64,000 nucleotides of DNA from Syntrophales bacterium (GTDB lineage: Bacteria > Desulfobacterota > Syntrophia > Syntrophales > PHBD01). Location of the stretch: positions 4,032,001 through 4,096,000 of the forward strand of contig OY764159.1 of the NCBI GenBank assembly GCA_963668175.1, read 5' to 3'. Under the pieces are notes generated by a model that saw nothing but the letters and a program-made list of their open reading frames with translations, was not told the origin of the DNA and did no database searches. Position 1 is the first letter of the stretch. Every line of letters begins with the position of its first letter. The translations under genes were made by a program, and so were the position numbers. Below, in pieces: positions 1 to 64,000 of the stretch.

Positions 1-104
1 CCGGTACGATGATCCATAACAGCCTTGCGTGTATTATAGCGGTACGTGAGGTCGGCTTGGCGTATCGTCTGTAATAAGATTAACGAAAAGGAAAGGATGG
101 AGAA

Positions 105-1247
105 ATGGATTTTGAATTGACGGAAGAATTGAAGATGTTGAAGGAGATGGCGTACAAGTTTGCCGTGGCGGAAATGACGTCCATCTCGAAGGAATGCGAC
201 GAACACGAGAAATACACGCCCGAGGTCCGGAAGAAGGCGGCGGAAAACGGCCTCGTCGGGGCCTGGGTCCCGGAGGCATACGGAGGCGCCGGTGCCGGCA
301 TCCTGGGCAACTCGATCATCACGGAAGAACTGTCGAAGGTCGACATGGGGATCGGGCTCAACATCGTGGCGGCGACCTTCGGTTGCGAATCGATCATCCA
401 GTACGGAACGGAAGAGCAGAAGAAGACCTATCTGCCGCCCGTCTGCGCCGGGGACTGGGTCAGTGCGGGGGCGTTCACGGAGCCGAACGCCGGCACGGAT
501 GTCGCGGGTTACAAGACCCGTGCGGTGAAGGACGGATCGGACTACGTGATCAACGGCAACAAGATGTTCATCACGAACGGGACGGTCTGCGACTTCATGG
601 TGACGCAGTGCATCACGAACCCGGAAGAGAAGAAGCACAACAGCTTCTCCCTGATCATCATCCCGGCCGACGCCAAAGGCGTGACTCGGAACAAGATTCA
701 CGGGAAGATGGGCATCCGGTCGAGCGATACGGCGGAGATCGCCCTGGAGGACGTGCGAGTTCCCCAGACGAACCTGGTCGGGAAGGAAGGCCGCGGCTTC
801 ATCCAGTTGATGCACTTCTTTGATACGACGCGCGTCATGGTGTCGGCGCAGGGCTTGGGCCTGTCGGAGGCCTGCCTGGAGACGAGCATCAAGTACGTGA
901 AGGAGAGGACGGCATTCGGGTTGCCGCTGGGCGGCTTCCAGATGACGCAGAAGAAGCTGACGGAGATGGCGATCATGATCGAGGCGCTTCGCGGTTTGAT
1001 CTACAAGTCGGCATGGCTGATCGACGTCGGCCGTCCGGACTACCATCTGGCGGCGATGGCGAAGTTCTACAGCGGCCAGACGGCGGTGTTCTGCGCAAAC
1101 GCCGGCGTGGAACTGCACGGGGGTTACGGCTACATCGACGAGTATTCGGTGCAGAAGTGGTACCGCGATGCGAAGATCCTGGAGCTGTACGAGGGCACGA
1201 AAGAAGCGGAAATCCTGACCATCGGCAGAACCCTCCAAACCAAATAG
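105..1247 (+). CDS. Acyl-CoA dehydrogenase
   Basis: FTEPNAGTD, NGNKMFITNG and KMGIRSSDT motifs; C-terminal YRDAKILELYEGT with catalytic Glu; RBS ggag upstream. Confidence 0.95.
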   Translation: MDFELTEELKMLKEMAYKFAVAEMTSISKECDEHEKYTPEVRKKAAENGLVGAWVPEAYGGAGAGILGNSIITEELSKVDMGIGLNIVAATFGCESIIQYGTEEQKKTYLPPVCAGDWVSAGAFTEPNAGTDVAGYKTRAVKDGSDYVINGNKMFITNGTVCDFMVTQCITNPEEKKHNSFSLIIIPADAKGVTRNKIHGKMGIRSSDTAEIALEDVRVPQTNLVGKEGRGFIQLMHFFDTTRVMVSAQGLGLSEACLETSIKYVKERTAFGLPLGGFQMTQKKLTEMAIMIEALRGLIYKSAWLIDVGRPDYHLAAMAKFYSGQTAVFCANAGVELHGGYGYIDEYSVQKWYRDAKILELYEGTKEAEILTIGRTLQTK

Positions 1248-1470
1248 GATCGGAGACAAACCCGACAGGAACCAGGCTCCCGTCGGGAGGCGTTAAGACA
1301 CAGAATATTTATTCAGCAAAACGTGTTTCATCGCAGCACCAGGAAGGGTGAATTCCTCTTCACCCGGCGCTCCCTGCCTCTTTCCTATGAAACCGCGGAA
1401 GAAGGAAGCAGAGAGTGGGGACAAATGTTCATTCACATCCCTATCTATCTTAATAAGGAGGTACGACAAC

Positions 1471-3117
1471 ATGGCAGCTTATTTCAGTCCCCTATCCAAC
1501 GAGGATAAAGCCAAATTCAATTTCATCAACAAAGAGAACCTCGAATTCCTGATGAACCGTTACAACAAGGTGAACCGCTGGGTGATTGCCGATATGATCC
1601 GGCGAAGCGCCTATCACTATCCCGACAAGAAGGCCCTGATCTTTGGTGACCAGGTTCTGACTTATAGAGAGCTCGAAGCGGCGTGCAACCGGACGGCCAA
1701 CGCCCTCCTCGGCCTGGGCGTGAAGAAATACGACCGCGTGGCCATCCTCGCCCATAATACGGTCGATCATGTGCTGACCTGGATGGGATGCGCCAAGATC
1801 GGCGCCATCTACCTGGCCGTCAACTACCTCCTCCGGGGCAAAGACATATCCTACTGCATCAATCACTCGGAAAGTAAGGTGTTCATCATCGAGGACGCTC
1901 TCTATGACCTCATGAAAGATGTCATAGACGACATGCCCACCGTAAAGACTTTCATCTGGTCGCGGCAGGGTGCCAGCAAGCCCCCCGTCAGCGATCGGTT
2001 TCTCGATTTCGAACCATGGTACAAAAAGGGATCGGACAGCGAACCGGATGCCGAACTGCATATCGAAGAACCCTGCCAGATGACCTACACCAGCGGAACG
2101 GAATCGCTGCCGAAGGGCGTCATCATCAGCAATCAGGCCCTCATGGCCGAATATATGGGCTGTATCATCGACGGGCAGTACGACGAGGACGACATCAATA
2201 TCAACGCCCTACCCATCTACCATTGCGCCCAGCGCGACGTTTTCATGAACCCCATCTTCTGGGTGGGGGGAACGAACGTCCTCATGGCACCCGATATCGG
2301 CATGATCCTGAAGAACATCCAGGACTACAAGGCAACGATGTTCTTTGCGCCGCCGACGGTCTGGATCGGCATGCTCCGTCATCCCGATTTCACCAAGTAC
2401 GACCTCTCCAGCCTGAAAAAATGCTATTACGGGGCATCCATCATGCCCGTCGAAATCCTGAAGGAGATCATGGAAAAGGTGCCAGGGGCCAGGATTTACA
2501 ACTACTACGGACAGACGGAACTGGCACCGTACCATACCATTCTCAAAGCGAAAGACGCCCTCAAGAAACTCGGCTCGGCAGGTCTGGGCGGCCTCAATAT
2601 GGAAACCCGCCTGGAAGACGACGACGGCAAACCGATCGGTCAGCCCGAAATCCCCGGCGAGATCTGCGGCAAAGGCCCTCACGCCCTCATCATGTATTTC
2701 AAAGAGCCGGACAAGACCGATGCCGCCATGAAGGGAGGGTGGTTCCACTCGGGCGATATCGGTGTGATGGACGAGGACCGCTACATCACCGTCGCCGATC
2801 GCAAAAAGGACATGATCAAGACCGGCGGCGAGAACGTGCCGACCCGCGAGGTGGAGGAGGCCATTTATCTCGATAAACGCGTCCAGGAAGTGGCGGTCAT
2901 CGGCCTGCCCGATCCGAAATGGGTGGAAAAAGTGGCGGCGATCATCGTTGCCAAGCCGAACACAACAATTACCGAAGAGGAGATCATTACCCATTGCCGC
3001 AAGGAGTTGGCGGGATTCAAAGTTCCCAAGAAGGTGATCTTTGTCGATCAACTCCCCAAAACCCCGACGGGCAAAATTTTGAAGCGGGAGATGCGGGTCA
3101 TGTACAAGGATAAATAA
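1471..3117 (+). CDS. Acyl-CoA synthetase (fatty acid-CoA ligase, AMP-forming)
   Basis: YTSGTESLPKG AMP-binding loop, YGQTE, GWFHSGD, KTPTGKILK; start moved to ATG 1471 behind strong RBS taaggagg. Confidence 0.93.
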   Translation: MAAYFSPLSNEDKAKFNFINKENLEFLMNRYNKVNRWVIADMIRRSAYHYPDKKALIFGDQVLTYRELEAACNRTANALLGLGVKKYDRVAILAHNTVDHVLTWMGCAKIGAIYLAVNYLLRGKDISYCINHSESKVFIIEDALYDLMKDVIDDMPTVKTFIWSRQGASKPPVSDRFLDFEPWYKKGSDSEPDAELHIEEPCQMTYTSGTESLPKGVIISNQALMAEYMGCIIDGQYDEDDININALPIYHCAQRDVFMNPIFWVGGTNVLMAPDIGMILKNIQDYKATMFFAPPTVWIGMLRHPDFTKYDLSSLKKCYYGASIMPVEILKEIMEKVPGARIYNYYGQTELAPYHTILKAKDALKKLGSAGLGGLNMETRLEDDDGKPIGQPEIPGEICGKGPHALIMYFKEPDKTDAAMKGGWFHSGDIGVMDEDRYITVADRKKDMIKTGGENVPTREVEEAIYLDKRVQEVAVIGLPDPKWVEKVAAIIVAKPNTTITEEEIITHCRKELAGFKVPKKVIFVDQLPKTPTGKILKREMRVMYKDK

Positions 3118-3276
3118 CAAGCATCTTCACGGTTAAACGGAAAAACAGAGGCACCGGGCGGACGGCTGCGGCGAAAGGGCCGCGGCTCTTCGCCCGGACA
3201 TTTCGATCATAGATTGAACCGCACCTGCCAGATGCGCAGCATACAAACGATTATACGGCAATGCAGGAGGTAAAAA

Positions 3277-4527
3277 ATGAAAGATGTGGTCATCGTATCC
3301 GCCTGCCGCACAGCCATAGGCGGATTCGGAGGAACGTTAAGAGACATGAATCTTGCAACCCTGGGCTCCGTGGCCATGAAGGAGGCCGTGAGAAGGGCCG
3401 GGATCGATCCGGCCTTGCTCGGTGATGTCCGCTTCGGCTGCTGCCGGGAGCCCGTCGATACATTGAACGTCGCCCGGATTTCCGCTCTCATGGCGGGAAT
3501 TCCCGAGGAGGTCACCGCCGTCACGATCAACCGGGTCTGTATCTCGGGGATGGAAGCCGTCCAGTCGGGAATGGCCATGATCCAGGCGGAGATGGTGGAT
3601 GCCGTTCTCGCCGGCGGCATGGAACATATGTCCGGAATAACTTATTCCGTGCCGAATGCCCGCTGGGGATGCCGATTTCAGGACCAGGTCTTCGTAGACG
3701 ATATCGTTCATGCCCTCCATGCCGGCTCCCATGTCCTGCGCGGACTTGAACAGGGGCCGATCAAGGAAGGAGCGATCGTCGACAAGTTTCGCGGTAAACC
3801 TTACATCATGGGAATCACGGCCGAATTGATCGCTGAAAAATACAACCTGTCCCGGGAAGCAATCGACGAGGTCGCCCTCCGGAGCCACAACAATGCCGAG
3901 CGGGCGACCGTCCAGGGCGATTTCCGGGATGAGATCGTCCCGCTCGAGCTTCCCCAGAAGAAGGGAAAACCGCCCAAGATTTTCGACAAGGACGAACATT
4001 TCCGGCCGGGACTCACCATGGAGGAACTGGCCTCACTGCCTCCGGCTTTCATCCCCAAAACCGGGAAGGTGACAGCCGGCAACTCATCCGGCGTCAACGA
4101 CGGGGCGTCCGCCATGGTGATTATGTCGGCGGACAAGGCCCGCGAGTTGGGGCTCAAACCCATCGCCAAAATCAAGGCGGTGGGCAGGGGCGGTTGCCAC
4201 CCTTCCATCATGGGTATGAGTCCCGTACCGGCGGTCAAGGACCTTCTCATCAAGTCGCACCTCAAGCTCAGCGATTTCGAGCTGATCGAACTCAACGAGG
4301 CCTTCGCCGCCCAATACCTGGGCCTGGAACGGGAACTGGGGTTGAATCGCGAGATCACGAATGTCAACGGTTCCGGCTGCGGTCTCGGCCATCCGGTAGG
4401 ATCGACCGGCTGCCGGATCATGGTCACGCTCCTTCATGCCATGAAGAAACGGGGCAAGACCCTGGGGCTGGCCACCCTCTGCGGAGGCGGAGGCGTGTCG
4501 CTGGCGACGGCCTTGGAAATGATGTAA
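3277..4527 (+). CDS. Acetyl-CoA C-acyltransferase (thiolase)
   Basis: INRVCISG catalytic Cys, NEAFAAQ, GHPVGSTG, LCGGGG; RBS aggagg. Confidence 0.95.
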   Translation: MKDVVIVSACRTAIGGFGGTLRDMNLATLGSVAMKEAVRRAGIDPALLGDVRFGCCREPVDTLNVARISALMAGIPEEVTAVTINRVCISGMEAVQSGMAMIQAEMVDAVLAGGMEHMSGITYSVPNARWGCRFQDQVFVDDIVHALHAGSHVLRGLEQGPIKEGAIVDKFRGKPYIMGITAELIAEKYNLSREAIDEVALRSHNNAERATVQGDFRDEIVPLELPQKKGKPPKIFDKDEHFRPGLTMEELASLPPAFIPKTGKVTAGNSSGVNDGASAMVIMSADKARELGLKPIAKIKAVGRGGCHPSIMGMSPVPAVKDLLIKSHLKLSDFELIELNEAFAAQYLGLERELGLNREITNVNGSGCGLGHPVGSTGCRIMVTLLHAMKKRGKTLGLATLCGGGGVSLATALEMM

Positions 4528-4544
4528 CTGCATGTTGACAACCG

Positions 4545-4584
4545 AGGGCCGGTCCGTTGCGCTTTCGGATCGGCCCTTTCTGTT
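4545..4584 (+). terminator. Probable intrinsic terminator after thiolase
   Basis: agggccggtccg-loop-cggatcggccct stem followed by ttctgtt. Confidence 0.65.
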
Positions 4585-4704
4585 ATGGATGAAACAACCG
4601 CGTCCCTTTTCATCTATCCGGATATGTCCGGCCCCACCGATTGCCCCAAGTCACGTTGCAAAGGACGGGATCTTCTGTTATAGATTCTGTCAACGTCGCC
4701 GATC

Positions 4705-5091
4705 ATGGAGGGAATCGCCGTGCCTTTGAACAAAAGCATCGCCGTATGGGTTGCCGGCATCGTTCTGGTGCCGGTTCTTGCCGTCGTCATCTATACGTGG
4801 ATTGCCCTGACCTGGAGCTATGCAACAGGGGAACGGGCCGGATACGTGCAGAAGCTGTCCAAGAAGGGCTGGGTCTGCAAGACATGGGAAGGGGAAATGG
4901 CGCTGGTGACGATGCCCGGCACGGTCGCCGAAAAATTCTACTTTACCGTCAGGGACGATGCCCTGGCGCAGAAGCTCAATTCCCTCGTCGGAAAACGTCT
5001 CACCGTCTCTTACGAGCAGCACAAAGGCCTGCCGACGACGTGTTTCGGCGAAACGGAATACTTCGCCACATCGGTGAAAGTGATCGAATAG
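4705..5091 (+). CDS. Small membrane-anchored conserved hypothetical protein
   Basis: N-terminal hydrophobic helix, then YATGERAGYVQKLSKKGWVCKTWEGE; exact start uncertain (ATG 4705, GTG 4720 or TTG 4726). Confidence 0.75.
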   Translation: MEGIAVPLNKSIAVWVAGIVLVPVLAVVIYTWIALTWSYATGERAGYVQKLSKKGWVCKTWEGEMALVTMPGTVAEKFYFTVRDDALAQKLNSLVGKRLTVSYEQHKGLPTTCFGETEYFATSVKVIE

Positions 5092-5181
5092 GGACGATCA
5101 TACCGCCTGTGAAGAAGCCACGCAAGGGCTATCCCTATCCCCTTTAACTATTGCCGGTTACCGACCGTCAAATGAATGCTA

Positions 5182-5607
5182 CTAAAAACGGAAGATAACC
5201 CAAGGTGACGCCGACGGCTCATCTTTCCGCACCCCTTCCTCGTTTCGCTTCTGGCTTAACTCATTTTTATCGATAAAGCCGTCACGGTTCTTGTCCAGGT
5301 TCTTAAACTGCGTCATGGAACCCTTTATGAATTCTTCCCGGGATAGCCTGCCGTCTTTATTGGTATCCCACGCCTTAAATAACTTCTTGCCGTCGCGAAT
5401 GCCCATAGCCTTGAACTCGTCCCAATCCAGATATCCGTCATGGTTCTTGTCAAGTCTGTCAAAGAGTTTTCCTGCCGCGTCCCGGTACTCTTTTCGGTCG
5501 ATCTTCTTGTTGCCGTCGGCGTCGATTCCGCCGAATAAGTCGTCTTCGGCAAACGCCGGGACCGCGACCATGACTGCCATCAAAACCGTTATGAACATTC
5601 TGAGCAT
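5182..5607 (-). CDS. Secreted EF-hand calcium-binding protein
   Basis: Signal peptide ending AFA; four EF-hand loops (DADGNKKIDRKE, DKNHDGYLDWDE, DTNKDGRLSREE, DKNRDGFIDKNE). Confidence 0.88.
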   Translation of the reverse strand: MLRMFITVLMAVMVAVPAFAEDDLFGGIDADGNKKIDRKEYRDAAGKLFDRLDKNHDGYLDWDEFKAMGIRDGKKLFKAWDTNKDGRLSREEFIKGSMTQFKNLDKNRDGFIDKNELSQKRNEEGVRKDEPSASPWVIFRF

Positions 5608-5719
5608 CGTCTCTCTCCTTATCCTGAATCATTTCCCGTACGGGGAAGTCTTCCATATCCCGGTCAATTAGTCAACTCTAGCCTTACACTCGTGTGTAAT
5701 CATTTTCCGCAATACCCCA

Positions 5720-5748
5720 TTGACGGTCAGGCAGCATTTCCTTATACT
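5720..5748 (+). promoter_or_regulatory. Sigma70-type promoter upstream of FabK/NMO-family gene
   Basis: TTGACG-17 bp-TATACT. Confidence 0.6.
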
Positions 5749-5912
5749 GAAAACTGATGCGGATTCTGCATTGCTTACGCAGGATATGCATGAAAAGAAA
5801 AGGAGGAATCGTATTCCCCGTCGGACGCGCAAGTTCCGGTCCGGATTAGATCGTATGCGTCAGGTTGGCATACGCGTACTCACGATCCATCAGCTATCGA
5901 GGGAGGGCACCC

Positions 5913-6869
5913 ATGATCAGAACCAGAATAACGGAATTGTTCGGCCTGCGTTACCCCATCATCCAGGCGGGCATGGTCTGGACCAGCGGCTGGCGGCTGG
6001 CGGCCGCCGTAGCGGAAGCCGGGGGACTGGGCCTCATCGGAGCCGGCTCCATGACGCCCGAACTGCTCCGGGAACACATCCATAAGATCGGGCAGGCAGG
6101 AACAAAAGGGGTATGGGGGGTGAACCTGCCCATCTTCTTTCAGTATGCCGACGACATGGCGAGGGTCATCACGGAAGAAGGCGTGAAGATCGTCTTCACT
6201 TCGGGCGGAAGTCCCAAGAAATATACGGGACGGTTCAAAGACGCAGGCATCAAGGTCGTGCATGTCACTTCAACGCCGGAACTCGCGTCGAAATGCGAAG
6301 AGGCGGGCGTGGACGCCGTCGTTGTAGAAGGTTTCGAGGCAGGTGGACATAACGGGCGGGACGAACTGACAACCCTCGTCCTGGTTCCCCAGACCAGGGA
6401 CGCCGTAAAAATTCCGGTGATTGCCGCCGGAGGCATCTACGACGGCCGCGGCGTGGCCGCCGTCCTGGCCATGGGGGCGGACGGAGCCCAGATCGGGAGC
6501 CGGTTTGCGGCAACGGTCGAATCAAGCTGTCATCCGAAATTCAAGGAGGCCATGGTCAAGGCCTCGCCGACCGACACGTTTCTCATCCTGAAAAAAATGA
6601 TCCCCGCCCGGGTCATCAAGAACGAGTGGTATGAGCGGATAGCGGAGGCGGAAGGCCGGGGCGCGTCGCAGGAAGAGTTGCTGCAGTTGATCGGCGAAAA
6701 GCGAACCCGGCTGGGTATGTTTGAAGGCGAGCTTCACGAGGGAGAACTGCAGATAGGACAAATCGCCGGTGCGATCCACGACGTGAGACCTACGGGAGAA
6801 CTCGTTCACGAAATCGGCAAGGAGTGCGAGCAGGTACTGCAAAATCTCCACGGAAGGATCGTGGCCTGA
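5913..6869 (+). CDS. Nitronate monooxygenase / enoyl-ACP reductase II (FabK-like) flavoprotein
   Basis: YPIIQAGM, EGFEAGGH, PVIAAGGI, GADGAQIGSRF; start at ATG 5913 after ggaggg. Confidence 0.88.
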   Translation: MIRTRITELFGLRYPIIQAGMVWTSGWRLAAAVAEAGGLGLIGAGSMTPELLREHIHKIGQAGTKGVWGVNLPIFFQYADDMARVITEEGVKIVFTSGGSPKKYTGRFKDAGIKVVHVTSTPELASKCEEAGVDAVVVEGFEAGGHNGRDELTTLVLVPQTRDAVKIPVIAAGGIYDGRGVAAVLAMGADGAQIGSRFAATVESSCHPKFKEAMVKASPTDTFLILKKMIPARVIKNEWYERIAEAEGRGASQEELLQLIGEKRTRLGMFEGELHEGELQIGQIAGAIHDVRPTGELVHEIGKECEQVLQNLHGRIVA

Positions 6870-6893
6870 CAGGTGATACACAATCCCGCCGAA

Positions 6894-7697
6894 TCAGAAG
6901 AGACACGTCTCGCCGGCAAGGGGCTTCCACTCGAACCACGCCCCGAGAGCGAGACGGTCCGCCCACTGGTCGATCATCGCCCGGTCCCCCTCGTGACTGT
7001 CGGGATAATCGTTCTCCGTTATCCTCGCCAGGGAGCTTCCTTCAAAGATGAAAACCGTACTATGGTAGGGCGCGACAAGGTCGAGCTGGAAAAAGTCTTC
7101 CAAGACCTTGAAATAGACGTAGTTCATGATATTGGATGCCCGGTAAATCTTTGACGGCATGACGCTTCCAACATCCAAAGATATCGACATAACGGCGACG
7201 GCCCGCTGGTCATTCAAAGCCTTGATCTGCATGTCCCTGAGAAAAGGAAAACTACCGCAGATCCATCTGTTGATCATAATCTCCGTGGGCATCCTCGTCA
7301 GTTGGTAAACAAGTCCTTCATACCACATCACGATCATTTGCCTTATCTTGTCTTTCCCGTAGAAGGCGGTAAGTCGGTGAATCTCGTCGTCCATTTCCAT
7401 GAGATAAGCCATCATGGTCCGCTTGTTGGCTACGGGAACATACCGGTTTTCAGCGTCAGCCCCATAAAGCCTCAGGATATGGCCGCACCGGCTGACGATG
7501 GCGTAGTCGATTTGCCCACCCAGTTTACCGTTATAATAAAGCTCATGGAAGGACGAATCCGGCCCGGCCAACCTGATCCGGACAGGGACCGTCAAATCCT
7601 TCTTCTCCACATAGTGAAATGGTTTCAGGGATATCTCTTCCACTTTCCTGAGAACGGCCCGGACGGTCTCCGGTAGATCGAGCGGCATTGGCTTCAT
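6894..7697 (-). CDS. Hypothetical protein, possible degenerate zincin-like fold
   Basis: 267-aa ORF with protein-like composition filling the gap; SRCGH where an HExxH motif might be expected. Confidence 0.75.
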   Translation of the reverse strand: MKPMPLDLPETVRAVLRKVEEISLKPFHYVEKKDLTVPVRIRLAGPDSSFHELYYNGKLGGQIDYAIVSRCGHILRLYGADAENRYVPVANKRTMMAYLMEMDDEIHRLTAFYGKDKIRQMIVMWYEGLVYQLTRMPTEIMINRWICGSFPFLRDMQIKALNDQRAVAVMSISLDVGSVMPSKIYRASNIMNYVYFKVLEDFFQLDLVAPYHSTVFIFEGSSLARITENDYPDSHEGDRAMIDQWADRLALGAWFEWKPLAGETCLF

Positions 7698-8062
7698 ACC
7701 TTAAGGGATTGCATCCATGACCGGGGCGCGGCATCGTCAACCGTCTGTCTTGAGCCCACCGGTCGTTGAAGGACAACCTAACGATTCCGACTCTATCAGC
7801 GTTTTGATGACTTCTCCCTCACTTTAAGAAAAGGAAGAGGCGATGTCAATGACAGACCTTACAATTCTCAAGACCCCCTCAAATCAAAGAAAGAAATTCC
7901 TTGGCTGTATAAAGAACCGCGTAACGGTGTTCGCACTGCAAAAACCGCTACGCAGCAAATATCCCGTAAACCGGCCTTTGCATCTAATCTTTCCAGATGA
8001 CCAGATCGACTTATCGCTAACAATATCAAGGCATTTCATTAATTCTCCACATTCTGTCCAGT

Positions 8063-8078
8063 CTGGCACGAATTGTGT
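8063..8078 (+). promoter_or_regulatory. Candidate sigma54 (-24/-12) promoter
   Basis: CTGGCACG perfect -24 box; -12 box imperfect (GTGT instead of TTGC). Confidence 0.45.
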
Positions 8079-8159
8079 TCATATAATTTCTCAAAACGGT
8101 GCGGCGTGACATGTAAAGCTCGTCTCCGTAATATTTCAGATATTCACAGGGAGGCTGTT

Positions 8160-8594
8160 ATGGCAAAGAAAAAGACCGTAAGGAAAATGCATGACGTGGA
8201 CCGCAGCTTCAGCAAAGCCGATGAGACGGATAAAGGCTTATGGCTGGAGGCTTTTGATAAATACTACGAAGAGAATCTGGCGGTCTCGGAAGAGACCTTA
8301 TCTCACAGAGATGAAGCCGAACCTCAGCCCCCCGGCCTTTACGGGGTGGAAAACCTCTTCAATGGAGAGATGGAGGCCATTCTGGTCCTGGGAACGGCCG
8401 ACAAGACCAAATCCATCTCGCAAGCCGTCAAGTCCCAGCAGGGAATTGCAGCCTTTACACTGGCCTACGCGGGCCGCGGCGTTTTCAGATACGCCTTGCC
8501 TTCGGAAGAGGAGTCCATCACCGGTTCCCTCAGGCTTATGCCGAGCGATCCGGCAAGGGTCGGGAACAGTTCCGATACTCTGAGGCAGTGGTAA
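8160..8594 (+). CDS. Hypothetical protein (144 aa)
   Basis: ATG 8160 preceded by gggagg RBS; followed by a terminator; no recognised family. Confidence 0.75.
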   Translation: MAKKKTVRKMHDVDRSFSKADETDKGLWLEAFDKYYEENLAVSEETLSHRDEAEPQPPGLYGVENLFNGEMEAILVLGTADKTKSISQAVKSQQGIAAFTLAYAGRGVFRYALPSEEESITGSLRLMPSDPARVGNSSDTLRQW

Positions 8595-8675
8595 CGTCCA
8601 AGGCTGTCGGAGGCCATCCGCTCAAATCGTACCGACATCGGATGTTTTTTATCCCGCGATTCAGCGCGAATTCCT

Positions 8676-8708
8676 ATCCCCCTTTCTTCTCGGAAGGGGG
8701 ATTTTTTT
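8676..8708 (+). terminator. Intrinsic terminator
   Basis: atccccctt...aagggggat stem followed by a T-run. Confidence 0.75.
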
Positions 8709-8817
8709 GCGGGAATGCCCCGGGAGGGGAGTGCGTATTTTCATGGCGGCGCCGGTCTCCTTGACTAACCTTCCTTTTGCTTATATCATGGTATAATTAA
8801 AAAAGCGGCGGTTCCTC

Positions 8818-10341
8818 ATGGAAACCTTTACTCTCGCGGCCATCAGCCTGACGATAGCCATTTCCCTGACCATCAACAAGAAAAGGGACGGCCTGCAACT
8901 CTCTTTTGCCGCGCTCTGTTTGGCTGTTTTTTTTCACAAAAGCGGGGTTTTCTTCCATGACTTGCTGAAAAACCCTTTCTGGAAAATGATCGCCGATATG
9001 GGTCTCGTCGCGACGGCACCGCTCGCAATCCGTTTTACATCGGCCCTGTCGAACGGACTGAGTTTCCTCACCCCCAAATGGACCGTATCCGCGACCTTCA
9101 TGGCCGTTCTGCTGTCCGCGGCCACCTTCACGCCCCTTGACCGCTGGCTTTATATGGACACGGTTCTCCGGACATTTTCATTTGGTATGCTGGGTCTCTG
9201 TTATCTCGCACTGCTTCATTATACAAAATCCAAAGTGGCCGGTATCGAAAGATGGAGGTTTATTTATCTGTCGACAGCCTGTACGGTCTCAGCCGTCTTG
9301 AGCCTTCTCGATTTGTTCCATTACTTCGGTTATAATTTTCCCCGTTTGTCGGATATCGTCATTGCCGGTCTCCTCTATTTTGTATTCATGTTCATCACCC
9401 ATCACCGTCTTATAGAAATTCAGGAGTTGATGGCCCGAGCCCTCTTTATCGCCATTCTAACGATGTTTGCGGCGATTGCCATCTATTCCGTTATCGGACT
9501 GTTCGGCATGGGCGTCACCCTGCCGTTCACCCCGGTTCTGCTGGCTTCCTTTATCATCGTCATTTCCATCAGCCCTTTCCGGGAAATTCTGGAGAAACTG
9601 TTCGGCAAACTTTACCCGGACAGCAAAGACCTGTTCACGTCCATGTTTACCTTTGACGAAAAAATCGAGCGCGAAAAATCCGTGATGCTGGAGGAAATGG
9701 CTCCCGTCCTTGCTCACGAGATCCGCAACCCCCTAGGATCCATCAAAGGTGCGGCGCAGTATCTGCGCTCGGAGGCAACGACCGAGGAAAACGAGAAACT
9801 CCTGGACGTCATCATTGAAGAGGTCAACAGATTGAACAGTGTTGTTTCGCAGTTCCTCGACTTTGCGAAACCTTATACGTTGACGCTGAAGCCGACGGAT
9901 ATCAACCAAATCATCGAAAAGGCCGTTTCGATCATCAAGGCCAATGACATATCCGGAAAAATAACCATAGAGAGAGAACTTCGGCCTCACCTGCCGCCGA
10001 TCATGGCAGACCAGGAACAGATCATCCAGGTGATCCTGAATATCGCCTTCAACGGCATTGAAGCCATGCCGGAAGGCGGAACGCTCACATTCAGAACGAC
10101 CAAGATCGCAAGCGATGTAGGCGACGCCATAGGAATCTCCATCCGCGACACGGGCGCAGGCATCAAGAAGGAGGAGATGATCAACATTTTCAAGCCGTTT
10201 TTTACGACCAAGGAACGCGGCGTAGGGCTTGGATTGGCCATCTGCCGGAAAATCATCAAGACCCATGGCGGCCATATCCGCGCCAAGTCCATCGTCGGAC
10301 AGGGAAGCATCTTTTATATCAGATTGGGCACGGCCTATTGA
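8818..10341 (+). CDS. Membrane sensor histidine kinase (NtrB-like transmitter)
   Basis: Multiple N-terminal TM helices; H-box LAHEIRNPL; N-box NGIEAM; DTGAGI, FFTTK, GVGLGL. Confidence 0.95.
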   Translation: METFTLAAISLTIAISLTINKKRDGLQLSFAALCLAVFFHKSGVFFHDLLKNPFWKMIADMGLVATAPLAIRFTSALSNGLSFLTPKWTVSATFMAVLLSAATFTPLDRWLYMDTVLRTFSFGMLGLCYLALLHYTKSKVAGIERWRFIYLSTACTVSAVLSLLDLFHYFGYNFPRLSDIVIAGLLYFVFMFITHHRLIEIQELMARALFIAILTMFAAIAIYSVIGLFGMGVTLPFTPVLLASFIIVISISPFREILEKLFGKLYPDSKDLFTSMFTFDEKIEREKSVMLEEMAPVLAHEIRNPLGSIKGAAQYLRSEATTEENEKLLDVIIEEVNRLNSVVSQFLDFAKPYTLTLKPTDINQIIEKAVSIIKANDISGKITIERELRPHLPPIMADQEQIIQVILNIAFNGIEAMPEGGTLTFRTTKIASDVGDAIGISIRDTGAGIKKEEMINIFKPFFTTKERGVGLGLAICRKIIKTHGGHIRAKSIVGQGSIFYIRLGTAY

Positions 10342-10385
10342 GACGCGTCCTTGACACGACAAACATTCCATAATAGATCAAACCT

Positions 10386-11753
10386 ATGAAAAATATCCTC
10401 GTAGTTGACGATGAATTAAATATGCGCCTCGTTCTGAAGGCCATGCTGAAGAAGGAGGGATACGACGTCGTCCTGGCATCCGACGGCGCCGAGGCTCTGG
10501 ACATTCTCAAAAAGGAGGAGATAAGCATTGTGGTGTCCGATCTGAAGATGCCCAGGCTCGACGGAATGGAACTCCTGGAGAGGGTATCCCAATCGTGGCC
10601 GTCCATACCGGTCATCATCATCACGGCCCACGGCACGATCGCTACTGCGGTCGATGCCTTGAAAAAAGGCGCTTTCGATTACATCACAAAACCCTTCGAG
10701 CAGGACGAACTGAAGAACATCATCTTTAAAGCCATCAAGACCAAGACCTTAAACGAAGGCGAAGCCCTCTTCCGGCCGGACGATATCGAACGTTACGGCA
10801 TTATCGGCAACAGCAAAGTCATGCTGGAGACATACGATGTCATTAAAAAGGTCGCCCCGACGACAACGACGGTGATGATTACGGGAGAGACGGGAACGGG
10901 AAAGGAACTTATCGCCAATGCCGTTCATGTGAACAGTCCCCGGCGTCAGAACCCCTTCATCAAGATCAACTGTGCCGCTATCCCGGAAAATCTCATGGAG
11001 AGCGAACTCTTCGGCTTCGAGAAAGGGGCTTTCACCGGCGCCGTCGTCGGCAAACCGGGGAAATTCGAACTGGCCCATAAGGGAACCCTGTTTCTGGACG
11101 AAGTGGGAGAATTATCCAAGGAGATGCAGGTCAAAATCCTGACCGTGATCCAGGACCATCAATTCGAGCGGGTCGGCGGAATCCGCACCATCAAAGTCGA
11201 TGTGAGGCTGATTACCGCGACCAATCGCAATCTGCGCCAGGACGTGAAGAACGGAACCTTCCGGGAAGATCTTTTCTACAGGCTCAATGTTTTCCCCATT
11301 CACGTTCCCCCGCTCAGAGAGCGAAGAGAGGATATCCCGCTTCTCGTCGACTATTTTCTGGACAAATTCAACAAGAAGCTGAACCGCTCCGTCAAATCGA
11401 TCGAACCGGCCGTCATGGACATCCTGGAACAGTACGATTGGCCAGGAAATATCCGGGAGTTGGAGAATTTCACGGAAAGACTCGTGCTTATGGCCCAGGG
11501 AGAAACTATCGGGCCCCAGGATATCCCCGGTGAATGGAAAACAGCCGCGGAATCGTCGATCCTGGTTAAATCGGACGACCGGAAGACAGCCCTGAAAGAC
11601 TGGATCAAAAACCAGACGGAAGAAATAGAAAAACAGATGATCACAAAAGTCCTCGACGAATGCGGAGACAATGTGACCAGGGCGGCCAAGCAACTGGGCA
11701 TGAGTAGAAAGGGACTCCAACTCAAGATGATTAAGTATGACCTCCGGAAATAG
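10386..11753 (+). CDS. Sigma54-dependent response regulator (NtrC family)
   Basis: REC (SDLKMP), AAA+ with GETGTGKE and GAFTGA, WPGNIREL, C-terminal Fis-type HTH. Confidence 0.96.
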   Translation: MKNILVVDDELNMRLVLKAMLKKEGYDVVLASDGAEALDILKKEEISIVVSDLKMPRLDGMELLERVSQSWPSIPVIIITAHGTIATAVDALKKGAFDYITKPFEQDELKNIIFKAIKTKTLNEGEALFRPDDIERYGIIGNSKVMLETYDVIKKVAPTTTTVMITGETGTGKELIANAVHVNSPRRQNPFIKINCAAIPENLMESELFGFEKGAFTGAVVGKPGKFELAHKGTLFLDEVGELSKEMQVKILTVIQDHQFERVGGIRTIKVDVRLITATNRNLRQDVKNGTFREDLFYRLNVFPIHVPPLRERREDIPLLVDYFLDKFNKKLNRSVKSIEPAVMDILEQYDWPGNIRELENFTERLVLMAQGETIGPQDIPGEWKTAAESSILVKSDDRKTALKDWIKNQTEEIEKQMITKVLDECGDNVTRAAKQLGMSRKGLQLKMIKYDLRK

Positions 11754-11847
11754 CCAAAATCATGCATGAAATTACTCACCAAAAGACGAATCTCTTTTTA
11801 ATATTGCTGACGCTTAAACTTATATGGCGAAGAAATCCGTCCGGTTA

Positions 11848-11876
11848 TTGACACCTGCCGCAAGACAGTGTATCAA
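11848..11876 (+). promoter_or_regulatory. Sigma70-type promoter upstream of HD-domain gene
   Basis: TTGACA-17 bp-TATCAA. Confidence 0.5.
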
Positions 11877-11884
11877 TATATAAA

Positions 11885-12811
11885 ATGCATGCGGCGGATG
11901 AATGTATGAGCTCCAGTTATCCCATACAGCTGTCACAGCTTATCAGACCAACGCCGAAAGCCATCCTCGCAGAGGTCCGAAAGATTTTCTGCTATCACTA
12001 TCCCAGCAAATATTTCATTGACGTCTATAAGAATTATACGCTTATCAAGCAGCTCTTCGAAGGGAAATTCCCCGGCTACAGGGCGTGCAATACCCATTAT
12101 CACGATTTCATGCACACGATTACCATCCTGCTCAGCGCAATCCGGCTCGTCGACGGGTTCAATCTCAAGAATGATGCTCTGCCGGTTCATGCAGCCGCGA
12201 ATCTCCTCAACGCGGCCCTTTTCCACGACACGGGATACATCCAGGAAGCATGGGACCAAACAGGCACCGGCGCAAAGTACACGTCCACCCACGTAGGCAG
12301 GAGTATCGAATTCCTGACCAAGCACCAGGCTGTTTTTATCATCGATCCGAACCAGTTGGAGAACATCAGCAATATCATTCTGTGTACCGATTTGGGAGTC
12401 GACATAGACTCCATTGCATTTTCCTCGACGGAAGACAGGATGATCGGCTTTATGCTCGCGACATCCGACCTGCTGGCCCAAATGTCCGACCGGGCATACC
12501 TGGAAAAGTTGCTTTTCCTCTATTACGAATTCAAGGACGGGGGAATTGAAGGGTTCGATTTTGAATTCGATATCCTTCGCAAAACGACTGTCTTTTACGA
12601 ATTCATGAAAAAACGCCTCACCGAGACATGCGGAAGCGTCTATAACAATGCCCAAATCCATTTCGAAAAGAGATACATGATCGATCAGAACCTCTACATG
12701 GAAGCGATAGAACGTCACATGGTCTATCTTTATAAAATCATCGAGGACGACAGCACCAACTTCCGCCATAAATTGCGGCGGGGCGCCTGGGTACACACCT
12801 ATCCTGCGTGA
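11885..12811 (+). CDS. HD-domain metal-dependent phosphohydrolase
   Basis: YHDFMHT...ALFHDTGY...HVGRS...TSDL; alternative start ATG 11906. Confidence 0.85.
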   Translation: MHAADECMSSSYPIQLSQLIRPTPKAILAEVRKIFCYHYPSKYFIDVYKNYTLIKQLFEGKFPGYRACNTHYHDFMHTITILLSAIRLVDGFNLKNDALPVHAAANLLNAALFHDTGYIQEAWDQTGTGAKYTSTHVGRSIEFLTKHQAVFIIDPNQLENISNIILCTDLGVDIDSIAFSSTEDRMIGFMLATSDLLAQMSDRAYLEKLLFLYYEFKDGGIEGFDFEFDILRKTTVFYEFMKKRLTETCGSVYNNAQIHFEKRYMIDQNLYMEAIERHMVYLYKIIEDDSTNFRHKLRRGAWVHTYPA

Positions 12812-12914
12812 CGGACATACCTGCATACCGCCTGATGCATCCCCCTTGAAAGAACAAGACCTCAACAGAACGGAATCGCCCTATACAATGTCGCATATTT
12901 ACGGAGAAAAATGA

Positions 12915-13352
12915 ATGCAGACCCTGGAGAGAGCAATCGCCATCGCGGCAGAGGCCCATGCGGGCCAGATCGATAGAATCGGTGCCCCTTATATCCTGCA
13001 TCCCTTAAGGCTCATGATGAAGATGGACTCGATTGGCGGCATGATCGTCGCCGTGCTTCACGATGTCGTCGAAGACAATATCGCATGGCCCCTGCCGAGA
13101 TTGCACCAGGAAGGGTTCGGCCGGGAGATTATCGACGGTGTCGATGCCATGACGCGGAGACAGGACGAGACGTACCCGCAGTACATCCTCAGGGTTGCGG
13201 AGAATAGGCTCGCGAAGGCGGTGAAGATGCATGATCTGGAAGACAATATCAATATCAGAAAATTCATAGAACAGACCGAAGAGGACCGATACAGAATCAG
13301 GAAATACGAGAGTGCCCTGAATACGCTGAAGGCGATGGAAGCAGGCACCTGA
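12915..13352 (+). CDS. Small HD-domain hydrolase, RelA/SpoT hydrolase-like
   Basis: AHAGQIDRIGAPYILHP, VLHDVVED, VKMHDLEDN. Confidence 0.85.
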   Translation: MQTLERAIAIAAEAHAGQIDRIGAPYILHPLRLMMKMDSIGGMIVAVLHDVVEDNIAWPLPRLHQEGFGREIIDGVDAMTRRQDETYPQYILRVAENRLAKAVKMHDLEDNINIRKFIEQTEEDRYRIRKYESALNTLKAMEAGT

Positions 13353-13642
13353 TGAGGACTTGCCCGTTCAACGTATCAAGCGATACCCTCCAGGCAGATT
13401 GTTGCTTGCTTTATCGGCCACTTTTTTGTGATGAACATAGCCTAATGACTTTCACCGCCTGGGCGTCCGTTCTTCCATATAATACCTCGATTTTCCGTTC
13501 ATTTGATCAGACTCTTGTTGTTGCATCGCCCTTCTGATAGAATTTGGACATGATCTTCCGGGCAGGGGCTTCCGGGTTGTCCTCATATGCGGGGCATTGA
13601 AGTCATGCCGCGAACCATATTACAACGAAAGAGACGACGGCG

Positions 13643-14557
13643 ATGCCCAGTCGGTATCTTTATTCTGCTGATGATATCAAGAAAGCCTATGAGCAGACCG
13701 CCGACCACGTCCGGACAAGAAATATCATCACACAATATTCCATAAATCAAAGCGATATCAGAGATATAGCTCTTGAGGGCCTTGCTCTGTCATGGGCGAG
13801 GCATATCCTGGAATTGGGTTGCGGCTATGGAGCTTTTACGAATAAACTCGCCGGTCGTCTTCATCATGATGCGGAAATTACCGGAATCGACATGGTCGCC
13901 GAAAACGGGCCCCATTTTTATGCCGTTGTGGACGCCCTGGGGTATCGCTGCTCGTTCATTCACGGCAACGCATCTCTGATCAAACGCATGGCAACAGACA
14001 GCTTCGATCTCGTTATTGCGAGTTATTCCCTCTATTTCTTTCCCCAGTTGATAGAGGATATCGCCCGTATTCTCAACCCCGAAGGCGTCTTCGTCGTCAT
14101 AACCCATTCCCGGCACTCGCTCGTCGAGATTCTTGAATTCATTCCCAAGTGTCTGACTAAAATGGGCCTCGGCCGTCCGGGAAGAACCCGCCTGGCCCGC
14201 CTATTCGACGTCATCTCCATGGAAAACGGGCATAGGAAGCTCGCCCTCTATTTCGACAGGATAGAAACCGTCCTCTATAAGAACAGATTGATGTTCTCTC
14301 GGGAAGACATCAAGGACTGCCTGGACTACATCATGAAAAAAGATACCCTTCTCTTCAAGGATATCGAAGATAAGTATCCTCTGCAAAAAGAAACTATACG
14401 CTCACATTTCTACAATGACCTGAATCAATACATCATGGAAAAGGGATTCCTGTCCGTGACGAAAGACGATGCTATTTTCCGCTGTTACCATCCTTCAATC
14501 AGGCAGCGCAGAAGACCGAAGCGAAAGAAGAAACCAGAAGTCGTCTCGAATCAATAG
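13643..14557 (+). CDS. Class I SAM-dependent methyltransferase
   Basis: ILELGCGYG motif I, ITGID, FDLVIA, ILNPEG. Confidence 0.85.
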   Translation: MPSRYLYSADDIKKAYEQTADHVRTRNIITQYSINQSDIRDIALEGLALSWARHILELGCGYGAFTNKLAGRLHHDAEITGIDMVAENGPHFYAVVDALGYRCSFIHGNASLIKRMATDSFDLVIASYSLYFFPQLIEDIARILNPEGVFVVITHSRHSLVEILEFIPKCLTKMGLGRPGRTRLARLFDVISMENGHRKLALYFDRIETVLYKNRLMFSREDIKDCLDYIMKKDTLLFKDIEDKYPLQKETIRSHFYNDLNQYIMEKGFLSVTKDDAIFRCYHPSIRQRRRPKRKKKPEVVSNQ

Positions 14558-14884
14558 TATTAATGAGGACATGCCGGAACGGATTTGTATTACAATATTA
14601 TCTTCGAATCTTATTCGATAGTTAAGTTCTATCTCTGCTTTTCATAGTACTTTACTATTTGATGACTTTGGGGTGATACAACTTTTGTGATACAGGCAAT
14701 ATTTTAGTTATCCTCATATGTTAACGTGTATGTACGGTCAAAAGATGGGCCACGGACCATGGATGAGCTTGTTATCGTCCCGGGAAATATGATATTGTTT
14801 ATCATCATTGCCGGATGATATTACAATATCGAAATCGCGGCAGCAACGCAACGAACGCAGGACGGCTGCCTGACAGAATGTGAC

Positions 14885-17269
14885 ATGCGGGAAACACTGA
14901 CAAAAAGTACTTCCGAAAACCATCGCTACCACATCGGATGGACGGAAGACGCCTATCAAGGATCTTGCATATGTACCTGGCCGGATGGCAGCCGATACGA
15001 AGGTCAGATTGAACATGAACACTTTCACGGCCAAGGAAAATTCACATGGCCGGACGGCAGCAGTTACGAAGGAGAATGGGAACTTGACCTTCCGCATGGT
15101 CAGGGTACATTCACTTCTGCTGACGGTAAGGAATTATCCGGCGAATGGATCCTTGGTCATGCCGTTAAACCCAAACCCACCGAAGCTGAATTAGCACAAC
15201 AAAAGGCTGAAGAGGAAGCCAGGCTAAAGGCCGAAGAAGAGGCACGCCTCAAAGCCGAAGAGGAAGCACGGCTCAAGGCCGAGGAGGAAGCACGGCTCAA
15301 AGCCGAAGAGGAAGCCCGCCTCAAAGCTGAAGAGGAAAGCAGACGCAAGGCCGAAGAAGAGGCACGGCTCAAAGCCGAAGAAGAAGCCAGGCTTAGAGCT
15401 GAAGAGGAAGCCAGACTCAAGGCTGAAGAAGAGGCACGGCTCAGAGCTGAAGAGGAAGCCAGACTCAAGGCTGAAGAAGAGGCACGGCTCAGAGCTGAAG
15501 AGGAAGCCAGACTCAAGGCCGAGGAAGATGCCCGCCTCAGAGCCGAAGAGGAAGCCCGCCTCAAAGCTGAAGAGGAAAGCAGACGCAAGGCCGAAGAAGA
15601 GGCACGGCTCAAAGCCGAAGAAGAAGCCAGGCTTAGAGCTGAAGAGGAAGCCAGGCTCAAGGCCGAAGAAGATGCCCGCCTCAGAGCTGAAGAGGAAGCC
15701 AGGCTCAAGGCCGAAGAAGATGCCCGCCTCAGAGCTGAAGAGGAAGCCAGACTCAAGGCCGAGGAAGATGCCCGCCTCAAAGCCGAAGAAGAAGCCCGCC
15801 TCAAAGCTGAAGAAGAAGCCCGCCTCAAAGCTGAAGAAGAGGCACGGCTCAAAGCCGAAGAAGAAGCCCGCCTCAAAGCTGAAGAAGAGGCACGGCTCAA
15901 AGCCGAAGAAGAAGCCCGCCTCAGAGCTGAAGAGGAAGCCAGGCTCAAAGCCGAGGAAGAAGCGCGACTCAGGGCTGAAGAGGAAGCCAGACTCAAGGCC
16001 GAAGAAGAAGCCCGCCTCAGAGCTGAAGAGGAAGCCAGACTCAAAGCCGAAGAAGAAGCCCGCCTCAGAGCTGAAGAGGAAGCCAGACTCAAAGCCGAAG
16101 AAGAAGCCCGAATCAAGGCTGAAGAGGAAGCCGGACGCAAGGCCGAAGAAGAAGCCCGAATCAAGGCTGAAGAGGAAGCCGGACGCAAGGCCGAAGAAGA
16201 AGCGCGAACCAAGGCTGAAGAGGAAGCCAGACGCGAGGCCGAGGAGGAGGCACGGTTCAAAGCTGAAGAGGAAGCCAGACGCAAGGCCGAAGAAGAAGCC
16301 CGCCTCAGAGCTGAAGAGGAAGCCAGACGCGAGGCCGAGGAGGAGGCACGGCTCAAAGCCGAAGAGGAAGCCAGACGCAAAGCCGAAGAAGAAGCCCGAC
16401 TCAGAGCTGAAGAGGAAGCCAGACGCGAGGCCGAGGAGGAGGCACGGCTCAAAGCCGAAGAGGAAGCCAGACGCAAAGCCGAAGAAGAAGCCCGACTCAA
16501 GGCCGAAGAAGAGGTACGGCTCAAAGCCGAAGAAAAAGCCAGACTCAAGGCCGAGGAGGAAGCCCGAATCAAGGCTGAAGAAAAGGCACAGACTAAGACA
16601 GAGGAACAACCCCCTTCCGAAGACCAGGCAGCCATGATGCCCGGTCAGGGTTCTATCAATCTACCAGACGGCAGCAGATATATTGGAGAACTGAAAAAAG
16701 GAAATCCCCACGGTCAGGGCATCATGACCTACCCAACTGGTGAGAGATACCTCGGTGATTGGAAAAATGGACGGAGAGACGGTCAAGGCAGCCTGATTTT
16801 ACCCGACGGCTCAACCTATACAGGCCGCTGGAAAAAAGACAAAAGAGACGGCGAAGGCACCATGACCTTTGCAGACGGCAAGAAATACATTGGAGAATGG
16901 GGCGACGATCAATACAATGGGACAGGCACAGAAACAACCGTCGATGGTAAAAAGTATGAAGGTCAATTCCAGGACGGAAAGTACCATGGTGAAGGAACCC
17001 TGACCCTCCCGGATGGCAAGAAATACGTGGGACAATTCCTTAACGGTTTTTCAAACGGCAAAGGAGTACTGGCTTTTAACGAAGGCCGTTACGAAGGAGA
17101 GTTCTTAAACAACAAATACCATGGTTACGGGACTCTGACTATGAAAGACGGCAGACGATATACCGGTTTTCTGGAAAATGGTCTGCCGCATGGACAGGGC
17201 ACCATGCTTCTAGCCAACGGCAAGAAATATATAGGGGAATTTATTAACGGCCGTTTCGTTGAGAAATAA
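14885..17269 (+). CDS. MORN-repeat protein with long central charged alpha-helical repeat
   Basis: About 2-3 N-terminal and about 8 C-terminal YxGx(W/F)xxxxxxGxG MORN repeats flanking about 464 aa of (K/R)AEEEARL repeats. Confidence 0.88.
15203..16594 (+). repeat. Coding tandem repeat, 58 x 24 bp
   Basis: Unit like aaggccgaagaagaagcccgcctc; first unit starts 15203, last starts 16571 (57 x 24 later), so register is kept. Confidence 0.93.
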
Positions 17270-17490
17270 CCGACCTAAGTCCGTTGAAGTCGATATTGGA
17301 TCAGAACATATTAAAGGGCTGCTGTAAGAAACCCGCCTAATATGATACTGCGAGACCGTCACGAGGTTTGATTTGATGACGTCGTCACAAAGCAGATTGA
17401 ATACCGGGCAAACAAGCGGCATTTCGACTATCTCTGGGCGGAAACCGCGCTGACTCAACTACAGCCCATCTTTATCCGGATAATCGCCGC

Positions 17491-18075
17491 ATGAGAGACC
17501 AGTTAAAACAGATCATACAGAACGAAGAAAAACGGAGCCTCGTTAATTTCGAATGGTCCGACAACCTCTACGAAGGGGAAGGATACTGCACATTGCCCGA
17601 CGGAGGAACATATAACGGACAATGGAAGGAAGGCCATTTTGAAGGGACGGGCACATATACTTGGGCCGACGGGACGAAATACGAAGGCGAGTGGCGTAAC
17701 AACCTGCCTGAAGGTATGGGTATCATGACACTCCCTGATTCAAGTCGTTATGACGGGGAATGGAAGGAGGGCTACGCTGAAGGGGAAGGAACGGAGACCC
17801 ATCCGGACGGATCGGTTTACAAGGGCTCATGGAAAAGGGGAGCCAAGGACGGCTCCGGTCACATGACCTATTCCGACGGCAAACAATATACCGGGGAATG
17901 GAAGGATGACAAGTGCCACGGGCAAGGAACCCTGATCTTCACCGACGGTTCCAGCTACAAGGGGGAATGGCAGGACAACAACATCACGGGACGGGGTACG
18001 CTCACATTCTCCGACGGGAAGAAATATCTCGGGGAATGGAAAGACGACGAGTTTGACGTCATCGAAATCTTATGA
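17491..18075 (+). CDS. MORN-repeat protein
   Basis: Six full 23-aa MORN repeats such as YEGEWRNNLPEGMGIMTLPDSSR, plus a partial one. Confidence 0.9.
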   Translation: MRDQLKQIIQNEEKRSLVNFEWSDNLYEGEGYCTLPDGGTYNGQWKEGHFEGTGTYTWADGTKYEGEWRNNLPEGMGIMTLPDSSRYDGEWKEGYAEGEGTETHPDGSVYKGSWKRGAKDGSGHMTYSDGKQYTGEWKDDKCHGQGTLIFTDGSSYKGEWQDNNITGRGTLTFSDGKKYLGEWKDDEFDVIEIL

Positions 18076-18120
18076 TCGCTTTCCCTGTTCCGCTCGACGT
18101 TACGTTATCCTCAACTGGAC

Positions 18121-18150
18121 AGGCTCGGGCTCATTCCCGGGCTTTTTGTT
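18121..18150 (+). terminator. Intrinsic terminator after MORN genes
   Basis: aggctcggg-ctcatt-cccgggctt stem followed by tttgtt, between convergent genes. Confidence 0.6.
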
Positions 18151-18158
18151 CCATCCTT

Positions 18159-19357
<1,199 letters not shown>

Positions 19358-19361
<4 letters not shown>

Positions 19362-19867
19362 TTGACTCCGTTTTTAGAATATTTTTCCTTTAATCTTGTC
19401 TCCACGATATCCGGTACCAGGCCTTTTACCGTTCCCCCAAGACTGGCCGCTTCCTTTATGAGATTGGAACTTGTGTAGAACCACTTATAACCGGTCATCA
19501 GGAAGGTCGTTTCAACATCCCGGTTAAGGCGCCGGTTTATTAAAGCCATCTGAAATTCATATTCAAAATCGGATACGGCCCGCAACCCTCTTAGGATTAC
19601 ATTAGAACCCGATTTCCTCGCATAGTCAACCAGAAGTCCATCAAAACAGTCAATCTTAATCCTGTCGCCTCCTTTGATATTTTCGCTTTTGATGACCTCT
19701 TCAATCAATTTCATTCTTTCTTCGACGGAAAAGAGCGACGTTTTGTTGGGGTTGTATGCCACCAAAACGATGAGGCCTTCGAAGATCCGGAGACCTCTTT
19801 CAATGATGTCGACATGACCATTCGTAATAGGATCGAAAGAACCGGCGTAGACAGCAGTATTTTTCAT
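19358..19867 (-). CDS. coaD: Phosphopantetheine adenylyltransferase
   Basis: YAGSFDPITNGH, RGLRAVSDFEYE. Confidence 0.97.
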
Positions 19868-19886
19868 GAGTGCGGGGAATCTCCTT

Positions 19887-20441
19887 TCAGGAATATCTTA
19901 TAAAAGATAAGACCGTATCGCCATATCTCCTTTCATCCGTCATCATCAGCCGGTTATCCCGAAATGCGTCCGCAAGATTTTCTCTCGACGAATGCTGAAC
20001 AATCACCAAAGCATCTTCCGCCAAGATGTGACAGTCTTTCAGGAACTCCAGCGTCTGCAAAGCAAGCCCCCGTTCATAGGGGGGATCGGCAAACAGGATT
20101 TCGTAAGTATCGTTCCGCCGGGAAAGCCTGTCAATACCCCGTTTGACCTCATCCGCGACGACTTCGGCCAATTCAAAAAAACCGCAAGTCCTTATATTTT
20201 CTCTTATAGCATGAACCATCGCAGGGTTCTTTTCCACGAATACGGCCTTTCGAGCCCCCCTGCTTAACGCTTCCAAGCCGACACATCCTGCACCGGCATA
20301 GAGATCGAGAAAACATTTCCCCTCTACCGGTTGAATGATATTAAAAAGCGCTTCCTTAATCTTGTCAGAGGTAGGCCTGACCGGATGTCCTTTCGGCAAA
20401 TACAGCCGCCTGCCCTTGGCCTGGCCCCCCGTTATTCTCAT
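19887..20441 (-). CDS. rsmD: 16S rRNA m2G966 methyltransferase
   Basis: MRITGG, RPTSDKIKEALFN, LDLYAGAG, DPPY, RRYGDT; start 20441 overlaps asd stop (ATGA). Confidence 0.93.
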   Translation of the reverse strand: MRITGGQAKGRRLYLPKGHPVRPTSDKIKEALFNIIQPVEGKCFLDLYAGAGCVGLEALSRGARKAVFVEKNPAMVHAIRENIRTCGFFELAEVVADEVKRGIDRLSRRNDTYEILFADPPYERGLALQTLEFLKDCHILAEDALVIVQHSSRENLADAFRDNRLMMTDERRYGDTVLSFIRYS

Positions 20442-21451
20442 AGGTATTTCTTGATCAGAATTTCCGCAATCTGGACGGCGTTCAAGGCCGCACCTTTTCT
20501 GATGTTGTCCGAGACGACCCACATATTGATGCCGTTGGGTATCGATTCATCCTCCCTGATCCGTCCGACAAAGGTATCGTCCTTGCCGGCGGCATGGATG
20601 GCAAGGGGATAGGCCTTCTCCTGCGGATTGTCGATCACGGTGACGCCGGGGGCCTTTGCCAGAAGGCGCTTCACTTCATCGGCGCTGATTTTCTTCTCCG
20701 TCTCGATGTTGACGGACTCGGAATGACTGTAAAATACAGGGACTCGCACCGTGGTCGCCGTCACGGCAATAGACGGGTCCATGATTTTCTTGGTTTCATT
20801 GACCATCTTCATCTCTTCTTTTGTGTAGCCGTTGTCGATAAATACATCGATCTGGGGCAGGCAGTTGAAGGCTATCTGATGGGGATAGACCTTGACCTGG
20901 GGCTCCCTGTTGCTCATAATGGCCAGTACCTGCTTCTCGAGTTCATCGATGGCTTTCTTACCGGTTCCCGAAACAGCCTGATAAGTCGATACGACGATTC
21001 TTTTTATCCGGACGGCGTCGTGAATCGGCTTCAAGGCGACGACCATCTGAATGGTCGAGCAGTTTGGATTGGCTATGATACCTTTGTTTTTATACATTGC
21101 AATCGCTTCCGGATTGACTTCCGGGACAACCAGGGGAATATCCGGGACCATCCGGAAAGCACTCGTATTGTCAACGACTACACACCCGGCTTTTGCGGCT
21201 ATCGGTGCAAATTTCTCGCTGATGCTTCCGCCCGCGGAAAACAGACCGATTTGAACTCCGGCGAATGAATCCTCTTTCAGCACTTCAACCGGATATTCCT
21301 TTCCCCGGAATTCGAGTTTAATCCCCAGCGAACGTTCGGACGCGAGCAATTTAAGACTCCCGACAGGGAAATCCCTCTGTTCCAGAGTCTTGATCATTTC
21401 GTTCCCGACAGCACCAGTTGCGCCCACAACCGCTACGTTAAACTTCCTCAT
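20438..21451 (-). CDS. asd: Aspartate-semialdehyde dehydrogenase
   Basis: GATGAVG, ANPNCST, DNIRKGAALNAVQI. Confidence 0.97.
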   Translation of the reverse strand: MRKFNVAVVGATGAVGNEMIKTLEQRDFPVGSLKLLASERSLGIKLEFRGKEYPVEVLKEDSFAGVQIGLFSAGGSISEKFAPIAAKAGCVVVDNTSAFRMVPDIPLVVPEVNPEAIAMYKNKGIIANPNCSTIQMVVALKPIHDAVRIKRIVVSTYQAVSGTGKKAIDELEKQVLAIMSNREPQVKVYPHQIAFNCLPQIDVFIDNGYTKEEMKMVNETKKIMDPSIAVTATTVRVPVFYSHSESVNIETEKKISADEVKRLLAKAPGVTVIDNPQEKAYPLAIHAAGKDDTFVGRIREDESIPNGINMWVVSDNIRKGAALNAVQIAEILIKKYL

Positions 21452-21538
21452 TGCTTCTCTCCATTTCGTTCAAATTAAAAGGTGCAACAGCAACCCAGGC
21501 TGCGGCACCCGAATTCACACATTTTCTTCTATGAGATG

Positions 21539-22315
21539 TTAGTGATGATTCCGATAGTGCGCCGCTCTCGCATTGGCCTCGGTGATCAACTTCCTGGCGA
21601 TCTTATAGACCAGCCAGACCGGTCCCGATAAACTATATCCGACAAAAAAAGTAAAGATCGTAATTTCCGGCTCCATGATGACGATGATCAGTATAACAAT
21701 AATGGCTACCAACGCCCGAAACGGTTTCCGGGCAAAGAAATTAAGATCCTTAAAGCTGTAATACTTGATACTGCTGACCATAAAGAGGGACAGCATGGCC
21801 ACCGCTACCAGCATCACCGGATGATTGAAGGTCCCATCCCCATGGAGATGATGGAAGAGAACCATAGTCGCGATCACGGAAGCGGCACCCGGTATCGGAA
21901 GACCGTTGAACACCTTGCTTTCGATAATGCCGATCTGGATATTGAATCTGGCCAGGCGCAACGCCCCGCATGTCACAAAGAGGAATGCCGCCCCCCAACC
22001 CCATTTCCCAAAGGGAGCCAAAGCCCACGTATAGGCAAGTATGGCCGGGGCGACACCGAAAGCCACCAGATCTGACAAAGAATCGAATTCCGCACCGAAC
22101 TTGCTCGCTGTATTGGTTATGCGGGCAATTCTCCCATCGAGGCCGTCGAGGACAAGGGCGACCAAAATGGCTATGGCCGCGACGTAATACTGGCCTTTCA
22201 TCGAGCTGATAATGGAATAAAAACCGCTGAAGAGGCTTGCGGCCGTGAAGAGATTGGGAAGAACATAAATTCCCTTCTTCATCCCGTCTTTCGTCAATCG
22301 ATGCTGCTTGTTCAT
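21539..22315 (-). CDS. pssA: CDP-diacylglycerol--serine O-phosphatidyltransferase
   Basis: LPNLFT, DGLDGRIAR...FGAEFDSLSD CDP-alcohol phosphotransferase motif, LRLARFN. Confidence 0.95.
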   Translation of the reverse strand: MNKQHRLTKDGMKKGIYVLPNLFTAASLFSGFYSIISSMKGQYYVAAIAILVALVLDGLDGRIARITNTASKFGAEFDSLSDLVAFGVAPAILAYTWALAPFGKWGWGAAFLFVTCGALRLARFNIQIGIIESKVFNGLPIPGAASVIATMVLFHHLHGDGTFNHPVMLVAVAMLSLFMVSSIKYYSFKDLNFFARKPFRALVAIIVILIIVIMEPEITIFTFFVGYSLSGPVWLVYKIARKLITEANARAAHYRNHH

Positions 22316-22953
22316 GACAGACCTCCTAAGGGCGTCTCCCCTGCCCTGACCCGGTCACCCACTTTAACGACAACCATCGAATCGGAAGGCAGATATACTT
22401 CAACGCGGGAACCAAAGCGGATGAGGCCGAACCGTTCACCTTTGCTGACCCCCATTCCTTCCTTTATCCAGCACACAATCCTTCGGGCAATCAAGCCGGC
22501 TATCTGGACGGCCATGATATCCCTGCCGTCGTCGGTGCGGATGACGACGGAATTTCTTTCATTGTTATCGGACGCCTTGTCGAGGTTCGCGGAAAGAAAC
22601 AACCCCTCATGGTAGACGATGGAACGAACTTGCCCCGCATAGGGAGCACGATTGACGTGTACATTAAATACATTCATGAAAATACTGATCTTCTTGAACC
22701 GGCCCACGATCAAATCGTTCCGTTCCACATCTTCGATGCGGATAACCTTGCCGTCCGCAGGAGAGATGACCATCTTAGGCACATCCGGCGTTTGTCTTTC
22801 CGGATTTCGAAAGAACCATATGACGAACATCGTGATGCATGAAAGTCCCATCGCCGACCAAACGGCCCCCAGAACGGCCGCGGATACGGAAAATATCGCG
22901 AGCGGCAGGATGAAAGGGTACCCCTCCCGGGCTATGATGCTATCGTGTTGCAT
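22312..22953 (-). CDS. psd: Phosphatidylserine decarboxylase proenzyme
   Basis: FFRNPER, SPADG, NVHVNRAP, RFGSRV self-cleavage site. Confidence 0.95.
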   Translation of the reverse strand: MQHDSIIAREGYPFILPLAIFSVSAAVLGAVWSAMGLSCITMFVIWFFRNPERQTPDVPKMVISPADGKVIRIEDVERNDLIVGRFKKISIFMNVFNVHVNRAPYAGQVRSIVYHEGLFLSANLDKASDNNERNSVVIRTDDGRDIMAVQIAGLIARRIVCWIKEGMGVSKGERFGLIRFGSRVEVYLPSDSMVVVKVGDRVRAGETPLGGLS

Positions 22954-23059
22954 GAACAGAGGCCCTTTCCGGCACGTAACGTCGTTAATTTAAAATGAAT
23001 AGTTCCTTGTATATTAATTCCTGAAATCTGTCAATGTCTTAAGCATGCGGACAATCTCT

Positions 23060-23767
23060 TCAGGAAAGCTCTGCCTGTTTCATTTCCGCTTCGGACAAAC
23101 GGAGGTAATGGGGCGTGAAGCTTACGGGATTCAGAGTCCTGCCCTCTTTTATATCCATCATGCCGAGAAGACCGACGGCTGATGCCCGGATAGATTGATG
23201 GGCGCTCGACAGGAACACGGCCCTGTTCCCCAGAGAGCCGACGATAACTTCTCTGTAAACTTGAGCGCCGTCTCCGAGAAATATGACCTTGTCGAATTCA
23301 CGCAACTCTCCCAGGACATGCTCTATGGACGTCACTTGCTCGGCAACGATCTTCACCGGATGCCCATCCGCACATGGTTTATACAGGGCCGTATAGACCT
23401 GACCCTTCCGGGCGTCAAGAAGCGGACAAACCGGGCAGGCTCCCGAGGCCGCGTTCAGGCTCAGAGCGTCCAGGGTCGATACGCCGGCGATCGGCTTACC
23501 TGCCGCCATGGCAAAACCCTTGATCGTACCGGCACCGATCCGCAGCCCCGTAAATGAGCCCGGACCTGTTGTACAGGCGAAAAGATCGATGTTTTCAAGA
23601 GATTGACCGGTCAGGCGCATCATCTCGTCAATAGCCGGCAGGAGTACTATGGAATGGTTGACGCCGACATTAATGGTCGCCTCATACAGGATTACATCGT
23701 CGGCCAGCAGGGCGACCGATGCCGTTTTAGTCGAAGTGTCGATAGCTAGAGTTCGTATCATGGACAA
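23060..23767 (-). CDS. tsaB: tRNA threonylcarbamoyladenosine biosynthesis protein TsaB
   Basis: LAIDTST, GPGSFTGLRIG, DARKGQVY, PHYLRLSEAE. Confidence 0.95.
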   Translation of the reverse strand: MSMIRTLAIDTSTKTASVALLADDVILYEATINVGVNHSIVLLPAIDEMMRLTGQSLENIDLFACTTGPGSFTGLRIGAGTIKGFAMAAGKPIAGVSTLDALSLNAASGACPVCPLLDARKGQVYTALYKPCADGHPVKIVAEQVTSIEHVLGELREFDKVIFLGDGAQVYREVIVGSLGNRAVFLSSAHQSIRASAVGLLGMMDIKEGRTLNPVSFTPHYLRLSEAEMKQAELS

Positions 23768-23792
23768 TCCCCAAATTTATGAAGCAGGCAAG

Positions 23793-24905
23793 TCACTTGC
23801 CTGTAAAAAATCTCGTAAAATCGTTGATTACTTTTATGTTTAACCGATCAATGTCCAGCATAAAGACAAAGATCATCAAGAGGATGAGAAGGACAAAACC
23901 GATTTGCTGGGCCATTTCCCGCCATTTGATACTGACGGGCCGTCCAATGATCAATTCGATGCCGTAGAACATGAGATGCCCGCCGTCCAACACGGGGATG
24001 GGCAGCAAATTGAGGATCGCCAGATTGATGCTGAGAACGGCCATGAAGAAAATAAAATCAAGTACGCCTTTCTTGACGGCGGCACCTGCAAGCTGGGCGA
24101 TGAAGATCGGACCACCGAGGCTTTTGGCCGGGGAGATCACGCCTTCCACGAGCTTGACAAAACTGATCACGGTGACCTTCACGAAGAACCAGGTCTGTTT
24201 GAGACTTGACCAAACGGCTTCCCAGGGATATTGCCGTTCGATCACCGTTTGTGTCGACCTCATGATGCCTATCCGGTAGAGGTCTATTTCTTCCCCGAAA
24301 ATGTCCTTGTCCTTCACCCTGGTAGGCGTCACCTGAAGATCACGTTGCGCACCGTCTCTTTGTACCGTCAGCGTCAGGGTTTTTCCGCGGCTCTCTCCGA
24401 TCATGACCGACATGTCGTCCCAGCGGGACACCTTCCTGCCGTCGATGGCGATTACCGCATCGCCCTTCCTTAAATCCGCTTTGAAGGCCGCAGAATCTTT
24501 CTGGACTTCGCCGATGACGGACGTGTAAACAGGAACGCCGGCCATAAAGATGATCGTAAAAATAACGATGGCCAGAAGAAAATTGAAAACCGGCCCCGCG
24601 AGGACGATGGCTATCCGCTTCCATACCGGCTGCCTTAGAAAGGAGCGTTTTTCATCCTCGGGCGAAAGAACGTCCTGGTCGGACTCGCCAAGGAGCTTGA
24701 CATAGCCGCCCAGGGGAATCATGGACAGGAGATATTCCGTTTCTCCGATCTTCTTCCCGGCGATTCTCCGGCCGAACCCCAGGGAAAATTTCAGGACACC
24801 GACGCCCAGGCGTTTGGCCACGATGAAATGGCCGAATTCATGGGCGAAAATAAGGATACCCAGAAGAATAACAACTGCCACAATATTGATAGAGACACCC
24901 GTCAT
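23793..24905 (-). CDS. rseP: RIP zinc metalloprotease RseP
   Basis: HEFGH, PDZ region, NLLPIPVLDGGH. Confidence 0.95.
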   Translation of the reverse strand: MTGVSINIVAVVILLGILIFAHEFGHFIVAKRLGVGVLKFSLGFGRRIAGKKIGETEYLLSMIPLGGYVKLLGESDQDVLSPEDEKRSFLRQPVWKRIAIVLAGPVFNFLLAIVIFTIIFMAGVPVYTSVIGEVQKDSAAFKADLRKGDAVIAIDGRKVSRWDDMSVMIGESRGKTLTLTVQRDGAQRDLQVTPTRVKDKDIFGEEIDLYRIGIMRSTQTVIERQYPWEAVWSSLKQTWFFVKVTVISFVKLVEGVISPAKSLGGPIFIAQLAGAAVKKGVLDFIFFMAVLSINLAILNLLPIPVLDGGHLMFYGIELIIGRPVSIKWREMAQQIGFVLLILLMIFVFMLDIDRLNIKVINDFTRFFTGK

Positions 24906-26065
24906 ATTTTCAATTCCTCAATGATTCTTATAACTTCTTTTTTGGCCCACATATCGGCGGCCAGAACAGCGTCAATGGTCGGCGACACATTGCATCGATG
25001 CTTCGCGAGAACGCTTTCGATGACGGCCGTCATATCGGTAAACCGGATTTTTCCCGCAAGGAAAGCCTCCACGGCCATCTCGTTTGCGCCGTTTAAGACA
25101 GCCGTCATGGTCCCGCCCGCTCTTCCCGCCTCGTAGGCCAGGCGCAAGTTGGGAAACCTGTCCCAATCCGCTTCCAAGAACTCCAGGGCACCGGCCTCAA
25201 GGAGGTTCAGGGCCGGGGCGGGACAGGGATGTCTTTCCGGATAGGACAGGGCGTACGCGATCGGGATTCTCATGTCCGGACATCCCATTTGCGCAACCAC
25301 CGAACCGTCGATATATTCCACCATGGAGTGGATGATGCTCTGGGGATGGATCTGGACGTGAATGGCATCGTAATCGACATTGAAAAGCCACCTGGCTTCA
25401 ATAATTTCCAAACCCTTATTCATCATCGATGCCGAATCGATGGTGATCTTCCTGCCCATCTCCCACTTCGGATGCTTCAAGGCCTGGGCCGGCGTAACAT
25501 GGACCAGATCATCCTTGGAGAATTTCAGGAACGGCCCTCCCGAAGCCGTCAGGATCAAGCGCCGGATATCCTGATGCCTGTTTCCCGCCAGGCATTGAAA
25601 AATAGCGCTGTGCTCGCTGTCGACGGGCAGGATGGCAACGCCCTTTTCCTCGGCCATTCTGACGACGATGCTTCCGGCCATGACCATGGTTTCCTTGTTT
25701 GCCAGGGCGACGTCTTTGCCGGCGGCAACGGCTTCCAGGGTCGGGATCAAACCCGCCGACCCCGCCATCGCGGACACGACCATATCGGCCTCTGCAAAGG
25801 CGGCCACTTCGCGATATCCGTCCATTCCGAAACGGATCTCCGTTCCATTCGAGCGGCCAAGCATTGCCCCTAGTTGCCCGGCACACGGTTCATCGATAAC
25901 CGCGGCCACGGCAGGCCTGAATTCGTCGATCTGCTCCTTCAGCAGGGTCGTATTTTTCCCGGCGGCCAGGGCGACGACCTCAAATCGCGAGGGGGCGTGC
26001 CGGATGACATCCAGGGTATTGACGCCTATAGAACCTGTTGAACCTAAAATGGCAATCCGTTTCAT
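24902..26065 (-). CDS. dxr: 1-deoxy-D-xylulose-5-phosphate reductoisomerase
   Basis: ILGSTGSIG, LANKE, PVDSEHSA, TASGGPF, KITIDSA; start 26065 overlaps cdsA stop. Confidence 0.97.
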   Translation of the reverse strand: MKRIAILGSTGSIGVNTLDVIRHAPSRFEVVALAAGKNTTLLKEQIDEFRPAVAAVIDEPCAGQLGAMLGRSNGTEIRFGMDGYREVAAFAEADMVVSAMAGSAGLIPTLEAVAAGKDVALANKETMVMAGSIVVRMAEEKGVAILPVDSEHSAIFQCLAGNRHQDIRRLILTASGGPFLKFSKDDLVHVTPAQALKHPKWEMGRKITIDSASMMNKGLEIIEARWLFNVDYDAIHVQIHPQSIIHSMVEYIDGSVVAQMGCPDMRIPIAYALSYPERHPCPAPALNLLEAGALEFLEADWDRFPNLRLAYEAGRAGGTMTAVLNGANEMAVEAFLAGKIRFTDMTAVIESVLAKHRCNVSPTIDAVLAADMWAKKEVIRIIEELKI

Positions 26066-26874
26066 TGTACCATAAATAGTTGATAGTAGTAAACAAAGGG
26101 AGCGATAAAGATAAGGCAATCCAAACGATCCAGAATGCCGCCATGACCGGGCAGAAGCGTTCCGGAGTCTTTGGAGCCCGAGGCCCTCTTGATCGCCGAC
26201 TCGCACAAGTCGCCCAACTGGCCGATGGCGCTTCCGAAGAAACCGATGATTGCCGCATGCGCGACGGGAAACGATTGCAGGAATATCTGCTGAAAGACCA
26301 CGCAACCGATGACGCTGCCTATTAAAAGGCCGATCGTCCCCTCCACCGTTTTTCCGGGGCTGACAAGCGGCAGCAGTTTCCGCTTTCCCCATGTCCTGCC
26401 CACGTAATAGGCCGCCACGTCACCGGAAAAAGCCAGACAAAGAATGAAAAATATCCATAATATGCCGTCATGAAGGTTCCGGATGAGGATGAAGTGGGAC
26501 AGCATGGTGGGTATGTACATCAGGCAAAGGACGGCCTTGGCAACCGGCAGGATATCGAAGACCGGCTCCTTGATCCGGACTGTAAAGGTAATGAAAACGG
26601 ACAGAACTGAAAGAACGATTACCGCCATGATCAATACCGGATTCCCGGAATAAAACGAGAGCGCGATCAACAGGGCGACGATCAGGCCTTCCGTCTTTTC
26701 CCACCGATAGTCCTCGCCGAATACGAGCCCGTTATACTCATGGACACCCAGCAGAATGACGGCGACAATCATGGCACTGAACACGAAGGGAGAGCCGAAA
26801 TAGATCAGAGCAAATAATAAAGGTACGGCAACCAGTGCCGTGGTCCATCGCTTGATATGGGAAGAAGCCGCCAT
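26062..26874 (-). CDS. cdsA: Phosphatidate cytidylyltransferase
   Basis: SPGKTVEG, GDLCESAIKR, KDSGTLLPGHGGILDRLD. Confidence 0.96.
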   Translation of the reverse strand: MAASSHIKRWTTALVAVPLLFALIYFGSPFVFSAMIVAVILLGVHEYNGLVFGEDYRWEKTEGLIVALLIALSFYSGNPVLIMAVIVLSVLSVFITFTVRIKEPVFDILPVAKAVLCLMYIPTMLSHFILIRNLHDGILWIFFILCLAFSGDVAAYYVGRTWGKRKLLPLVSPGKTVEGTIGLLIGSVIGCVVFQQIFLQSFPVAHAAIIGFFGSAIGQLGDLCESAIKRASGSKDSGTLLPGHGGILDRLDCLIFIAPFVYYYQLFMVQ

Positions 26875-26986
26875 ATGTCTCTATCTTGTTTATTGACGCC
26901 AGGGATGCGTTTCGATCTCCGCCCTTAAAGACCTGCAGGCCATTCCAACCATAAACCGTGTTTTGGTGGGATACAAAAAAATTCAA

Positions 26987-27769
26987 TCACTGCAAAATCG
27001 ATTTGGGGGCAGTTGCCGCGGGCCTCTCTGTCTCGGTATCTTCCTTGGTCAACCCGAATCTGCGTTCCCTTTGCTGATACACGGCGATCGCATTCAGCAA
27101 TTCATCCTTGCTGAAATCGGGCCAGAGGACATCGGTAAAATAGAATTCGGTATAGGCCATCTGCCAGAGCAGGAAGTTGCTGATCCGGAATTCGCCGCTC
27201 GTCCTGATGAGAAGATCCGGGTCGGGCATACCCATCGTATACAGATAGCCCGCGAACATTTCTTTTGTAATCTCATCGGGAGTGAATTTTCCGGCACGGC
27301 AATCGGCGATCATCCCCTTCACGGCCATCACGATTTCATCCCTCCCCCCATAACTGAGGGCGATATTAAGATTCAGACCGTCGTTATGCGCCGTCTTTGC
27401 CACAGCGTCACGAAGCAGTCCCTGGATATTCCGGTCGAGATTTTCCACATCGCCGATAATGACGAGGCGGATATTGTTTTCAAGCATGTCTTCCATCTCG
27501 GTCCGGACGTAATCCTTCAGCAGTCCCATCAGGGCGTCGACTTCCTTGCGCGGTCTCTGCCAATTCTCGGACGAAAAGGCATAGAGCGTAAGGTAGCGGA
27601 TGCCCAGTTCACGACAGGTCTTGACAGTCGCCCGGACGGCTTCCGCACCTTTCCTGTGCCCGGAAACCCTGCCCAGGGTATGCCGCTGCGCCCACCGGCC
27701 GTTGCCATCCATGATAATGGCGATATGGCGGGGAAGTTTCGTAATGTCAATGCCATGCATATCGTTCAC
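26987..27769 (-). CDS. uppS: Undecaprenyl diphosphate synthase
   Basis: HIAIIMDGNGRWA, FSSENW, RTSGEFRISNF, RERRFG. Confidence 0.97.
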   Translation of the reverse strand: MNDMHGIDITKLPRHIAIIMDGNGRWAQRHTLGRVSGHRKGAEAVRATVKTCRELGIRYLTLYAFSSENWQRPRKEVDALMGLLKDYVRTEMEDMLENNIRLVIIGDVENLDRNIQGLLRDAVAKTAHNDGLNLNIALSYGGRDEIVMAVKGMIADCRAGKFTPDEITKEMFAGYLYTMGMPDPDLLIRTSGEFRISNFLLWQMAYTEFYFTDVLWPDFSKDELLNAIAVYQQRERRFGLTKEDTETERPAATAPKSILQ

Positions 27770-28333
27770 GGCGTCTCTGCCTTATTAAAGTCGTCACCGA
27801 GTAGCATAACATAAGCGAATAATCAATGCACGTTTTTGCCTTGCAGGTGGCTCATTTTGTCGCCATCGGAAAGATAGTTCATCATGGACCTTGGTCTTTC
27901 CTTTGATTTTGTGCTATAGGATTTTTGCTGCATTATTATATCCGCATTTTTTGAAAAACCGATTATTCATTGCCAGGTAATCAGATCACAGCGGAATGGT
28001 TATACCGTTGTTTTATTTAGGACTATTCTTCCAAATGGATTATAGTCGGGCATATTCCGAATATGAGGCGTTTCGTACCTGATCATCGCATCTTCGAACA
28101 ACCGTCAAGAATGGAGAAGGATTAACCCGTCACCCGCCCAGCGTCTCTCCCCAATCATCGGCAATGAGGTGGATCCGCGGCCGCGGTTCTCTTAATTTAA
28201 TCCCGTATGAGGCGTCATTCGCCTATCCATCAAGTGAATCCGGATCGTCGGCTGATGGGAGTCAAGGATTGACCATGTCCGCAGGAAAGTTTCATAATCA
28301 TTGTCTATTCGTCCAACAGAGGAAAGCAGACTG

Positions 28334-30292
28334 ATGCCGGGAACCCCTCTTCGCATCCTAATCGCAGACTGTTCCGACGACGATTACTCTCCGCTCATCC
28401 ATTGTTTGAGGGAAGACGGTTTCAACCCAGACTGGATGAAAGTGCAGGATGTCGACGCCATGGCCGACTTTCTGCATGACAGGGACTGGGACATCGTCAT
28501 CTGCAATTACGAAAGGGACGGCGCCGACGGCCGACGGGTTCTGAAAGTCTGCCGAGAGGCAGGGACCAATGTCCCGCTGATTTTACTCTCCGGGAACAAG
28601 AGGAACGAGGATGAAAGCAAATCGAGTCCGGAAGAAAACTGCTATTGTGCCGGGAAAGAAGAGCTTCCGAAACTTGTATCCGCCGTGGCCGCACAGGCTC
28701 ATGAAAGAGAAGATAAAATCGATCCGGCAAAAGGATTGGAGACCCGCCGGCCTCCTCAACGGCAGACCATCGATTTTTTCGAAGAAATGGAGGAACTTTA
28801 TTGGGAAATTGATCTCAAGGGAAATTTGATTTTCTTTAATCCATATTTATGCACTCTGCTGCAATATACGCGAGAAGACCTTAAGGAGGCTAATATTCGA
28901 ACGTTGGTGGACAACGACACGGCTGAACGACTGGAAAAGATCGTTCAGAGTATCCATGCGACGGGCAGCCAGGTTAAGTGCGTCGAGTTTGAACTGATTC
29001 AAAAGGATGGGACAAAATGCTGGGTTGAAACATCCGTTGCCCCCTTGAGAGATGCCGGCGGCACGGTTATAGGCCTTCGGGGCATCGGCCGCGATATTTC
29101 CTCCCGCAAAAATACGGAAACGGATATCCTCCGCTCGCTGAAGGTCGAATCGGTCGGCACGCTTGCCGGAGGGATAGCGCATGATTTCAATAATCTGCTT
29201 TCCGTTATTCTCGGCTATATCTCCATCGCCCGGACGCTGATCGATCCGGAGGAGGAGGCGGCCGTTATGCTCAGGAAGGCGGAAAAGGCCGGATTTCAGG
29301 CCACGGAACTTACGAAACGCCTGATCACCTTTTCCCGGGGAGACGAACCATGGCGGAAATCGACCTTTCTCGCCCCGCTCTTAAAAAGGGCTGCCGATTT
29401 CTCTCTGGTTGGAAAAGATGTCAGTTTTTCCTACTTCATTCCCGAAGACCTCTGGCCGGTCAACATCGATGAAGGCCAGATGTGGCAGGTCGTCCGGAAT
29501 CTGGTGATGAATGCCGGCGAGGCCATGCCGGACGGAGGCATTATCACCGTAGCCGCACAGAATATCAATATCGACGAATTCAGCAATCTCCCCCTCCAGG
29601 AGGGTTCCTATGTGCGCTGGAGCGTAACGGACCAGGGAACGGGCATCACGCCGGAACACCTCCCCAAAATCTTCGATCCCTACTTCACGACCAAAGGGAT
29701 GGGACCCAAACAGGGTATGGGGCTCGGTCTCGCCATCTGTTTCTCCATTGTCAGAAAACATGGCGGTTTCATCACCGTCGACTCCAAACCCGTCGAAGGC
29801 ACGACGTTCTATGTCTATCTGCCCGCATTGCCGACGAGGGAGCAGCAGGATGCGGCCGTCAGCGACGATCGTCTGCTGAGGAAACACCGAATCCTCGTCA
29901 TGGACGATGAAGAAGACATTCGGGATATTTTTAGCAAACTGCTGACCCACCTGGGTTATGACGCCGAACTGGCCGAGGAAGGCAATGAGACCGTCTCCAA
30001 ATTCAGAGAGGCCAGAGAAACGGATGTTCCTTTTTCCGCAGTCATCCTGGATTTGACGGTCAAAGACGGCCTCGGCGGCAGACAGACGCTGAAAAAGCTC
30101 CTGCAGATCGAGCCTGAACTGAAGGCGATCATCACAACCAGCTATGCCGACGACCCCATCGTCACCGGCTTCCGGTATTTCGGCTTCGCAGCCGCCTTGG
30201 TCAAACCCTTCACCATGCAGGAACTGCAGGATTCTCTCGACACCCTTCTCGCCGAGAAGGGCGTGGACGACCTGCCTCTCTTCCGGCGGTAA
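28334..30292 (+). CDS. Hybrid sensor kinase (REC-like, PAS, HisKA, HATPase, REC)
   Basis: GIAHDFNN H-box, DQGTGI, YFTTK, GLGL; C-terminal REC with VILD; PAS/PAC ending GIGRDIS. Confidence 0.92.
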   Translation: MPGTPLRILIADCSDDDYSPLIHCLREDGFNPDWMKVQDVDAMADFLHDRDWDIVICNYERDGADGRRVLKVCREAGTNVPLILLSGNKRNEDESKSSPEENCYCAGKEELPKLVSAVAAQAHEREDKIDPAKGLETRRPPQRQTIDFFEEMEELYWEIDLKGNLIFFNPYLCTLLQYTREDLKEANIRTLVDNDTAERLEKIVQSIHATGSQVKCVEFELIQKDGTKCWVETSVAPLRDAGGTVIGLRGIGRDISSRKNTETDILRSLKVESVGTLAGGIAHDFNNLLSVILGYISIARTLIDPEEEAAVMLRKAEKAGFQATELTKRLITFSRGDEPWRKSTFLAPLLKRAADFSLVGKDVSFSYFIPEDLWPVNIDEGQMWQVVRNLVMNAGEAMPDGGIITVAAQNINIDEFSNLPLQEGSYVRWSVTDQGTGITPEHLPKIFDPYFTTKGMGPKQGMGLGLAICFSIVRKHGGFITVDSKPVEGTTFYVYLPALPTREQQDAAVSDDRLLRKHRILVMDDEEDIRDIFSKLLTHLGYDAELAEEGNETVSKFREARETDVPFSAVILDLTVKDGLGGRQTLKKLLQIEPELKAIITTSYADDPIVTGFRYFGFAAALVKPFTMQELQDSLDTLLAEKGVDDLPLFRR

Positions 30293-30334
30293 CGGCAACC
30301 GCCATAATATCTGCAAGGTGCCGTTTGTACAGAC

Positions 30335-31441
30335 TTACAGGAAGCTTTTAAGGGCCTTGAGGAAGCGTTCCACGTTCTCTTTTCTCGCCGTGTGGCCCAT
30401 GAGACCGATCCGCCAGATTTTACCGGCCAGCGGACCCAGCCCCCCTCCGATCTCTATCTTGAATTCATTCAGGAGGCGCTTGCGGATCGATGCTTCGTCG
30501 ATGCCTTCAGGGCAACGGACCGTATTCAGCATCGGCAGACGGTAAGGTTTCTCAACGAGCATCTTGAGCCCCATGCCTTCAAGGCCGTCGACGAGCAGTT
30601 GATGGCTTTCCCGGTGCCTTTTGAAGACATTTTCCACGCCTTCATGAAGGATGACAAGAAGGGCCGCATAGAGACCATAGATCATGTTGATGGGGGCCGT
30701 ATGGTGGTAGACGCGATTCTGTCCCCAGTAGTTGGCTATGAGCGAAAGATCGAGATACCAGTTCGGGACTTTCGTCTTCCGGCTGCCGAGCTTCGCGAGG
30801 GCTTTTTCCGAAAAGGAGAGCGGGGCGAGCCCGGGCGGGCAGGAAAGGCACTTCTGGGTGCCGCTGTAAACGGTGTCGATATGCCATTCGTCCGCACGAA
30901 CCGGAATGCCGCCAAGGCTGGTAACGGTATCGACAAGATACAGCGTATCCGAACCTTTCAGGAGGTTGCCGATGTCGCTCACGGGATTCATCACGCCGGT
31001 GGACGTCTCGGCGTGAACAACGGCTACGATGCGGTAGGATTTCTCTTTGATCTTCTTCCCGACGGCATCAAGTACGACGGGCGTTCCCCAGGCAAATTCC
31101 AGGGTATCCACTCTGGCCCCCAGCCTCGCGGCGACCTCCTGCATCCTCATGCCGAAAACGCCGTTAATCAGGATCAGGACATCGTCCCCGGGCTCTACGA
31201 GATTCACAAACGACGCTTCCATGCCAGCCGAACCCGTGCCCGATACTGGCAGGGTCAGGGTGTTTGCCGTATTCATCAATTGCCGGAGCATTTCCTTCAC
31301 GCCATCGGCAATCTTCAAGAAATAAGGGTCCAGGTGTCCGATCGTCTTGCATCCCAAGGCGCCGTATACTTCCGGCGGAACGCACGAGGGCCCCGGCCCC
31401 ATGAGCAGTATTTCTTCCAAGTCGTCCAGCAGATTTTTCAT
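30335..31441 (-). CDS. Class V aminotransferase (alanine-glyoxylate/serine-pyruvate type)
   Basis: LLMGPGPS, VHAETSTG, DTVTSLGG, SGTQKCLSCPPG, WRIGLMG; start after gaggagg. Confidence 0.93.
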   Translation of the reverse strand: MKNLLDDLEEILLMGPGPSCVPPEVYGALGCKTIGHLDPYFLKIADGVKEMLRQLMNTANTLTLPVSGTGSAGMEASFVNLVEPGDDVLILINGVFGMRMQEVAARLGARVDTLEFAWGTPVVLDAVGKKIKEKSYRIVAVVHAETSTGVMNPVSDIGNLLKGSDTLYLVDTVTSLGGIPVRADEWHIDTVYSGTQKCLSCPPGLAPLSFSEKALAKLGSRKTKVPNWYLDLSLIANYWGQNRVYHHTAPINMIYGLYAALLVILHEGVENVFKRHRESHQLLVDGLEGMGLKMLVEKPYRLPMLNTVRCPEGIDEASIRKRLLNEFKIEIGGGLGPLAGKIWRIGLMGHTARKENVERFLKALKSFL

Positions 31442-31578
31442 TACCATCCTCCTCAAGTCACTGATTGGAGACGTTCGTCTTCCGGATACAGCCGAATATC
31501 CCGTATCATGACACAAATATGGCTTATCGTCCAGACGTTTGGATTAATACATTTCGGGACAAGGACATTCCGCCGCTG

Positions 31579-33459
31579 TTATGCCGCCTGAATCCTCAGT
31601 TCCTCACGCCCCGATTTCGGCTTGGCAACGTCAATTGCCACTTTCACCGGTTCCGGTTCGTGAACGTCCTCACATCGTCCTCCTTTCAGGAATTCGGAGA
31701 CTATTTGCAGATACTCGGAAAGAAGCTGACGGCTGACGACAAAAATATGCCCGATGTTCTTTTCGATCGTCCGGTTCAAGCCGCCACGCGTCACCATGAC
31801 GTTCCCGTCCTGCTGCAACCCCCAGGTCTGGCTGGCGACGCACGAACCCGGAGGCGCGATGGGGTCACGGGACCCACGGTAATCGAAGATGCACACCCCA
31901 CCCGCGCGCAGGGCATCCAGATTGACCGGCTTCCCGTCCAGATCGGGATTGCTTGAAGGCAGGCAGTAGGTCCCTTCGAAAAGCTGGTTGCCGAGGAAAA
32001 ATTTCTGAATCCATTCCTGGTGTGCCTTTGCCGGGAATTTGGTCCCGTGGGTCAGCCAGTACAGGAAGGGAGCCGAATCTTCTATGGCGTGGGGATAGAT
32101 AGCCCGGCCGTAGAAACCGGAGAGAACCGTATAATGTACGCCGGGCTGAATTTCGTTCATCCCGAAATCGATGACCTGGGGGGGAATATTGACGGCGCCG
32201 AACAGCTCCTTCATGACATAGGCATCGTAATTCTGGCGGATGAAGGACCGCATGGCGCCGTGCCCGCTTTCTTCGTCGTCGAATTTGACGGGAGAGGCCA
32301 TCAACGCCAGCTTGCGAATATCCATCTCCTTCCCCGCAGCCATCCGCTCCTCTGCTCGTCTGGCCAGGTAGGGCACCATCAGGGTCCCTCCCATGCAATA
32401 CCCCATGACGGAGATTTCGGCCCTGGGATGCTTCTTCCTGATAAGCGTCAGATAATGATCGTGAACGGCCTTTCCGAAGTAGTCGAGCCCCAGGCGGGTA
32501 TCATCGGCCCCGGCCTCGCCGAAATCGACGAGATAAATGACATATCCCTCCTTCTGCATGCCTTCGACCACGGATTTGCCCTCGGCAAGATCGAACAATT
32601 CGGGTTTGTTGATCAATGGCGTCGAGAGATAAAGGATCTGACCGTTGGACTTAACACCCGATGGCAAGGGGTAATAACGGAGCCTGACGTTATGCATCTT
32701 CGATCCCCTGACGATTTCGTATCGCGAGAAGCCGATCTTGCCGCGAGTGAAACGCTCCGAATACTCCTTGGGGTCGAAGGCATTGGCCTTGTATAGGCTT
32801 TCGAAACGGAGACGGTTCTCGGCAAGGTACTCCTCGAAGGTCATGGCATCCGTCCCGTCTTTATTCTTTTTCATATAGGGAAGTTCTTCGCCGTCAAGGG
32901 GCGTTTCGGTGATGACCACGAGAAGGGTCTTGAGGAGCTCTTTCATGGCCTTCAGTCTCGTTATCCCCATCGCATTGTAGTTGTGCTCCATCTGGGCGAA
33001 TTCCTGGACATACTCCTTCAGCATCTGATGGCCGTCTTCCGTCGTGGAAATGCGGCGGGCCTTCTCGCGATCGAACTCCCCGTCTTTCATGAAATACCCG
33101 CTGAGATAGTAAAGGAGGCGTGCATAGTTTTTATAGATCCAGCCGTTCAGGTCCCGAAAAAGGTCCGGTTCCCTGCCCGATCGTACGGCAATCCTGGCAT
33201 GGGCCTTGATAGGTTCCGTCACAAGGGCCCGGAAAAAGGTGTTCTGTAAACTCGCCCATACGGATAACGGACCGAACAACTGATAATTCTGGCTGATGGA
33301 TTCAAGGAACTGCTGATACTGAAAAAAGGACTTGGTCTCGGCACCGGCCAGTTTGCTCTTCCAGGGCATGGCCGTAGGAATGCCCCACCGATTGTCGGCA
33401 GGCGTGATACCCATCTGAATTAAAAGACTGCTTGGCGCTATTCTGTCTTCAGCTTCCAT
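31579..33459 (-). CDS. PHA synthase-like alpha/beta hydrolase with long N-terminal extension
   Basis: PLINKPELFDL, GYCMGGT lipase box with Cys nucleophile, DPIAPP, GHI; RBS aggaggg. Confidence 0.75.
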   Translation of the reverse strand: MEAEDRIAPSSLLIQMGITPADNRWGIPTAMPWKSKLAGAETKSFFQYQQFLESISQNYQLFGPLSVWASLQNTFFRALVTEPIKAHARIAVRSGREPDLFRDLNGWIYKNYARLLYYLSGYFMKDGEFDREKARRISTTEDGHQMLKEYVQEFAQMEHNYNAMGITRLKAMKELLKTLLVVITETPLDGEELPYMKKNKDGTDAMTFEEYLAENRLRFESLYKANAFDPKEYSERFTRGKIGFSRYEIVRGSKMHNVRLRYYPLPSGVKSNGQILYLSTPLINKPELFDLAEGKSVVEGMQKEGYVIYLVDFGEAGADDTRLGLDYFGKAVHDHYLTLIRKKHPRAEISVMGYCMGGTLMVPYLARRAEERMAAGKEMDIRKLALMASPVKFDDEESGHGAMRSFIRQNYDAYVMKELFGAVNIPPQVIDFGMNEIQPGVHYTVLSGFYGRAIYPHAIEDSAPFLYWLTHGTKFPAKAHQEWIQKFFLGNQLFEGTYCLPSSNPDLDGKPVNLDALRAGGVCIFDYRGSRDPIAPPGSCVASQTWGLQQDGNVMVTRGGLNRTIEKNIGHIFVVSRQLLSEYLQIVSEFLKGGRCEDVHEPEPVKVAIDVAKPKSGREELRIQAA

Positions 33460-33998
33460 ATATATCCCTCCTGTCTTGCTTATTCAAATTAAGCATTCCG
33501 CAAGGAATGGATTGCCTGATCGCTGATCTTATTCACTCTGCTTTGCTGCCTTGTGAACGGCATCTATGGAAAACTAGCGAATCACTCTAGAATAACTTTG
33601 AACTTTATGGGACCGATTCGGAACAGATCTGTTGTCGCTATAGAGTTCGCGATCAGCGGACGTTGCTGAAAAAAAAGCCGTCCGCACTCACGAATCCCTT
33701 TCATGCGCTAGGGGAAAAAGCGCCGGGACTGCTGCATGAGCGGTGCGTTTGTCAAGCCCGGCTCCAATCTTGAAATGGCTGCCGTACGACAGTAAAAGGT
33801 CCTCTTGGATCTTTTGGGCATATCATATCCGGCAAATGCGGGATATGTCAACTCAATTCTCGATTCCGCCGCGACTGCTGAGGGTCGTATTTCAGGATAC
33901 TGATTACTCCGTTGGTCATTCTCTCCTTGACAGCATGAGCCGGATCATCTTATCTTCATGATATCTTAACGATTACCCGGGAAAAAGGATCCGTCGCC

Positions 33999-34448
33999 AT
34001 GCCCCCCACAACCACCAAGAAAGTTTGTTCCTCCTGCGGCGCAGTTCAGGAATGTTACCGCAATCCCATTCCCACCGTCGACATCATCATCGAAATGGAT
34101 GACCGCCGTATCGTGCTCATCAAGCGGAAAAACCCTCCCTATGGATGGGCCATACCGGGAGGGTTTGTCGATTACGGGGAATCGCTGGAAGACGCCGCCG
34201 TAAGGGAGGCGAGGGAGGAGACGGGACTCGATGTCACGCTGATCAGCCAGATGCATACCTACTCGAAGCCGGACCGGGATCCCCGGCAGCACACGATCAG
34301 CACCGTCTTTACAGCCAGAGCCTCCGGAACACCGAAAGCCCTGGACGATGCCCTGGAAATCGGACTTTTCGATGAGGACCATCTCCCATCCCCCCTGGCA
34401 TTCGATCACCGGTTTATTCTCGGGGACTATTTCCGTTCCCGGCCGTGA
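33999..34448 (+). CDS. NUDIX hydrolase
   Basis: [23 protein letters not shown]udix box; [14 protein letters not shown]. Confidence 0.93.
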
Positions 34449-34485
34449 CAAACTGGCGACCATGATCCGCACGGACCGCTGGCAA

Positions 34486-36351
34486 TCATACATCTTCGCC
34501 CCACAGGGCGTCCCTCAGTCCGGACGTCCGCTCGATCCGGCGGGCCGCCGCGGCCCGGAAGACCGCCTCGTCGCTCCACAACTCGGCCAGGATCTTCGCC
34601 CTTGTAACGGCCGTATAGATAAGTTCCCTCGTCAGGACGGAATTGTCCCGCTCCGGGAACAGGATCAGGACGCGGTCGTACTCTGACCCCTGACTCTTGT
34701 GGACGGTCATGGCATAGGCGGTTTCATGCTCGGGAAGCCTCAAGGGATGGAATATCCTTATCCCTCCCCCGGCATCCCTGAAGGCTACCTGCAATCCTTC
34801 CGGCGCATCGGGATCGCGAACCATGATGCCGATGTCTCCGTTGAAAAGAGCCATTTGATAATCGTTTCGCGTAACCATGACAGGTTTTCCCGGATAGTAG
34901 CGCGTCCCGGGCGGGATCAGGCGCATCTTCCGCAGCATGTCTTCAACGATGTCGTTGATGCCGACCACGCCGTAGCGTCCCTGTCTCAGCGCACACAATA
35001 TACGGAATGTTTCAAATCGCTCGAAGATTTCAAACGGTTCCAACCCTTCTTCAACCGCTTTAAAGTAGTCAAGAAGAGATTCGCCGACGGCATCTCGCAA
35101 TGCTCCCTGTAATCGGCCCGCTGGGGGCAGCGTCGCCCAACGGACGTCCTGATAATCAGTCCTTCTCAGGATATCCCAGGCGGCAATCCCGTCGCCGTTG
35201 TTCACCGCCTTGCTCAATCGCGCGATGCCGCTCGATTCGCCATAGCGGAAATTCTGTTCGAGGGAAACGATGCCGTCCCGAAGCCCTCCTGCGGCGAGCT
35301 TTGGATCGGAGCCAATCTCCATGGCGGTGAACTCGCAAACCCGGCCGGCAAAATCCCCGGAAAAGAGATTGGGGTTTCCGCTGCCGCAGATATCCCCGAG
35401 AACGGCGCCCGCTTCGACCGAGGCCAGTTGATCCTTGTCCCCCAGGACGATGATTTTAGCCTGCGGACGGACGGCTTCAACCAATTTGGAGAAAAGCGGC
35501 AGGGCGATCATGGAAGCTTCGTCGACGACCACGACGTCGTAAGGAAGGGGGTTCCCGGCGTTATGGCGGAAGTAGGGCGATCGAGGAATGGTTCCCAGAA
35601 GCCGATGCACCGTCGACGTCTTATCGGGAATGGCGGTGCGGATATCCTCGGAGCAGGCGAGTTTCTCCTTCGCACGGCCGACGGCCTCCTGCAAGCGGAC
35701 GGCGGCCTTCCCGGTAGGTGCCGCAAGGGCGATCCGCAACGGCTTCCCCTTGGCCTGTTCGAGCAGGAGCGCCAGAATCTTGGCCACGGTCGTCGTTTTG
35801 CCCGTTCCGGGACTGCCGGAAATGACGGTGAAGCTGTTCAGGACGGCCGATACGGCGGCCACCGCCCGCCAATCGGCGCCCGGCGCCGGTTTGGAAAGAA
35901 AAAACCTGGAAAGTCCGTCCTTCAGCAATGTGGCATCCAATCCCGGCAGTATGGACGCAGATCTTGGTCCTGTAACGCGCCGGAGGATATGATCGATGAG
36001 GCTCGTTTCATACTTCCAGTAGCGGTAGAGATACAATCGCGACTTGTCGTCGAGAATCAAAGGCCTGTAATCGCCCGGCCTTCCCACAACATCGGCGGAT
36101 TCCAGACAGGCCCTCCACGATCCGGCATCAGGACAGACAACCGTATCATGACCGCCATCTCCTCTCCTCACAATCCTTCCCGCAACATCGGAAAGCCGAA
36201 TGCAGATATGGCCGTTCCTGGTGTCTGAGCTGACAAGGGCCGCTGCCAGATAAAGCGCTTCGCTTTCGCTGCCGGATAAATCCTGCATGAACCGGGCAAA
36301 GACCGCATCCAGTTCGTTTAATTCCGCTTCAATGACGCGCTCCGTCTTCAT
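34486..36351 (-). CDS. recD: Exodeoxyribonuclease V alpha subunit
   Basis: GSPGTGKTT, DEASM, GDKDQLASV, TVHKSQGSE, YTAVTRA. Confidence 0.96.
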   Translation of the reverse strand: MKTERVIEAELNELDAVFARFMQDLSGSESEALYLAAALVSSDTRNGHICIRLSDVAGRIVRRGDGGHDTVVCPDAGSWRACLESADVVGRPGDYRPLILDDKSRLYLYRYWKYETSLIDHILRRVTGPRSASILPGLDATLLKDGLSRFFLSKPAPGADWRAVAAVSAVLNSFTVISGSPGTGKTTTVAKILALLLEQAKGKPLRIALAAPTGKAAVRLQEAVGRAKEKLACSEDIRTAIPDKTSTVHRLLGTIPRSPYFRHNAGNPLPYDVVVVDEASMIALPLFSKLVEAVRPQAKIIVLGDKDQLASVEAGAVLGDICGSGNPNLFSGDFAGRVCEFTAMEIGSDPKLAAGGLRDGIVSLEQNFRYGESSGIARLSKAVNNGDGIAAWDILRRTDYQDVRWATLPPAGRLQGALRDAVGESLLDYFKAVEEGLEPFEIFERFETFRILCALRQGRYGVVGINDIVEDMLRKMRLIPPGTRYYPGKPVMVTRNDYQMALFNGDIGIMVRDPDAPEGLQVAFRDAGGGIRIFHPLRLPEHETAYAMTVHKSQGSEYDRVLILFPERDNSVLTRELIYTAVTRAKILAELWSDEAVFRAAAARRIERTSGLRDALWGEDV

Positions 36352-36363
36352 GCCCCTCGTCCC

Positions 36364-39300
36364 TTATGAATCCGCAATGAGTTTCGAACACAATGTTTCT
36401 ATGTTCTTCTGCCCGGGCAGATCGTAATACACGCCGCATGTGGGTCCCGTGGACGGGTCGAGGCCCCTCAGGAAAAGATAATAGACGCCGCCGAAGTGCC
36501 GGCTATATTCATAACCGGGCAGGCGGACCTGAAGGTAGCGGTGAAGGGCGACTGTATACAGATGATACTGGAGAAAATAGAAACTGCCGCTCATAACCCC
36601 GGATAAGGCCTCCCGGTTGTAGGATTCCAGACGGTCTCCCAGGTAATTCGACTTCCAGTCCACCAGAAAATAGCGGTCCTGATGGCGGAAGATCATATCC
36701 ATGAAACCCCGCATGTAGCCGCTTGTCGTGCTGAAACGAAGGCGCCCCATCTGCTCCCGGACAACGTCCGGAATTCCCCCGATGCCGCAATCGGCAAACA
36801 GGCCGGACAGGCTTTGGGTCGATATGGAACGCAGGGGGAAGTAGAAGCCCATTTCGTCCATTCGCCCGTTTGATCCGATGGAAGACAGCTTCAGGGGGTC
36901 GTCCGCAGCATCGAGGGGGCAGTCGATCATATTGTTGAACATGCGCAAAACGGCCCCTTCCCAGCCTGGATCGAATCCATGTTCCTTAAGGACATTGCAG
37001 ATAGTCAGGCTGACCGTCTCGTCTTTCCGATCGCGGAAATCGAGTTTTTCCAACAGGGCATGGAGGCATGTTCCGGCCCTCGTTCCCCTGGGAAAATCCA
37101 GAATATTGCCGCTGATTCGTGGAGAGGCATTCTCGCCGGGGCCGGCAAACGGACCGGACCGATCTTCGGCCGCAAGCGAATCGTGGTCGGGAAGATCGCT
37201 GCTTTGGGGCCGTCCCGAAACGAGAAAAGAGAAACTGGTCACCTTCCAGGTACGATCGATCCTGCCGCCGAACGTCCGGCAGGCAAGCATCTCCCCTCCT
37301 TTCACGGACCGGCTGTACGGAAAGCTGCGTCCCTCCGGCATGACGGATACGGAAAGGCATCCTCCCGATTGCCCGGCCAGTTTGACCAAATCCTCATACA
37401 TGTCCTTATCGGACAGCGCTTTATAATCTTCTACCATGGCCGGGATAGAACCGTCTGCGGCCGGTTTCCGCCGGTCGTGAAGCAGGTAGAACGGGGCTGA
37501 CGTCCCCGCCTGGTTGAAGCGGCCCCAGACGAAGCAGCATCTATGTTTCGCCCTGGTAAGGGCAACGTAGAGCAGCCGGATGTTTTCGCCGAGCAATTCC
37601 CGGACGGCGTAGTTCTTATGTTCATCGACACGTTCCGAACCGAGATCGCACACGGGGAGCCGGCCATCGCTTTCATCGTGAAAAAGAAAGGGCGTTTTCC
37701 TGATTTCGGCACCGTCCCAGGCGAAGGGGCAGAACACAACCGGATACTCCAGCCCCTTGCTCTTATGGATGGTGATGATTTTGACGGCGTTGTCATCGCT
37801 TTCAAGACGCATCTGGTGCTCTTCCCGGACCGTTCCTTCATGGCGCCTCTGCGCCGCCAGCCATTTCAGGAGACCGGTCATGCCAAGATTTCCTTCCACG
37901 GTTTCGCGATGCAGGATCTCGGAAAGCTGCAGGAGATTGGTCAATCTCCGCTCCCCGTCCTGCAGGGCAAGAAGCCTGCCCCGAACGCCCTCGGAACCGA
38001 GCCATTGCCGGAACATCTTCATGAATCCCCTCTCCCGCCATAACTCATGATATCTCTTGAAACGTTCCAGATACCCTCCCCATGCCGTTTCATCGGTCAT
38101 GAGCCGGTCGAGCTCCGATCCGCTGACGCCCATAACGCCCGTGGCCAGCGCCCGGCGAATCTTCCGCTCATTGCCGGGCTCGGCGGCTGCGGCTAGGATC
38201 AGTTCGATCTCCTCCGCCTCGCAAGAGGTGAAAATATTGTCGGCACTGCTGACGACACAGGGAATGCCGAGGGAACGCAGGGCTTCCTGCATTCTCAGCA
38301 CATCCCTGTTCTTCCTGACCAGGACGGCTATGTCGCCCGCCGTCAGGGGTTGATCTCCGATATGGGCCTTTCCCTGTCTGGCAAAATCAAGGAGGCGGGA
38401 TATCTCCGCCGCGACGGCCCGGGTAACGCGCTGCCTGGCTTCTTGTTTATTCATCGGCCGGTCGGATTCGGAAGGAACGAACCATACTGTCAAAGGCGCA
38501 TCTTCCTGCGGACCGAGACGGCAGGAGGTACGCTCGGAAGCCACTCCCGCTTCCGCGGGATAAAAGCCGATCTCGTCGTAAAGGAACGGGTTCTCCCTGC
38601 GGGAGAAGAGGGCATTGACGGCGCCGATGAGCTTCGCGTCCGCGCGCCAGTTCTTCCTCATGCTGTACCTGGCATCGACATGGGCCGCCGCTTTCATATA
38701 GGCAAACAGATCGGCCCCGCGGAAACTGTAGATGGCCTGTTTGGGATCGCCGATCAGGAAGAGGATATTGCCCCCTTCGCCGAAGACGGACTGGATGATG
38801 GCATATTGGGCGGGATCCGTATCCTGAAATTCGTCGACGAGGGCCGCCTTGTATTTTTCTCGGATGGCTGCTGCGAGGGTTACGCCTGTCCGCCCCGTCA
38901 GTGCCGATTTCAGGCGGGTCAGCAGATCGTCATAGAAGAGGATGTTCATCTCTGTCTTCCGGGCCGGCAGTTCGCGGCGGACCGTACGGATCAATTCAGC
39001 CTTCAGAAAGAGGAGGTATCGGTCGAGGAGATTCTTCAGGGCATCCGCCTTTTCCCGGATCGATTGACACAAAGGGAATACGTCATGAACCGGCGGATTG
39101 CAGCCTTTTTTCATCGAACACGCCAGTTTCTCCGTCGTGAACTTCTCGATCTCATCGGGCGGGAGGAAATAACGTCCCGGGGATGACAGATAGCCGTCGA
39201 CGGCCGTCATGAACCGGTCGACGCGTTGTCCATAGATGTTGGCCTTGAGCCCGGGGTCCGTCAGTTTATCCCGCACTTCTTCCCTGGATTCCGGCCAGGC

Positions 39301-39981
39301 GGCGGCAAGGCGGCTGAAATCGGTTTTAATCGCGTCAAGGAGTACCTTTATAGTGTCCATCGACGGGACTTCGACATCAGGAACGACGCGGGTATCGCCA
39401 TCCAGTGCTTTATCCGGCACAAGGTCATACAGGGCTTCGGGGTGAAGGCCGTTCATCAGCACGTATCCGCCAATCTCGGGAAGGGCGTCGTAAAGATGGG
39501 TCCGCCAGAAATCCTCGACGATCTCCCTCTTGATATCTTCCTGATCGGTGACCATCCTGGCGTCGAAGAATGTGCCGCTTTCGAAAGCGTGCTCCTGCAG
39601 CATCCTCTGGCAGAATCCGTGGATCGTATAAACGGCGGCCTCGTCGAAATTACGCAGGCTGTCCTGCAAGCGGCCGAGGACGACGCGGCGGTCCCGCTCG
39701 TTCGGGCAGCGGGCGACCAGTTCCTCGAGAAAGGGATCTCCGCTTCTTCCTTCGGAAAATGCCGAGACAGCGTCCTTGAGATTCCTGCGTATCCTGCCTT
39801 TCAGCTCCTCGGTCGCGGCAACGGTGTAGGTCATCACGAGGATTTGTCCGGGAACAAGCCCCTTTTCCGCAACCAGGCGGACATAGAGGCCGGCGACGGC
39901 ATAGGTCTTTCCCGTCCCGGCCGCAGCTTCGATCAGGTTGATTCCCGCAAGGGGACATTCAATCAAGTCAAATTCTTTCAT
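36364..39981 (-). CDS. recB: Exodeoxyribonuclease V beta subunit
   Basis: EAAAGTGKT, DEFQDTD, GDPKQAIYSFRGAD, TIHKSKGLE; nuclease GFMD...VDWKSN. Confidence 0.96.
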   Translation of the reverse strand: MKEFDLIECPLAGINLIEAAAGTGKTYAVAGLYVRLVAEKGLVPGQILVMTYTVAATEELKGRIRRNLKDAVSAFSEGRSGDPFLEELVARCPNERDRRVVLGRLQDSLRNFDEAAVYTIHGFCQRMLQEHAFESGTFFDARMVTDQEDIKREIVEDFWRTHLYDALPEIGGYVLMNGLHPEALYDLVPDKALDGDTRVVPDVEVPSMDTIKVLLDAIKTDFSRLAAAWPESREEVRDKLTDPGLKANIYGQRVDRFMTAVDGYLSSPGRYFLPPDEIEKFTTEKLACSMKKGCNPPVHDVFPLCQSIREKADALKNLLDRYLLFLKAELIRTVRRELPARKTEMNILFYDDLLTRLKSALTGRTGVTLAAAIREKYKAALVDEFQDTDPAQYAIIQSVFGEGGNILFLIGDPKQAIYSFRGADLFAYMKAAAHVDARYSMRKNWRADAKLIGAVNALFSRRENPFLYDEIGFYPAEAGVASERTSCRLGPQEDAPLTVWFVPSESDRPMNKQEARQRVTRAVAAEISRLLDFARQGKAHIGDQPLTAGDIAVLVRKNRDVLRMQEALRSLGIPCVVSSADNIFTSCEAEEIELILAAAAEPGNERKIRRALATGVMGVSGSELDRLMTDETAWGGYLERFKRYHELWRERGFMKMFRQWLGSEGVRGRLLALQDGERRLTNLLQLSEILHRETVEGNLGMTGLLKWLAAQRRHEGTVREEHQMRLESDDNAVKIITIHKSKGLEYPVVFCPFAWDGAEIRKTPFLFHDESDGRLPVCDLGSERVDEHKNYAVRELLGENIRLLYVALTRAKHRCCFVWGRFNQAGTSAPFYLLHDRRKPAADGSIPAMVEDYKALSDKDMYEDLVKLAGQSGGCLSVSVMPEGRSFPYSRSVKGGEMLACRTFGGRIDRTWKVTSFSFLVSGRPQSSDLPDHDSLAAEDRSGPFAGPGENASPRISGNILDFPRGTRAGTCLHALLEKLDFRDRKDETVSLTICNVLKEHGFDPGWEGAVLRMFNNMIDCPLDAADDPLKLSSIGSNGRMDEMGFYFPLRSISTQSLSGLFADCGIGGIPDVVREQMGRLRFSTTSGYMRGFMDMIFRHQDRYFLVDWKSNYLGDRLESYNREALSGVMSGSFYFLQYHLYTVALHRYLQVRLPGYEYSRHFGGVYYLFLRGLDPSTGPTCGVYYDLPGQKNIETLCSKLIADS

Positions 39982-40245
39982 GGCATAAGCGTCCGAACGG
40001 CATGCGGATATCTCGTCCGTGTCTCAACATTCTTGAACCGGCATCTTCCCCCATTTCGCCGACTTGAAATTAACATCCTCTTAAGGTAAGAGACTAAAGA
40101 TCATGGCGCAAAAGGAGAGAAACCCGACTTTATTGATATTTTCCCGTACCGGGACTATAGAGCAGGCCCCTGGCCGTGTCAACGGAAAAGGACCGGATCA
40201 CGTTCCGGTTCATGGAGAAGAATCAAAGCGCAAAAGAGGGATACA

Positions 40246-40797
40246 ATGATATTCAAAGCCATAGAATACGCCACCAAGGTCCATTCAGGGCAATACCGCA
40301 AAGCGACCCGGATACCCTACATCATTCATCCCCTCGCCGTCGCCCGGATTCTGATCGAACAAGAGTCGCGTACGGAGGTTGTTTGTGCAGGCATTCTGCA
40401 CGATACCCTGGAGGACACGCGGGCAACCGTCGAGGAAATCGACCTGCTGTTCGGGAAGGAAGTGGCCGATCTGGTCCAATCCGTATCGGAGCCGAACAAG
40501 TCGGATCATACCTGGGAAAATCGCAAGTCTTACACGCTCAAACACTTGAGGTCGGCACCACCCGAGACGCTGCTCATCACCCTGGCCGACAAGTTCGACA
40601 ATATCATGTCCATCCGCAGCGATTACGACCGAATGGGGGAAACCCTCTGGAAGCGTTTCAACCGGCCGAAAGAGAAACAGCAATGGTACTACGAGGCCTT
40701 GGCAATCCTCTTTTCCGAACGGATGAGTCACGGCGGCTTCGCGATCCTCGCCCGCCAGTTCAAGACCGAAGTGGAGCTTGTCTTTAAAAAGGCATGA
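40246..40797 (+). CDS. HD-domain small alarmone hydrolase-like protein (Mesh1/SpoT HD type)
   Basis: HSGQYRK...PYIIHP, ILHDTLEDT, LADKFDN. Confidence 0.88.
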   Translation: MIFKAIEYATKVHSGQYRKATRIPYIIHPLAVARILIEQESRTEVVCAGILHDTLEDTRATVEEIDLLFGKEVADLVQSVSEPNKSDHTWENRKSYTLKHLRSAPPETLLITLADKFDNIMSIRSDYDRMGETLWKRFNRPKEKQQWYYEALAILFSERMSHGGFAILARQFKTEVELVFKKA

Positions 40798-40886
40798 TCC
40801 CCCGGCCGCAACGTCGAGGCATCAAGGCCGGCCCATGATGCGGCAGGCAGCACGCATCTTGTAAGCCGAAACCTATTATCCCCCTA

Positions 40887-41135
40887 TCACTTGCCGTAAT
40901 ACTTGACAAGGGCGTCCTTGACGGCTTTCTCTTCCTCGGGCGTTAGCTTGAGGCCCCGGGCTTTCATGCCAAATACGATGCCGTCCCACTCCTCCGCCGT
41001 CCGCTTTTTCTGATAGACCACCGACGATGAATGGCAGGACGAACATTTCTGCTCGAGAATTTCCGGCTTGCCCGAGCACCCAAAGAGAAAGACGGCCAGA
41101 AGCGGCCAGAAGACATATCTCGTAATACGCATCAT
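40887..41135 (-). CDS. Small monoheme c-type cytochrome lipoprotein
   Basis: Lipobox LFGC, heme motif CSSCH, downstream W..IV..M; RBS aggagg. Confidence 0.8.
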   Translation of the reverse strand: MMRITRYVFWPLLAVFLFGCSGKPEILEQKCSSCHSSSVVYQKKRTAEEWDGIVFGMKARGLKLTPEEEKAVKDALVKYYGK

Positions 41136-41218
41136 AGTGCCTCCTTGAAGACATTCGATTTATTACATGATATACGGACGCAGGGCTGCCTGCAATAGAA
41201 AAACCTCCGGGATACCGC

Positions 41219-42001
41219 TTACTGAATGACAAAATCGAAGTAGCGATCGGGATAGGGCTCCTTTTGCAAAGTGAAGTGCCACCATTCTTCAGGCAGGTTC
41301 TTAAAACCATGCTTGTCCATGAGCACTTTCAGGAGCATCCGGTTGATGCGATGCCTGAGAACGACATCCCTGTTTTCCGGGTGGGAAAGCTCGTGGAAGC
41401 AGTCGAATCCGGTCCCCATGTCGATGCTGTTGTCCTTGAACCGCTTATCCGCCGGAAGAAAACACTCCGCGAGCTCCTGACCGGGGACATACGCCTCCTG
41501 CTCGGGCTCCGGCAGGGGAACGATGGTCAAATCGACAGTACTGCCCCGGCTGTGCCCCGAACGACTGGCAATATAGCCGTCCCGGAACAGATTCTTCTTG
41601 TCGACGGTCGGATAGAATTCCTTCTTCGTTTTGATATCGGAGACGTCCTTCGCCCAACGGACAAAATGATCGACGGCCCGTTGTGGGCGATAGCAGTCGT
41701 AGACCTTCAATGTCAAACCGAACCGGTTCAGTTCCACCTGCACACGGGAAAGGGCAAGGGCCGCATCCCTCGTCAGGATGCACTTCGGGGCCTGATAACC
41801 GTCCACTTGCTGCCCCACGAAATTATGGGGTCCAAAATAGCGGATATCGAGAAGAATTGAAGGCGCCACATCCCGGAGGTCCGCAAATCCATCCGGAAGG
41901 CGGCTTTCCGGGCGGGCAGACGGAGGTAAAGCAGCGCGGGTTATCAGAATCGCCATGAGGCAAAAAACATATATTTTAGCATTCAGACCCGTCCTTGTCA
42001 T
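41219..42001 (-). CDS. ddpX: D-alanyl-D-alanine dipeptidase (M15D, VanX/DdpX family)
   Basis: YDCYRPQ, SGHSRGSTVDLT, DMGTGFD, EWWHF; N-terminal signal-like segment. Confidence 0.9.
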   Translation of the reverse strand: MTRTGLNAKIYVFCLMAILITRAALPPSARPESRLPDGFADLRDVAPSILLDIRYFGPHNFVGQQVDGYQAPKCILTRDAALALSRVQVELNRFGLTLKVYDCYRPQRAVDHFVRWAKDVSDIKTKKEFYPTVDKKNLFRDGYIASRSGHSRGSTVDLTIVPLPEPEQEAYVPGQELAECFLPADKRFKDNSIDMGTGFDCFHELSHPENRDVVLRHRINRMLLKVLMDKHGFKNLPEEWWHFTLQKEPYPDRYFDFVIQ

Positions 42002-42030
42002 GCTTACTCCTTTCCTGTTCCATCCTCGCA

Positions 42031-45000
42031 TCAGATTTTCGTCAAGTGGGCGACCAACGGCATCAATATGCCGTCCGAAACCTCCCGAAATGCGTCGTCG
42101 ATCGGGTCGGCGTCCCGAAAGCATAACCGATAGGCTGCATCGGAGCCCTCTCCAGAGTATATATCGTTCCCCATCCAGACGCGGCGGGCGGATGCCGTGG
42201 CCTCATCGCCTCTTTTCCGCCCCAGATGCGCCTGCTCGGCATAGTGCCACGACGTTTCGGGGAAAAACTTCAAGGGCTGCGTCAATCCGCGGTTATAAAG
42301 ATGAAGGAGGTATGCCAGATGATTTTCGGCCTCCTCGACCGGATCGATGCGCCAGGCCTGGTTACGGCAGAGAACGAGGCTCTGCCGGGGATAAGCTGTT
42401 TTACCCATGCAGTTCAGTATCAGATGGCGGATCCACGCCGCAAGCAGATCCTTCCCCTTTAGATCGGCATACCGCAGATGGATCAGCGCCCCGGCGAATA
42501 TGGAACCGATCCGCCCCGTCAGGGTCCACGCGTCTACCGTCAAATTGATATCGAGCGGCGGCATCTCGCCGCCTTCCATAAATCGCCGCACTTGATGAAC
42601 AAATATCGATGTTCCCTCCGAAAGTTCATGGTATTGGAACAGTCCCACGCTCCCGTGAGGCAACACGCCGGCTGCCTTGAAGGCGGGCCAGGATGCCCCT
42701 GTATCATGTCCCTGGAAAGATTTTTCGACGAGGCGCTGTGCGAGCAGATACCTGTCCAGGCCCTCCATCCGGAAAGGTTCCGCTTCCGCAAGCGTTGCTT
42801 CCGGTTCTTCCAGGATCATGTGCAAACGCTTTTCCAGGAGGTAGCGCGCCGGGTTCCGAAAGAAGGCAATCAATTGATCCGTATCGACAGCGGTCTCCTC
42901 CGGCAGCGGATCGGGTAACCGGGACGGGATGAAGGCTTCCCGACACCGTCCTTCCTGAAGAAGCATGGCCGCGGCTAGGCAATTCTGGGAGGAATAGCTG
43001 AACAAGCGCCCATCATTCTGAAAATAACGGGGATTGAAGGCCTGCAGCCTATGCTCGGTGACGAGAAACTCCTCCATAGTCCTCCCGTCGGCGGTTCTGA
43101 ATCCTTGTTCGATATAATCCATAAGTTCCGATACCAGCACGGAGGGCGGGATTACGGCGTTGTCTTCGATGCTCTGGCCGACGTAACTGATATAGAACCT
43201 CTTCCTGGCCGACAGCAATGCTTCGATAAAGAGATAGCGGTCGTCGTTCCGCCGGGACCGGTCGCCCGCCCGGGGATATTTCGCGATTAAATCGAATCCC
43301 AAGTGATGGGCCTGACGGGGATAGCTCTGATTGTTCATCCCGAGAAGACAGATCACTTTGAAGGGCACGCTCCGCATAGGAAGCATGGCGCAGAACGTGA
43401 CATCGCCCGTCATGAAGCCCCAGCCGCCTTCGTCCCTCGTCAATGCCGACTCGAGAGCCTTTCTGATAACGGGCATTGCTATCATCTCTCCAACGCCGGC
43501 ATCATCTTCCATCTGACCTAGGTCCTGAACGGTCCGGCGAATAAACTGGATGTCACGTTCGGTCCCCTCCTCGGCAAGGAAAAAAGTCTCCAGGAGGTCG
43601 TCCAGCTTCCGGCTCCAGTCCTTAAGCGTTCCGGGAGAGTCGAGGCTTTCCGTTTTCGCAAAGAGATGATCCATGAAGGCGCTGAATTTCCCCAGCACGG
43701 AGGATTCCTCCCCTTCAATCCCGTCGTAAGGCAGTATCCCTTTGAACAAATGATCGCCCTCGCCGGGCATCGCATACCCGAGAAGAAGTCTGTGAAGTCC
43801 CGCTTTCCACGTGTTTTCCGGATAGGGAGGGAGGCCTCGCTTCTGCCGGTGTCTTTCATCCATGCCCCACCGTATGCCGGATGCGGCTATCCAATGTCGG
43901 ATCAATTCGACATCGATTTCGTTAAGGCCGAAACGACGGTGGACACAGTCGAGTTCCAGAATCGACATGACCGCCGCCGAGCTGTAACGGCTCGCCAGCA
44001 GATCGAGAATCATCAGGAAACCGTTCGCGATCCTGCTGTCGGACTTCACGCCGCGGTCGGCGATACTGAAAGGTATGCGGTGCGTTTCCGGTGTCTTCGA
44101 GGCGTCATCGCCGGCCGATTCGAACACGGCGGTGATGTAGGGTGCATATTCGTCTATGTCCGGCGTCATGACCAGGATGTCTTTGGGAAGAAGACGCGGG
44201 GCCTGCTCGAACATGGCGAGCAAGTGGTCGTAGAGGACCTCCACCTCCCGCATCGGGCTGTGGCAGGAATGAATCCCGATGGACTCGTCGTCCGGACATA
44301 TGACCATCCCGGATAATTCGGGTCTGCTGCGGTCCCGCAAATTAAGGATATCGGACTGGACGGCGGCAAGGACCGTATCTTCTCCCGGATCATCGTAACG
44401 ATCCCACTCCTCCGTCTCAATATCGAGGATATAGGATATGAACTCCCTGCCCAGGGTGCCCAGGGAGGACAACAGGGGATTCCCCCTTTCGAGGTAAAGC
44501 AAATCGTCGGATGTGTCAGCTCCCCGCCGTCGCCGGTAACGTTCCTGAGCCCGGCTGATCTGACGGTCCGTACGGATATCGAACCAGAACTCCCGGCATG
44601 GATTCATGAGAAAAAGATTGACTTCGACACTCCCGGCCACAGCCCGGAAGATATCCATAAAAATGTGCGGCAGCGACGAGATGCCGAAGATGGAAATCCG
44701 CTCGGGAAGGTTGAAGACTGAAGACGCCTTTCCCCTTGCCTCAGATATCAAGGATTGCTTCAGGATAGCAGGATGTACGCCGGCCGTTTCCTTGATTAAA
44801 GCGCGAAAAACGGCGGCCTGCCATATCTCGTCGGGATGCGTTATTTTGCCTTCCGCCCAGGCTGAAAGCATATCGGGGCGGTAGACCAGATACTGGTCCA
44901 TCAGACCGGCAATGCGCTTCGCGAGTTCGTAAAGCTTCAGGCGATCCCGATCATCTTTCAGATAGGCACGAAGAGGCTCGAATCCTTCCCGGCCGATAAG

Positions 45001-45306
45001 GCCTGGCAGCAACCGCATGATTCGCCACGCCATAACCGGCGGATCGAAGCTCCTGCCGCCGGCGGGACCATCGACGATGTTTTCGCCGATCTCCGTCATG
45101 AAGTTCTTGGGAAAGGGAAAACGAACGTTGGCGCAGACACCTTGGACCCTGGCCAGTTCCATGGATATCCATCGCTCCATACCCCGGCTCTGGACAATGA
45201 TTATCTCCGGGACAAAGGGAGACGGCAGAGGCTTCTTCAACACCTCGGCGAGTTTTGCAACGAGGATTTCCATCCGGTTGCTTGTATAGACTTTAAATCC
45301 AGCCAT
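42031..45306 (-). CDS. recC: Exodeoxyribonuclease V gamma subunit
   Basis: SNRMEIL, VQSRGMERW, NPCREFW, CHSPMREVEVLYD, VMTPDI, PMRSVPF. Confidence 0.95.
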   Translation of the reverse strand: MAGFKVYTSNRMEILVAKLAEVLKKPLPSPFVPEIIIVQSRGMERWISMELARVQGVCANVRFPFPKNFMTEIGENIVDGPAGGRSFDPPVMAWRIMRLLPGLIGREGFEPLRAYLKDDRDRLKLYELAKRIAGLMDQYLVYRPDMLSAWAEGKITHPDEIWQAAVFRALIKETAGVHPAILKQSLISEARGKASSVFNLPERISIFGISSLPHIFMDIFRAVAGSVEVNLFLMNPCREFWFDIRTDRQISRAQERYRRRRGADTSDDLLYLERGNPLLSSLGTLGREFISYILDIETEEWDRYDDPGEDTVLAAVQSDILNLRDRSRPELSGMVICPDDESIGIHSCHSPMREVEVLYDHLLAMFEQAPRLLPKDILVMTPDIDEYAPYITAVFESAGDDASKTPETHRIPFSIADRGVKSDSRIANGFLMILDLLASRYSSAAVMSILELDCVHRRFGLNEIDVELIRHWIAASGIRWGMDERHRQKRGLPPYPENTWKAGLHRLLLGYAMPGEGDHLFKGILPYDGIEGEESSVLGKFSAFMDHLFAKTESLDSPGTLKDWSRKLDDLLETFFLAEEGTERDIQFIRRTVQDLGQMEDDAGVGEMIAMPVIRKALESALTRDEGGWGFMTGDVTFCAMLPMRSVPFKVICLLGMNNQSYPRQAHHLGFDLIAKYPRAGDRSRRNDDRYLFIEALLSARKRFYISYVGQSIEDNAVIPPSVLVSELMDYIEQGFRTADGRTMEEFLVTEHRLQAFNPRYFQNDGRLFSYSSQNCLAAAMLLQEGRCREAFIPSRLPDPLPEETAVDTDQLIAFFRNPARYLLEKRLHMILEEPEATLAEAEPFRMEGLDRYLLAQRLVEKSFQGHDTGASWPAFKAAGVLPHGSVGLFQYHELSEGTSIFVHQVRRFMEGGEMPPLDINLTVDAWTLTGRIGSIFAGALIHLRYADLKGKDLLAAWIRHLILNCMGKTAYPRQSLVLCRNQAWRIDPVEEAENHLAYLLHLYNRGLTQPLKFFPETSWHYAEQAHLGRKRGDEATASARRVWMGNDIYSGEGSDAAYRLCFRDADPIDDAFREVSDGILMPLVAHLTKI

Positions 45307-45672
45307 TCCTTGCGGCCAAGCCTCCCCCGCCGTTGTTTTTCACCCCTCAGGTTTGTGCGGACCGTCTTATTGGTACTTCACTTCCCCTATCTTTTCAAGG
45401 ACAAACCGATGACGACGAATGCCCCCCAGCCGATACGAAAGCAATCGCCGAAGTTACGCCGGTTACGTCTTATACATCCTGGCGGATGATCGCGGCATCG
45501 TCCTGATGATGATGGGGATTTCATTTTACGATGGACGGCGCGCACTTATGGCGCATCACGCCTGCAAGTGAAGACGAGAAGACGGTTGAAGGGATGGCAG
45601 AAAAGCCATCCCCGGATGATGGGATGTCGATGGATCAAACGAATTCGGGAGACTTTCTATCGACCCGGGAAT

Positions 45673-46365
45673 TCAGCCCCGTTCGCGGATCAGCATGGTC
45701 GCCGGGTCCAGGCGCAAAGACGGCGAGGCCGGCGTGCCCTTCAGGGTCTGAATGTGGATCTCGGATCCCTCGGCCTCGAGCTGAAGCACCAGATCGAAAA
45801 GATCGATTACATGAAGCATAAGGACGGGCATGCCCCCCGCTTCCGGTTTCTTGTGCCGGTGCGTGTGGACCGTGAACCAGACTCGGACCCCCGTTTTCTT
45901 GGAAACGTTCTTGAGTTCCGCGATAGGGTCCCGGCCGGAATCGCCGAAGGGAAATCCGTCGATGATGACGATCTCGGGAGAAAAGATATTCTGCACTTCC
46001 AGGTCCGTGACCCGTTCCATCAATTTCGGTACGCTGAACCCCTCTGCTTTGAATGTCATGATGAAGCGGTTGGGCTGAATGGATTCCCACAGCGTATTGA
46101 CCTGCTGCACTTCATATCGCCTGGCCAGATCCTGAAAGAGCTCGCGGTACCACAGGTCTACCTTGTTGACAGGGTCGCTGAGACTGATATGGAGGACTTT
46201 CCTGTTTCTCATCATGGCGTTCAGCGCGAGTTGTACGAGCAGGGCCGTTTTACCGATCCCGGCCGGGGCCAGGATAGCGCCGAACCCTCCTTCCGGCAGG
46301 ATGTCGTCCGTTGTATCCTCGGCAAATTTTAATGGATTGCGTAAGATAAGATCCTTTTTCAGCAT
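45673..46365 (-). CDS. Small RecA/KaiC-fold P-loop ATPase of unknown function
   Basis: Walker A APAGIGKT and Walker B-like VIIDG; start chosen at MLKKDLILRNP behind aggaa. Confidence 0.8.
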   Translation of the reverse strand: MLKKDLILRNPLKFAEDTTDDILPEGGFGAILAPAGIGKTALLVQLALNAMMRNRKVLHISLSDPVNKVDLWYRELFQDLARRYEVQQVNTLWESIQPNRFIMTFKAEGFSVPKLMERVTDLEVQNIFSPEIVIIDGFPFGDSGRDPIAELKNVSKKTGVRVWFTVHTHRHKKPEAGGMPVLMLHVIDLFDLVLQLEAEGSEIHIQTLKGTPASPSLRLDPATMLIRERG

Positions 46366-46468
46366 GATCATATTCCTATTTCGAATGTCGATTACCGTTG
46401 CTGGCGGTTTGATGACGGTCTGCACTTCTATCCATGCTTCCTTTATCTATGTCTGTCGGCATGAAGTT

Positions 46469-48556
46469 TCATGCGGCATTCTTCTTACGGGCGGCCACCT
46501 CTTCCGCAATCTTTTCCGCGATAGAGGCAGGGACCAGTTTGTAAAGGGCGAATTCCATGGTGAACTGGGCCTTCCCCTGCGTGGCCGAACGCAGGACCGT
46601 GGAGAAGCCGAACATCTCCGCCAGGGGAACCTGCGCTTCCACGACGCACATGGTCCCTTCGTCCTGAGCGCCGACGATCATGCCCCGGCGCTGATTCAGG
46701 AGCCCCATGACGGCCCCCTGGAATTCCGTCGGGGTTTCGATTTCAACCTTCATGATGGGCTCGTGAATGACAGGCTTGGCCTTCGAATATCCCTCGCGGA
46801 AGGCCCCGCGGGCCGCCGCCTGGAAGGCGATATCGGACGAATCGACGGCATGGAAGGCGCCGTCGTTGATGGTGATCTTCACGCCGGTCACCGGGAACTC
46901 CATCTTCGGTCCCTTCACCAGGCATTGCCGGAACCCCTTCTCACAGGCCGGAATGAAGTTGGTGGGAATGGCCCCGCCGACAATCTTGTTTTCAAAGATG
47001 AAATCGGCTTCCGGTACGGGTTCCATAAACCCGGCCACGCGGCCGTACTGTCCGGAGCCGCCGGTCTGTTTCTTATGCGTATAATTGAATTCCGCCCGCT
47101 GCGTGATCGTCTCGCGATAGGCCACCCGTGGATTGCCTGTATTGACTTCGGCGGAATATTCGCGGCGCATGCGCTCCACGTAGACTTCCAGATGAAGTTC
47201 CCCCATCCCTTCGATGATTGTCTCGTTCGTTTCCTGATCGACATAGGTCCGGAAGGTCGGGTCCTCCTTGGTGAAGCGGTTGAGGGCCTTCGACATGTTG
47301 ATCTGCGATTTGTTGTCCTTCGGAACGATGGCGAGGGAAATGACCGGTTCCGGAACGAACATGGAGGTCATGGTCAGATTGATTCCTTGCGACACGAAGG
47401 TGTCCCCGGAGGAACATTCGATGCCGAAAAGCGCGCCGATATAGCCGGCCGGAATGGCCTCGATCTCCTCCATCTGGTCGGCGTGCATGCGCACGACGCG
47501 GCCCACCTTGACCTTCTTGCCGCTCCTGGCATTGACGATCGTCGATCCCTTGGCGACCGTCCCCTGGTAGACGCGGATATAGGTCAACTGGCCGTACATG
47601 CCGTCTTCAAGTTTGAAAGCCAGAGCCACGACGGGCTGATCGGGGTCGGTCGACAGCGTCACGGGTGCTTCGTTATCGTCCATATCGAGGGCTTCGTTAA
47701 CCACGTCCGACGGACAGGGAAGGAAACTGGTCACTGCATCCAAGAGGGGCTGGACGGCCTTGTTCTTGTATGCCGACCCCATCAGGACCGGCGTCAGTTT
47801 TCGCGCCAGGGTCCCCTTGCGCAGCGCGTCGACGATCATCTCCTCGGTGACGTCGCGCTCCTCAAGGACCGCTTCTGTCAATTCATCGGAAAATGCGGAA
47901 GCGGCATCGATCATTTCGTCCCGCTTCGCCTTGGCCTGTTCCAGGAGTTCGGCGGGAATGGCTTCCCTGACGACTTCCTCGCCGTTTTCGCCTTTAAAAT
48001 AGACGGCTTTCATGGCTATCAGGTCGACGACGCCCTGAAAATCGGTCTCCAGGCCGATCGGCATCTGCAAAGCCACGGCGTTATGGCCCAGTTTTGTCCG
48101 GAGCTGTTCCGTCACCCGGGAAGGATTGGCACCGCTGCGGTCACACTTGTTGATAAAGGCGATGCAGGGCACCTTGTATCTTTTCATCTGCTGATCCACC
48201 GTGATGGATTGCGACTGGACCCCGCCCACCGAGCAGAGAACGAGCACGGCGCCGTCGAGGACGCGAAGGGAACGTTCCACTTCGATGGTGAAATCGACAT
48301 GGCCGGGTGTGTCGATGATGTTGATTTCGTGGCCGAGCCACTCGCAGAAAGTCGCGGCCGAAGCAATGGTGATCCCGCGCTCTTTTTCCAGTTCCATGGA
48401 ATCCATGGTGGCCCCGACGCCGTCTTTTCCCTTGACGTCGTGAATGGCATGGATTCTTTTGGTATAATAAAGAATTCGTTCCGTGAGGGTCGTCTTGCCC
48501 GAGTCGATATGGGCACTGATCCCGATATTTCTGACTTTCTTAAGATCGCTTTTCAT
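46469..48556 (-). CDS. fusA: Elongation factor G (stand-alone copy)
   Basis: [43 protein letters not shown]. Confidence 0.97.
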
Positions 48557-48578
48557 AATCCCTTCCCTTTGCAGCAAT

Positions 48579-48611
48579 AAAAAAAATCCCTCACATATTG
48601 CTCATGAGGGA
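48579..48611 (-). terminator. Terminator-like hairpin in the fusA leader
   Basis: On minus strand tccctcatg-agcaa-tatgtgaggga followed by T8, ending about 20 nt before the start codon. Confidence 0.65.
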
Positions 48612-48647
48612 CTCAACCATTCATGATACTCTAAAATAAAGTTCCTC

Positions 48648-48676
48648 AATATGCTATAAATAAAACTCATTGTCAA
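48648..48676 (-). promoter_or_regulatory. Candidate sigma70 promoter for fusA
   Basis: Minus strand TTGACA-17 bp-CATATT with AT-rich upstream tract. Confidence 0.5.
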
Positions 48677-48973
48677 CAAAAATATCGCTATTAATATATA
48701 TTTTTTTGGAGTGATTGTGTCGCTCCAACCCCACATCATCCAGGACAATCATAAATCATGCCATGACCATATCTTTCTATATTGTTGATAATAAAGGATA
48801 TTCAATTAACGTTCTTAAGCGAATGCGGCCATTTTGTCTATTATTCCGGATCGCGTCCGGATCATTCGGACAGGTATTTGATGTTCCCAAAACATTTATC
48901 TTCCCATGGGGTTTGAAATTAGGGCATGGTGTGGTAAAGAAAACGGCATCGGTTTACAAGACGCAGAGATCGG

Positions 48974-50242
48974 ATGAAAACCATGGATTATACGATCCAT
49001 TCAACGGCGGATTATCACCTTGCGGACATCGACACCCTGGGATGGGAGTTGACGGTGTGCAACGCCCTTCACAATCCTGAAAGTCCATGCAGAAGAGCCC
49101 TGACCCGAAACGCTTCTTACGGAGAGCATCTCTACGATTTTCTGACGGGCTTCATGCCCATAGGCGAATTTACCCGCATCATGGAAATCGGGGGCGGCTA
49201 TGGAGTGCTCATGAAGGACTTCCTGTTGAAAAAGAAAGGGGTCAGGGCCACCATGCTGGACATATCGCCTTTTCTTTTATCGAAACAGCAGGAGACCCTC
49301 TCCGGGTTTAACGCCACATATGTCTGGGCCGACTTCCTGGCCGCCGAAGAAGACCTCATCAAAGGTCACGACCTCGTCATTCTGAACGAAAACCTGGGCG
49401 ATTTTCCGATGCATCTGGACATCGACCGGACGGCGTTGTTCTCCCGTTCTCATGATGCGGATGCCGCCATGCAGGAAGTGCGTCGTCTTTTCGAGACCTA
49501 CGCCCTGGAAATGCCCGGTCAATCACCCTTTCATTTTAACACCGGCGCAGTTCTGGCCGTAGAGAAGCTCTGTCGCCTGCAAGTGCCGTTCATCTTCATC
49601 GGCGAACACAGCTGCGAAGCTTCCGTTCCCGATCCATACCGAAGACTGATCCGGATAAGCGCTCCCGGCCAGCCGGAAAGGATCGCCCTCAAAGGCCACG
49701 ACGAATATACGATCCGTTTCTCCCATCTGGACAGAATCGCCTCCTGCTTCCATTATCGTGTCGTCAGGGGCCCCTTTGCCGATATTCTCCCCTTCAGTCT
49801 TACCGACAGACTGCATTGGCTCATGTCGCTGCCCGCTGCCGAAAGCGACGACGGGGAAATCGTCCGCCATTTCATCGAAGACCTTTTTCAATACGAGTAC
49901 CTGATCCTGATCCGTGAAAAAGCGGGGATTGATACGCCGACATGCAGGCGTTGCGGAAAGTGCTGTCTGGCAGATTTTCGCACGTACGTAACCGAGGGCG
50001 ACCTGCGGCGCTGGCGGCGGGAAGGGCGGGACGATATCCTGGCCTCCCTCGAAGAGCCCCGGGTCGTCTGGGCGGGGGACCATTTCGTGTCCATCACGGA
50101 CGAGAAATGCCTCAGCGCCTGCTCGCAGCTCTTCCGGCAAGACGGCCTGCCCGCCTGTTCCATCTATGCGACGAGACCGGATACATGCCGGCAATTCCAC
50201 CCCGGCCTTTCGGAGATATGTCCTCAATTCTGTCCGCGATGA
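48974..50242 (+). CDS. SAM-methyltransferase-like domain fused to YkgJ-type cysteine-cluster domain
   Basis: MEIGGGYG and VILNENLGDFP in the N-terminal part; CRRCGKCC...C...CSIYATRPDTCRQF in the C-terminal part. Confidence 0.8.
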   Translation: MKTMDYTIHSTADYHLADIDTLGWELTVCNALHNPESPCRRALTRNASYGEHLYDFLTGFMPIGEFTRIMEIGGGYGVLMKDFLLKKKGVRATMLDISPFLLSKQQETLSGFNATYVWADFLAAEEDLIKGHDLVILNENLGDFPMHLDIDRTALFSRSHDADAAMQEVRRLFETYALEMPGQSPFHFNTGAVLAVEKLCRLQVPFIFIGEHSCEASVPDPYRRLIRISAPGQPERIALKGHDEYTIRFSHLDRIASCFHYRVVRGPFADILPFSLTDRLHWLMSLPAAESDDGEIVRHFIEDLFQYEYLILIREKAGIDTPTCRRCGKCCLADFRTYVTEGDLRRWRREGRDDILASLEEPRVVWAGDHFVSITDEKCLSACSQLFRQDGLPACSIYATRPDTCRQFHPGLSEICPQFCPR

Positions 50243-50279
50243 GCAGGAACATTCCCACATACATGCGCCATCGATACGC

Positions 50280-51404
50280 TTAATCCAGACGCTTCCGGAA
50301 ACGGAACACCGCCCCGGCGAACACGATGACGCCCATGATGGCCAGGGCCAGATACTGGGGCCAGAGGATATCGAAGCCCACGCCTTTCAGGAACAATCCA
50401 CGGATAATCACGAGAAAGAAACGCAGCGGGTCGAGGAGGGTTATCCACTGAACGACGACGGGCATGTTGGCGATCGGAAAGACGAAACCACTCAACATGA
50501 AAAAGGGCAAAATGAAAAAGAACGTCGTCATCATCGCCTGCTGCTGGGTGGCGGAAATGGTGGAGATGAAAAGACCGATGCCGAGTGTCGTCAGGAGAAA
50601 GAGGCAGGTGGCGGCGAAAAGCAGCCAGAAACTCCCGTAAAAGGGAATATCGAACCAGATGACGGCCAGGACCGTCACGATGACCATTTGAAGAATCGCA
50701 ATGACGGCATACGGGATTGTTTTGGCCAGGACCAGCTCGATGGGCCTCATGGGCGTCACGATGAGCTGTTCCATGGTGCCGACTTCCCTCTCCTTGATGA
50801 TCGCCATGGAGGTAAAAAGCAGCGATATGATCATGATCAGGACGGCGACGATCCCGGGCACGAAAAAGTTCCGGCTGTCGAGATTCGGGTTGTACCAGGA
50901 GCGGATGCGGACATCCGTCCTGCCGTATTCCATCTTCTGGGGATAAAGCTCCCTGATCAGCGTCTGGTTGAACATATCGAGCACGAGTTGGGTATAGGCT
51001 ATCCTCACGGAGGCCATGTTGCTCATGCTGCCGTCGGCGAGGACCTGGATGGCGGCGGTGTCTCCCCGACGGATTTTGTCGCTGAAATCGGGGGCGACCT
51101 TGACGGCCATGTCTATTTTGCGTTTGAGGAGCAACTCTTCCAGGTCTGCGGCATTCTGTGTATAATGGGTTACCCGGAATATCTTATTCGCGTTCAGCGA
51201 ATCGGTCAGCATCCGGCTTTCCCTCGTTTGCGCCTGATCCAGGAGCCCCACCTTGATCAGCCGCACGTCCGTGGACATAACATACCCGAAAATCATAAGC
51301 TGGATGAGGGGCGACATGACCAGGAGCCTGATGTTCTTGGGATCCCGGAAGAGCTGAATGAACTCTTTGCGCACCATTTCACGAATCCGAAGCCAGCAGA
51401 TCAT
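50280..51404 (-). CDS. ABC-2 type transporter permease (YbhR-like)
   Basis: RKEFIQLFRD, WYNPNL, KEREVGTMEQL, LSGFVFPIANMP; start overlaps upstream stop. Confidence 0.93.
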   Translation of the reverse strand: MICWLRIREMVRKEFIQLFRDPKNIRLLVMSPLIQLMIFGYVMSTDVRLIKVGLLDQAQTRESRMLTDSLNANKIFRVTHYTQNAADLEELLLKRKIDMAVKVAPDFSDKIRRGDTAAIQVLADGSMSNMASVRIAYTQLVLDMFNQTLIRELYPQKMEYGRTDVRIRSWYNPNLDSRNFFVPGIVAVLIMIISLLFTSMAIIKEREVGTMEQLIVTPMRPIELVLAKTIPYAVIAILQMVIVTVLAVIWFDIPFYGSFWLLFAATCLFLLTTLGIGLFISTISATQQQAMMTTFFFILPFFMLSGFVFPIANMPVVVQWITLLDPLRFFLVIIRGLFLKGVGFDILWPQYLALAIMGVIVFAGAVFRFRKRLD

Positions 51405-52537
51405 GACATTCCCTCTTTTTTCAGTTTCATCAGCGTCACGAAGGACATGACGGCGAGCATGGCGCAAAGGATGAGGAAAGAAGGCCATAGATAATGCATG
51501 CCCAGATTGCGCAGGAAAAGACCGTTAAGGATGTCGATATAATAAGTCGCCGGGATGATGGCCGAGAAAATCTGCAGGACGAGCGGCATGTTCTCACGGG
51601 GAAATACGAAATCGGACAGGAGGAGCGAAGGCAGATACGTCGCCATGATGGCAATCTGGTTGGCCACAAGCTGGGACTTGGTCGCGATGGATATCAGCAA
51701 TCCCAGGCTCAGGGCGACCATGATGTAGAGCGAAGATGCCAGCATCATCAGGAGGAAACTCGATTTCATGACAATTCCGAACAGGACCTGTCCCATGAAA
51801 ACGGCCACCAGACTGTCCGCCAGGGCTATGAAGAAATAGGGTATGGCCTTCCCCAGAAGGAATTCGCTTGCCTTGACCGGAAGGGAGAGGATGGTCTCCA
51901 TTGTGCCGTTTTCATATTCCCTGGCGATCACGAGCGACGTGAGCATGGCGGCCACGATCATGATGATGACGGCGATGATGCCCGGTACGATGAAGTTCCG
52001 GCTTTCGAGGTCTTCGTTGAACCAGACCCTGATCCGTCCCTCCACCGGCGTCTTGATCGGGTCCCTTCCCTGCCGGTTCAGATAACGGAGCAAGTTGTTC
52101 TGATTGTATCCCTCGATGAAGGCGTTAATATAACCGCGGGAGATACTGCCGAAGTTCGGGTCGCTGCCATCGAGCAGGACCTGCATCGAGGCCTCGCGGT
52201 CCGCCCGCATGTTTTCGGTCCAATCCGGCGGGATGACGACGGCCAGCGTGGCCCATCCTTCGTCAAGGTAACGGGCAGCCGCCGTGTCGCTGGGAAGGCT
52301 GCCGATGACGTCAAAGTAAGATGAAGCGCCAAGTTTGTGGATAAAATCGCGGCTCAGGGGTGTTTGGTCCCGGTCTACGACGACGACTTTGATATTGTCC
52401 ACGTCCAGGCTTAAGGCATACCCGAAAAGGAGGATGAGCAGGAGCGGCAGGGCAAAGGCCAGATAAAGGCTCCGGAAATCCCGGATCAGATGGTAAAACT
52501 CTTTGCGGGCCACCGCCTGGATATGACGGACGTTCAA
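51401..52537 (-). CDS. ABC-2 type transporter permease (YbhS-like)
   Basis: RKEFYHLIRD, WFNEDL, AREYENGTME; probable TTG start overlapping upstream stop (TTGA). Confidence 0.9.
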   Translation of the reverse strand: MNVRHIQAVARKEFYHLIRDFRSLYLAFALPLLLILLFGYALSLDVDNIKVVVVDRDQTPLSRDFIHKLGASSYFDVIGSLPSDTAAARYLDEGWATLAVVIPPDWTENMRADREASMQVLLDGSDPNFGSISRGYINAFIEGYNQNNLLRYLNRQGRDPIKTPVEGRIRVWFNEDLESRNFIVPGIIAVIIMIVAAMLTSLVIAREYENGTMETILSLPVKASEFLLGKAIPYFFIALADSLVAVFMGQVLFGIVMKSSFLLMMLASSLYIMVALSLGLLISIATKSQLVANQIAIMATYLPSLLLSDFVFPRENMPLVLQIFSAIIPATYYIDILNGLFLRNLGMHYLWPSFLILCAMLAVMSFVTLMKLKKEGMS

Positions 52538-53289
52538 TGGTCGTGCCTCGCCATCAATTTGATGAAGGTATCCGACAGGGTCGCTTCGGGCCGGTCGGGA
52601 TAGGTCTCGCGGATGATCTCCGCGGGGCTGCCGATGGCCACGATCTTTCCTTCGTTGATCATGACAATCCGCTCGCAGTTGAGGGCTTCGTCCATGTAAT
52701 GGGTTGTCACGAAAACCGTCACACCGTCTGCCGCCAATTGCTTGATAAAGTCCCAGAAATGCCGACGGGTTATCGGATCGACGCCGGAAGTGGGTTCGTC
52801 CAGAAACAGGATATCGGGCCGGTGCAGGAGGGCGCAGCCCAGGGCCAGGCGTTGCCTCCAGCCGGGAGGGAGTTCCCGCGTCAGCCTCGTGCGGACATCC
52901 TGGAGACGGGCCATGTCCAGGGTCCAGGCGATACGCTCTTCCCATTGGTCCCGGGGCACATTGTAGACACCCAGGTAAAAACGGATATTTTCGAAGGGCG
53001 TCATGTCCTCGTAGAGAGAAAATTTCTGGGACATGTAACCGATGGCCGTCTTGATCTCTTCCGGCTGGCGGCGGATATCGAATCCCGCGACCGTTCCTTC
53101 GCCGGATGTCGGCGTGATGATGCCGCAGAGCATGCGGATCGTCGTAGATTTTCCCGATCCGTTCGGCCCCAGAAAACCGAAGATTTCACCTCTTTTCACG
53201 GAAAAGGAGATCCTGTCGACGGCAACGAAGGCACCGAACCTTTTTTCCAGACGGTCGACGGATACGGCGTCAGGGCTCGTGTTTTTCAT
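52534..53289 (-). CDS. ABC transporter ATP-binding protein
   Basis: GPNGSGKST, LFLDEPTSGVD, TTHY. Confidence 0.95.
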   Translation of the reverse strand: MKNTSPDAVSVDRLEKRFGAFVAVDRISFSVKRGEIFGFLGPNGSGKSTTIRMLCGIITPTSGEGTVAGFDIRRQPEEIKTAIGYMSQKFSLYEDMTPFENIRFYLGVYNVPRDQWEERIAWTLDMARLQDVRTRLTRELPPGWRQRLALGCALLHRPDILFLDEPTSGVDPITRRHFWDFIKQLAADGVTVFVTTHYMDEALNCERIVMINEGKIVAIGSPAEIIRETYPDRPEATLSDTFIKLMARHDH

Positions 53290-54034
53290 CGCTCAACTCT
53301 TCTTCAAGCTCCTGGATGCGCTGGACCGTGGCTTCCTCCAACGTGGTATATGACGACTTTATCTCCGCGGGTGTCCCGATGGCCAGGATACGCGCCCGGT
53401 GCATGAGCGCCAGATGATCGCACATCTCTCCCTCGTCGAGGTAGGCCGTGGAGACGACGATCGTCATCCCGTTTTTACGCATCTCCATGAGGATGTCCCA
53501 GAATTCCCGGCGGGAAACAGGGTCCACGCCGTTCGTCGGTTCGTCCAGGATAAGCACGCGCGGCTCGTGGACCAGCACGCAGGCTAGGCCCAGTTTTTGT
53601 TTCATACCTCCCGAGAGATTGCCCGCCGGCCGGTCCAGAAAAGGAAGGAGATTCGAAAAACCGAGATAGCGGTCGCGCCGCGCCTGGCGTTCCGCCCCGT
53701 AGATATTGAAGATATCCATGAAGAAGCTCATGTTTTCCGCGACGGTCAGATCCTGATAGAGACCGAAGCGCTGGGGCATGTAACCGATCAGCGGCTTGAT
53801 CCGCTTTTTCTCCTTGACGGTATCCATGCCGGCTACGAGAATGGTCCCGGACGCAGGCCGAAGCAACATGGCGATCAATCTCAAAAGCGTGGATTTGCCG
53901 GCGCCGTCGGAGCCGACGAGCCCGAAAATCGTCCCTTTCGGGACCGCAAGGGAAACCTCGCGAACAGCCACGGTCTGGCCGAATTTCATGGAAACACGGT
54001 CTACCGTGATTGCGGCATCATCGTAACCAGGCAT
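53270..54034 (-). CDS. ABC transporter ATP-binding protein
   Basis: GSDGAGKST, LSGGMKQK, ILDEPTNGVD. Confidence 0.95.
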   Translation of the reverse strand: MPGYDDAAITVDRVSMKFGQTVAVREVSLAVPKGTIFGLVGSDGAGKSTLLRLIAMLLRPASGTILVAGMDTVKEKKRIKPLIGYMPQRFGLYQDLTVAENMSFFMDIFNIYGAERQARRDRYLGFSNLLPFLDRPAGNLSGGMKQKLGLACVLVHEPRVLILDEPTNGVDPVSRREFWDILMEMRKNGMTIVVSTAYLDEGEMCDHLALMHRARILAIGTPAEIKSSYTTLEEATVQRIQELEEELSDEKHEP

Positions 54035-55025
54035 CGGCGGGCATACCGGATTTTAGAATCAAGTCTGGATTGGGAATGGAGACTTTGACGAGATAGACGA
54101 GTTTAACCCTTTCCTTGTGGGTCTGAATGATCTTGGGGGTGAATTCCCCTTCGGGAGAGATGAAGGAGACCTTGCCCTTGAAGACCCTGTTCGGAAAAGT
54201 ATCGATCTTGACATCGACGTTCTGACCCGGTTTCACCTTGCCGATTTCCGTTTCGTCGACAAAGATCTTGAGATCGACGGTGGACAAATCGGACAGGGTC
54301 ATGATCTCCCGGCCGATATTCAATACCTCTCCCGGCTCGACGCTGCGGCTCGTGATCACTCCGCCGTAGGGCGCCAAAACCCGGGCATACTTCAGTTGAA
54401 TCGCCGTCTGGTCGGTGGCGGCTTTTGCCGCCTTCGCCGTCGCCTCGATGGCGGCGATCTCCCTCCTGGTCACATCCATGCGGGCCAGATTGCTTTTGGC
54501 CTGCTGCAAAGACGCTTCGGCCTCTATTAATTTCGATCTGGCCGTGTCGTAGTTCAGCTTGACGGCATCCCGCTCTTTTTCGCTGACCACGCCTTGGGAA
54601 AAGAGCTGCGTATAACGTTCGTTGTTCTTCCGGGCGTCTTCCGCGGCAACCCTGGCCGCGGCGACATTGGCCTGGGCCCGGACAACATCGTCGGGCAGGG
54701 TTTTTTCATAAATGGCTAGGACCGTCTCCTGCTGCTGCCGGTTTTTGATCGCACTTTCATAATTGGCTTCGGCCTGTTCGTGACGGGCTTTCAGCTCCGA
54801 CGTTTCGAGTTCCACCAGGACCTGGTCCTTCTCGACGGTCTGCCCTTCCTTGACAAACACCTGCACGACCCGGCCGCCCACCTGGAACGACAAATGGGAT
54901 TGGGTGGCCTCGATCGTCCCGGAGTAATAGTGCTCGGCCTGCTGCGACCGCCACTGGCCGAAGTAGACGAGAACCCCTACACCTATAAGAAGAATGGCAA
55001 ATCCGACGATGATCTTCTTTTTCAT
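54018..55025 (-). CDS. HlyD-family membrane fusion protein (YbhG-like)
   Basis: N-terminal TM, SGTIEA, helical hairpin, EFTPKIIQT, LKSGMPAD. Confidence 0.93.
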   Translation of the reverse strand: MKKKIIVGFAILLIGVGVLVYFGQWRSQQAEHYYSGTIEATQSHLSFQVGGRVVQVFVKEGQTVEKDQVLVELETSELKARHEQAEANYESAIKNRQQQETVLAIYEKTLPDDVVRAQANVAAARVAAEDARKNNERYTQLFSQGVVSEKERDAVKLNYDTARSKLIEAEASLQQAKSNLARMDVTRREIAAIEATAKAAKAATDQTAIQLKYARVLAPYGGVITSRSVEPGEVLNIGREIMTLSDLSTVDLKIFVDETEIGKVKPGQNVDVKIDTFPNRVFKGKVSFISPEGEFTPKIIQTHKERVKLVYLVKVSIPNPDLILKSGMPADAWLR

Positions 55026-55088
55026 ATCCCCACTACCGGTCGATGCAATAACGGCTGTCCGCCGGATATCCTAAAGACGGATTCCCCG

Positions 55089-56438
55089 TTAGGGCAGCCT
55101 CGACGCCATGGCCCGTTCCAGCCTGGCCAGGCTGATGTTGTAATCCCCAAGGGCGGTGAAATAATCGGATTTCGCCCTGGTGAGGAGAGTCTGGGCATCC
55201 AGGACGTCCGTCGAGGTACCCACCTGTTCCTTGTAGCGCTCCTTGCTGATCCGGAAATTCTCTTCGGCCTGCTCGATGGCGGCTTTGGTAACCTGGATCT
55301 GTTTCTCCGCCTCGTGGGCCGACAGCCAGGCGTTCTTCAGATCCAAAGCAACCTGATCCCGTATATTCTGCAGACTGTCGTTGACCTGATTTTCCACGGA
55401 GCGTCTGTAGTCGACCCTGTATTTCGTCCGGCCCCATTCCCAAAAGTTCCAGTTGGCGGCAACGCCTACGTACCAGCTTTCCCGGTCTTTATAGACGGTC
55501 CCGTTGAGGCTTCCCGTATCGCCGTATCTTTCGTAATGGCCGAGCAGGTTGACGCTGGGGAAAAACTCGCTCTGGGCCACCTTGACCAGGCTCTGGGCCT
55601 GATCGACCCTCTTGGAATACGACCTGATCTCGGGACGATTCTCCAGGGCGGTTTTCAGGCAATCATCGAGGGGCATGGTCATAGGTTTATATGCGAGGAT
55701 GTCCTCAACCCTGGTCGGCGTATTAATGTTGCGTCGCAGAATCGTGTTGAATTTCGACTTGGCCATCTCAACGCCGTTGTCGGCCTTCACCATCGATTGC
55801 CGGCCGTTGGCAAGCTCCACTTCGGCCCTGAGCAGATCGTTGCGCGGAATGAGACCGACATCGAAGAAACTCTGGGCGGTATCGCGGTGCGCCTTTAACA
55901 GTTCCACCGATTGCACGGCAACGTCGAGAAGCCTCTCGGCCTTCAGGATGTTGAAATAGGAAATCTTGACGTCCTGAACGAGATCCAGGGTCGTCGCAGA
56001 TTCATCGTAGCGGGCGATCTCCGAACCGGCCCTGCCCGCCTGGTAGTTGGCCAGAATGCCTCCGCCGGCAAAAAGGGGCTGCCTCGCTTCCAGTGCCCAG
56101 GTATAGTTGTTCTGCGTGCCGCTGACGATATACCCTGCCGGAAGCAGGGGCGGAATGCCGGGGAAATAGAATATGGGTTCGTTGTTATATCTGAGATAAT
56201 TGTAGGAAGTGCTCAATTTCGGCAGAAAGCCCGTAAAGGCCTCCTTCTTCTGGGAATCCGCGCCGAAAACCCCCTCTTTCGCCGAGTGGACAAGAACGCT
56301 CTGCTTCAAGGCAATATCGATGCTTTCCTGCAATGTGAGGACCGGTCCGCTGTCGGCGGCGACGGCCGTACCGGAAAAGATCGCGGCACCCAGCACGACC
56401 AATGCGCATCCACACCATAATCTTTTCAAGGAGATCAT
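55089..56438 (-). CDS. TolC-family outer membrane efflux protein
   Basis: Signal peptide, LTLQESIDIAL, two OEP repeats, DVLDAQ. Confidence 0.93.
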   Translation of the reverse strand: MISLKRLWCGCALVVLGAAIFSGTAVAADSGPVLTLQESIDIALKQSVLVHSAKEGVFGADSQKKEAFTGFLPKLSTSYNYLRYNNEPIFYFPGIPPLLPAGYIVSGTQNNYTWALEARQPLFAGGGILANYQAGRAGSEIARYDESATTLDLVQDVKISYFNILKAERLLDVAVQSVELLKAHRDTAQSFFDVGLIPRNDLLRAEVELANGRQSMVKADNGVEMAKSKFNTILRRNINTPTRVEDILAYKPMTMPLDDCLKTALENRPEIRSYSKRVDQAQSLVKVAQSEFFPSVNLLGHYERYGDTGSLNGTVYKDRESWYVGVAANWNFWEWGRTKYRVDYRRSVENQVNDSLQNIRDQVALDLKNAWLSAHEAEKQIQVTKAAIEQAEENFRISKERYKEQVGTSTDVLDAQTLLTRAKSDYFTALGDYNISLARLERAMASRLP

Positions 56439-56461
56439 TTGAGCCTCTTTCGATTCTAAGG

Positions 56462-57175
56462 TTATCCCTGTTTATTCATCTGCTTCAAAATCGCCTCGAC
56501 ATCCACATTATTGACAGCCTGTGCGCTTCCCCCTTCGGAACCGGCCTTCTCCTGCTCGCAGGCCGTCGACTCCATGATCCCGTCGATATCGACGTCCTCG
56601 CCCCTGGTGAAGGGAAACAAAGGATAGAAGGATATCTCTCCAACGGAAACCTCCAGATAGAACCGATGGCTGCTGGCCGTTTTGAAGGACATCTTCCTCA
56701 GGAGGGGACGATAGATACCCGCTTCGATCGCAATTTCGACGGCTTCATTGACAACCAGCATTTTCGGCTGGCTTTGGCTGACGAAGATGGTCGTATCTTT
56801 TTCCAGATCCACCCGGAATCTGCCGATGCATTGGTTCATCAGCTCGCCTAGGCTGTTAGCGACTTCGTCGGCCGTATGATTGCCGGCAAGATCTTCCTCC
56901 GGCATGCCCATTCCGACAAGATATCGCCTGTAAATCTCCATGGCCGCCTCCGCCGAGAAATTCATGACGATGAGCCCCGTAAAGTCGCCGCCAAACAGGA
57001 CGAAGCAACCGATATCGGGTTTCAGACACGTCTTTTCTATCTTCTGCACCATCGGGGAGAAGGTGATGGAGGAATTCGTCGCTGCCGCCAGGGTGCTCTG
57101 GATCGAACCGCACAGAATCTTGAAGATATCGTCCGTCGTTACCAATTTACTGCCTTTCTTGTTCTTCTGTACCAT
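56462..57175 (-). CDS. DUF3334-like / CheX-like protein
   Basis: KTCLKPDIGCFVLF...MNFSAEAAMEIY...GMPEEDLA...GELMNQ resembles DUF3334 as recalled; ExxN motif of CheC/CheX phosphatases. Confidence 0.75.
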   Translation of the reverse strand: MVQKNKKGSKLVTTDDIFKILCGSIQSTLAAATNSSITFSPMVQKIEKTCLKPDIGCFVLFGGDFTGLIVMNFSAEAAMEIYRRYLVGMGMPEEDLAGNHTADEVANSLGELMNQCIGRFRVDLEKDTTIFVSQSQPKMLVVNEAVEIAIEAGIYRPLLRKMSFKTASSHRFYLEVSVGEISFYPLFPFTRGEDVDIDGIMESTACEQEKAGSEGGSAQAVNNVDVEAILKQMNKQG

Positions 57176-57193
57176 GTTTCGCTCCTTGCTCTG

Positions 57194-57832
57194 TTAAATG
57201 CGCCTCAGCGCCTTGATTACCATCCTGCCGATCTGGGCGGCAAAAGGCCCCACCAGCTTGTCGCCCGGAAGGATGAGATCACCTGCCATATCTTTGTATC
57301 TTTCCCGGATGGGAAACGTCATTTTGTAGACGGCCAGGGTGCTCACAACCATTAAATGAAGCGACAGCGGTGCCGTTTCTGCAAAAACGCCTGAAGATAT
57401 GCCCTCATCAAGTACCTTTTTTACAAGATCAATCATCCTGGCGAAATCCTCCAGGACAAAGGCATCCGGCAGATTCCCGCCGCCGGTGGCAATTTCCCTC
57501 ATCATCAGCGGAGGCATCTGGGGATTTGAATCCATGGCCTCGGCCACGGTTAGAATATACGTCATGATCTTCTCTTCGGGCGTCGCCGCGCGGCGGATAT
57601 TCTCCTCGATTCTGTCCGTCGTATTGCCGATTACCTGATGGATGACCTCGGCATAAAGTTCCTTTTTATCGCCGATATGGTAATAGATTGTGGCCTTGTT
57701 CACTCCCGCCCTTCTCGCCACCTCATCCATCCTGGCGCCGGCAAACCCCATTTCGGCGAAGACGTTCCTGGCCGCATCCATGATCTTGAGCCTGGCTTCG
57801 CCGTGCTTGTCTTTGATATCGTGCTCTCCCAT
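57194..57832 (-). CDS. TetR/AcrR family transcriptional regulator
   Basis: AARNVFAEMGFAGARMDEVARRAGVNKATIYYH HTH. Confidence 0.95.
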   Translation of the reverse strand: MGEHDIKDKHGEARLKIMDAARNVFAEMGFAGARMDEVARRAGVNKATIYYHIGDKKELYAEVIHQVIGNTTDRIEENIRRAATPEEKIMTYILTVAEAMDSNPQMPPLMMREIATGGGNLPDAFVLEDFARMIDLVKKVLDEGISSGVFAETAPLSLHLMVVSTLAVYKMTFPIRERYKDMAGDLILPGDKLVGPFAAQIGRMVIKALRRI

Positions 57833-57851
57833 ACATCGTCCCGACAGGAAC

Positions 57852-57906
57852 TTAACCGTTCAGTTTAACTAAATGGTAAAATACTCTGGCAACGCTTTCT
57901 TGTCAA
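57852..57906 (-). promoter_or_regulatory. Sigma70 promoter with overlapping palindromic operator
   Basis: Minus strand TTGACA-17 bp-TATTTT; imperfect inverted repeat ttaaccgttcagtt-t-aactaaatggtaaa (11 of 14 match) at 57852-57880. Confidence 0.65.
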
Positions 57907-58057
57907 GCCTTTTCTTGATCGGCCACCTGAAATAATAAACACAAGTTCTCTGATAGAAATCTATCAATGTGCGTTTCAGAAATCATAACAAAAGCGATTT
58001 CAACGACCATGTCCGAAATCCGCTAGTTATGGCCCCGCATCCATGTTATGAAGTTTT

Positions 58058-59521
58058 ATGCGAACCGAAGAAGATACATACTACGACGCCGTTGCCGCCC
58101 GGGATTACCGCTTCGACGGCAAGTTCTTCGTCGGCGTCAGGACGACGGGCGTTTACTGCCGGCCCATCTGCCCGGCGAGACCCAAGAGGGAAAACATCGT
58201 CTTCTTTCCCGATGCCCTCTCGGCCGAAAAAGCCGGATTTCGCCCCTGCCTCCGCTGCCGGCCGGAATCGGCTCCGCAGTCTCCCGCCTGGAGCGGACGC
58301 AACACGACCATCCACCGGGCCCTGAAACTTATTGCCGGCGGCAACCTTGCCGGGTCGACGCAGGACGATGTAGCGGAAAAGCTCGGCATAAGCGCCAGGC
58401 ACCTGCGGCGTCTCTTTGCGGAAGAATTGGGCAAGACCCCGAATCAGATATGGAGCGAATACCGTCTGAATTTTGCACGAAAACTAATAACGGAAACCGG
58501 ACTGCCCGTGACCGACATCGCTTTCTCGGCGGGATTCTTATCGCTACGCCGATTCAATGAAGCCTTTAAAACCAGGTTCCGCCGCACGCCGAGCGAAATA
58601 CGCCGTGAGCGCCATCAAGAACCGGTTGAGACAACCTTAAAACTGAAGCTCTCATATCGCCCTCCTCTTGATTGGAACGCCCTCCTTGCCTACTATCAAT
58701 CCCATTTGATCACCGGGGTCGAAAACGTCAAAGACAATCGCTATGAACGTGTCTTTCGTCTCGGCGATGCCACAGGCGCCCTTCGCGTTTCCCGGGCCCG
58801 GGAAAGCGAGGCCCTCGAACTGGAAGTCCTTACCACCGCCACCCGGTACCTCTACCGTATCGTACAGAATATCCGCCGGATGTTCGATCTCGACTCGGAC
58901 CCCCTGCTTATAGCCAACGCCTTTTCCTCGTCCCCTTTTATGGCGGCATTGAGCGGAAAATATCCGGGATTGAGACTCGCCCAGAGATGGGACCCGTTTG
59001 AGAGCGCCGTCTTTTCCATTCTTGGCCAACTCGTTTCCGTCGATCAAGCCGGGCGCCTGGTCGGACAACTGGTCCAAGGATACGGCGAAAAGATTCGGAA
59101 CCCCCTTTCGGGGGATGCGGCCTATCTCTTTCCCCGGCCTGAAACCTTGGCGGATGCCTCCCTCGCCGACATTCGGACCACCGAAGCCAGGAAAGAGACG
59201 ATCCGTATATTCAGCCGTCAGATTTCGTCCGGAAGGATTCGCCTCGATTCGGAACAGGACCCGATAGCCTTCAAGGATTCGCTCCTGCAGATCAAGGGGA
59301 TAGGAACATGGACGGCCGACGATATCTGCCTGCGGGCCCTGGGAGACCCGGACGCCTTCCCCGCCGACGACCTCATCCTGAAGCGCGCCTTGGCAAGGCA
59401 TCCGAAACTCCGAATGGAAGCCTTTAAACCATGGCGGGGCTATGCCGCCCTTTACCTCTGGAAGGAATATGCGCAGATTCTTTCGCACAAAAGGAGAAAA
59501 AACGATGACACTATTTTATAA
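58058..59521 (+). CDS. alkA: Ada metal-binding/AraC regulator fused to AlkA DNA-3-methyladenine glycosylase
   Basis: GVYCRPIC...RPCLRC Zn site, AraC HTH, AlkA N-terminal YRPPLDW, HhH IKGIGTWTA, DAFPADD, PWRGYA. Confidence 0.92.
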   Translation: MRTEEDTYYDAVAARDYRFDGKFFVGVRTTGVYCRPICPARPKRENIVFFPDALSAEKAGFRPCLRCRPESAPQSPAWSGRNTTIHRALKLIAGGNLAGSTQDDVAEKLGISARHLRRLFAEELGKTPNQIWSEYRLNFARKLITETGLPVTDIAFSAGFLSLRRFNEAFKTRFRRTPSEIRRERHQEPVETTLKLKLSYRPPLDWNALLAYYQSHLITGVENVKDNRYERVFRLGDATGALRVSRARESEALELEVLTTATRYLYRIVQNIRRMFDLDSDPLLIANAFSSSPFMAALSGKYPGLRLAQRWDPFESAVFSILGQLVSVDQAGRLVGQLVQGYGEKIRNPLSGDAAYLFPRPETLADASLADIRTTEARKETIRIFSRQISSGRIRLDSEQDPIAFKDSLLQIKGIGTWTADDICLRALGDPDAFPADDLILKRALARHPKLRMEAFKPWRGYAALYLWKEYAQILSHKRRKNDDTIL

Positions 59522-60026
59522 AACCATGGAAAGTCCGGTCGGGCGCCTCGTCCTGATCGCCGACCGGAACCATTTGCTCGCCGTCCGCTGGGAAAACAAG
59601 CAATATGATCGGGATATCGGCAGCGCCCAAGAGGATGTCCGCCACCCGGTCCTCCTGGAAGCCGAAAAACAGTTGAACGAATATTTTGCAGGCGCGAGGA
59701 AGTCCTTCCGACTTCCTCTGCCGGAACCCCTGGCCGGCACCGAATTCCAGAACAGGGTCTGGAAAACCTTACGCGACATCCCTTACGGGGAGACCATCAG
59801 CTACGAGGAACTCGCCCGCCGGATCGGCAAACCTTCGGCCTGCCGCGCTGTGGGAGGTGCCAACGGCAGGAACGCCATCCCCATCGTTATACCGTGCCAC
59901 CGGGTCATAGGGAAATCGGGAACGCTGACCGGCTTCGGAGGAGGACTCGACAGAAAAGAAACGCTCCTGAACCTGGAACGGGCCGTTTTGAGAAAGAACA
60001 GCCGTCCGCCGTCGAGGAAGGCCTGA
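59505..60026 (+). CDS. ogt: Methylated-DNA--protein-cysteine methyltransferase
   Basis: GTEFQNRVW, IPYGETISY, RAVGGANGRN, PCHRV active site; RBS aggag. Confidence 0.95.
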   Translation: MTLFYKTMESPVGRLVLIADRNHLLAVRWENKQYDRDIGSAQEDVRHPVLLEAEKQLNEYFAGARKSFRLPLPEPLAGTEFQNRVWKTLRDIPYGETISYEELARRIGKPSACRAVGGANGRNAIPIVIPCHRVIGKSGTLTGFGGGLDRKETLLNLERAVLRKNSRPPSRKA

Positions 60027-60256
60027 CCGGCGACTGCGTTAAACCCCCGATCCACGAGTTTTGGTCCATCTTACCGTCGCGATCGATCCTATTGACTCCT
60101 GGCGGTCATTGGAATTGATTGTTCCGGAAACAGTTTGATATCCCTGACATTTTCCTCGATTCCCGTCGACAGCAGATTTGTTTGACTCAGGGTCGTTTTT
60201 CGGCTATTGATGACCGTCAATCGACCGGAAAGCATTTCCGGCAAGGAGGCGCCATC

Positions 60257-61591
60257 ATGGTGAACGTACTGTTAATAGGCAACGGGGCAAGGGAACATGC
60301 CATCGCCGAAGCCATCGCATCATCGGCCCGCAAACCCGGGCTCTTTGCCTATATGAAGGCCAACAATCCCGGAATCGCGTCCCTTTCGGACAAGGTTCTG
60401 ATCGGCGGATACAACGATCTGGACGGTATTGTGGCTTTTGCCAGGTCGAACCGTATCGATTTCGCCGTTATCGGCCCGGAAGACCCGTTGAATGAGGGCG
60501 CGGTCGATGCCTTGCTGAAAGCCGGCATTCCGTCAGTGGGGCCTTCAAAAAGCCTGGCCAGGCTGGAGACCTCCAAGTCGTTCACCAGGAATCTGCTTGC
60601 GAAATACGACATCCCGGGGAATATTCGCTTCCGGGTATTCACGGGGGAGGAAGGCCTGAAGGCCTTCATGGACAGCCTCCCGGGCATCGTCATCAAACCC
60701 GACGGACTGACGGGCGGGAAAGGGGTCATGGTGCAAGGGGACCACTTCGAAACGCCCGGCCAGGCCCTCGACATCTGCCGGCAGTTTTTGAAAGAGCATC
60801 CCAGCATCACCGTGGAAGAAAAGCTGGAAGGGGAGGAGTTCTCCCTCCAGTGCCTGACGGACGGCAAGACCGTGGTGGCCACGCCTCCCGTCCAGGACCA
60901 CAAGCGCAGATTCGTGGACGACAAAGGCCCGAATACCGGCGGCATGGGTTCCTATTCCTGCGAAGATCACAGTCTGCCCTTCCTTGGGCCCCAGGATGTC
61001 CGTGACGGCCTTGCCATCACCCGGCAGGTAGCCGAGGCTATCTATAAGGAGACTGGCGAATACTATAAAGGAGTCATGTACGGCGGCTTTATGATCACCA
61101 GGACCGGCGTGAAGCTCCTCGAATACAATGCGCGCATGGGTGACCCCGAAGCCATGAATATCCTGCCCCTGCTGGCGACGGATTTTGTCGATATCTGCCG
61201 GGCCATCGTCGACGGGACGCTGGACCGACTGCCGCTGACCTTCCACAAAAAGGCCACGGTATGCAAATACGTTGTCCCGAAGGGGTACGGCCTTCCCAAG
61301 GACCATCCCGATGCGGCCTCTACATCGTCGCAGATCGAAGTGGGCGATACGGGGCAGGCGCGGCTTTACTACTCATCCGTGGACAAGCGGGAAGACGGTC
61401 TCTATATGTCCACATCCCGGGCCATCGGCGTCGTGGGTATCGCGGACAGCCTGGCCGAGGCGGAACAAATCGCCGAAAAGGCCGTATACGCCATCAAAGG
61501 CCCGGTCGCGCACCGGCCTGACATCGGAACGGCAGCGTTGATTGAAAAGCGTGTACATCACATGAAAGACCTCCGCAGTAAACCATCTTGA
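60257..61591 (+). CDS. purD: Phosphoribosylamine--glycine ligase
   Basis: GAREHA, GPEDPL, QDHKR, GPNTGGMG, EYNARMGDPE; start after aaggagg. Confidence 0.95.
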   Translation: MVNVLLIGNGAREHAIAEAIASSARKPGLFAYMKANNPGIASLSDKVLIGGYNDLDGIVAFARSNRIDFAVIGPEDPLNEGAVDALLKAGIPSVGPSKSLARLETSKSFTRNLLAKYDIPGNIRFRVFTGEEGLKAFMDSLPGIVIKPDGLTGGKGVMVQGDHFETPGQALDICRQFLKEHPSITVEEKLEGEEFSLQCLTDGKTVVATPPVQDHKRRFVDDKGPNTGGMGSYSCEDHSLPFLGPQDVRDGLAITRQVAEAIYKETGEYYKGVMYGGFMITRTGVKLLEYNARMGDPEAMNILPLLATDFVDICRAIVDGTLDRLPLTFHKKATVCKYVVPKGYGLPKDHPDAASTSSQIEVGDTGQARLYYSSVDKREDGLYMSTSRAIGVVGIADSLAEAEQIAEKAVYAIKGPVAHRPDIGTAALIEKRVHHMKDLRSKPS

Positions 61592-61755
61592 CCGATGTAA
61601 AACGATTCGTAAAATAAGATCCTCGACTTCCGGCCAGGCTTTCTGCCCGGAAGACGATGCTGAATATTTTCCCGGGACAGTCGGGCGAATGCCATGATGC
61701 GTCGCGGATCGGAATTGAAATTGAAACGAAGGACAACTTCTTAAAGGAGAAAGAA

Positions 61756-63324
61756 ATGTCATTGAACGAAGTCAAACGTGTTTTGATCAGCGTAACCGAC
61801 AAGCAGGGCATCGTCGCGTTTGCCAAGGAGCTATCCGCATTCGGCGTCGAAATCCTCTCGACGGGAGGAACGGCTGCACAATTGAGGGACAGCGGTATCG
61901 CCGTGAAGGATGTTTCCGAATACACCGGATTTCCGGAAATGATGGACGGGCGCCTTAAGACCCTCCATCCCAAAATCCACGGCGGTCTTCTGGCCTTGAG
62001 GGACAATGACGCCCATGTGAAAGCGATGAAGGAACACGGCATCGAGAGAATCGACATGGTCGTTATCAACCTCTACCAGTTCGAACAGACCGTCGCCAAG
62101 GAAGGCTGCACGCTCGATCATGCCATCGAAAATATCGATATCGGCGGGCCGACGATGCTCAGGGCCGCAGCGAAGAACTACCGTTTTGTGACGGTCGTGA
62201 CGGATCCGGGCGACTACCCGGCAATCATCGAAGAGATGAAGAAGACGGGAGGGAAGATTTCCGGAGCCACAAACTACCGGCTGGCCGTCAAGACCTTCCA
62301 GCTCACGGCGCGCTATGACGCCGCCATATCCAATTACCTGGGCAAGATCGAACCGGAAGGCGGTCACAAGGACTTTCCGGATACGTTCACGGTCCAGTTC
62401 AAAATGGCCCAGAGCCTTCGTTACGGGGAGAATCCCCATCAGATGGCCGCATTCTACAGGGAGAGCGACCAATCCCTTTCGGCCGTAGCCAATGCCAGAC
62501 AGATACAGGGAAAAGAGCTGTCCTACAACAACATCATGGATTCGGACGCCGCCTGGCAGGCCGTGAGCGACTTCGACAAACCCGCCGCCGTCGTGATGAA
62601 ACATGCCAACCCCTGCGGCGCCGCGACATCGGATGTCAGCATCGGCGAAGCTTACCGGAAGGCCATGGAGACGGACCCCGTCTCGGCATTCGGAGGCATC
62701 GTCGCCCTGAATCGTCCTGTGGACAAGGAGAGCGCCGTCGAACTGGCCAAGACATTTCTGGAAGTGATCATCGCCCCCGCCTTCGACGAAGAAGCCAAGG
62801 CCATCCTCGGCGCCAGGAAGAACGTCCGGGTGCTGGAAATCCCTTCGGCCCTCGACCGGCAGGCCGCCGGATACGACTTCCGCAAGGTGGTCGGGGGTTT
62901 GCTGGTTCAAGACCGCGACCGGAAACAGTCCGATATCCGCGAGGCCAAGGTGGTCACCAAGAGAAAGCCTACGGAAGAAGAGTACCAGGCCCTCGATTTT
63001 GCCTGGCGGGTCGTTAAATACGTAAAATCGAACGCCATCGTCTACGCGACGAAAGACCAGTTGGTAGGCGTCGGCGCCGGCCAGATGAGCCGTGTCGATT
63101 CCGTGAAAATCGCCAAAATGAAAGCCAATCTCCCGACGAAGGGGTGCGTTCTCGCATCGGATGCCTTCTTCCCCTTCCGGGACGGCGTGGATATGGCCGC
63201 CGAGGCGGGCATCACGGCCATCATTCAGCCCGGGGGCTCTGTGAGGGACGAGGAAGCCATCCAGGCGGCGGACGAGCACGGCATGGCCATGATATTCACC
63301 GGCGTCCGCCATTTCAGGCATTAA
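61756..63324 (+). CDS. purH: Bifunctional AICAR transformylase/IMP cyclohydrolase
   Basis: [49 protein letters not shown]. Confidence 0.97.
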
Positions 63325-63408
63325 TAACGGGATGTTTGCCGCAAGTCACGGAACAGAAGGCTGTATCCCACGAAATATTCTGACAACCCTATCGTTCGAG
63401 AGGACCGT

Positions 63409-63909
63409 ATGAAAGAAAAGGAAGGCATCCTGGTGAGCATCGTCATGGGAAGCGATTCCGACCTCCCCGTCATGGAGGAAGCGGCCAATATCCTGAAGTT
63501 TTTCGATATTCCCTACGAGCTCTATTTGACATCGGCCCACCGGGCGCCGGAAAGGACGGCTGCTTACGCCAAAGGCGCTGCCAAACGGGGCATCAAGCTT
63601 ATCATTGCCGGGGCAGGCGCAGCGGCCCATTTGGCCGGCGTTATTGCCTCCCAGACGCCGCTTCCGGTGATCGGCGTTCCCATCGACGCCACATCCTTAA
63701 ACGGCATGGACGCCCTGCTCGCAACCGTGCAGATGCCCGGGGGTATCCCCGTGGCCGCCATGGCTATCGGCAAGGCCGGTGCAAAAAACGCCGCCCTGCT
63801 CGCTGTGCGCATTCTGGCCCTGGAGGACCAGTCGCTCCGGAAAAAATTGCAGGCTTATATCAGGAAGCTGGCCCAAGATGTCGAAAAGAAGCAGGCCCGC
63901 CTGACATGA
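63409..63909 (+). CDS. purE: N5-carboxyaminoimidazole ribonucleotide mutase
   Basis: MGSDSD, SAHR, GAGAAAHL, QMPGGIPVA. Confidence 0.96.
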   Translation: MKEKEGILVSIVMGSDSDLPVMEEAANILKFFDIPYELYLTSAHRAPERTAAYAKGAAKRGIKLIIAGAGAAAHLAGVIASQTPLPVIGVPIDATSLNGMDALLATVQMPGGIPVAAMAIGKAGAKNAALLAVRILALEDQSLRKKLQAYIRKLAQDVEKKQARLT

Positions 63910-64000
63910 CCCGCATACTCAAAATCGGCCCGGATCATCCGCAGGAGACCATACTGCGCGACGCCGTATGCATTCTGCGGGAGGGGGGTGTCATCGCCTA
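63906..64000 (+). CDS. tsaC: Threonylcarbamoyl-AMP synthase (Sua5/YrdC family), 5' part only
   Basis: ATGA overlap with purE stop; my translation MTRILKIGPDHPQETILRDAVCILREGGVIA matches the family N-terminus; truncated by window end. Confidence 0.7.
   Translation, partial: MTRILKIGPDHPQETILRDAVCILREGGVIA

What the first reader, a model, noticed from the sequence alone, without database searches (positions are those of the whole stretch)
14885..17269. Dumbbell protein: MORN cap, 464-aa charged helical rod, MORN cap
Seen: two MORN blocks separated by 58 octapeptides (K/R)AEEEARL with no Pro and almost no Gly, and no signal peptide or TM helix. Known: E/K/R-rich i,i+3/4 patterns form stable single alpha-helices at about 0.15 nm per residue, and MORN repeats are interaction surfaces in eukaryotic scaffolds such as junctophilins and parasite MORN1. 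Inference: a cytoplasmic spacer, tether or ruler about 70 nm long with a binding module at each end, possibly a bacterial scaffold or cytoskeletal element. I do not know a characterised bacterial protein with this layout. This is the best candidate for a new system in the window.
Basis: partly seen in the sequence, partly recalled or inferred. Interest (0 to 1): 0.75.

Follow-up and report, generated by a model that had tools for sequence, protein, structure and literature searches.

The report
MORN-capped charged-helix tether protein
This is a real bacterial gene for a protein with a small binding module at each end of a very long, highly charged helix. It belongs to an undescribed two-gene family confined to one order of anaerobic bacteria, and its cellular job is still unknown.

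Summary
ORF 14885-17269 (+) encodes 794 aa: an N-terminal MORN cap, 58 octads of (K/R)AEEEARL (residues 107-570, no Pro, 2 Gly) and a 9-repeat C-terminal MORN cap, with no membrane or signal segment.

The rod has the charge pattern of a stable single alpha-helix and no heptad or hendecad seam. No fold could be run.

Orthologues were found in 56 of 301 sampled genomes of the same order, and in none of about 387 genomes sampled from the rest of the phylum. In all 25 complete loci a rod-less MORN paralogue (about 200 aa) follows on the same strand.

The caps are conserved. The spacer is not: 364-1271 aa, always net acidic where charge was computed. It is mostly E/A/R/K-rich helix, but Pro/Glu-rich disordered in one clade and Q/L-rich helical in another. 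That points to selection for a long, extended, acidic connector.

Best reading: a cytoplasmic, semi-flexible two-headed tether (70 nm contour, about 40 nm mean span) working with its small paralogue. Partners and function are unknown.

Long charged rods with other end domains are common in metagenomes. This is a new variant built from known parts.

The parts
14799..14827 (+). Promoter-like site (TTATCA-17-TACAAT, 9 of 12) 58 nt upstream of the start codon. A weak consensus match only.
14885..17269 (+). Gene for the 794-aa two-headed MORN protein (stop codon included).
   Evidence: The start agrees with orthologue N-termini in alignment A2.
14885..15202 (+). N cap, residues 1-106: a conserved pre-MORN segment, 3-4 MORN repeats, and a short Pro-containing linker (KPKPTE).
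   Evidence: 27-sequence alignment A2 has 16 invariant columns.
15203..16594 (+). Rod, residues 107-570: 58 octads (K/R)AEEEARL. Predicted single alpha-helix, net charge -53.
16595..16642 (+). Short non-repeat linker with two Pro ([16 protein letters not shown]) between the rod and the C cap.
16643..17266 (+). C cap, residues 587-794: nine MORN repeats. The closest solved relative is MORN1 (repeats 7-15).
17491..18075 (+). Downstream gene for a 194-aa all-MORN protein. Its residues 5-97 are homologous to the whole N cap, so it is a rod-less paralogue. It is conserved directly downstream in all 25 complete orthologous loci.
18121..18144 (+). Terminator-like hairpin (9 pairs, 6 G-C, T-rich tail) after the small gene. 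No such site on the + strand lies between the two genes.

Best explanation
The gene encodes a cytoplasmic two-headed connector. Two MORN beta-sheet modules act as protein-binding heads: a 3-4-repeat N cap and a 9-repeat, MORN1-like C cap. They are joined through short Pro-containing hinges by a 464-residue, strongly acidic, salt-bridged single alpha-helix.

This helix would hold the heads apart by tens of nanometres (70 nm contour, about 40 nm rms) while staying bendable and extensible, as a leash or spring rather than a rigid ruler.

The protein works together with the co-transcribed small MORN protein, a rod-less paralogue with the same N-cap-type head. That protein either binds the caps or competes for the same target.

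Selection acts on the caps and on the spacer being long, extended and acidic, not on the spacer's sequence or fold class.

Shown: the anatomy, the charge pattern, the conservation, the gene pairing and the spacer turnover. Inferred: helicity and monomeric state, cytoplasmic location, binding by the caps, and the tether role. Targets are unknown.
For: Anatomy and lack of TM or signal segment. The same holds in 25 of 25 orthologues (max KD19 0.95, no internal stops).

Single-helix features:
- 63% E+K+R and 24% A, with 0 Pro.
- 236 opposite-charge i,i+4 pairs against about 92 in shuffles, and 9 same-charge pairs against 97.
- One unbroken segment, 105-563, above 0.25 (mean 0.46) in my simplified score normalised to EEEEKKK.
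- Hydrophobic spectral power of 0.1, 0.2 and 0.0 at periods 3.5, 3.67 and 3.6 (random expectation about 1).
- The only regular hydrophobic residue, Leu at octad position 8, is Lys in the genus-g2 orthologue and Arg/Leu in the G054 orthologue.
- Designed AEEEXXX repeats, which share the AEEE core, form single helices in vitro for the Lys-rich versions (PMC5347031, abstract).

Purifying selection on the octad: 160 synonymous against 44 non-synonymous codon differences from the consensus unit.

Family:
- An N-cap match in 9 of 9 genomes of the family.
- A C-cap orthologue (42-62% identity, E<=1e-45) in 56 of 301 genomes of the order, 24 of 72 genera.
- 2 of 401 in a phylum-wide sample, both from this order.

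Gene pair:
- The small MORN gene lies on the same strand, 17-198 nt after the aligned C cap, in 25 of 25 loci.
- No other neighbour was shared beyond a genus, or beyond G001.
- A terminator-like hairpin follows only the small gene.
- hhalign of the small protein against the N cap: probability 99.9, E 5.6e-37, over the entire N cap.

Spacer turnover with conserved caps:
- Between-cap length is 364-1271 aa, median 732, and net charge is negative in all 20 spacers where it was computed.
- Three classes are seen: E/A/R/K helical, Pro/Glu-rich, and Q/L/A/E-rich.
- On the C-cap tree the last two are single clades (100/100 each).

Parallel and precedents:
- TolA/TonB domain II switches between helix-rich and proline-rich forms among orthologues while keeping its reach (PMC12204202, passages).
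- MORN repeats are protein-protein modules that dimerise (PMC7725318, abstract and section 34).
- The C-cap profile matches MORN1 over its full length, E 8e-53.

Cap charges: N cap median -5, C cap median 0, small protein median -9. There is no basic face for lipid or nucleic-acid binding.
Against: - No structure prediction or complex prediction could be run, so helicity, monomeric state and any cap-cap or cap-small-protein contact are untested.
- The SAH score is my own simplification, not Waggawagga or FT_CHARGE.
- Arg-rich designed SAHs aggregated in vitro (PMC5347031, abstract), and this rod has more Arg (78) than Lys (44).
- At 464 residues it is well beyond the 40-200 residues typical of described SAHs (PMC5347031, introduction). 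An unbroken helix of this length is therefore an extrapolation.
- A net charge of -53 may destabilise it at low ionic strength.
- If length mattered as a ruler it should be conserved, yet it varies 3.5-fold.
- In the window the two genes are 221 nt apart, more than in any relative, so co-transcription here is less certain.
- No expression data and no partner are known.
- One closed genome (G078) keeps only a truncated 333-aa form without N cap or small gene, so the module is dispensable there.
Confidence: 0.5

Rival explanations
1. Split MORN domain with a looped-out spacer. The N cap and C cap (in cis, or head-to-tail in trans) join into one continuous MORN sheet, as junctophilin repeats 1-6 and 7-8 do across their disordered joining region. 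The long acidic insert would then be an entropic bristle, a polyanionic surface or an interaction hub rather than a distance-setter. If the joining is in trans, the result is head-to-tail chains or antiparallel pairs.
For: - Junctophilin MORN repeats are interrupted by a long low-complexity joining region (PMC9169776, passages). That the split repeats nevertheless form one sheet, which this rival needs, is recalled and is not in the passages I saw.
- The small paralogue looks like an N cap fused directly to further repeats, so an N-cap-plus-repeats sheet is a viable fold.
- In genus g3 the spacer is Pro/Glu-rich and disordered, which allows cis closure.
- With L/Lp of about 4.6, even the helical form could close on itself (inference).
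- Spacer length is not conserved.
Against: - In most lineages the spacer is a long charged helix of 364-1271 aa, which is costly if it is only a loop.
- The N cap has its own conserved pre-MORN N-terminus and a C-terminal hinge, as an independent module would.
- No contact prediction could be run.
Confidence: 0.2
2. Coiled-coil cytoskeletal element. The rods pair or bundle into dimers or filaments, like bacterial coiled-coil-rich proteins, with MORN caps as end-to-end connectors. The protein would be a polymer-forming scaffold.
For: - One clade (f21) has Q/L/A/E-rich spacers with 67-68-aa repeats, and a member carries a precomputed tropomyosin Pfam hit.
- MORN1 forms tail-to-tail dimers and higher oligomers (PMC7725318, abstract).
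- The rod has Ala at every fourth residue plus a Leu every eighth.
Against: - In the window's rod there is no power at 3.5 or 3.67 residues (0.1 and 0.2).
- A period of 8 moves Leu 80 degrees round the helix per unit, so no straight seam forms.
- Leu is replaced by Lys or Arg in orthologues with the same octad.
- Only 10% of residues are large hydrophobics, and net charge is -53.
- No orthologue spacer, including those of the Q/L clade, shows a strong global heptad signal (2.9, 1.2 and 3.6 in that clade, at most 4.1 in any). That test is weak for stuttered coils.
Confidence: 0.12
3. Exported or surface length-variable stalk (periscope-like, or a TolA-like envelope spanner) that projects a binding head away from the cell.
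For: - The rod scores above the trusted cut-off of the NCBIfam TolA model (116 bits against 59.45).
- Array length varies between relatives.
- An unrelated protein with a signal peptide carries a 508-aa rod of the same type (P0345).
- A secreted MORN-disordered-MORN protein exists elsewhere (P0194).
Against: - No signal peptide, TM helix or lipobox in the window protein or in any of 25 orthologues.
- The TolA match is confined to profile positions 120-233, the helical domain II.
- The neighbours are not tol-pal genes.
- The small partner also lacks any export signal.
Confidence: 0.04
4. Assembly artefact or a functionless runaway repeat expansion.
For: - No read or contig bridges the whole array.
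- Short-read assemblies of two relatives break inside their arrays (G001).
Against: - The frame stays open through 58 units and links two conserved caps.
- The units have diverged mostly at synonymous sites, 160 against 44.
- Read-derived pieces match with no differences, and their depth fits the assembled copy number.
- The genome is one 4.57-Mb contig.
- 25 orthologues all carry long uninterrupted spacers.
Confidence: 0.02

Closest known systems
MORN1 of Trypanosoma, Toxoplasma and Plasmodium (PDB 6T4R, 6T6Q, 6T69, 6T4D; PMC7725318)
   Same: - The C-cap profile aligns to MORN1 repeats 7-15 over its full length (E 8e-53 to 4e-44).
- Both are nine consecutive 23-residue MORN repeats at a protein's C-terminus, with no strongly basic net charge (the C cap is near neutral, the other MORN parts are acidic).
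- MORN1 is a cytoskeletal scaffold that dimerises tail-to-tail.
   Different: - MORN1 is all-MORN (15 repeats), with no rod and no second head.
- It is eukaryotic.
- Its dimer interfaces differ even among the three species (section 34), so dimerisation cannot be transferred by sequence.
Junctophilins (PDB 7RXE, 7RW4; PMC9169776)
   Same: - The MORN repeats are split by a long low-complexity region.
- A long alpha-helix is proposed as the spacer that sets a gap.
- The MORN groove binds a partner peptide.
- The overall role is a tether between two structures.
   Different: - Junctophilins end in a transmembrane anchor, and their helix packs along the MORN sheet.
- Here there is no TM segment.
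- The helix is about 5 times longer, and each end carries a MORN head.
Stable single alpha-helix (SAH / ER/K) domains: myosin VI and X, INCENP, CAF-1 KER, designed AEEEXXX repeats (PMC5347031, PMC4183817; PMC4571873 and PMC10335832 seen as listing abstracts only)
   Same: - E/K/R-rich composition.
- A dense i,i+3 and i,i+4 salt-bridge pattern with no hydrophobic seam.
- It links two functional modules.
- The octad shares the AEEE core of the designed heptads.
   Different: - 464 residues here, and between-cap spacers of up to 1271 aa in a relative, against the typical 40-200.
- An 8-residue rather than 7-residue unit, with a regular Ala/Leu component.
- Net acidic.
- Bacterial.
- Helicity is not measured.
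TolA / TonB domain II (TIGR02794; PMC12204202)
   Same: - The composition is close enough to pass the TolA model's cut-off.
- It is a bacterial long connector whose orthologues switch between helix-rich and proline-rich forms while keeping reach, the same switch seen in this family.
   Different: - No N-terminal TM helix and no TolA/TonB C-terminal domain.
- No tol-pal or exb context.
- Cytoplasmic by prediction.
- A 'TolA' label on such proteins would be wrong.
Other giant charged-helix rod proteins of uncultured bacteria (top hits; scan notes e1-4639094, e1-1071365, e1-1319928)
   Same: - E/A/R/K rods of 200-500 aa flanked by globular or repeat modules. 39 of 120 top hits have a segment of 200 aa or more, and 3 of 120 have 400 aa or more.
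- All are uncharacterised.
   Different: - Their end modules are HEAT, PDZ, REC-GGDEF, DUF4388, carboxypeptidase-regulatory-like or TPR.
- None of the 120 carries MORN.
- Some are exported.

Membership tests
MORN repeat proteins (Pfam PF02493) | Tandem 23-residue repeats with the YxGxW ... GxG consensus, scoring above the Pfam gathering cut-off. | tested here: met
   193.1 bits against a cut-off of 22.5, in 8 stretches. 14 MORN matches in the genome, all in these two genes.
MORN repeat proteins (Pfam PF02493) | Similarity to solved MORN beta-hairpin arrays. | tested here: met
   The C-cap profile against the PDB gives MORN1 at E 8e-53, plus RSPH1, junctophilin and MORN4. This is by sequence only. 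No fold was run.
Stable single alpha-helix (SAH / CSAH) domain | Rich in E, K and R, with dense opposite-charge pairs at i,i+3 and i,i+4. | tested here: met
   63% E+K+R. 236 i,i+4 and 130 i,i+3 opposite-charge pairs, against about 92 and 91 in shuffles. One segment, 105-563, lies above 0.25 in my own normalised score.
Stable single alpha-helix (SAH / CSAH) domain | No hydrophobic seam (no heptad or hendecad a/d pattern). | tested here: met
   Spectral power of 0.1 at 3.5 and 0.2 at 3.67. Leu at octad position 8 rotates 80 degrees per unit and is Lys or Arg in orthologues.
Stable single alpha-helix (SAH / CSAH) domain | Monomeric and highly helical in solution, with non-cooperative melting. 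| not testable with these tools
   Needs CD, AUC or SAXS. Structure prediction was not accepted.
TolA (NCBIfam TIGR02794) | N-terminal transmembrane anchor and C-terminal TolA domain III, with the match spanning the whole model. | tested here: not met
   The match covers only profile positions 120-233 of 362. No hydrophobic segment. The second TolA model scores 111.9 against a cut-off of 213.
TolA (NCBIfam TIGR02794) | tol-pal operon context. | tested here: not met
   The neighbours are a methyltransferase, an HD protein, an aminotransferase, CoaD-like, RsmD-like, Asd, and PssA/Psd-like genes.
Junctophilin-type membrane tether | C-terminal transmembrane anchor plus MORN repeats. | tested here: not met
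   No TM segment in the window protein or in 25 orthologues. The resemblance is by analogy only.
Coiled-coil-rich cytoskeletal proteins | Heptad or hendecad hydrophobic periodicity over the rod. | tested here: not met
   for the window protein. The test is inconclusive for the Q/L-rich relatives (power 1.2-3.6).
Cornifin/SPRR (PF02389) and DUF2345 (PF10106) | Homology beyond composition. | tested here: inconclusive
   Both hits lie wholly inside the repeat array, and PF02389 recurs on unrelated E/A/R/K rods. I read them as compositional matches.
Known anti-phage defence proteins (PADLOC) | A match to any PADLOC model. | tested here: not met
   0 families for both proteins.

The most novel reading that the evidence does not exclude
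This family is a previously unrecognised intracellular scaffold system of one order of anaerobic bacteria. A two-headed MORN tether carries by far the longest natural single alpha-helices known (70 nm here, about 190 nm in a relative with a 1271-aa spacer). With its rod-less paralogue, it positions or spaces two cellular structures tens of nanometres apart. Evolution has repeatedly swapped the physical class of its spacer (salt-bridged helix, Pro/Glu-rich extended chain, Q/L-rich helical repeats) while keeping both heads. That would make it a natural experiment on what a molecular spacer needs.
Probability: 0.25. Interest if true: 0.8.

Novelty: new variant of a known kind. Interest (0 to 1): 0.55.

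Why it matters
- Bacterial MORN proteins are very numerous (103,179 clusters at 50% identity match the C-cap profile at E<=0.001), yet my literature searches found almost none of them studied.
- Single alpha-helices have been studied almost only in eukaryotic proteins of 40-200 residues.
- This family offers a tractable, soluble, lineage-wide pair of genes in which to test three questions: whether a helix of 460 to more than 1200 residues stays single and helical, what MORN heads bind in bacteria, and why a long acidic connector is kept while its sequence and fold class change freely.
- It also flags a systematic annotation error: such rods pass the TolA model's cut-off.

Tried and rejected
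- **Structure prediction.** Complex prediction (C cap, N cap, small protein) was not available. No fold or binding test exists.
- **Expression.** No RNA holder is listed for the locus.
- **Raw-read run X10.** 0 reads laid, so it is no test.
- **Run X5 (organism B).** Only partial pieces and one odd joint. Not interpreted.
- **Rfam on 14400-18300.** Only sub-threshold snoRNA matches inside the array, which I read as chance.
- **PADLOC.** Nothing.
- **ESM Atlas.** Only generic MORN clusters, at scores of 0.83 or below.
- **Searches with the caps.** These were swamped by multi-repeat MORN proteins. Screening 344 retrieved proteins for cap / low-complexity spacer / cap found only the orthologues P0005, P0034 and P0039 (with P0031, which lacks an N cap), plus one unrelated secreted MORN-disordered-MORN protein (P0194).
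- **Neighbour clustering.** It was polluted by alternative-frame ORFs. It showed no flanking gene shared beyond a genus. tblastn of the window's neighbours found synteny only in G001.
- **Global heptad spectra of orthologue spacers.** Uninformative.
- **MORN1 dimer interface.** I did not map its residues onto the C cap, because the interfaces differ among the three solved species.
- **One literature hit for MORN + Syntrophus.** It was an author name in a reference list.
- **Motif screen gap.** My screen missed the N cap of L043. L043 is therefore absent from the spacer statistics but included.
Full report
**1. Observation**

The window holds one uninterrupted ORF at 14885..17269 on the + strand, 794 aa. 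Reading octads from residue 107 gives 58 units up to residue 570. Of these, 34 match [KR]AEEEARL exactly, 18 differ at one position, 5 at two and 1 at three.

The rod is E 171, A 113, R 78, K 44 and L 42, with no Pro and two Gly, and a net charge of -53. Tandem Repeats Finder sees a 48-nt period (two octads) with 28.7 copies at 15206-16582.

Pfam finds MORN repeats on both sides (E 5e-59, 8 stretches). There are 3-4 repeats in residues 1-106 and nine in residues 587-794. Short Pro-containing linkers join the rod to each cap. The most hydrophobic 19-residue window averages 0.25 on the Kyte-Doolittle scale, so there is no signal peptide or membrane helix.

The long ORFs in other frames and on the opposite strand of the array are by-products of the repeat. 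Only the + frame joins two conserved domains.

**2. Is the array real?**

- The 58 units comprise 35 distinct 24-nt sequences.
- Relative to the consensus unit there are 160 synonymous and 44 non-synonymous codon differences, which is the signature of an old array under purifying selection at the protein level.
- The longest exact internal DNA repeat is 114 nt.
- The genome is a single 4.57-Mb contig.
- Short contigs from two public runs cover all 30 bins of 14600-18100 with no differing letters, indels or joints. Both runs are from one sample, probably the assembly's own, so this is not independent.
- Flanking contigs run into the array to 15330 and from 16470. Inside it only 70-86-nt pieces exist, and none bridges the array.
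- For the six listed array pieces, depth relative to the flanks is 1.7-1.9 where the assembly holds the piece twice and 0.6-1.3 where it holds it once.

Gross collapse or expansion is therefore unlikely, but the exact number of units lacks independent proof.

**3. Physical nature of the rod**

Opposite charges sit at i,i+4 in 236 places, against about 92 in shuffles. Same charges sit there in 9 places, against 97. A simplified helical-net score of my own, normalised to an EEEEKKK repeat as Waggawagga normalises its score (PMC5812594, passages), stays at or above 0.25 in one unbroken segment, 105-563, with a mean of 0.46.

Large hydrophobic residues are 10% of the rod. They show no power at 3.5, 3.6 or 3.67 residues (0.1, 0.0, 0.2; random expectation about 1), only at 8 and its harmonic 4. 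A Leu every eighth residue moves 80 degrees round a helix per unit and cannot form a seam.

Two orthologues with the same octad replace that Leu. The genus-g2 genome has (K/R)KKAEEEA, and the G054 genome alternates RRKAEEEA with RLKAEEEA.

Designed 98-residue AEEEXXX repeats, which share the AEEE core, form single helices when Lys-rich, although Arg-rich versions aggregated (PMC5347031, abstract). That caveat applies here, because Arg outnumbers Lys.

With 0.15 nm per residue and the published persistence length of about 15 nm (PMC5347031, introduction), the rod has a 70-nm contour and an rms end-to-end distance of about 40 nm. It is a semi-flexible leash, and by analogy a low-force spring (PMC4183817, passages), not a rigid ruler.

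Helicity and monomeric state were not tested. The structure tool did not accept jobs.

**4. The family**

MORN occurs in only two genes of this genome: this one and the 194-aa gene 221 nt downstream.

All 9 of 9 genomes of the window's family match the N cap. Seven genomes of one genus hold complete orthologues of 701-856 aa. In the remaining genus the gene is split over two contig ends inside its octad array.

Distribution of the C cap at E<=1e-45:

| Sample | Genomes with a match | Notes |
|---|---|---|
| Order | 56 of 301 | 35 of 201 good-quality genomes; 24 of 72 genera; 42-62% identity; patchy by family (for example 16/22, 7/7, 0/36, 2/78) |
| Phylum | 2 of 401 | Both from this order; none of about 387 genomes outside it |

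The only named close record is an uncultured Syntrophaceae MAG.

Of 20 further loci fetched:
- 18 hold complete genes.
- One has masked bases.
- One closed genome has a truncated 333-aa form without an N cap or a downstream partner.

In all 25 complete loci the protein is an uninterrupted N cap / spacer / C cap without a hydrophobic segment. A small MORN gene follows on the same strand, 17-198 nt after the aligned C cap (median 42).

No other neighbour is shared beyond a genus, apart from synteny with the genus-g2 genome. In the window a terminator-like hairpin follows the small gene and none lies between the two genes.

The small protein's residues 5-97 align with the entire N cap, including its pre-MORN start (hhalign probability 99.9, E 5.6e-37). 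The rest aligns with C-cap repeats. It is a rod-less paralogue.

**5. What is conserved and what is not**

Mean column identity is 52% for the N cap, 67% for the C cap and 53% for the small protein. The spacers cannot be aligned. Between-cap length is 364-1271 aa, median 732, and net charge is negative in every spacer where I computed it (-18 to -76 in 17 order-level spacers and -67 to -105 in three of genus g3).

| Spacer class | Where | Features |
|---|---|---|
| E/A/R/K-rich helical | 14 of the 17 order-level spacers analysed | Repeat periods of 8/16, 46/92, 32/39/71 or 53/106/114 residues; 26-61 opposite-charge i,i+4 pairs per 100 residues; 0-6 Pro; 45-95% of residues above my SAH cut-off |
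| Q/L/A/E-rich helical | One family | 67-68-residue repeats; score 0.09 |
| Pro/Glu/Ala-rich, disordered-type | Genus g3 | 18-31% Pro; net -67 to -105; score 0.04-0.05 in the three examined |

On a maximum-likelihood tree of the C caps, the last two classes are each one clade with full support. The Q/L clade sits beside an E/A/R/K group (100/99). The tree is rooted at the midpoint for drawing only, and the window's own branch is long.

So both heads and the partner gene are held constant while the connector changes sequence, length and physical class. [quoted passage not shown]

**6. Mechanism**

My best reading (confidence 0.5) is a cytoplasmic two-headed tether. Two MORN protein-binding heads are kept tens of nanometres apart by a long, acidic, extended connector, and they act with a rod-less paralogue that shares the N-cap head.

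MORN repeats are documented as protein-protein and dimerisation modules rather than lipid binders (PMC7725318, abstract and section 34). The C cap matches MORN1 repeats 7-15 over its full length. The caps are acidic to neutral, not basic.

Rivals:
- A junctophilin-like split MORN domain with a looped-out spacer, or head-to-tail assembly (0.2).
- A coiled-coil filament former (0.12).
- An exported stalk (0.04).
- An artefact (0.02).

**7. Comparison with what is known, and novelty**

The protein is a MORN protein by every sequence test. It meets the sequence criteria of an SAH domain. It is not TolA, although its rod passes the TolA model's cut-off (no TM segment, no domain III, no tol-pal context). 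It is not a junctophilin, because it has no membrane anchor.

Literature searches for bacterial MORN proteins, SAH domains in prokaryotes, and MORN with Syntrophus or Desulfobacterota returned no description of this layout. Supplementary files were not searched.

The rod as such is not unique. A search with it returned 4388 proteins. None of the top 120 carries MORN, but many have HEAT, PDZ, REC-GGDEF, DUF4388 or other end domains. Of those 120, 39 have an SAH-like segment of at least 200 aa and 3 have one of at least 400 aa. Earlier notes of this scan describe similar giant charged rods with other caps in other phyla (unchecked notes).

I therefore rate this a new variant of known kinds: real, conserved and uncharacterised, interesting for SAH biophysics and bacterial cell organisation, but with its function still open.

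Noticed in passing
L049 (G078:C1:43100-50000), ORF 2034-3035 on the - strand: One closed genome of the Q/L-spacer genus keeps only a 333-aa form: a short helical stretch plus a C cap. It has no N cap, and in the one reading frame I read downstream no small MORN gene follows. An unrelated gene lies directly upstream.
   Followed up: partly
L026 and L027 (G001 contigs C80 and C59): The genus-g2 orthologue is split over two contig ends, both inside a (K/R)KKAEEEA octad array. Short-read assemblies break on these rods, so family counts in draft genomes are underestimates.
   Followed up: partly
L019-L025 (genus g3 orthologues), just before the C cap: Within the otherwise variable Pro/Glu-rich spacer there is a conserved basic stretch followed by an acidic-hydrophobic motif (consensus ...RRKAxPxVEMEEAPAxPPVExPSDLFxDLG...). 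It could be a short linear binding motif. It is absent from the window protein.
   Followed up: no
P0194 (527 aa, metagenome protein): An unrelated protein with an N-terminal signal peptide has 3 MORN repeats, a disordered spacer of about 260 aa and 7 MORN repeats. This is an exported version of the same plan.
   Followed up: no
P0345 (1235 aa, metagenome protein): A signal-peptide protein with a carboxypeptidase-regulatory-like domain carries a 508-aa rod of near-identical [15 protein letters not shown] repeats. One source labels it 'membrane protein involved in colicin uptake' (TolA), which appears to be a compositional mislabel.
   Followed up: partly
window 15432-16136 (run X5, organism B): A contig of a related organism joins these two array positions with 37 other letters in between, at much higher depth than its other pieces. 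It could be a relative's shorter array or an unrelated repeat.
   Followed up: no
L023 and L029 (G008 contigs C272 and C156): One draft genome (580 contigs, 5% contamination) holds two diverged copies of the large gene. This may be strain mixture or a duplication.
   Followed up: no
window 8818-11753 (+) and 21539-22953 (-): Surrounding genes are ordinary. They include a histidine kinase with a sigma-54-dependent response regulator upstream, and PssA-like and Psd-like phospholipid genes, Asd, RsmD-like, CoaD-like and an aminotransferase downstream. There is no mobile-element or defence context.
   Followed up: partly
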